Shown in pieces: positions 1 through 64,000 of a stretch of 64,000 nucleotides of DNA. A model generated the notes under the pieces. The model ran no database searches and was not told the origin of the DNA. It worked only from the letters and a program-made list of their open reading frames with translations. A program made the position numbers and the translations under genes. Source of the DNA: an uncultured bacterium (GTDB lineage Bacteria > Babelota > Babeliae > Babelales > Babelaceae); contig OY970332.1 of NCBI GenBank assembly GCA_963717435.1, forward strand, positions 704,001-768,000. The letters are read 5' to 3'. Every line of letters begins with the position of its first letter. Within the stretch, counting starts at the first letter, position 1.

Positions 1-2
1 AA

Positions 3-116
3 TTCTTAATTACGCTTATCCAGCCGCTACTATTAATAGTTATAGGTTTATTTATTGCCACACTTATATTTGCCGTTTACGTGCCAATATTTACCATGTC
101 TTCCGTTATACAATGA
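3..116 (+). CDS. C-terminal fragment of type II secretion F / PilC family membrane protein (truncated by window edge)
   Basis: Manual translation of frame 3: FLITLIQPLLLIVIGLFIATLIFAVYVPIFTMSSVIQ*, typical GspF/PilC terminal helix pattern. Confidence 0.75.
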   Translation, partial: FLITLIQPLLLIVIGLFIATLIFAVYVPIFTMSSVIQ

Positions 117-169
117 TACCAACTCAAATAGATTGATATAAAAGCCTACTTATGATATTATGAACTTAT

Positions 170-559
170 ATGATAAAATTCAAATGTAATAAACTTGCAA
201 GGGACAAAACCCTTGAGAACATGAAACAAGATGGCATAATAACTAGCCATAAAATTCTAAACAAAAATGATCTTCTCTATCATCTAAAACAAAAACTTGT
301 CGAAGAATCTAAAGAAGTTGAAGAGGCTTCAAGTCAAAATGAAATTATCGCTGAACTAGCGGACGTTTTTGAGCTGCTTGATGCAATAATAAAAGTGTCA
401 GAAATTTCACTTGAAAATATTATCTGCGTAAAAGAGTTTAAACAAAAAACGCGAGGCGGTTTTGATATGGGGATTTACTTAGAAACAATAGAAATGGACG
501 AAGATAATAAATGGGTCAAGCATTTTCGGGCTTCTCCGGATAAATATAAAGAAAATTAA
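170..559 (+). CDS. MazG-like / phosphoribosyl-ATP pyrophosphohydrolase-family nucleotide pyrophosphohydrolase
   Basis: Motifs NKLARDK, KLVEE..E, ELADVFELL, RGGF. Confidence 0.75.
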   Translation: MIKFKCNKLARDKTLENMKQDGIITSHKILNKNDLLYHLKQKLVEESKEVEEASSQNEIIAELADVFELLDAIIKVSEISLENIICVKEFKQKTRGGFDMGIYLETIEMDEDNKWVKHFRASPDKYKEN

Positions 560-601
560 TTTAATAAATTTATTGATTATGCTTATGAATTGCGCAATTA
601 T

Positions 602-629
602 TTGACGCATTTTCAGCTTCTGGTATCAT
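602..629 (+). promoter_or_regulatory. sigma70-type promoter for tRNA-Leu
   Basis: TTGACG-16 nt-TATCAT with TG extension, 20 nt upstream of tRNA. Confidence 0.6.
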
Positions 630-649
630 ATTTATACAGTTTTTTAATC

Positions 650-733
650 GCCGGGGTGGCGAAACTGGCAGACGCACGGGACTCAAAATCCCGCGGTGGC
701 AACACCGTGTCGGTTCGACTCCGACCCCCGGCA
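650..733 (+). tRNA. tRNA-Leu(CAA), CCA end not encoded
   Basis: GCCGGGG/CCCCGGC acceptor stem, CGGGA-CTCAAAA-TCCCG anticodon arm, long variable arm, GGTTCGACT T-loop. Confidence 0.95.
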
Positions 734-751
734 CGCTTTTTAGGGTAGTTT

Positions 752-1093
752 ATGATCGATTCAAATTGTCTGTTTTGCAAAATTATCTCCGGTCAAATTC
801 CAGCCGAAATAATAAAAGATACTGAGCAAGTCTTGGTCATCAAAGACAAGTTCCCAAAAGCCCCAATTCATTATTTAATCATCCCCAAAAGTCACGTTAA
901 AGATATTCAGTCAATAGATCCAAAAGATTCTTGGATGGCTGCAAAGACCTTTGAAGTTGCAAAACAACTTTCTGAGGAAAATCCAGAAGCCAAAGATTTT
1001 AAGCTTGTTGTTAATTCCGGCTACGGCGCTGGCCAAAGGGTGTTCCATTTACACACCCATTTTTTAGCTGGTAGATTGCAGGGCGAAGTTTAA
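752..1093 (+). CDS. HIT family nucleotide hydrolase (HinT-like)
   Basis: N-terminal CLFCKI, GQRVFHLHTH histidine triad. Confidence 0.92.
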   Translation: MIDSNCLFCKIISGQIPAEIIKDTEQVLVIKDKFPKAPIHYLIIPKSHVKDIQSIDPKDSWMAAKTFEVAKQLSEENPEAKDFKLVVNSGYGAGQRVFHLHTHFLAGRLQGEV

Positions 1094-1659
1094 TTTTTAT
1101 CATCTACAATGTCTTCTATTTCCATAAGGGCGTAGTAAAATTCTTCGTGACCGCCATACTTAAGACTTTCATCTTTTAATAAAGATTTAATTTTAAGTAG
1201 TTTTTCGTTTGCTATATTTAGCACTTGGTTTTTATCCGTTTCTTCGTCACAAATTAAATGTATGTCTAAAATTACGTCATGTAGCTGTTCGGCAGTATCT
1301 TCTGGAGAAGCTGCATTTAGGGATTGTTCTGTTAAAGATTTAATTTTAATTAGCTTGCTATTATTTTTTTCCAAAAACTCTACCAAAGTTTTAATTTCTG
1401 AAAGTTGTTTGGATAAATTTTGTTGTGTTATTTCAGACAATTTTTTTGTTGCTTTTTGTTCGCTCAAAATTTCAATGTTTCTATCATTTGATTTTGAATA
1501 TTTTCTTAAATTATTTAAGTTTGTTTTTGGTTGTAGCAAAAATCTTGTTCTAGAAAGCTTTGCGCCGGTTTTTAATAAAGTCGCAAACATTGCATGTGAT
1601 TTGGATTGGGATAACATAATTAATGAGAGTAGGATAAAATTATTGAATGTAGATTTCAC
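1090..1659 (-). CDS. Secreted hypothetical protein, paralog 1 (signal peptide + presequence-like segment + helical domain)
   Basis: GTG start with AGGAGA RBS; N-terminus shared with the two adjacent genes. Confidence 0.8.
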   Translation of the reverse strand: MKSTFNNFILLSLIMLSQSKSHAMFATLLKTGAKLSRTRFLLQPKTNLNNLRKYSKSNDRNIEILSEQKATKKLSEITQQNLSKQLSEIKTLVEFLEKNNSKLIKIKSLTEQSLNAASPEDTAEQLHDVILDIHLICDEETDKNQVLNIANEKLLKIKSLLKDESLKYGGHEEFYYALMEIEDIVDDKN

Positions 1660-1674
1660 TCTTTCTCCTTTGTA

Positions 1675-2136
1675 TTATCTAGTTTTTTCTTCCCAGTAAG
1701 TTTTTTCCCAGAACTCTTTTTGTTCAGGGTTCTTTTTTATTAGCTCTTTCAATTTCTCATATTCTTCATTGTTCTTTATTAAATCAATTCTTTCAATAAG
1801 TTTTAGTTTTAATTTAATTATCTTTGCAGCTTGTTCTTTTTCAGTTATTTCCCATTGCTCTACTTCATTTAAAAAATCTTTAATCATTACAAAATGATAC
1901 GGGTAAACTGAGTCTAGGCTGTCCTGAACCTCTTTATAATTATTGTATTTGTTATCGAATTCTTTTCTTTCTAAGACATATTTTCTTAGGCTATTTATCG
2001 TTTTTGGTTGTAACAACAATTTTGTTCTTGAAATCTTTGCGCCGGTTTTTAATAAATTACTAAACATAGAGTTTAGTTTGGCTTGAGATAGTATAATTAA
2101 TGAGATTAAAATAGATTTTTGAAAGTTCGATAACAT
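1675..2136 (-). CDS. Secreted hypothetical protein, paralog 2
   Basis: 153-aa ORF; first ~53 aa homologous to neighbours. Confidence 0.8.
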   Translation of the reverse strand: MLSNFQKSILISLIILSQAKLNSMFSNLLKTGAKISRTKLLLQPKTINSLRKYVLERKEFDNKYNNYKEVQDSLDSVYPYHFVMIKDFLNEVEQWEITEKEQAAKIIKLKLKLIERIDLIKNNEEYEKLKELIKKNPEQKEFWEKTYWEEKTR

Positions 2137-2177
2137 AATAGGTCTCTTTTCTTTAGGTTCCTGATGTATATTGTCTT

Positions 2178-2756
2178 TTAATCTTGTTTTAGGCCTAACT
2201 CCTTTTTAAGTTCATCTGTAAGTTCTTCTATTTTTTTATTAGTATGGTAAATATTGGTTTCATTTGCCCCACAACGGTATAGGTCATCCGCCAAGTATCT
2301 AATTTTTTCTATCAAATAATTAATTTTATATACATTTTTTGTAGGGCTTGGTTTTCTTGCAAGTGTTTTTAATATTGATTTAATTTCTACGAGTTCTCTA
2401 GTTTGTTCTGAATGGATGGAATCGTGTTTTGTTTCTAAGTCTTTTAAATATTCTATTATTTTTATAACTTTATTATCACAAAGTTCTTTGGGATCGATCT
2501 CTTCTATGAATACAGGATGCCCTTGTATTATTTGTCCATTTTCATTTTTAATATAGAATTCTTTAAATTTCCCAATTTTAACATCATAATCTTGTGATTT
2601 GAATCTTCTTGAGCTTAAGTTTGTTTTGGGGTTTAAAAGAAATTTTGTTTTTGAAAGCACTTTAAGTTTGTTCAAGCTGCCAAACATGCAGTGCAATTTG
2701 GTTTGGGATAATATAATTAATGAGAGTAAAATGTATTTATTGAATCTTGATAACAT
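2178..2756 (-). CDS. Secreted hypothetical protein, paralog 3 (start revised to MLSRFNK)
   Basis: ATG at 2756 preceded by AGGAGA; aligns with starts of paralogs. Confidence 0.8.
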   Translation of the reverse strand: MLSRFNKYILLSLIILSQTKLHCMFGSLNKLKVLSKTKFLLNPKTNLSSRRFKSQDYDVKIGKFKEFYIKNENGQIIQGHPVFIEEIDPKELCDNKVIKIIEYLKDLETKHDSIHSEQTRELVEIKSILKTLARKPSPTKNVYKINYLIEKIRYLADDLYRCGANETNIYHTNKKIEELTDELKKELGLKQD

Positions 2757-2824
2757 AGTTTCTCCTGCTTTTTGTATAAATCTCAAGACGAGATTTTACA
2801 ACAAGTTATTTGCTTAGACAATAA

Positions 2825-3241
2825 TTAAATTGGTTGGGAAAATCTGAGCAGGTAGCCATCAGGGTCCATAACCAAAAATTCTTTGTAGCCATAAGAACTA
2901 TTTTTTACTTTATAATAACTTTCTTGTAAGCCTCTTTTTATTGGATAATTTATTTTTTTTAGTTTATCTAATAATTTTTCGGCGTTATCAGTTCTTATTT
3001 GAAAATTTATACCACGGCCAAAGGGATATTCTGGCTTGCCGTTGTGCCAGTCTTGATTGTCGTCTTCTAACTGGATCATGAGTTGGCTATCTTGATATGA
3101 CAAAAATGCAAAATATGTTTTTTGAGTTTTCGGATCTTCCCTCTGATACTCTATTTTAAAATCTAAAATTTCGGTATAAAACTTTATGCTTTTTTGAAAA
3201 TCTAAAACATAAAATTCTGGAACAAGAGAATTGAATTTCAT
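2825..3241 (-). CDS. VOC / glyoxalase-bleomycin resistance family protein
   Basis: LVPEF.V.D...S..FY..ILDF, YPFGRGINFQI, EFLVMDPDGYLLRF. Confidence 0.88.
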   Translation of the reverse strand: MKFNSLVPEFYVLDFQKSIKFYTEILDFKIEYQREDPKTQKTYFAFLSYQDSQLMIQLEDDNQDWHNGKPEYPFGRGINFQIRTDNAEKLLDKLKKINYPIKRGLQESYYKVKNSSYGYKEFLVMDPDGYLLRFSQPI

Positions 3242-3364
3242 AAATCGCTTTCTATCTAATATATATTATTATATGTTTTTTAAGCTTAACTTTACTTTTA
3301 TACCCTAAAATATAATCTAATTTAAGCAAAAATATTTGCACAAACATATTTTCTGGGGTCCATT

Positions 3365-4975
3365 ATGCAAATTCTAATATTTATTGTTTCAGTATTACTT
3401 TCGATTTTTTCTACAGCAGTTATGGCATATATAACAATGGCGACTCCGATAGGGCCATGGATCGAGCCAACTTTGGTGTTATTCGCAACAATAATATTTA
3501 GATTTATTTTCAGACTCGCAAATTCACCAAAATATTATACAAATGCATTAGGCTTATCTACAGCGTCTGGAGCAATTGGTGGAATTTTGGCAACGGGATT
3601 TGGTTTTGCTTTCCCAACTTTATTTTTCTTAGATCCAGTTTTGTTTAATTCTTGGTTATCAAATCCAGTATATTTTGTTTGCATAGTTGCTAGTCTTGCG
3701 TTTGTCTCAGGTTCAGTTGCTTTTATTGTTGCAGAGATTTTTGAACAAGAACTATTAGTTAAAGAAGAGATGCCGTTTGCTGTTGGTCAGATGGTTTATA
3801 AAATGATCACCGCACAAAATCAGGCAAGAAAAGCATGGGAGCTTATCGCAGGTATTTTTAGTGCAGCAACTTTTTTAATGTTCCAAAAATTTTCAAAGCT
3901 TGTTAATAGCGTTATTTTGTTGTGGCCAAAAACAAATCTTTTTGGCGTATATTTCCCGTCGGCAGTTTTAAGACTTGATCAGGCGCCCATGTTGCTCGCT
4001 ATAGGTTTTATAACCGGTCATGTGATTACTCAGCCATTGGCTGTGGGCTTAGTTTCAAGAATATTTTTAGCTAACCCATTACACCAGTTTGTTTTTAATT
4101 ATATCTCTCTTGAAGATTTCATGATGGCATTTTGCAGCGGCATGGTATTATACGGCGCGGTTATGTCACTTATTGATTTACCAAAGACTTTAAAATCTGC
4201 TGTTAAAAATCTGAATAAAACTAAAAGTGAAAATTCAAATAATTTTTTTAAAGACTTATTAAGTAAAGTAAGCTTGGTGCAGTTTGCAATTGTTGGTATT
4301 ATCTCAGTACTGTTTTTTACTTATTTTAAGTTTTCTTTTTTGGCACAAATTTATTTATTGGCTTTTACTTTTGTTTGCGCATATCAATTAATGTCTATTG
4401 CCGGGAAGATGGGAATAGCCCCCGTGGCTCGTTTTGCAACTTTTGTGATGGTGCCAGGAATGTTGATTTTCGGTTTTAACGCGGTGCAAGTTACACTTGT
4501 TTCTGTTTTTGTTGAATCTTGCGGCGGCGTTGCAAGTGATATAATGTTCGGCAGGAAAATGGCTAAACTCGCAGGAATCGAAAGAAAGCAAATAGTATAT
4601 TACCAGTGGCTCGGATTGGCTGTCGCAAGTTTGGCGCTTGGCGGAATTTTATGGTTATTAATAAGCTACTTTGGTATTGGCTCAGATCAGCTATTTGCAC
4701 AAAAAGCACAAGGTCGCGCTTTATTAATTAATTTTACACACTTTAACTACTATGCACTTGCATGCGGTGCGCTGTTTGGCTTTTTACTTAAATTTACAAA
4801 AGTTAATCCAGTTATGGTTCTTGGTGGTTTATTGATGCCTATAGATTACTCTATAATGTTAATCTCTGGTGGTTTACTTACTTATCTTGTTAAAGACAAA
4901 GAGGAGTTGTACCCATACTGGTCAGGCGTATTTGCGTGTAACTCTATATGGATGTTTATAAGTACGTTGTTTTAA
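3365..4975 (+). CDS. Polytopic membrane transporter, probably OPT (oligopeptide transporter) family
   Basis: 536 aa, many hydrophobic segments, E.MPF..G motif resembling the OPT L.FP.G motif. Confidence 0.6.
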   Translation: MQILIFIVSVLLSIFSTAVMAYITMATPIGPWIEPTLVLFATIIFRFIFRLANSPKYYTNALGLSTASGAIGGILATGFGFAFPTLFFLDPVLFNSWLSNPVYFVCIVASLAFVSGSVAFIVAEIFEQELLVKEEMPFAVGQMVYKMITAQNQARKAWELIAGIFSAATFLMFQKFSKLVNSVILLWPKTNLFGVYFPSAVLRLDQAPMLLAIGFITGHVITQPLAVGLVSRIFLANPLHQFVFNYISLEDFMMAFCSGMVLYGAVMSLIDLPKTLKSAVKNLNKTKSENSNNFFKDLLSKVSLVQFAIVGIISVLFFTYFKFSFLAQIYLLAFTFVCAYQLMSIAGKMGIAPVARFATFVMVPGMLIFGFNAVQVTLVSVFVESCGGVASDIMFGRKMAKLAGIERKQIVYYQWLGLAVASLALGGILWLLISYFGIGSDQLFAQKAQGRALLINFTHFNYYALACGALFGFLLKFTKVNPVMVLGGLLMPIDYSIMLISGGLLTYLVKDKEELYPYWSGVFACNSIWMFISTLF

Positions 4976-5057
4976 AGTTTAAAAACTTATACCATTTGTG
5001 TTTTAGATAAATTGAACTAAAATTATTAATAGTAAGTTTAAATTTTATGGAGTTATT

Positions 5058-5564
5058 ATGAATTTTAAAAACAAAATTTCACAGTATTTATTATTAAGCT
5101 TTATTATTCTTGGTTTTCAAAAAACTTCATGCATGGAAGTGGCTCAAGAGATTGCTTCTAGCGCAATAGCCGGCGCTGCTGCACGTACTTTGATTTTTGA
5201 AAATTTGCCAGGGTTATTTAAGGCAGAATTTAATAAAGACAACAAAAACAGTAATAAAGACGGTAATTCAAAGCGCGAAAGTAAAACAGACTGGAAAAGC
5301 TGGGCCCACGGTAGTGCTACCCTAATAAATTGCTTTAATATTGTTTTAGCTGCGCGATTTATTTTTAGAAAAAATGATATGATTAGCTATGCGCAATGGG
5401 GAACGCGGTGGTTTTATTTGCCCTCTGCTGCTGCAGGATCTCACTTTGAACGCAAATTTGTTAGGTCATTAAAAGATAATAAGACGTTGAAAAATCATGA
5501 AGATCTGGTTGATGCCTCTATGCCAGTCGTGCTTGCTGCTTTGCAGTATCTTGTAACTAAATAA
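5058..5564 (+). CDS. Secreted/membrane hypothetical protein
   Basis: GGAG RBS; signal peptide ending TSC|ME. Confidence 0.7.
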   Translation: MNFKNKISQYLLLSFIILGFQKTSCMEVAQEIASSAIAGAAARTLIFENLPGLFKAEFNKDNKNSNKDGNSKRESKTDWKSWAHGSATLINCFNIVLAARFIFRKNDMISYAQWGTRWFYLPSAAAGSHFERKFVRSLKDNKTLKNHEDLVDASMPVVLAALQYLVTK

Positions 5565-5592
5565 TTAATTTAAATTTGATTTGTAAAAAACT

Positions 5593-5621
5593 ACAGGCAC
5601 GTGTAACAACGTGCCTGTTTT
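5593..5621. terminator. Hairpin terminator between convergent genes
   Basis: ACAGGCACGT-GTAACA-ACGTGCCTGT followed by T-run. Confidence 0.75.
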
Positions 5622-5649
5622 ACTTATTAATATAAAAGTTTTTTATTTT

Positions 5650-6741
5650 CTAGATTTGACCCGTGTTTGATTTAATCAGATAGCTTTCGATAAAGTCCAT
5701 TAAGTCACCGTCAAGCACAAGTTCGGGCTGATTAGATTCAAAATCTGTCCTATGATCTTTTACAAGTTTGTATGGTTGTAAGATATAAGATCTGATTTGC
5801 GAACCCCATTCAATTTTCTTTTTCTCTATAGATGCAGTTTTCGCTTCTTGCTCTTCTTTTTGTTTTTGATACAACTTTGCCATAAGCATTTTCATGGCAG
5901 TTTCTTTGTTCTGTGTCTGAGAGCGTTCGTTTTGGCACTGAACAACCGTGTTTGTCGGAATATGGGTTATTCTTACAGCAGAATCTGTTTTGTTAACATG
6001 TTGTCCACCAGCTCCGCCAGCTCTATATGTATCTATTCTTAAATCTTTTGGATCGATATGTATTTGTATGTCAGGAACTTCTGGTGTTACAGTAACGCCA
6101 GCAAAAGATGTATGTCTTCTTTTGTTGGCATCAAACGGTGATATTCTAACTAATCTGTGAATTCCCTGCTCTCCCTTAAGTAAACCGTAGGCATATTTGC
6201 CCTTTATATATAATGTAGCAGATTTTATTCCGGCCCCTTCACCTACTTGATAGTCTAATATAGAGCATGAAAGTTTTTCTTTTTCACAAAATCTTACATA
6301 CATTCTTAATAGTATCTCTGCCCAGTCTTGCGATTCTGTTCCACCGGCACCAGAGTTTATACTTAAAAAACAGGGGCTGTTATCTTGCTCGTCACTTAAT
6401 AACAAAGTAATTTTGAATCGAGCTATATTCTTGCAAAACCTAAATATATCTTCTTTAAGTTTTAATAGTTCAGATTCATCGTTGGCAAAGAGATCCAATA
6501 AATCAGCAAGCTCTTTTTGATTATTAATTATTTCTATATACTGATCACGTTGTAATCTTATTTTTTGAAGCTTTTTTAAAATTTCTGTTTGGTTCGGATT
6601 TTTCCAGAAGTTTTCAGATTCACTTTCTGAGAGCCATTTTTGATATTCTTCTTCATTTCCGGAATTCTGCCAAAAACTTTTTATGGTGGAAATATCGGGC
6701 TCAACGCTTTTGAGTTTTTCTTTAAGATCGTCTATAAACAT
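5650..6741 (-). CDS. prfB: Peptide chain release factor 2
   Basis: GAGGTESQDWA, ISPFD (SPF), GGAGGQHVNKT (GGQ), WGSQIRSY. Confidence 0.97.
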   Translation of the reverse strand: MFIDDLKEKLKSVEPDISTIKSFWQNSGNEEEYQKWLSESESENFWKNPNQTEILKKLQKIRLQRDQYIEIINNQKELADLLDLFANDESELLKLKEDIFRFCKNIARFKITLLLSDEQDNSPCFLSINSGAGGTESQDWAEILLRMYVRFCEKEKLSCSILDYQVGEGAGIKSATLYIKGKYAYGLLKGEQGIHRLVRISPFDANKRRHTSFAGVTVTPEVPDIQIHIDPKDLRIDTYRAGGAGGQHVNKTDSAVRITHIPTNTVVQCQNERSQTQNKETAMKMLMAKLYQKQKEEQEAKTASIEKKKIEWGSQIRSYILQPYKLVKDHRTDFESNQPELVLDGDLMDFIESYLIKSNTGQI

Positions 6742-6841
6742 ATATATATGTCTTTAAATATAAGATTAAATATAAATTTTTTAATTCGTGTTTTTTAATA
6801 TTTACAGTAATAACAATAACATATAAGAAACTAATATAAAA

Positions 6842-7414
6842 ATGATAGGTAAACTTTTTTTAGTATGCGCTCCATCGGGGGCAGGGAAAACTACTTTGGT
6901 TAATTCTGTTCTTAATGAACTAGGAGATAACAATAATATAAGTAGGGTTGTTACTTACACCTCAAGAGCGCCAAGAGTCGGAGAAATTCACGGGGAGCAT
7001 TATTTTTTTATCAGCGAACCAGATTTTGAAAAAAAGATTGGTGAAAGCTATTTTATAGAGTGGAGCAAATCTTATGGGACTTATTATGGATCGCCCAAGT
7101 CTATAATAGAACAGCTTGAGTATGGCAAATCTTTTATTCTTATAGTAGACACTAATGGTATAAAGAGTATTACTAAAGAACACCCCGCGGCAGTTGTAAT
7201 AAGAATACTCCCCCCAAATTTTGATACACTAATAGATAGATTAAATAAAAGATCTACGGAAAATACCCAACAAATTCAAAAAAGATTGGCACTTGCTCTT
7301 GGGGAACTTGAAGATTTGGAGATTTCTAAGATTTCCAAATATACGGTAATAAATAACGATCTTGAATGTGCTAAAGAAGAGCTAAGAGAGATACTATTGA
7401 AAGAAATATCTTGA
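6842..7414 (+). CDS. gmk: Guanylate kinase
   Basis: APSGAGKTT P-loop, TSRAPRVGE..G.HYFF, YYG. Confidence 0.95.
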   Translation: MIGKLFLVCAPSGAGKTTLVNSVLNELGDNNNISRVVTYTSRAPRVGEIHGEHYFFISEPDFEKKIGESYFIEWSKSYGTYYGSPKSIIEQLEYGKSFILIVDTNGIKSITKEHPAAVVIRILPPNFDTLIDRLNKRSTENTQQIQKRLALALGELEDLEISKISKYTVINNDLECAKEELREILLKEIS

Positions 7415-7508
7415 TTGTTATGAGTGTCAAAAAACAGGGGACAGGTAGGGGGCAAATAGATTATTTTTTGATATTTAAAAGATTTTTTATGTTTTTTTAT
7501 AAAAAATG

Positions 7509-7536
7509 TTGACTTGGCCGCATATAACTGTATAAT
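7509..7536 (+). promoter_or_regulatory. rrn promoter P1
   Basis: TTGACT-16-TATAAT with A/T-rich UP element. Confidence 0.75.
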
Positions 7537-7678
7537 TTTCTTTGTCTTTAAGCGAAATGGCTAAAGCAAAAACCGAAAATTTGAAATGTTCGTCAAGTCC
7601 CAACAGACGCATCAATTGATGCAATTTGTTATCGAACTTCGACAAATAAAAAAAGTTTAAAAAACTTCTAAAAAAAGT

Positions 7679-7707
7679 TTGACATAGTTAAAACAAGCGG
7701 GTACAAT
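7679..7707 (+). promoter_or_regulatory. rrn promoter P2
   Basis: TTGACA-17-TACAAT with A-tract upstream. Confidence 0.75.
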
Positions 7708-7772
7708 TAAAAACATCCTGAATTTGAAACGCCTGTTTGAAACAAGTTAATCAAAAAAAGAGATAAAAAATT

Positions 7773-7783
7773 TATCTTTGAAA
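7773..7783 (+). promoter_or_regulatory. BoxA-like antitermination element (leader)
   Basis: TATCTTTGAAA; second copy TGTTCTTTGAAA at 9771-9782. Confidence 0.5.
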
Positions 7784-7849
7784 TACACAAGAAATCCTAA
7801 AAATCAAAACCTATAATTTTGTGATTGTTTTATCCAAAACATAAATTTT

Positions 7850-9392
<1,543 letters not shown>

Positions 9393-9490
9393 CGAGGGAG
9401 ATAATTAGATCCGACGACTCTTTAATCTTAGAAGTGTTACATTGTACGGTGATAAAGAATTCATAATCTTATAGGTTTTTTAGAATTACT

Positions 9491-9567
9491 GGGCCTATAG
9501 CTCAGCTGGTTAGAGCACCCCGCTGATAACGGGGAGGTCAGTCGTTCAAGTCGACTTAGGCCCACCA
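9491..9567 (+). tRNA. tRNA-Ile(GAT)
   Basis: Cloverleaf, CCCCG-CTGATAA-CGGGG anticodon arm, CCA end; rrn spacer. Confidence 0.97.
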
Positions 9568-9617
9568 AAAGTGGCCTAGTAATCTGAGATCTCGTCTAGG
9601 TTATGTTCTATAATATA

Positions 9618-9692
9618 GGGGATGTAGCTCAGTTGGTAGAGCTCCGCTTTGCACGCGGAGGGTCATCGGTTCGACTCCGCTCATCTCCACCA
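9618..9692 (+). tRNA. tRNA-Ala(TGC)
   Basis: GGGGATG acceptor with G3:U70, TGC anticodon, CCA end. Confidence 0.97.
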
Positions 9693-9764
9693 ATATTTCG
9701 ATCTGGCTGAGTATAATAAGGTCTAGAATTCTTTATATATATCATAGATGTTTAAATTAAAAAA

Positions 9765-9789
9765 TTCTTGTGTTCTTTGAAATATTTGT
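9765..9789 (+). promoter_or_regulatory. BoxA / 23S processing stem 5' arm (pairs with ~12934-12957)
   Basis: TCTTGTGTTCTTTGAAATATTTG is near reverse complement of CAAATATTTCAAAAACACGAGA downstream of 23S. Confidence 0.6.
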
Positions 9790-9856
9790 AATGTAATAAT
9801 TGCTGAATAGTATAAGTTAATACTACAATCTAAGTAAATAAAGTCATTAAAAATTT

Positions 9857-12877
<3,021 letters not shown>

Positions 12878-12985
12878 GCTATAATTTAAAAAAGTCTAAA
12901 CAACTTAGTCGAAAAAACTAGTAAGAATTATCATCAAATATTTCAAAAACACGAGATTAAATTTTGAATATGAATCATAAAAATT

Positions 12986-13101
12986 TCCTGGTGCGTATAG
13001 CTGTGGGGTCACACCCGTTCCCATTCCGAATACGGAAGTTAAGCTCACAGCGCCGATGATACTTGGCTGGTAACGGGCTGGAAAAGTAGGTAGTGCCAGG
13101 A
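12986..13101 (+). rRNA. rrf: 5S rRNA
   Basis: TCCTGGTG...TGCCAGGA ends, CCCATTCCGAA.ACGGAAGTTAAG. Confidence 0.97.
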
Positions 13102-13108
13102 TTAAATT

Positions 13109-13140
13109 AAAGCCCTGAGATAAATCTCGGGGCTTTTTTT
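13109..13140 (+). terminator. rrn rho-independent terminator
   Basis: AAAGCCCTGAGA-TAAA-TCTCGGGGCTTTTTTT. Confidence 0.9.
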
Positions 13141-13185
13141 ATTGAAAAATTAAATATTTTATTAAATATTTTAGAGGAGATAATC

Positions 13186-13764
13186 TTGAAAGAAATTTTT
13201 TACGCTACTGGCAATTCTGGAAAGTTTGCCGATGTTAGCAAATATATTACTGAAAATAATATTAATATAATTATTAAGCAGTTCGAAGCAGATATTCCTG
13301 AGATACAAAGTTTGGATTTAAAAGCTGTTGCAATAGACAAAGCAAGACAAGCTTTTAATATTTTACAAAAGCCCGTTATTGTTGATGATTCTGGTCTTTT
13401 TGTTTTGAAGTATAATAATTTCCCGGGAGTGATGAGCAAATATGTGTTTGAAGGGATAGGGCTTTCCGGTCTCATGAAACTTTTTGATGCTGGAGATAAG
13501 GCTGAGTTTATTGTAAGTTTAGTTTTTGCTTATGCTCCTGGGAAAATTGAGACTTTTGAGCGTAAAATTTCTGGTAAAATTGTTGCGCCAACAGATAAAG
13601 CGAAATTTAATCCCAAGCTCCCGTATATCAGCATTTTTGTGCCTGATGGTTACGATCAAACTCTTGCTGAACTACGACAGTTAGAAAGTAGTCCTAAGTT
13701 TAACCCAAGGGTCGCGGCTTTTAGTGATCTTATAAATTGGCTAAAAACTCAAAAAGATATCTAA
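13186..13764 (+). CDS. Non-canonical purine NTP pyrophosphatase (RdgB/HAM1/ITPase family), divergent
   Basis: ATGNSGK, EIQS, VDDSGL, FPG..SK. Confidence 0.85.
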   Translation: MKEIFYATGNSGKFADVSKYITENNINIIIKQFEADIPEIQSLDLKAVAIDKARQAFNILQKPVIVDDSGLFVLKYNNFPGVMSKYVFEGIGLSGLMKLFDAGDKAEFIVSLVFAYAPGKIETFERKISGKIVAPTDKAKFNPKLPYISIFVPDGYDQTLAELRQLESSPKFNPRVAAFSDLINWLKTQKDI

Positions 13765-13847
13765 TTAATACCCAGTTGATGGGTTTTTATAAATTTGTTT
13801 AATTTGTTATACTCAAAAAATATTAATATTTGATTTGTAGGGGTTTT

Positions 13848-15374
13848 ATGAGATTTATATACAACTTAATGTTGGCCATTACGCTAGTTTTGAGTAGCGT
13901 TTGTCATGCAAATCCAAACGATATTTTCTTCCAGAAAAGACCCGATGGAGTAGTTTACCCCAAGGGTTTTCTGAAGGGTGTTGCATGCTCAACCTATCAA
14001 AATGGTGGGCACAATTATTGGGAATCGCTCGGTTATAAGCCAGAAAGCAACTGGACATGGTTTGAAAAGAATTTTACCGCTCGTTTTATTATTAATCGTG
14101 AAAGAGAAGCTGGTAGATCTTGGACATTTTGCAAATCATCTCCCATTGATCGTGGTGAAAAAGTTGGAATATCTGCAGACGGCTGGAATCGCATGTTTGA
14201 TGATATTCAGCTGATTAAAAATTTGGGTTGTAATGCTTATCGTTTTGAAATGCCATGGACGGATTTGAATCCGAAACAAAATATTTGGAACGAAGAAGCT
14301 TTTGAATTTTTTGACAGATATATCGATGAATTAAAGAAAAACGGTATAGAACCAATAGTTACTTTATATCACTGGGTACACCCAAAGTGGTTTTCGGATC
14401 TTGATGCGTGGGAAAAAGAAGAAAATATTAAATACTTTGTGCGTTATTGCCAAGAGGTTTTTAAGCGTTATGGTCACAAAGTAAAATATTGGGCCACTAT
14501 CAATGAACCAACAGTGATCAGTGTTTGCGGGTATGTTATGGGATCTCACTCACCCGGCAGAAAAGATCTAGCATCGCCAATTTTTAGAGCATTTTGTTAT
14601 GACACTATGCTTTCTATGGTCCCAAATAATTATAGACTCGCAGGGACAGTTTTGGGAAATTTGTTTAAAGCGCATATAGAAGTATATAATGCGATCAAAG
14701 CCATGCCTCATGGCCAGCAGGCTCAAGTAAGTATTGTTCACCAAATGGCTCTTTTTGATGCAAAAATAAAAACTGGTGTAAGCGGGTTATTAAATCCTAT
14801 AAGTAAAATGCTCGCAAAGCAGTTTAATAAGAATTTTTCCCATGAAATATTCATGAAATTTTTTACGACAGGCGTTTTTGAATATGAAGTTCCCGGGGAA
14901 GAACCGGTTAAATTTAAAGACACACGAGCGCTTAATAGTCTTGATTTTATAGGTCTTAATTTTTATGCAGATATGACATTTGGTCCAGCGCCCGAGTGTC
15001 ACGAAGACGAAGAGATGACAGACATGGATATGTGGGCGATTCGTCCATACTCGTTATATAAAGCCATAAAAGAAATTTCTGTGTTTAATTTGCCAATTAT
15101 AATAACTGAAAATGGTATTCCTGACGCAAAAGACGATCGTCGTGAAAAATGGATTATTGGGTATAATAACGCAGTAAAGCAAGCCCTGGACGATGGCTAT
15201 GACGTAAGAGGGTATTGTTATTGGTCGTTAGTTGACAATTTCGAGTGGAACATGGGACATAATAAAAAATTCGGTCTCTATGCTGTCGATACATTAAGTG
15301 ACGATCCGTCTAAAAAAGAGCGTAGTTTGCGCAAGGGCTCTTGTGCATATCGCGATTATGTTAGAGTAGAATAA
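13848..15374 (+). CDS. Glycoside hydrolase family 1 (beta-glucosidase-like) with signal peptide
   Basis: TLYHW, TINEP acid/base, ITENG nucleophile, WSLVDNFEW, KFGLY; N-terminal ..VCHA signal peptide. Confidence 0.93.
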   Translation: MRFIYNLMLAITLVLSSVCHANPNDIFFQKRPDGVVYPKGFLKGVACSTYQNGGHNYWESLGYKPESNWTWFEKNFTARFIINREREAGRSWTFCKSSPIDRGEKVGISADGWNRMFDDIQLIKNLGCNAYRFEMPWTDLNPKQNIWNEEAFEFFDRYIDELKKNGIEPIVTLYHWVHPKWFSDLDAWEKEENIKYFVRYCQEVFKRYGHKVKYWATINEPTVISVCGYVMGSHSPGRKDLASPIFRAFCYDTMLSMVPNNYRLAGTVLGNLFKAHIEVYNAIKAMPHGQQAQVSIVHQMALFDAKIKTGVSGLLNPISKMLAKQFNKNFSHEIFMKFFTTGVFEYEVPGEEPVKFKDTRALNSLDFIGLNFYADMTFGPAPECHEDEEMTDMDMWAIRPYSLYKAIKEISVFNLPIIITENGIPDAKDDRREKWIIGYNNAVKQALDDGYDVRGYCYWSLVDNFEWNMGHNKKFGLYAVDTLSDDPSKKERSLRKGSCAYRDYVRVE

Positions 15375-15396
15375 TTTTAGATAAAATATTTTTTGT

Positions 15397-15425
15397 GGGA
15401 GAGTAAATCTGTTTTTACTCTCCCA
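15397..15425. terminator. Hairpin terminator between convergent genes
   Basis: TGGGAGAGTAAA...TTTACTCTCCCA. Confidence 0.75.
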
Positions 15426-15546
15426 TAATTTTTTTAAATAGTTTTTAAATACTTAAAGTATTACTTAAACTTTTGTGTGAGATTTAGTTTATAAAAAATA
15501 GTTTCTTAGATTTATACCGCTTATTTCCAGAATTGCGGTGGGCTGG

Positions 15547-16464
15547 CTATTCTAAAATTTCTTTAAGTTCTCTAGTTTTTATATCTTCTTTATAGAATAT
15601 TAATAACCCAGCAAGAGTTATTATTGCCGAAATTACAAATACATTTGACCATTGTTCGCCCAAGAATAGCAGGCCGTAAATATAGACAAAAATTGGGACA
15701 GAAAAACCTGATAACGCAATAAGTGTGGAAGTGTGTTCTTTAAGTATTTTTCCGTATAGTCTGTAAGCTATTATGTTTCCAACAAATACTGTATATGCGA
15801 TTAAACCAATTAGCCTGAAATTGATTTGTGATATTTCGGGCATAGTTTCTTGTGTAACGGAAGCTATTGTCGCAACAATACCAGTAATCGTCATAGTGAC
15901 ACCATTTAATTCTAGTGGCGTATAGCGCTCGCGTTTAAGTAGCATTTGAACGATCATCCACCCATATCTGCTTATGGCAACCGAAAGAAACATCGCTATT
16001 TCTGGGTAAGATAATACACCAAAACTCGATACGCCAATTTCTGTATTTGTTGTAGATAGCACAAGAATAGACAGGCCAATAATTGCGACTATTATTCCTA
16101 ACAGTTTATTAAGAGTTAATTTTTCATTAAACAAAAAATAAGAGTAAACTGCCGTAACAAATGGATCTATACTTCCCAATAACGTTACTTTAGAAGACAG
16201 CATGTTTTTTAGGGCAAAAGATTTTAAGATAGAGGGCACAAAAGTCGTTAATAAAGCTACGCCCAAAATTACTATAAGATCTTGCTTTAAATAATTTAGT
16301 TTTATTCGTTCAGATTTTTTATACAAGCAGTAACCAATAATTATCACACCAGCAACTAGCATTCTTGTTGCCACGGCAAGAACTGGGGGCAAGGTAGCGA
16401 GTATCAATTTGTTTACTGTTATTGCGCTTGCAAGAAGTGCAAATGTTAAGAAAACTATTAGCAT
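15547..16464 (-). CDS. DMT/EamA family transporter
   Basis: About 10 TM, P...A.RML.AG, LFNEKLT, LFLGE repeats. Confidence 0.88.
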   Translation of the reverse strand: MLIVFLTFALLASAITVNKLILATLPPVLAVATRMLVAGVIIIGYCLYKKSERIKLNYLKQDLIVILGVALLTTFVPSILKSFALKNMLSSKVTLLGSIDPFVTAVYSYFLFNEKLTLNKLLGIIVAIIGLSILVLSTTNTEIGVSSFGVLSYPEIAMFLSVAISRYGWMIVQMLLKRERYTPLELNGVTMTITGIVATIASVTQETMPEISQINFRLIGLIAYTVFVGNIIAYRLYGKILKEHTSTLIALSGFSVPIFVYIYGLLFLGEQWSNVFVISAIITLAGLLIFYKEDIKTRELKEILE

Positions 16465-16652
16465 TATTTAGCAATTCGATTAATCTGACCAGGTTTTTTG
16501 AATTACTATAATAGTGTCGAGAAATACTGCTTTTATGTCAAATTTATGCATAAATTTTGATATTACTTGCCAACTTTTTAAAATTACTTAAAATTTAGTT
16601 TGTTTACAGGGGAAATTTAGGTAAAATGTTAGTGAAAAATTAGAAAGTTATT

Positions 16653-17936
16653 ATGTCAAATCAATCGCTTGTTATTAACCAGTCTCAGCCTCTAAATGGC
16701 GAAATTAAGATCTCTGGGGCAAAAAATGCAGTTTTGGTTATTATGGCTTCTTTGATATTACCATCGGGTAAGTCAAAATTGACCAATGTTCCAAATTCTT
16801 CTGATGTTTTCCAAATGATAGTTCTACTTGAAAGTCTTGGCGCCCAGGTCAAATTTGATGCCAATTTGGGGATTCTAGAGATAGATAGTTCCACTATTGA
16901 TAGACATAAGGTTAGTTCTGAAATAATGAAAAAGATGAGAGCCTCGATACTTGTCATGGGGCCATTGCTTGCCAGGTTCAAAAGAGCTGAAGTTGCCCTT
17001 CCTGGTGGGTGCGTAATTGGTGCAAGACCTATAGATTATCACTTGAAGTTGCTTTCCAGAATGGGAGTAGACATACAGTTTTCGGGCGAATTTTTGACTG
17101 CATCTACGGGTTCACTCAGAAGTGCGCGATTAATACTTGAATATCCTAGTGTTGGCGCAACTGAAAATGCTCTAATGGCAGCCGTTGCAGCTTCGGGACC
17201 TACCCAGATTATTAATGCTGCTATAGAACCGGAAGTTTTAGATTTAATAACTGTTTTGCGCAAAATGGGCGCTGTTATAAATATTTTGCCTCCTGCGACC
17301 ATAGAAATTTATCCTGCAACTCAGCTTCACCCAATAGAACATGATGTTATGCCTGATAGGCTAGAAGCAGGATCGCTGTTATTGGCCGCTTCAGTTACAG
17401 GTGGTGAAATTTTAATTCCAAATGCTCCCGCTTTATTAATGGACGTATTTTTACTTAAACTGCAGGAAATGGGACATTCAATGGCAATTGGTGAAAATGG
17501 CATGGGTGTCTGGATTAAGGCAACAAAAACACCACAAGCTGTTTCTTTTAAAACTATGCCATACCCCGGTTTCCCTACTGACTTGCAGGCACCTATGCTT
17601 GCAGCTTTATGCTTGGCAACAGGAACAAGTATTGTTCAGGAAACGGTTTATGAAAATCGTATGTTGCATGTTCGTGAATTACAAAAAATGGGTGCGCAAA
17701 TTACCGTTGAAGGCACAACTGCGATAGTTAAAGGTGTCGATGAACTTTATGGCGCGCAAGTTATTGCCCCTGATATTCGTGGCGGATACGCACTTGTTGT
17801 TGCGGGTCTTGCAGCCAAAGGACAAACTACTATTACTGGCGTACATCATTTAAGGCGCGGCTATGAAGAAATGGACGTTAAGCTTAGCAGTCTTGGTGCA
17901 AGTCTAGCTTTTAAAGATGGCCAGTTATTGGGTTAG
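16653..17936 (+). CDS. murA: UDP-N-acetylglucosamine 1-carboxyvinyltransferase
   Basis: SGAKNA, MRASIL, LPGGCVIGARP, SVGATEN, PGFPTDLQ. Confidence 0.98.
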   Translation: MSNQSLVINQSQPLNGEIKISGAKNAVLVIMASLILPSGKSKLTNVPNSSDVFQMIVLLESLGAQVKFDANLGILEIDSSTIDRHKVSSEIMKKMRASILVMGPLLARFKRAEVALPGGCVIGARPIDYHLKLLSRMGVDIQFSGEFLTASTGSLRSARLILEYPSVGATENALMAAVAASGPTQIINAAIEPEVLDLITVLRKMGAVINILPPATIEIYPATQLHPIEHDVMPDRLEAGSLLLAASVTGGEILIPNAPALLMDVFLLKLQEMGHSMAIGENGMGVWIKATKTPQAVSFKTMPYPGFPTDLQAPMLAALCLATGTSIVQETVYENRMLHVRELQKMGAQITVEGTTAIVKGVDELYGAQVIAPDIRGGYALVVAGLAAKGQTTITGVHHLRRGYEEMDVKLSSLGASLAFKDGQLLG

Positions 17937-17971
17937 ATCTTAAAAAATTAATTTTTTAAGAAAAACTTCAC

Positions 17972-18829
17972 TTAGTTGCTGCCAGTTAACTCTGTTAGCT
18001 CTTTTGTAATTTCTGCTTGTCTTAGCTTGTTATATTCTAGCTTCATGATATTAATCAAATCAGAAGCATTTCTGGTTGAGCTATCCATAGAAATAAATCG
18101 TGCGGCTTGTTCAGCCAGTAGAGAGTCAAAAAGAAGTTCTGTGATAGAGATACGAATAATAGTTTTTTTTAGCGACGAAGTTAGACTTGTAGCACTTTGG
18201 GGCCAAATATATTCGCCAATATTTTTAGTGTTCTGCGTGTTATCTGTTTGCTCTGGGATTGGGTAAACTACAGTTTTTTTCTGTTTTTGTATAAAAAAGC
18301 TTTTTGCCCAGTTGCTATAAACTATAATTTTCCCGTAATTACTTATATTGTCGTTAATAAACTTAGATAACTCTTTTGCAATGTCATTAAAGTTTGTTGA
18401 ACTAAATTGTGGAAAATTCAGAATCGTAGGGATCTTTTCTTGCCCAAGATGCTTAATTCCTTCTTTGCCGACAACAATAATATCAGAATTGCCGTCACCA
18501 CTTTTTTGGCTATTATAATAACCAAAAAGTGAATTGTTAAAATTTCCACAAAGACCCTTTTCAGAAGACAAAATTATAACCAGATTTTTGGGTTTTTTAG
18601 GTTCAGAGATTGGTTCAGAAGCGGTTTCAAAACTAAGTTGTTTATTGTTTGTTTGACTGCTGACTAAAGCCCACAATTTTCTTATTTCTCTGTTATAATT
18701 ATCAAGAAAGCTTTTTTTGCCTCTTAGCTTAAGATTGTTGGACATTGAAACAAGCTGCATAGCGTGAGTGATTTTTTTTATTGTCTCTGCTGCTTTAATT
18801 CTTTGTTTCAGGTTAACTAACTGTGCCAT
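17972..18829 (-). CDS. atpG: F0F1 ATP synthase subunit gamma
   Basis: KITHAMQLVS, EKGLCGNFN, EQAARFISMD..TRNA, YNKLRQAEITKEL. Confidence 0.96.
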   Translation of the reverse strand: MAQLVNLKQRIKAAETIKKITHAMQLVSMSNNLKLRGKKSFLDNYNREIRKLWALVSSQTNNKQLSFETASEPISEPKKPKNLVIILSSEKGLCGNFNNSLFGYYNSQKSGDGNSDIIVVGKEGIKHLGQEKIPTILNFPQFSSTNFNDIAKELSKFINDNISNYGKIIVYSNWAKSFFIQKQKKTVVYPIPEQTDNTQNTKNIGEYIWPQSATSLTSSLKKTIIRISITELLFDSLLAEQAARFISMDSSTRNASDLINIMKLEYNKLRQAEITKELTELTGSN

Positions 18830-18983
18830 TTACAGCCCTAATATAATTTAGTTTAGATTATAAAAAAGTCTTATTTTTGTTGCTAATTTTAAGTATTATT
18901 TAATTAATTATTTAATAAAGTACTTTCTTCAAGTTTTTTTGGCAATATCTGAGTAAATTAAAATTGATCAGGGGGAAAAATAT

Positions 18984-19607
18984 ATGATTCTTTTAATTGA
19001 TGCTTATAATATTTTGAAACGGATTTATTCGGGACAATATATTTCAGAGAGCCAAAAAGGCATGTTCGTAAATCAGATCATAAAATATTGTTCTCTTGGC
19101 GGAACAAATAAGAACTTAAAAGCTATAATAGTCTTTGATGCTGGAGGAAATACATACCCTGATATTGAATCCCGTGCAAATGTTACGGTTGTGCATTCTG
19201 GTAGCAGAATAAACGCAGATGATTATATAAAAGAGTATATTGAAAAAAACAGAAATAAAGCTGAATTTTTACTTGTTTCTTCTGATAGGGAACTGAAAAA
19301 ATATGCTCAAAAATTTAATATAGAATCTGTGGGTGGCTACGAATTTTATCAAATGGTGACCCAGAACGAGCATGAAAATAAAAATTTGAGTACTAAAAAA
19401 ATAAAAATTATTAAAAAAGAACTATTAGAAGACGAAGAAGGCTCAGAAAATTCTGAACTTGATAAACTTATGGAACGGTCAGCTGGTATAAAATTTGAAA
19501 AAATTGATCTCGATGAAATCGAAAATAGCGCCTCTACGCGATCTAGCAACTCAAAGAGACCGTCAAAACAAGATAGAAAGCTTTTGAAGATTGTTAAGAA
19601 GCTTTAA
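18984..19607 (+). CDS. NYN (YacP/Rae1-like) PIN-fold RNase domain protein
   Basis: LIDAYN, IVFDA, ADDYI, VSSDREL. Confidence 0.85.
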   Translation: MILLIDAYNILKRIYSGQYISESQKGMFVNQIIKYCSLGGTNKNLKAIIVFDAGGNTYPDIESRANVTVVHSGSRINADDYIKEYIEKNRNKAEFLLVSSDRELKKYAQKFNIESVGGYEFYQMVTQNEHENKNLSTKKIKIIKKELLEDEEGSENSELDKLMERSAGIKFEKIDLDEIENSASTRSSNSKRPSKQDRKLLKIVKKL

Positions 19608-19661
19608 AATATTTTTTTGGAAAAAATTATATAAAATTAAGAGAAAAAATTAGAGAAAACT

Positions 19662-20111
19662 ATGGAAAAAAATCAAAAAAATGAACTTAATGGGCAGCTT
19701 GTTTATAGCTTGGAAGAAGTAGGCAAAGCTGTAGAGCTACTGAATAATCTTACTCAAAAATATTCTGTAATAGCCCTGTCTGGTAGCTTGGGTGCGGGTA
19801 AGACTACTTTGGTACAAAATTTTTTAAAATCACATGGGGCCAAAGAGCCGATATTGAGCCCGACTTTTGCCTATTTTAACAAATATGAACTAGGTAAAAA
19901 AACTTACTATCACTTTGATCTTTATAGACTTGCTAATCTTGAAGAGTTTGGTGCTCTGGGATTTGACGAACTGCTTCATGAACCAAATTCTGTATCTTTA
20001 GTTGAATGGCCCGAGGTTATCGAGCCATTATTAACTAAATCTACTTGCAAAATCTCTTTGGATTATTCTGGCTTTGATAAAAGAATATTAAATTATAGCT
20101 GTAAACTATAA
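19662..20111 (+). CDS. tsaE: t6A biosynthesis ATPase TsaE
   Basis: GSLGAGKTT, SPTF, HFDLYRL, VEWP. Confidence 0.96.
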   Translation: MEKNQKNELNGQLVYSLEEVGKAVELLNNLTQKYSVIALSGSLGAGKTTLVQNFLKSHGAKEPILSPTFAYFNKYELGKKTYYHFDLYRLANLEEFGALGFDELLHEPNSVSLVEWPEVIEPLLTKSTCKISLDYSGFDKRILNYSCKL

Positions 20112-20144
20112 TAAAAATATTTTTAGCCAGAAAATTTAAATAAT

Positions 20145-20342
20145 TTACTTTTTCTTCGCTTTTTTAGCAGTTTTTTTCGGGACTTTAATACCCTTTGCTC
20201 TTGCTTCTGAAAGGCCTATTGCAATAGCCTGTTTTCTGCTTTTTACTGTTTTTTTGGATTTGCCACTTTTTAGCTTACCCTTTTTGAATTTTTTCATAGC
20301 TGCTTTAACTACTTTTTGTGATTTTTTACCATATTTTGCCAT
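20145..20342 (-). CDS. Small Lys-rich protein (DUF6496-like)
   Basis: GKLKSGKS..VKSRKQAIAIGLSEAR motif; GGAGG RBS before MAKYG. Confidence 0.8.
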   Translation of the reverse strand: MAKYGKKSQKVVKAAMKKFKKGKLKSGKSKKTVKSRKQAIAIGLSEARAKGIKVPKKTAKKAKKK

Positions 20343-20667
20343 ATTGGCCTCCATTTAAAATAAATATTTTTTAAAACTACACACTCTCTGATATTTATTT
20401 TATTTTAAATTTTGCTTTAAAAGCAATAGTTTTTATATAATTTTTTGTATATTTTTTTAATAATTTTAAATTTTAATTTTGCAAAATTAAAATTTATACA
20501 GCTTATATAACTGTATTTATCAGCTTATTATCGAGCTTAAGATTTTATTGTTTTTTAAAAAAATTCTATAACTTATAGTGATTTATATATGATTTATACT
20601 GTAAAATTGTAAAAATTAAGTTGAAATGATTTTAAATATACAATATGCTATTTTGCATTGGTTCTAC

Positions 20668-20752
20668 GGTGAGATTCCCGAGCGGTCAAAGGGGGCGGAC
20701 TGTAAATCCGTTGGCTCAGCCTTCGTAGGTTCGAATCCTACTCTCACCACCA
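20668..20752 (+). tRNA. tRNA-Tyr(GTA)
   Basis: GCGGA-CTGTAAA-TCCGT, long variable arm, CCA. Confidence 0.97.
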
Positions 20753-20844
20753 TTATTTCCGCAGGAAATGAATGGCAGGCCAGTTAAAAAAAGTTTTTTT
20801 GTATTTGATTAAAATTAAAAAAACTGCTTAAATTTGTAAACCGC

Positions 20845-20920
20845 GCGGGAATAGCTCAATTGGTAGAGCGGCAGCCTTCCAAGCTGTAGGTTGCGGGTTC
20901 GAGTCCCGTTTCCCGCTCCA
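20845..20920 (+). tRNA. tRNA-Gly(TCC)
   Basis: GCGGGAA acceptor, TTCCAA loop, CCA. Confidence 0.97.
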
Positions 20921-20929
20921 GAAAGCATT

Positions 20930-21005
20930 GCTGGCGTAGCTCAGTTGGTAGAGCAGCTGATTTGTAATCAGCAGGTCGCTGGTTCAAATCCAGTCGCCAG
21001 CTCCA
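20930..21005 (+). tRNA. tRNA-Thr(TGT)
   Basis: GCTGA-TTTGTAA-TCAGC, CCA. Confidence 0.97.
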
Positions 21006-21084
21006 TAAATTCAAAAATTGCTATTGTCTTTGTTTTTGTTAAATTAAATTATAATTTAAATAATAGTGATAATTGTAATGATTG

Positions 21085-21160
21085 GCCCACGTAGCTCAGT
21101 TGGTAGAGCACTTCCTTGGTAAGGGAGAGGTCACCGGTTCAAATCCGGTCGCGGGCTCCA
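21085..21160 (+). tRNA. tRNA-Thr(GGT), one A-C mismatch in acceptor stem
   Basis: CTTCC-TTGGTAA-GGGAG, CCA. Confidence 0.93.
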
Positions 21161-21217
21161 GGTGTACAGAGCGATGTAATAGCGCAAAATTTAATTTAAA
21201 ATCACAGGTTATTTATT

Positions 21218-21376
21218 ATGGCAAAAAATAGAGTAACTACTCATTTGGCTTGTGAAAGTGCAAAGAGCGTAATTATACGCAAGTTGTATCTAAAAAGCGA
21301 ACTGTTGGTTCTCTGAAACTTAAGCAAATTTTGCTTCCGCTGCCGCAAGCACAATATGCATAAAGAAACAAAATAA
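21218..21376 (+). CDS. rpmG: 50S ribosomal protein L33 (zinc-type), two frameshifts in this sequence
   Basis: Manual reconstruction MAKNRVTTHLACE / CKERNYT...LKL / SKFCFRCRKHNMHKETK*. Confidence 0.88.
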
Positions 21377-21392
21377 CAGTATTTAATGTATT

Positions 21393-21468
21393 AGGCCAGT
21401 AGCTCTAATGGTAGAGCGGCAGACTCCAAATCTGAGGGTTGGGGGTTCGAATCCCTCCTGGCCTGCCA
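21393..21468 (+). tRNA. tRNA-Trp(CCA)
   Basis: GCAGA-CTCCAAA-TCTG arm, CCA end, canonical position before secE. Confidence 0.96.
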
Positions 21469-21510
21469 AGAAGAGTTGAAAAATAATAAAATAGTGCTTT
21501 GGGTATAATA

Positions 21511-21703
21511 ATGAAACAAATTACGCAGTTTCTTAAAGAAGTTAGGGTTGAGTTATCAAAAGTAGAGTGGCCAAAAACTGATGAGTTTTTGGGCGCTATT
21601 AGTTATAACCCTCTTTTTTATGATCTTCTTTGCGATATTTTTAGGTTCAGTTGATCAGAATAATTACTTTGTTGGCGCTAGAAGGTTTATTTAATTGGAG
21701 TAA
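21511..21703 (+). CDS. secE: Preprotein translocase SecE (frameshifted; end approximate)
   Basis: MKQITQFLKEVRVELSKVEWP followed by TM segment in another frame. Confidence 0.88.
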
Positions 21704-21716
21704 TAGGTTATTCTTC

Positions 21717-22236
21717 ATGAAACGATGGTATGTAGTTCAGGTTTATGCTGGATATGAAGAGATAGTAAAAGCTGATCTTAATAAGCGAATTGAGGAAGAA
21801 GGTATGCAAGACCTGTTCGGTCAGGTGTTTATTCCTTCTACCAAAATGAAGCAGTTGTTTGATGTCGAAGAAGAAGCCAAAGATCAACAGCTTTTTCCTG
21901 GCTATATTTTGATTGAAATGGAGGCTGTTCCACAAGCGATTCGTCTTGTCGCTAAAACGTCAGCGTGTTTCGTTTTCTTGGTGGAAGCAGCCCGTCCCAT
22001 TATCTCAAAAAGAGATAGATACGAATCTTATCTCAAATGCAAGGGTGAGTATGCCGTGCCTTCATCAGGTCATGAATTTGAGGTTGGCAAGGAAGTTGAG
22101 ATTAAGATGGTCCATTTGCGGGCTTTGTTGGAATTATTGATAAGATAGACGAAGAAACTGAAGTCTCACGGTTATGGTTAGTATTTTTGGAAGAATGACT
22201 CCTGTTGAGCTTGGATTTAATCAAGTTAAGCGTTAA
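21717..22236 (+). CDS. nusG: Transcription factor NusG (frameshifted)
   Basis: MKRWYVVQVYAGYE, LFPGYILIEM, C-terminal VMVSIFGRMTPVELGFNQV in another frame. Confidence 0.93.
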
Positions 22237-22256
22237 TTAAGTAGATTGGTTAAAAC

Positions 22257-22690
22257 ATGGCAAAAGAAATTAAAGCTACGATTAGTATGCAATTGCCTGG
22301 TGGAGCAGCAACTCCAGCGCCTCCAGTTGGTTCTATTTTAGGTCAACAAGGTGTAAACATCATGGACTTTTGTAAGCAGTTTAATGCAAAAACTGCAGAC
22401 AGAAAAGGCCAAGTTGTTCCAGTAGTTGTAACAGTTTATACTGATAAGAAATTTGACTTTGTGATCAAAATGCCTCCTGCTTGCAGAATTGATTAAGAAA
22501 GAAGATTAATCTTGCAAAAGGTGCGTCTAAAGCCCATCACAAGAAGTTTCTGGGAAAATTTCATGGAAAGATATTGAAGATATTGCTAAATTGAAGCTTC
22601 CAGATCTAAATGCGATTAACTTTAGATGCAAGCAAAGAAGATCGTAATGCGGTACGGCAAGAAGTATGGGCGTTGAGTGTTATAGAATAG
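22257..22690 (+). CDS. rplK: 50S ribosomal protein L11 (frameshifted)
   Basis: [33 protein letters not shown] at the end in another frame. Confidence 0.93.
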
Positions 22691-22706
22691 TTAGGGGAAA
22701 TACAAT

Positions 22707-23400
22707 ATGTTAAATCATGGTAAAAAATACAGAAAAGCAGCGAGAGGACTAGTTCGCCAGACAGCTACTTTGTCTCTTAGGATGCTGTTAAAAAAGTTAA
22801 AGAACTGGCTTATGCTAAATTTGATGAATCTGTTGATGCTGAACGTCAATTTGGGTATAGATCGCATCAAAGGGTGATCAAGCTGTTCGTGGATCAATTA
22901 TCTTACCTCACGGTATTGGAAAAAAAGCTAGAGTGATAGTTTTTGCAAAAGGTGATTATGCTGATGCGGCAGAAAAAGCAGGCGCTGATTTTGTTGGTAC
23001 AGATGATCTTATTGAAAAGATAGAATCAGGATGGCTCGATTTTGATTATGCTGTTGCAACTCCAGATTTAATGGGTTTGGTTGGTAAATCTGCAAAGATT
23101 TTGGGACCCAGAGGGTTGTTGCCTAATAAGAAAAATGGAACTGTGACTTTTGATGTCGCAGAAGCCGTTGCGGATCTTAAAAAGGGGCGTCAATTTTTCA
23201 AGAATGACAAAAGTGGTTTAGTGCACTTTACTGTTGGTAAAGTCTCATTTGAGCCGCAAAAACTTCAAGAGAATTTGGTAGCTTTCTTGAAAGCTCTTGC
23301 TTCATCAAAACCTGCCTCTTCAAAGGGTAAGTTTTTGAGAAAGGTAACTCTATCTTCAACGATGGGTGTTGGCGTTCGAGTTAGCCTGGATGAAATTTAA
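22707..23400 (+). CDS. rplA: 50S ribosomal protein L1 (5' part frameshifted)
   Basis: HGKKYR, AKFDESVD, LPHGIGK, ILGPRGLLPN, SSTMGVG. Confidence 0.93.
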
Positions 23401-23429
23401 ACGATTAAGTTAGATAGGTGGAATTGCAG

Positions 23430-23957
23430 ATGAATCGTCAAGAAAAGCAGTTAGTTATTGATTCTTTAAAGAAAAGTTTTTCTGAAAACTCAGGATCTTT
23501 TCTTGTCGGAATTAAGGGCATGACTGTTGAAGAATTGAGGACGCTTCGTAAAGGTGTTGTGAGTCAGGGTGGTCAATTGCAAGTCATCAAAAATACATTG
23601 ATGAAAGTTGCTGTTAAAGATATGCCCGGGCTTTCAGATTTGACTCCTTATTTTAAGGATCAAATTGCTTTGGTTTTTGCTTCTAAAGAAGTTCCAGCCG
23701 TTGCAAAAGTCCTTTGCGGATATTCCGAGAATAATGAAAAACTGACAGTTGTTGCAGGATGTCTTGATCTAAAGTTATGGCTAAAAGTGGCGTGCAAGTA
23801 TTGGCAACATTACCATCCAAGAGAAGTATTGTTGGCTCAAGTTTGTGGCAACATGAAAGCTCCTATAAACAAATTTGTCAGCGTACTTAATATTCAAATT
23901 GTAAGAATGCTTTTGGTTCTAAATCAAATAGCTGAAAAGAAAAGTAAAAATAATTAA
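23430..23957 (+). CDS. rplJ: 50S ribosomal protein L10 (internal compensating frameshifts)
   Basis: MNRQEK, VIKNTL; VQVLATLPS lies in an alternative frame at ~23770-23820. Confidence 0.92.
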   Translation: MNRQEKQLVIDSLKKSFSENSGSFLVGIKGMTVEELRTLRKGVVSQGGQLQVIKNTLMKVAVKDMPGLSDLTPYFKDQIALVFASKEVPAVAKVLCGYSENNEKLTVVAGCLDLKLWLKVACKYWQHYHPREVLLAQVCGNMKAPINKFVSVLNIQIVRMLLVLNQIAEKKSKNN

Positions 23958-23987
23958 TTAATCCTTAATATTTATGTGGAGAATGCT

Positions 23988-24376
23988 ATGTCATCCAAAA
24001 CATATGAAAAAGTAATCGAACAAATTAGCAGCATGACAGTTCTTGAATTGTCTGAACTAGTTAAAGCTCTTGAAGAAAAATTCGGCGTTTCTGCTGCAAT
24101 GCCTGCAATGGCTGCTAGCAGCTCTTCTGCTGCTGCACCTGAAGCAGGTACAAAGCAAGAAGAAGAAAAGTCTGAATATAAAGTTGAGCTTGTTGATGGT
24201 GGCCCAGATAAGATCAAGTCTATCAAAGCTTTGCGTACAGTATCAACTTTCGCATTGACAGAAGCTAAGGATCTTGTTGAAAAGGCGGTGTTATTGCTGA
24301 AGCTGCTTCAAAAGATGATGCTAAGAAGATCAAAGAAGCTATGGAAGCTGCTGGTGCCAAAGTTAAGCTTAGCTAA
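23988..24376 (+). CDS. rplL: 50S ribosomal protein L7/L12 (frameshift near 3' end)
   Basis: MTVLELSELVKALEEKFGVSA, LTEAKDLVE, EAAGAKV in another frame. Confidence 0.93.
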
Positions 24377-24449
24377 TTGAAAAATAGAGAATGTACTGAT
24401 GAGCATTTAATAGGTTGAAAATAGTTTTTGAAAATACACAAGGAGCAGC

Positions 24450-27400
24450 TTGATGTCTAGCCTGCGTACGAGCAAGGAAGTTATTCGCAGATCTTTTGCT
24501 AAGATCAAAGACATAGTTCCGGTTCCTAATTTGATTGCGATACAATCCAGATCATTTAATGAGTTTGCTCAGTTGGATTATTTACCTTCTGAACGCAAAC
24601 TTATGGGATTGGAAAAAGTTTTTAGAGATGTTTTTCCTATAGAATATAGTGACAAGATGTCACTTGAGTATGTTAGCTATGAGCTGGGTAATTGGGCATG
24701 TACTTGTGGTAAGCTTACTGGTATTTCTAATCGTTATACTTGGAACTGTTCTTCGTGTAAGAAATCCGATTGTTCTGCCTTAGATGCCAATCTCACATGT
24801 ACATTCTGTAAAAAACATTCAGCAAGATACAAATCTTGCTCAAACTGTCTATCCAGAGTCACAATTCAGTTGCCTATGACCCTAGACGAATCTAGGTCTA
24901 GTGGCCAAACATTTTCTATGCCACTTAAGGGTTAAGATGCAGCTAATCACCTGGGACGTTGATGACTCTGGTAACAAACTTATCAGAGATGTAAAAGAAC
25001 AAGATATATTCTTTGCTGATGTTCCTGTTATGGCAGATCTTTATGAAGATTCTGATGGAGAATTTAGTTAGGTAATCTTGGTACATTTGTTATCAATGGT
25101 GTGGATCGTGTAATTGTTAGCCAGTTGCATCGTTCACCTGGCGCAGTATTTAGTCAAAGTAAAAAAGTTAGAGATTTAAGAGGCAAGCCTTATTACATAG
25201 CAAGAATTATACCTATGCGAGGTTCTTGGCTTGATTTTGAATTTGATAGCAACGATATTTTATACGTAAGAATCGATAAGAAAAAGAAACTTTTAGTAAC
25301 AACTTTCTTGCAAGCATTGGGGGTTGAAAGGGAAAAGATTATTTCTTTATTTTATAGATTCGACAAGATCTATTCCGATGATGGCGAGTTTTACCAAAAA
25401 CTAGATGACTCGCTTCTTGGACTGAGAATCGAACGCGGCATGATTGATCACAAAGAAGAAGATCAATTTGTTGGAAAACGTATTACCAAAGATATTATCG
25501 CTAAGCTTTCAAAACTTGGAATCAAAAATTTAATTTCAAGAAAATCAGCTTTAATTAATAGAGTTTTTGGTGAAGATGTTGTTTTGCCTAAAACTGGCGA
25601 AATTATTGCCGACCAAGGGCAAGCATTTACTGAAGAGCACTATGAAATATTCAAAAAACATGGAAAATTAGAGTTCTCATTTAATCGCGTCTTCTGGATA
25701 TGTTCTTCAACCGACTATTCCATTAACTCTTACTCAAGATAAGTGCCACACTGAAGAGGACGCACTGCGCGAAATTCATAATAAGATTTGGCCAGGCGAT
25801 AGTGCCTCTATGAAAGAAATCAAAGAACGCCTTGAAGCTAGCTTGTTTAACCCGCGTCTTTATGATCTAACAAAAGTTGGACGTATACGTATCAACAGAA
25901 AGCTTAATTTAAGCATACCTGAAGATGTAATTACACTAACTCGCGAAGATATTTTTGCTACTATTAAATATTTAGTAAATCTTAGAGAGCGTGGCGAAGG
26001 TGAACTTGATGACATAGATCATCTTGGTAACAGAAGAGTTAGATTAGTTGGTGAACTTTTAAATAACCAAGTTTATGTAGGTCTTTTAAGAGTTGAACGT
26101 ATTGTAAAAGAAAGATTTAGAATTCAAGAATCCCATGGCACATTAATGCCTCAAGATTTCTTAAATGTTAAGTCACTTAATGCAGTAATTAAAGAATTTT
26201 TTGGTACAGGCCAACTTTCTCAGTTTATGGACCAAACAAATCCGTTAGCTGAAATAGCTCATAAACGACGTCTTTCAGCCCTCGGGCCCGGCGGCGTAAT
26301 TAAAGACAGAGCCACATACGAAGTTCGTGACGTTCATACTTCCCACTACGGAAGAATTTGTCCGATCGAAACACCAGAAGGTCAAACAGTTGGTCTTATT
26401 TCTTCCCTTGGTACATATGCCATGGTTAACGAACTAGGATTTATTGAAACTGCATACAGACCAGTTAAGAATGGCAAAGTTCTTGATGACGTTGTTTTCT
26501 TAGATGCATTTGAAGAAGCAAATAGTTATATTGCTCAAGTCAGATTTTGCAGAAGAAAAAAACAAAAATAAAAACGAAGATAATCTTGTTTTTGCAAGAC
26601 ATGACGGAAACTTCATGTATGTTGATCCAAGTAAAATCAACTACGTAGATTTATCTCCAAAACAGTTAGTTTCTGTTGCTACAGCTCTTATCCCGTTCTT
26701 AGAGCACGACGACGCATCACGTGCACTTATGGGTGCAAACATGCAACGTCAGGCTGTTCCATTAATTCGTATGCAACAAGCACTTGTTGGTACAGGTATG
26801 GAAAACGAGATAGCTATGGCTTCCGGTGCTACGCTTGTTGCAAAGCATTCTGGTACTGTTGAGTATGTTTCATCTGAAAAAATTATTATCAGAGTTGACG
26901 AATCAGAATTTAGAAACGAAGAAGACTGGATCTTCCAGGGTGTTGATATTTATCACTTAAGAAAATTTCAACGTTCAAGTTATAGTACTTGGATTCACCA
27001 GACTCCTGCTGTCCAAGTTGGAGACAAAGTCAAAGCTGGTGATTTAATTAGTAACGGATCTTCTGTATATAAGGGCGAACTTGCCCTAGGTTCTAACTTG
27101 CTTGTTGCATTTATGCCATGGCACGGTTACAACTTTGAAGATGCTATTGTAATTAGCGAAAGATTGGTCTCTGACGATGTTATGTCATCTGTTCACATAG
27201 ACGAATACGTAGCTGATGCAAGAGATACTAAACTTGGGCCTGAAGAAATCACACGAGATATCCCTAATGTTTCTGAAGTTGCTTTAGCGGGTCTTGATGA
27301 AGACGGTATAGTAAAAATCGGAACAAGGGTTCGTCCTGGTGATATTCTTGTAGGAAAAGTTACCCTAAAAGGGGATATTCAATACTCTCCTGAAGAAAAA

Positions 27401-28789
27401 CTACTAAGAGCAATTTTTGGTGAAAAATCTCGCGAAGTGCGCGACACGTCGTTGAGGGTACCACCTGGGGTTGAAGGTACAGTTATCGATGTTAAGATCT
27501 TCTCAAGAAGCGGTATTCGTAAAGATAAACGCTACAAAGAAGTAGTAACAAACGAAACTCGTAAAATAGAAGACGACTTCAAAATGCACGCTGACTGTCT
27601 TGCTAATATGATAAAATCTAAAGTAGCAGAATATTTGGACGGTCAAAAAGCTGCAGGAAAAGTATCTAAAGAAATCTTAACCAAAGATTTATTAGATAAG
27701 TCTAAAATTGTTGCTCAACTTTCAGCTGAAGAAGTTTTAGCTATTAATATTTCTGACAAGAAAATTAAAGCTTTAATCGAAGAACTTAAAGTTGCTTACG
27801 ACAATCAATTAAGAATATTAACAGGCTTGAAAGAAGAAAGAATAGCCAAATTGAAAAAGGGCGATCCACTTCCTTCAGGCGTAATAAAAGTTGTTAAAGT
27901 TTATATAGCGATGAAGCGTCCTGTTTCTGTAGGTGACAAACTTGCGGGTCGACATGGTAATAAAGGTGTTGTTTCTATTATAGTTCCTAGAGAAGATATG
28001 CCATATCTTGATGACGGTACTCCAGTTGATATAGTACTTAATCCGCTTGGTGTTCCTTCCCGTATGAACGTGGGTCAGATTCTTGAAACTATTCTAGGCT
28101 TTGCCGGCAGAAAGCTGGGACAAAATCTAGCAGCTAAATTAGAAGAAGACAGCGTCAAAGAAATTAAGAAGCAACTTGAAAAATACTATGGCAAAGATCT
28201 TGTTGAAAGTTATGAAAAATCTTACGGAAAAGATGGCATAGAAGATCTTGCAAGAAAAACTGCAAAAATGGGAGTTATGTTTAAGACCCCTATTTTCGAC
28301 GGTGCTAACTTCGAAGCAGATATTCAGCCACTACTGGACGAAGCTAATATTTCGCGAACAGGATCATTCAAGATTCGTGACGGTAGAACCGGTGACTATT
28401 TTGATCAGCCTGTAACAGTTGGTTCGATTTATATGATGAAACTGAACCACATGGTTGATGATAAATTGCACGCTCGATCAGTCGGGCCTTACTCACTAGT
28501 TACGCAACAACCATTGGGCGGTAAAGCTCAACTTGGTGGTCAGCGTTTCGGTGAAATGGAAGTTTGGGCATTAGAAGCATATGGTGCCGCTAATGCACTT
28601 CAGGAAATGTTGACATACAAGTCTGATGACGTAGGCGGTAGACATAAAGTTTACGAAGCTATCGTTCATGGCGAAGATGTTCCAGAACCTGGACTACCAG
28701 AATCATTTAATGTATTGATAAAAGAACTTCAGAGTTTGAGTCTGTCCGTCGATTTATTCAAAGGCGGTAAGGAGGAAGTCGGTGAGTAA
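24450..28789 (+). CDS. rpoB: RNA polymerase beta subunit, split into four ORFs by frameshifts (~24930, ~25068, ~25680, ~26540)
   Basis: [52 protein letters not shown]. Confidence 0.97.
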
Positions 28790-31700
28790 TCGTTTACTGG
28801 AAAAATTTAGGGAGTATATAAATAGTTCTCAGTTTAATTCTATCAAACTTGGAATTTCTTCCCCTGAAAAGATTAAATCTTTGTCTTACGGCGAAGTTAA
28901 AAAGATTGAAACAATTAACTACAGAACTTTAAAGCCTGAGCGTGATGGTCTGTTCTGTGCTAGAATTTTCGGTCCTGTAAAAGACTGGGAATGTAACTGC
29001 GGTAAATATAAACGCATGAAGCACAGAGGTATAACTTGCGAAAAGTGCGGAGTTGAAGTAATTCAATCTCGTGTTAGACGCGAAAGAATGGGACATATAG
29101 AACTTGTCGCGCCTGTGTGCCATATTTGGTATCTAAAGGGCATGCCGAGCTATTTGGGACTTATTCTTGATATGCCAGTTAAAGATATAGATAGAGTTGT
29201 TTATTTTGATGCTTACATGGTAGTTCATCAGGGTAAATCGCCTTATCCAAGAAAAACTCTTTTAACTAACGCAGAATACGAAGCGTACCAAGACGCACAT
29301 CCTGAGGATGACGACTTCTTTGCAGAAACTGGCGCTGAAGCAGTAAGACAAGTTTTAAAACTAATCGATCTTCAAGCTGAAATTTCAAAGCTTGAACTTG
29401 AATATCTAAAAACAACTTCTGTTGCTTTAAAGCCAAAAATAATGCGAAGAATAAAAGTATTATCCGGCTTGATGCATTCTAAGACTCGTCCTGAATGGAT
29501 GATCATGACAGTTCTTCCGGTGCTACCACCAGATTTGAGACCATTGGTCCCATTAGAAGGTGGACGCTTTGCAAGTTCAGACTTAAACGAACTTTATAGA
29601 AGAGTTTTAAATAGAAATATAAGACTACAAAGACTTAACGAAATAGCTGCTCCAGACGTTATTATTAAAAACGAAAAGCGTATGCTACAAGAATCTGTAG
29701 ATGCACTTATCGATAATGGACGTCGTGGTCAGCCGGTTCGCGGTTCAAACAGACGAGCATTAAAGTCTCTTAGTGAAATGTTGCGTGGTAAGCAGGGTAG
29801 ATTTAGACAGAATCTTCTTGGTAAACGTGTAGACTATTCTGGTAGATCTGTGATCGTTGTTGATCCAGAACTTAAGATAGATCAATGCGGACTACCAAAA
29901 ATTATGGCTCTAGAGCTATTTAAATCACACGTGTTTGCAAGCTTATTAGAGCGTGAAATTGCGCCTAACTTGCGTGTAGCAAAACGTATGGTTCAAGAAG
30001 CTTCGCCAGAAGTTTGGGACGTACTAGAAAATGTCGTTAAAGATCATCCTGTACTATTAAACCGTGCGCCTACTTTACATAGACTTGGTATTCAGTCTTT
30101 TTATCCGATACTTGTTGATGGAAAAGCTATAAAAATACATCCGTTAGTTTGTCATGCGTATAACGCTGACTTTGACGGTGACCAGATGGCGGTTCATATT
30201 CCGTTGAGCAAAAAAGCTCAGTTGGAAGCAAAGAATCTTATGCTTTCTGTCAAAAATATTCTTTCTCCTGCCCACGGTCGCCCTGTGACCGTTCCTGCAC
30301 AGGACATGGTTCTGGGTTTGCACTATATAACAAAAATTCGTGCAAACGTTTTGGGCGAGGGAATAGTTTTCTCAAGTACAGAAGAAGTTGTAACCGCTTA
30401 CCAGTTCAAGCAAGTTGATTTGCATGCTCGTATTAAGTTGCGTATAGATAGCACCAAAATTATCGAAACAACAGTTGGCCGAGTTATACTATTTGAAGCG
30501 CTTCCTAAGGGCTCAGATTTTAATTGGATCAACAAAGTTTTGACCAAGGGCGATATTGTCAAGATGATCGAAAAAGTGTACTACCGCTTTGGTTCAGAAT
30601 CGACAGTAAAGTGCCTTGATAAGATAAAAAAACTGGGCTTCTATTATTCAACAATAGGGGGCATATCGTTCTCTATAAGCAACTTAATTGTTCCTGATAA
30701 AAAAGATTCTATTATAAAGAAATCTGAACAAGATGTTCTAAAAATCGAGCAGTTATATATGGACGGTGTCATAACTGACGGTGAAAGATATAATAAAATA
30801 CTAAGTATATGGAACCATGCTACTTCTGACATAGCAGCACAGATGGCCAAAGAGCTTGAAAAAGAAGACAGATCTTCTTTTGATAATCTTGATGGGAAGT
30901 CCAAACCATTTAATCCGATATTTATGATGTTGGAATCTGGAGCTAGAGGTTCTAGAGATCAGATTAAGCAGCTTGTTGGTATGAGAGGGTTAATGGCAAA
31001 ACCTTCTGGTGAGATTATGGAAACTCCGGTTAAAAATAATTTCAAAGATGGGTTAAGCGTATTTGAATATTTCATATCCACACACGGAGCTAGAAAGGGT
31101 CAAGCCGATACAGCTCTAAAAACTGCACAATCTGGTTATCTAACAAGAAAACTTGTTGACGTTGCTCAAGACGTAGTAATTACGATGCAAGACTGCAAAA
31201 CTTTAGGTTATGTAGAAATAGAAGATTTACAAGAAGCTGGTGATGTATTATATCCATTGGCAAATAGAGCATTTGGTAGAGTTCTTTCAGAAGATGTTAA
31301 AGATCCTATCACCGGTCAGCTTCTCTTTAAACAAAACGACGTTATAAGACGTGACGATATCGACAAACTAAGTAATTCTGCTGTTTCGAAGCTTCAAGTG
31401 CGATCAGTTCTAACATGCTTGGCAAAGCGCGGAGTCTGTTCAAACTGTTACGGCATGGATCTTTCTAAGAGTGATTTAGCAGAGACCGGAGCAACAGTTG
31501 GTATTATCGCTGCTCAGTCTATTGGTGAACCAGGTACTCAGCTTACTATGAGAACCTTCCACGTTGGGGGTACCGCTAGTTTAGTAGAGCAGTCTTTCTT
31601 CGTTGCAAAATATCCTGGTATTGTTCAGTTCCGTGGGATCCGTACGGTAAAAAACAAAGACAACCAATCTGTAGTTCTTACAAGAAAAGCAAAATTGGCG

Positions 31701-32846
31701 ATCTTGTCACCGGACGGCCGCGAACTTCAAAAGCACGATATTGAATACGGGTCGATATTATTCGTTGAAGATGGTCAAGAAGTTAAAGTTGGCACAAAGC
31801 TTGCAGATTGGGATTTAAATAACAAAGTTATTTTGACCGAATACTCCGGCCAAGTTAAATTTGTGGATCTTGTTGAAAACGTAACGGTTCAAGATTACTT
31901 TGATGAAGCGACAAATCGTTCAAGCAAAATAGTTCTTGAACATAAATCTGACAAGTACCAACCTGGATTAAGTATATTAGATTCAGCCGGTAACGAAGTT
32001 GCGCAATATTACTTGCCATCAGGTTCGTATATTGTCGTTAACGAAGATCAAAAAGTAAAAGTCGGCGACATTTTGGTTAAAATACCTCGTGAAGCATCCC
32101 GTACAAAAGATATCACCGGGGGTCTTCCAAGAATTTCTGAGCTATTCGAAGCTCGTATTCCTAAAGATCCTGCAATTATAGCGGATATAGACGGTGAAAT
32201 AGTGTTTGGCGGAATTCATCGTGGTTTGAGAAAAATCAGCGTCGTAAATGGCGATGAAAGCTACGACTACTTTATTCCACGTGGTAAACAGCTGAACGTT
32301 ATGAACAACGACAAAGTTAGTGCGGGCGATCGTCTAACTTCAGGTTCTCCTGTACTTTCTGATATACTAAGAATTATGGGGCCAGATGTTCTACAGAAAT
32401 ATCTTGTTAACCAGATTCAGCAAATTTACAGATTACAGGGTGTTGATATAAACGACAGACATATCGAACTTATAGTAAGACAGATGTTGAGAAAAGTTCG
32501 TGTTGTTGATCCGGGTGAATCAGATTTCTTAATCGGTGATAGAGTTGATAAGATTCATTTTAAGATGGTAAACGCAGCGTTGCAAGCAGAGAACAAAAAA
32601 GTTGCTGTTGCAAGACCTGTATTAATGGGTATCACGTTGTCATCACTTGGCACAGAGAGCTTTATATCAGCTGCATCGTTCCAAGAGACAACCCGTATAT
32701 TGGCTGAAGCTGCTATATCAGGATCTATTGACTATCTATATGGATTGAAGGAAAATGTTGTTATAGGTAAATTAATTCCTGCGGGAACGGGCGTTAAGTC
32801 TTTCCGCAAGAAGTATATATCTGGCGCCACACAGCAAGAAGAATAA
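28782..32846 (+). CDS. rpoC: RNA polymerase beta' subunit
   Basis: NADFDGDQM catalytic motif, Zn finger, [13 protein letters not shown]. Confidence 0.99.
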
Positions 32847-32854
32847 AGCATGAT

Positions 32855-32929
32855 AGGCGCGTAGCTCAGTGGTAGAGCATTGCTTTGACGTAGCAAGGGT
32901 CAGCGGTTCAATCCCGCTCGCGCCTACCA
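32855..32929 (+). tRNA. tRNA-Val(GAC)
   Basis: AGGCGCG/CGCGCCT acceptor, TTGCT-TTGACGT-AGCAA, CCA. Confidence 0.93.
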
Positions 32930-33019
32930 AGTTAAGTTTAGCTTTTTGTTATTTAGAAGTTATAATTATTAATATTATATTTAGTTACTATTTTTATAGT
33001 TATCTTTTTGGAGTTTTTA

Positions 33020-33268
33020 ATGTCAAAGATCGCAGAAAAATTTAAGTTGAGTCCTAATGACACAGGATCTGTTGAAGTTCAGGTCGCTAATATGACCGAG
33101 AGAATAGAATTACTTACGGCCCATTTGAAAAATAATAAGAAAGACCACAGCACGCAAAGAGGTTTGATGCGTCTTGTTGGTATGCGCCGTAGTTTTCTTG
33201 ATTATTTGAAAAATAACAAGCGTCAGGTTTACGAAAAACTGATTCAAGAGCTTGATTTACGTAAGTAA
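33020..33268 (+). CDS. rpsO: 30S ribosomal protein S15
   Basis: DTGSVEVQVA, HLK.NKKDHSTQRGL; GGAG RBS before ATG 33020. Confidence 0.96.
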   Translation: MSKIAEKFKLSPNDTGSVEVQVANMTERIELLTAHLKNNKKDHSTQRGLMRLVGMRRSFLDYLKNNKRQVYEKLIQELDLRK

Positions 33269-33316
33269 TTCGTAATTATTATTATTAATTTTGTTTATTT
33301 ATTATAGGTTGCATAA

Positions 33317-35395
33317 ATGGTAAAAAAGTTTTACTTGCCGGAATTTGGTTACGAAGTAGTGTTAGGTAAGTTTGCTGATCAGGCAAATGGCGCTGCATGG
33401 TTTAGCCAAGGCGGCACAGTTGTTTTGTCCACAGCGGTATCAGCTCCTTCCAAAGATTTTCCGGGCTTTTTTCCATTAACTGTAGATTATAGAGAATTAT
33501 TCGCTGCAGCAGGAAAAATTCCTGGCGGATATTATAAGCGCGAAGGTAAGTTTAGCGATAAAGAGATTCTTACCGGAAGACTTATCGACAGAGCAATAAG
33601 ACCGCTTTTCCCTTCTAATTATTTTGATCAGGTTCAAATTCTTTCAACAGTATATTCAGTTGATAAAGAACATACCCCATATGTATTAGCACTTCTTGCA
33701 AGTTCTATAGCGCTGTGCACATCAGATATTCCATTAATAGAGCCAGTAGGCGCTGTTGAAGTTTGCAGGATAGATGGCTCTTGGGTGACATCTCCGACAT
33801 TTAGTCAGTCCCAAAAAGCTGACGCTAGTATCACAGTAGCTGGTACAGAAGACGGGATCTGTATGGTCGAGGGCTCCGCAAACGAAATCTCTGAATCAGA
33901 ATTTTTAGATGCGCTATTTATCGCCCACGAAAAAATCAAGCAGCAAGTTGCTTGGCAAAAAACTATAGTTAATGAACTTAAGGTTCAAAAACAAGAAATA
34001 GTGGATAAATTCGACTGGGAAGTTTGGACAGACAGAGCTCGCGCAATTTTAACTGATAGCGAAATAAAAAATTTCTGTAATAAATCAAATAAAGCAGAAC
34101 GCGGGCAAGTAACAACAGAATTAAAAAATAAATTTTTTGCCACATACGAAAAAGAATTCGCAGAGCTTGCAATATCTTCTACATACTTAGAATATGTTTT
34201 TGATGCGGCCCTTAAAGAATCCCTTACAAATTATATTTTAAAAACAGGCAAGCGTGTTGATCAACGTAATTTCGATCAAGTTCGAAATATTACCACTGAA
34301 GTTGGTCTATTACCATTTAATCACGGCTCTGCTTTATTCCACCGTGGTGGAACTCAAGCACTAGTAAGTGTTACTTTGGGTGGCGGACAGGACGAACAAC
34401 GCGTTGAAGATTTGATGGGCGATGGTGTTGATAAAACATTTATGCTTCATTATAATTTCCCTGCATTCTCAGTCGGAGAAGTTAGACCAAATCGTGGGCC
34501 AGGACGTCGCGAAGTCGGTCACGGCTACTTGGCTGCTTCAGCTATAAAACAAGTTTTACCTGCCAAAGAAACATTCCCGTACACAATTCGTATAGTTGCC
34601 GATATTTTATCTTCTGATGGCTCAACCTCTATGGCAACAGTTTGCGGATCAACAATGGCTCTTATGCAAGCCGGTGTGCCTATCAGAAAGATGGTAAGCG
34701 GCGTGGCTATGGGTCTTCTTATGGGTGAAAATAATAAGTTCCAGGTTCTTACAGATATCTCAGGAATCGAAGATGCGTTCGGCATGATGGATTTCAAAGT
34801 TGCCGGTACCGATAAGGGTATAACTGCGATTCAGATGGACATCAAGTACAAGGGTGGTCTTGAACGAAGAGTATTTGAGCAAGCGTTAGGGCAAGCAAAA
34901 GACGGTAGACTGTTTATCTTGGGCAAGATGCGCGAAGTTATGACAGAGCCTAATAAAAAGCTTTCAGAACTTGTTCCTCAAGTGTTCACACTAAAAGTTC
35001 CTACGGATAAAATAGGCGCAATTATTGGTTCTCAGGGTAAAATTATAAAAGATATTATAGAAAAAACCGGAACCACTATCGACATAGAAGATGATGGTTC
35101 AGTTAAGATTTACGGACATCCGGGACCAAAAACTGATCAAGCTATATCTTGGGTTAAGTTATTGGGTGGATTAGTCGAACGTAATTCACGACACGTTGGT
35201 CGTATCAAGAGATTCGCTGACTTTGGAATATTTGTAGAGATAGCGCCGGGTCTTGATGGACTTGTTCATATCTCGTATATACCAAAAGACAAGCAACAAA
35301 CTTTTGCAAAGACTATGAAAATCGACGACCTTGTCAACGTAGAAGTTGTGGACTACGAAGAAGCGACCGGAAGAATTAGATTAAAACTTGTCTAA
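33317..35395 (+). CDS. pnp: Polyribonucleotide nucleotidyltransferase
   Basis: FFPLTVDYRE, GRREVGHG, DFKVAGT, KH and S1 domains. Confidence 0.98.
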   Translation: MVKKFYLPEFGYEVVLGKFADQANGAAWFSQGGTVVLSTAVSAPSKDFPGFFPLTVDYRELFAAAGKIPGGYYKREGKFSDKEILTGRLIDRAIRPLFPSNYFDQVQILSTVYSVDKEHTPYVLALLASSIALCTSDIPLIEPVGAVEVCRIDGSWVTSPTFSQSQKADASITVAGTEDGICMVEGSANEISESEFLDALFIAHEKIKQQVAWQKTIVNELKVQKQEIVDKFDWEVWTDRARAILTDSEIKNFCNKSNKAERGQVTTELKNKFFATYEKEFAELAISSTYLEYVFDAALKESLTNYILKTGKRVDQRNFDQVRNITTEVGLLPFNHGSALFHRGGTQALVSVTLGGGQDEQRVEDLMGDGVDKTFMLHYNFPAFSVGEVRPNRGPGRREVGHGYLAASAIKQVLPAKETFPYTIRIVADILSSDGSTSMATVCGSTMALMQAGVPIRKMVSGVAMGLLMGENNKFQVLTDISGIEDAFGMMDFKVAGTDKGITAIQMDIKYKGGLERRVFEQALGQAKDGRLFILGKMREVMTEPNKKLSELVPQVFTLKVPTDKIGAIIGSQGKIIKDIIEKTGTTIDIEDDGSVKIYGHPGPKTDQAISWVKLLGGLVERNSRHVGRIKRFADFGIFVEIAPGLDGLVHISYIPKDKQQTFAKTMKIDDLVNVEVVDYEEATGRIRLKLV

Positions 35396-35437
35396 TTAAA
35401 AATTTTTAAAAAATTTTTACGAGTTAAAATTTTATAT

Positions 35438-36229
35438 ATGATACAGCATACTAGGGCTAACAATAGGCGCAACGATGAGTTGCGCCCTCTTAAAGTTACA
35501 TACGACATATTGGCATATGCATCAGGTTCGGTTCTTTTTGAGATTGGAAGTACAAAAGTGCTTTGTGCTGTCACCCGTCAACAAGGGGTCCCCCATTTTC
35601 TTAGGGGCAAGAAATCTGGCTGGCTAACAGCAGAATATTCTTTGCTTCCTGCATCCACCCCATTACGTACAGTTAGAGATTCTACCTCATCAAAACGTAA
35701 CGGACGAACAATCGAAATTTCGAGATTAATAGGGCGCGCCTTAAGGTCTGTTGTTAAGTTAGATAAACTTGGCGAACAGACCATTTTTATTGACTGCGAC
35801 GTTTTACAAGCCGACGGCGGCACTCGTACAGCATCAATAACCGGCGCTTATTTAGCGCTACGCGCTGCTGTGTCAAATTGGCTGGCCCAAGGGATAATCA
35901 CAGAATCTATTTTATCTGATGAAATTTCTGCAGTCTCTGTTGGCATCAGTGGTGGAGAATCTCTTCTTGATATAGACTTTGCAGAAGATAGCACAATAGA
36001 CGCAGATTTTAACTACGTACTTACCCGTTCTGGGAAAATTATAGAAATTCAAGGCTCTGCTGAACGCTGCCCGGTTACATGGGCTCAGCATGACGACATG
36101 AAAAATATAGCTATTTCTGGCGTTAATACAATTTTTGAATTTTTCGACGAAAGCCCATATTTTTCAAAAGAATCAGAGACTATTAACAAATTTGAGTATA
36201 TAAGATCATACGAAAATCTTTTAGAATAA
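35438..36229 (+). CDS. rph: Ribonuclease PH
   Basis: GWLTAEYSLLP, EISRLIGRALR, DCDVLQADGGTRTASITG. Confidence 0.97.
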   Translation: MIQHTRANNRRNDELRPLKVTYDILAYASGSVLFEIGSTKVLCAVTRQQGVPHFLRGKKSGWLTAEYSLLPASTPLRTVRDSTSSKRNGRTIEISRLIGRALRSVVKLDKLGEQTIFIDCDVLQADGGTRTASITGAYLALRAAVSNWLAQGIITESILSDEISAVSVGISGGESLLDIDFAEDSTIDADFNYVLTRSGKIIEIQGSAERCPVTWAQHDDMKNIAISGVNTIFEFFDESPYFSKESETINKFEYIRSYENLLE

Positions 36230-36256
36230 AATTCTATAAAGTTTTATATTTATCTT

Positions 36257-36281
36257 AAGCGACTATTCCGGTCGCTTTTTC
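36257..36281 (+). terminator. Rho-independent terminator
   Basis: AAGCGAC-TATTCCG-GTCGCTTTTT. Confidence 0.75.
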
Positions 36282-36374
36282 TATTTAAATCACAGAATTT
36301 TCAAAATTTGTAAATTATATTATTAGGCTTAGAGTTTATTCGAAAATTCAAAAATTTACTTTAGAACCCATGAT

Positions 36375-36460
36375 AAATTAATTTTTTACCCGCTCGTGGT
36401 GAGTGTTTTTCGTAGCTCGAAGAGCGTAGAAAAATGTATCGAACCATAAAAAATTAATTT
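36375..36460 (+). repeat. Composite palindromic REP-like element (long form), intergenic, bracketed by perfect 14-bp inverted repeat
   Basis: CCCGCTCGTGGTGAGTGTTTTTCGTAGCTCGAAGAGCGTAGAAAAATGTATCGAACC; homologs at 45848-45907 and 51904-51955; flanks AAATTAATTTTTTA / TAAAAAATTAATTT. Confidence 0.85.
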
Positions 36461-36562
36461 TAGGGTAAGCTCTTGTTTTTGTGTTAAAATAATTATGCAA
36501 AAAAAATTAACACCGTTTTTTAATTAACTTTAAAAAATAAAAATATAAAAATCTGGAACTAT

Positions 36563-64000: not shown

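Follow-up and report, generated by a model that had tools for sequence, protein, structure and literature searches.

Three neighbouring genes in the window (the whole analysed stretch of 64,000 nucleotides) encode proteins in which a strongly basic, acid-free segment directly follows a bacterial export leader, which raises the question of what such a segment does. The source bacterium has a small genome and probably an intracellular lifestyle, and the preliminary description had read the arrangement as a bipartite address, in which export would unmask a host mitochondrial import signal on exchangeable cargo domains. We find that the three genes (g1–g3) are best read as a genus-restricted family of Sec-exported proteins. 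Our tests do not single out the mitochondrion as their destination; the basic stretch could serve as a second address, directed at an organelle of the host.

Gene layout, family size and conservation

The three genes lie in tandem on the minus strand and follow one plan: leader, Met, basic segment and acidic helical body. Their features are as follows.

1090..1659, minus strand: g1 (P0002), 189 aa, GTG start
1591-1659, minus strand: g1 leader codons
1498-1590, minus strand: g1 basic segment
1093-1497, minus strand: g1 acidic helical body
1665..1669, minus strand: AGGAG ribosome-binding site, 6 nt 5' of the g1 GTG
1675..2136, minus strand: g2 (P0003), 153 aa
2068-2136, minus strand: g2 leader
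1978-2067, minus strand: g2 basic segment
2178..2756, minus strand: g3 (P0001), 192 aa, ATG start at 2756
2688-2756, minus strand: g3 leader
2601-2687, minus strand: g3 basic segment
2762..2766, minus strand: AGGAG ribosome-binding site, 5 nt 5' of the g3 ATG

As first described, the leaders of g1, g2 and g3 are 23 aa long, end in SHA, LNS and LHC, and are each followed by Met. The open frame of g3 extends 5' to a TTG at 2786, and we favoured the ATG at 2756 as its start because of the AGGAG at 2762..2766. Upstream of the internal Met of g1 there is no AGGAG-type ribosome-binding site. The positions and the acid-free composition given earlier for the segments were likewise confirmed: they measure 29–31 aa, contain no Asp or Glu, carry a net charge of +7, +7 and +8 with 5–7 Ser/Thr, and end in RKY (g1), RKY (g2) and RRF (g3).

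When all 1.84 billion representatives were searched with an HMM, eight matches reached E<=0.001, of which seven are true members, namely our own three and P0004–P0007; P0008, a repetitive zinc-finger protein that matches profile positions 35–58 only, was dropped. A word-indexed search found five proteins. When 40 relatives were searched with a whole-protein profile, the single match was weak and confined to the body (E 0.005), and no credible member emerged from 260 other genomes of the phylum searched with a profile of the cassette alone (leader plus segment). Marginal matches to that profile in seven of the 260 genomes (E 0.004–0.009, 16–18 bits) were rejected, five of them lying in frames of <=45 aa with stops and two covering the leader part only. 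Pattern scans of genome contigs and metagenome contigs gave no confirmed locus, and the ESM Atlas no usable match. None of five proteins reached any cut-off in Pfam or NCBIfam, the best E-values (0.02–0.8) falling far short. The cassette was thus found on no other protein, and the modular cassette with interchangeable cargo that had been envisaged reduces to one small paralogous family.

Within this family the basic segment is the constant part. All seven members conserve it, S-x-T, L and K positions being invariant, while the bodies diverge; each has a net charge of +6 to +8, no Asp or Glu and 5–7 Ser/Thr per 28–31 aa, and each keeps a dibasic pair before a bulky residue ([RK][RK] before Y/F/I), even where Arg is absent. 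The similarity of the cassette lies far above chance, with per-genome E-values of 1e-25 to 3e-28, and the cassette was also the strongest match when the bacterium's own genome was searched with an HMM in six frames. Identical residues are encoded by identical codons in 5 of 12 cases in the g1–g2 leader, 11 of 16 in the g1–g3 segment and 9 of 14 in the g2–g3 segment. These codon differences point to constraint at the protein level rather than recent copying, and rule out recent gene conversion as the sole reason for conservation in the g1–g3 and g2–g3 comparisons. The g1–g2 segment is exceptional (19 of 23 identical codons at identical residues, 84% nucleotide identity), so recent duplication or gene conversion is possible there.

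We compared the segment with the 472 of 1170 crude ORFs of this genome that bear a leader by a crude rule. In net charge after the leader, g2 (+7) and g1 (+6) head this set. An acid-free stretch by itself is not rare, since 18 of the 472 have no Asp or Glu in a comparable 30-aa window. By eye, the segment also contains [RK]-x-L-x-[QN], a likeness to export motifs of eukaryotic parasites that we set aside, as those act in the eukaryotic ER.

The bodies proved to be partly related. The g3 body is 58% identical to that of the metagenomic protein P0004 over 84 aa (E 7e-31), and the tail of P0004 is 44% identical to the g1 body over 62 aa (E 1e-5). A profile built from the g3 and P0004 bodies found the g1 body (E 0.009) as its sole other match among 4103 ORFs and five bodies. 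The earlier statement that homology stops after the segment, where unrelated cargo begins, thus fails for the g1 and g3 bodies, which are linked through P0004; neither the g2 nor the P0005 body has a detectable relation to the other bodies. P0004 itself is mosaic, its front resembling g3 and its tail g1. Net charge of the body ranges from -2 to -9 in g1–g3 (-9 in g1) and is +1 in P0005. Two AlphaFold2 models were both poor (mean pLDDT 55 and 57); at this low confidence, the g3 body was modelled as a beta-hairpin with four helices, and the segment (pLDDT < 50) did not pack onto the body.

Leader, leader–Met junction and export machinery

The claim that the proteins begin with an export leader was supported. 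By rule-based assessment, the first 23 aa fit a Sec/SPase I signal peptide, with a single Lys in the n-region and an uncharged hydrophobic core of about 10–13 residues, and their shape is the one seen in the genome's ordinary leader-bearing ORFs. The predicted cut, placed with the -3/-1 rule and by analogy, falls directly before Met; in all seven members position -1 holds A, S or C and position -3 holds S or L. Alongside Sec genes, the genome contains one signal peptidase I gene (Peptidase_S26, E 1e-36), two secretins and a T2SSE (T2SS-type) ATPase. No VirB4, a marker of type IV secretion, was found in it. In published relatives, proteins that bear signal peptides have been proposed to be secreted via a type II system (PMC4378268; PMC6561590). 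For g1–g3 we infer that the leaders are cleaved before Met and that the proteins may be released from the cell.

Other kinds of signal could be dismissed. Met, not a lipobox Cys, stands at +1, which rules out a bacterial lipoprotein signal; the sole Cys, in g3, stands at -1 and is not conserved. A Tat signal is ruled out, as none of the seven members has RR ahead of its hydrophobic core, and so is an algal bipartite plastid signal, with Met at +1, Phe or Leu at +2 and no aromatic residue at +1. Co-translational ER entry is inapplicable because the genes lie on a bacterial chromosome with bacterial ribosome-binding sites.

The second Met, previously taken as the opening of a separate import signal, turned out to be a habit of the lineage. 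Met follows the leader immediately in about 90 of the 472 leader-bearing ORFs of this genome and in many of those of two relatives, compared with 2 of 66 in E. coli. As it is mostly followed by Glu or Asp, it is no mark of a presequence. Neither is it a translation start: of the 90 leader–Met genes, 37% have a Shine-Dalgarno-like motif ahead of the leader start and 1% have one ahead of the internal Met.

Possible roles of the basic segment

The presequence proposal holds that, once the leader is removed, the basic stretch would direct import through TOM/TIM23, be cut off by MPP (with or without Icp55) and let the acidic body pass to the matrix. We regard this as unlikely. The stretch would stand at the predicted new N-terminus, acid-free, with a charge of +7/+8 and 5–7 Ser/Thr per 30 aa. 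In g1 and g2 it opens with a hydrophobic-x-x-hydrophobic-hydrophobic word, which is a presequence motif. R-x-[YFL] directly before [SA], with Arg at -2/-3, is the MPP/Icp55 cleavage motif, and the g1 segment ends in R-K-Y before S. The genome encodes three ATP/ADP translocases, which imply dependence on host ATP. A published member of the Dependentiae reorganizes its host mitochondrion (PMC6561590), and rust-fungus effectors in which an organelle transit peptide follows a signal peptide show that such a design works in principle (bioRxiv 10.1101/019521). The present genome, however, is not that of Chromulinavorax destructans (1,198,203 bp and 34.6% GC versus the published 1,174,272 bp and 33.7%).

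The details of the segment argue against a presequence. The strict motif closes the segment in g1 only, one of seven members. The looser R-x-[YF] ending, put forward as a hallmark of the family, occurs in four; P0005–P0007 end in K-K-F or K-K-I, with Lys in place of the proposed MPP-position Arg, and the segments of P0005 and P0006 contain no Arg at all. An amphipathic helix had also been expected. The maximum hydrophobic moment was 0.42–0.76 (Eisenberg scale, 11-aa window) and in none of eight segments did it rise above composition-matched shuffles, of which a fraction of 0.08–0.97 reached the observed value (two scales and three window sizes, with no real presequences as control); in g3, P0004, P0005 and P0006 it lay below the shuffle mean. 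Presequences are loosely conserved, but this segment, with its invariant residues, is the best-conserved part of the protein. The Met is generic to leaders of this genome, and basic N-termini often reach high presequence scores by chance. What survives of the bipartite address is a Sec-type leader and a separately conserved basic module; the Met mark, the Arg motif and the interchangeable cargo do not, and the amphipathicity found no support.

A second tandem pair in this genome (G000:394475-395834) bears on the question. Its two proteins have a leader followed by M[FL], 41–45 acid-free basic residues and an acidic helical body, and in addition a C-terminal hydrophobic segment. We detected no sequence relation to the g1–g3 family (hhalign probability 6.6%), and a search found no homologues outside this genome. 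That an unrelated pair has the same plan suggests selection for the physical properties of this design; it favours an address-like role of the basic stretch, and the presequence proposal can count it as support. With its C-terminal hydrophobic segment the second family would stay membrane-bound, and its function may therefore differ from that of g1–g3. As the plan of leader, basic stretch and acidic body occurs in only five proteins of the genome, the stretch could also be no more than a region that two orphan families conserve for some purpose other than targeting. A broader proposition, that signal peptidase routinely yields Met-initiated N-termini in this lineage and that two unrelated orphan families reuse them as a eukaryotic organelle address, with import signals like those of presequences or transit peptides, strikes us as doubtful.

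The explanation we prefer, and to which we give a little less than an even chance on the sequence evidence, is an exported family with a basic peptide that targets or anchors the protein after export. The small, Sec-exported g1–g3 proteins would form a family restricted to the genus and duplicated in tandem. Signal peptidase I would cut their standard 23-aa leader after the small residue and before Met, as in the roughly 90 other cases, leaving a mature N-terminus of about 30 conserved, flexible, acid-free residues (+7/+8) ahead of an acidic, mostly helical and fast-diverging body. We infer that the basic stretch acts once the protein has been exported, when its charge may retain or guide the protein at an anionic surface or receptor. 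Candidates are the envelope of the bacterium itself, a membrane of the host and the import receptor of a host organelle. The variable acidic body would be the working part. In favour of a distinct basic module, the first 18 mature residues carry +4 net, where the leader–Met class has a median near -1. A caveat to our preferred explanation is that in E. coli positive charges near the start of the mature part impair Sec export, although none of the charge here falls in the first six residues.

Charge distribution is also the argument that the proteins are not exported at all, the hydrophobic stretch serving instead as an N-terminal anchor that stays uncleaved, with the positive charges holding the rest in the cytoplasm under the positive-inside rule: the charge rises from +1 ahead of the hydrophobic stretch to +4 over the 18 mature residues that follow, with K20 in addition. 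An uncharged hydrophobic run of about 10–13 residues is too short to span a membrane, which weakens this idea, and the leaders share their form and their junction of small residue and Met with about 90 leaders that precede acidic mature parts; we consider it very improbable. Opposite charges also invite the idea of a pro-peptide, in which the stretch (+7/+8) would mask or neutralize the body (-2 to -9 in g1–g3, though +1 in P0005) during export and be removed at the dibasic site by a bacterial or host protease. The dibasic pair with its bulky residue, kept in all seven members even where Arg is absent, would suit such a site, but the AlphaFold2 models, poor as they are, place the stretch and body out of contact. 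This, too, seems to us improbable. A variable surface or envelope family, in which leader and basic stretch retain the proteins on the anionic envelope of the bacterium itself and the exposed acidic bodies diversify, would account for the tandem array, for the contrast between a conserved N-terminal 53 aa and bodies that diverge fast and for the high DNA identity of the g1–g2 segment. It also gains from the C-terminal membrane segment of the second family and from the mosaic P0004, which hints at recombination among bodies. Yet the proteins have no lipobox or other known anchor, there are only three copies, no repeats or switch elements were seen by eye, and binding of the envelope by the stretch is pure conjecture; we hold this explanation to be quite unlikely.

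Significance and comparison with known systems

If the basic stretch does prove to be a host-organelle address, it would show that delivery into a host organelle can be achieved with only Sec and a type II-like channel, and would offer a handle on how energy parasites deal with host mitochondria. In the portion of the literature available, we found no bacterial case of a Sec leader joined to a presequence, which is not proof of absence from print; a true case would be the first bacterial Sec leader with an organelle import signal, and would come in two unrelated orphan families. Otherwise, the family provides a compact test case for a conserved post-leader module in an almost unstudied group. 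The leader–Met junction is in either case a simple, checkable rule that could improve the prediction of secreted proteins in genomes of this lineage.

Arrays of variable surface lipoproteins in mycoplasmas resemble g1–g3 in being tandem genes of a parasite with a reduced genome, in which the 5' end and leader are conserved and the mature parts diverge. Unlike them, g1–g3 lack both repeats and a lipobox Cys at +1, and they number only three. Among published Dependentiae (Babela massiliensis, Chromulinavorax destructans), 44% of ORFs carry leaders, compared with 472 of 1170 here by our crude rule; a type II-like system is likewise the sole route proposed, and these genomes too encode ATP/ADP translocases (PMC6561590, PMC4378268). 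The available parts of these papers describe ankyrin and enzyme families, with no mention of the g1–g3 family, a basic post-leader stretch or the leader–Met junction.

The rust-fungus proteins CTP1–CTP3 offer the closest likeness in design, a small lineage-specific family in which a secretion leader precedes an import-signal stretch (bioRxiv 10.1101/019521). They are products of a eukaryotic pathogen that secretes through the ER, go mainly to the chloroplast and share no sequence similarity with g1–g3; their import and processing were shown by experiment. Vibrio cholerae VopE and EPEC EspF are bacterial proteins with an N-terminal address for host mitochondria (PMC5357651, PMC2891835). They are injected from the cytoplasm by type III/IV systems, lack a Sec leader and carry the address at the primary N-terminus. 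Unlike such effectors, and in a genome where VirB4 was not found, g1–g3 begin with a Sec leader of the cleavable type.

The tandem array and its narrow family

The three genes lie head to tail, with intergenic gaps of 15 and 41 nt, and the preliminary description had placed them and their segments exactly:

1090-1659, minus strand: g1, 189 aa, GTG start
1675-2136, minus strand: g2, 153 aa
2178-2756, minus strand: g3, 192 aa from the ATG at 2756; the open frame extends to a TTG at 2786

AGGAG is found upstream of the g1 and g3 starts, and no AGGAG-like motif precedes the internal Met of the array genes. All three proteins carry the reported 23-aa leader, whose last three residues are SHA, LNS or LHC, followed by Met and a conserved basic stretch of 29-31 aa with no Asp or Glu. 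This stretch has a net charge of +7, +7 and +8 in g1, g2 and g3, contains 5-7 Ser/Thr and ends in RKY, RKY and RRF, while the bodies that follow are acidic (-9, -3 and -2). A tRNA gene (650-733, plus strand) lies about 360 bases from the array end, and a complete rRNA operon (7850-13101, plus strand), whose spacer contains two tRNAs, about 5 kb beyond. The window, at G000:C1:704001-768000, belongs to a single-contig genome of 1,198,203 bp (34.6% GC) and is slightly more AT-rich than that over its initial 4 kb (30.5-32.5% GC).

A crude gene call on this genome gave 1170 ORFs, 472 of them flagged as leader-bearing by a simple rule, a share close to the 44% reported for Chromulinavorax (PMC6561590). 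An acid-free window after the leader is not rare by itself (18/472). The profile of the cassette (leader plus basic stretch) scored 89-98 bits in its own genome (E 1e-25 to 3e-28), and in six-frame searches of that genome the whole-cassette, leader and basic-stretch models each matched g1-g3 only, the next best match having E 0.028 or worse. Identical residues were encoded by identical codons in only 5/12, 11/16 and 9/14 cases in three cassette comparisons; the differing codons argue that cassette conservation is constraint on protein sequence. Only the similarity of the g1-g2 basic stretch (19/23 identical codons, 84% nucleotide identity) could reflect recent copying.

Judged by these searches, the family is very narrow, a true orphan. 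Run against 1.84 billion representative proteins, a profile of the family returned eight matches at E<=0.001, of which seven are true members: the three array proteins, the full-length metagenomic proteins P0004 (178 aa) and P0005 (193 aa), and the fragments P0006 and P0007. The eighth (P0008), a repetitive zinc-finger protein covering just 24 profile positions, was discarded. There was no credible match to the whole-protein profile in 40 relatives, nor to the cassette-only profile in 260 other genomes of the phylum; seven marginal matches in the latter (16-18 bits) were rejected, five as short frames with stops and two because only the leader part was covered. Pattern scans of two contig collections gave no confirmed further locus, and Pfam, NCBIfam and ESM Atlas searches of family members returned nothing.

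The bodies had been described as unrelated cargo on a modular cassette. The P0004 body is a mosaic, its first 84 residues 58% identical to the g3 body and its last 62 residues 44% identical to the g1 body (E 1e-5). This pattern suggests that family members have recombined, possibly among their bodies, or lost domains. A profile of the g3 and P0004 bodies found the g1 body as its sole other match (E 0.009; 4103 ORFs plus five bodies). The bodies of g3, P0004 and g1 are thus linked by sequence; those of g2 and P0005 have no detectable relation to the others. The g3-P0004-g1 similarity shows one fast-diverging paralogous family rather than a cassette transferred to unrelated cargo, and it leaves the proposal of a modular cassette unsupported. 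AlphaFold2 models built from 6-7 sequences were poor (mean pLDDT 55.3 and 57.0); in them the basic stretch had pLDDT <50 and no contact with the body, and the bodies were helical, that of g3 opening with a beta-hairpin.

A leader-Met junction common in the lineage

Among the 472 leader-bearing ORFs, Met is about four-fold enriched 4-6 residues past the hydrophobic run (30, 28 and 27 observed at the three positions against 7.5 expected at each). Met directly preceded by a small residue at this place is frequent in two relatives as well; g3 is missing from the source-genome count because the crude caller placed its start at the upstream TTG.

Leader-bearing ORFs with a small residue followed by Met at the junction
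Source genome (G000), whole genome: 90/472
G004, same family, first 400 kb: 48/140
G040, another family of the order, first 400 kb: 39/159
E. coli, 450 kb: 2/66

The 450 kb of E. coli had no positional Met enrichment. Examples in the window are:

5058-5564, plus strand: leader-Met ORF
40662-42776, minus strand: leader-Met ORF
48342-48692, minus strand: leader-Met ORF
48719-49081, minus strand: leader-Met ORF

In the leader-Met genes a Shine-Dalgarno-like motif stands ahead of the leader start in 37% of cases, against 35% genome-wide, and ahead of the internal Met in just 1%, against 6% at random internal codons, which rules out this Met as a second start. The Met, previously read as opening the segment, is by this prediction the residue with which exported proteins of the lineage ordinarily begin, so the unusual part of g1-g3 is what comes after it. 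Of the 90 ORFs most have Glu (42) or Asp (13) next, and only 4 have Phe. The accessible parts of two Dependentiae genome papers hold no mention of the junction that we could find. Three leader-Met proteins (G000:C1:876666-877535, plus; 1169536-1170096, minus; 1031464-1032540, minus) have short Lys/Arg clusters about 10-25 residues from the new N-terminus that resemble nuclear localisation signals, as seen by eye in a Lys-rich proteome.

The basic stretch as a putative address

After the leader, g2 (+7) and g1 (+6) rank top for charge among the 472 ORFs. The first 18 mature residues carry +4 in g1, g2 and g3, against a leader-Met class median near -1, and 10/90 of that class reach +3 or more. 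No other part of the protein is as well conserved as this stretch, in which S-x-T, L and K positions are invariant; this suggests that a specific sequence is recognised, not loose physical properties.

The same plan recurs in an orphan tandem pair outside the window (L058):

G000:C1:394475-395134, minus strand: second-family gene
G000:C1:395181-395834, minus strand: second-family gene

These proteins, 43% identical to each other, open with a leader and a small residue plus M[FL]; 41-45 basic residues without Asp or Glu follow, then a helical, acidic region and a C-terminal hydrophobic segment. With hhalign no relation between them and g1-g3 was detected (probability 6.6%), and a homologue search found none outside this genome. 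A strict search for the plan returned six ORFs here: g1-g3, the pair and a small ORF rich in Cys. In 400 kb each of G004 and G040 it gave nothing and two doubtful frames, respectively. A 100-aa ORF (G000:C1:544202-544504, minus; L059) has a leader ending NC before MFAT, then an acid-free basic stretch of 27 residues; its first four mature residues are those of g1. Recurrence of a plan without sequence similarity is expected of targeting peptides; no other observation speaks as strongly for a role as an address.

We tentatively favour, at a little under even chances, a Sec-exported family whose conserved basic peptide would target or anchor the proteins after export. That the stretch is a true mitochondrial import signal, as first proposed, is unlikely. 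Its acid-free, basic, hydroxylated composition at the predicted new N-terminus is presequence-like, and this composition is the sole basis for the mitochondrial half of the proposed bipartite address. Two criteria of the original proposal itself, amphipathicity and the R motif, speak against it, the former less decisively. The helical hydrophobic moment did not exceed that of same-residue shuffles in any of eight segments (two scales; window sizes 11, 14 and 18): the proportion of shuffles that matched or exceeded it was 0.08-0.97, and g3, P0004, P0005 and P0006 fell under the shuffle mean. The R-x-Y/F ending is not kept either, since Lys replaces Arg in P0005-P0007, Arg is absent from the whole stretch of P0005 and P0006, and the strict form (R-x-[YFL] before [SA]) occurs at the segment end in g1 only. 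Strong conservation with invariant positions is likewise unlike a presequence.

A surface-retained variable family is somewhat less probable again; for the second family, the membrane segment would suit envelope proteins just as well. A dibasic pair and a bulky residue are kept at the end of the stretch, and a pro-peptide removed at the dibasic site is improbable, an uncleaved anchor facing the cytoplasm marginally more so.

Proposed export route and known systems

For the export-leader half of the proposed bipartite address, rule-based evidence gives good support. The genome encodes one signal peptidase I, two secretins, one T2SSE-type ATPase and three ATP/ADP translocases; VirB4 was not found in it. 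A second T2SSE-type match (G000:C1:297436-298582, minus; L008-L011), is interrupted by eight stop codons within 834 bases and probably represents a gene that has decayed. The machinery as a whole agrees with the picture drawn for Babela and Chromulinavorax, whose leader-bearing proteins are proposed to exit via a type II-like system (PMC4378268, PMC6561590); size and GC differ from the published Chromulinavorax genome (PMC6561590). We found no case of a bacterial Sec leader followed by a presequence in the literature searched, so a bipartite address, if borne out by experiment, would be new for bacteria. Its nearest proven analogue is the rust-fungus CTP family, in which a transit-peptide mimic comes after a signal peptide (bioRxiv 10.1101/019521).
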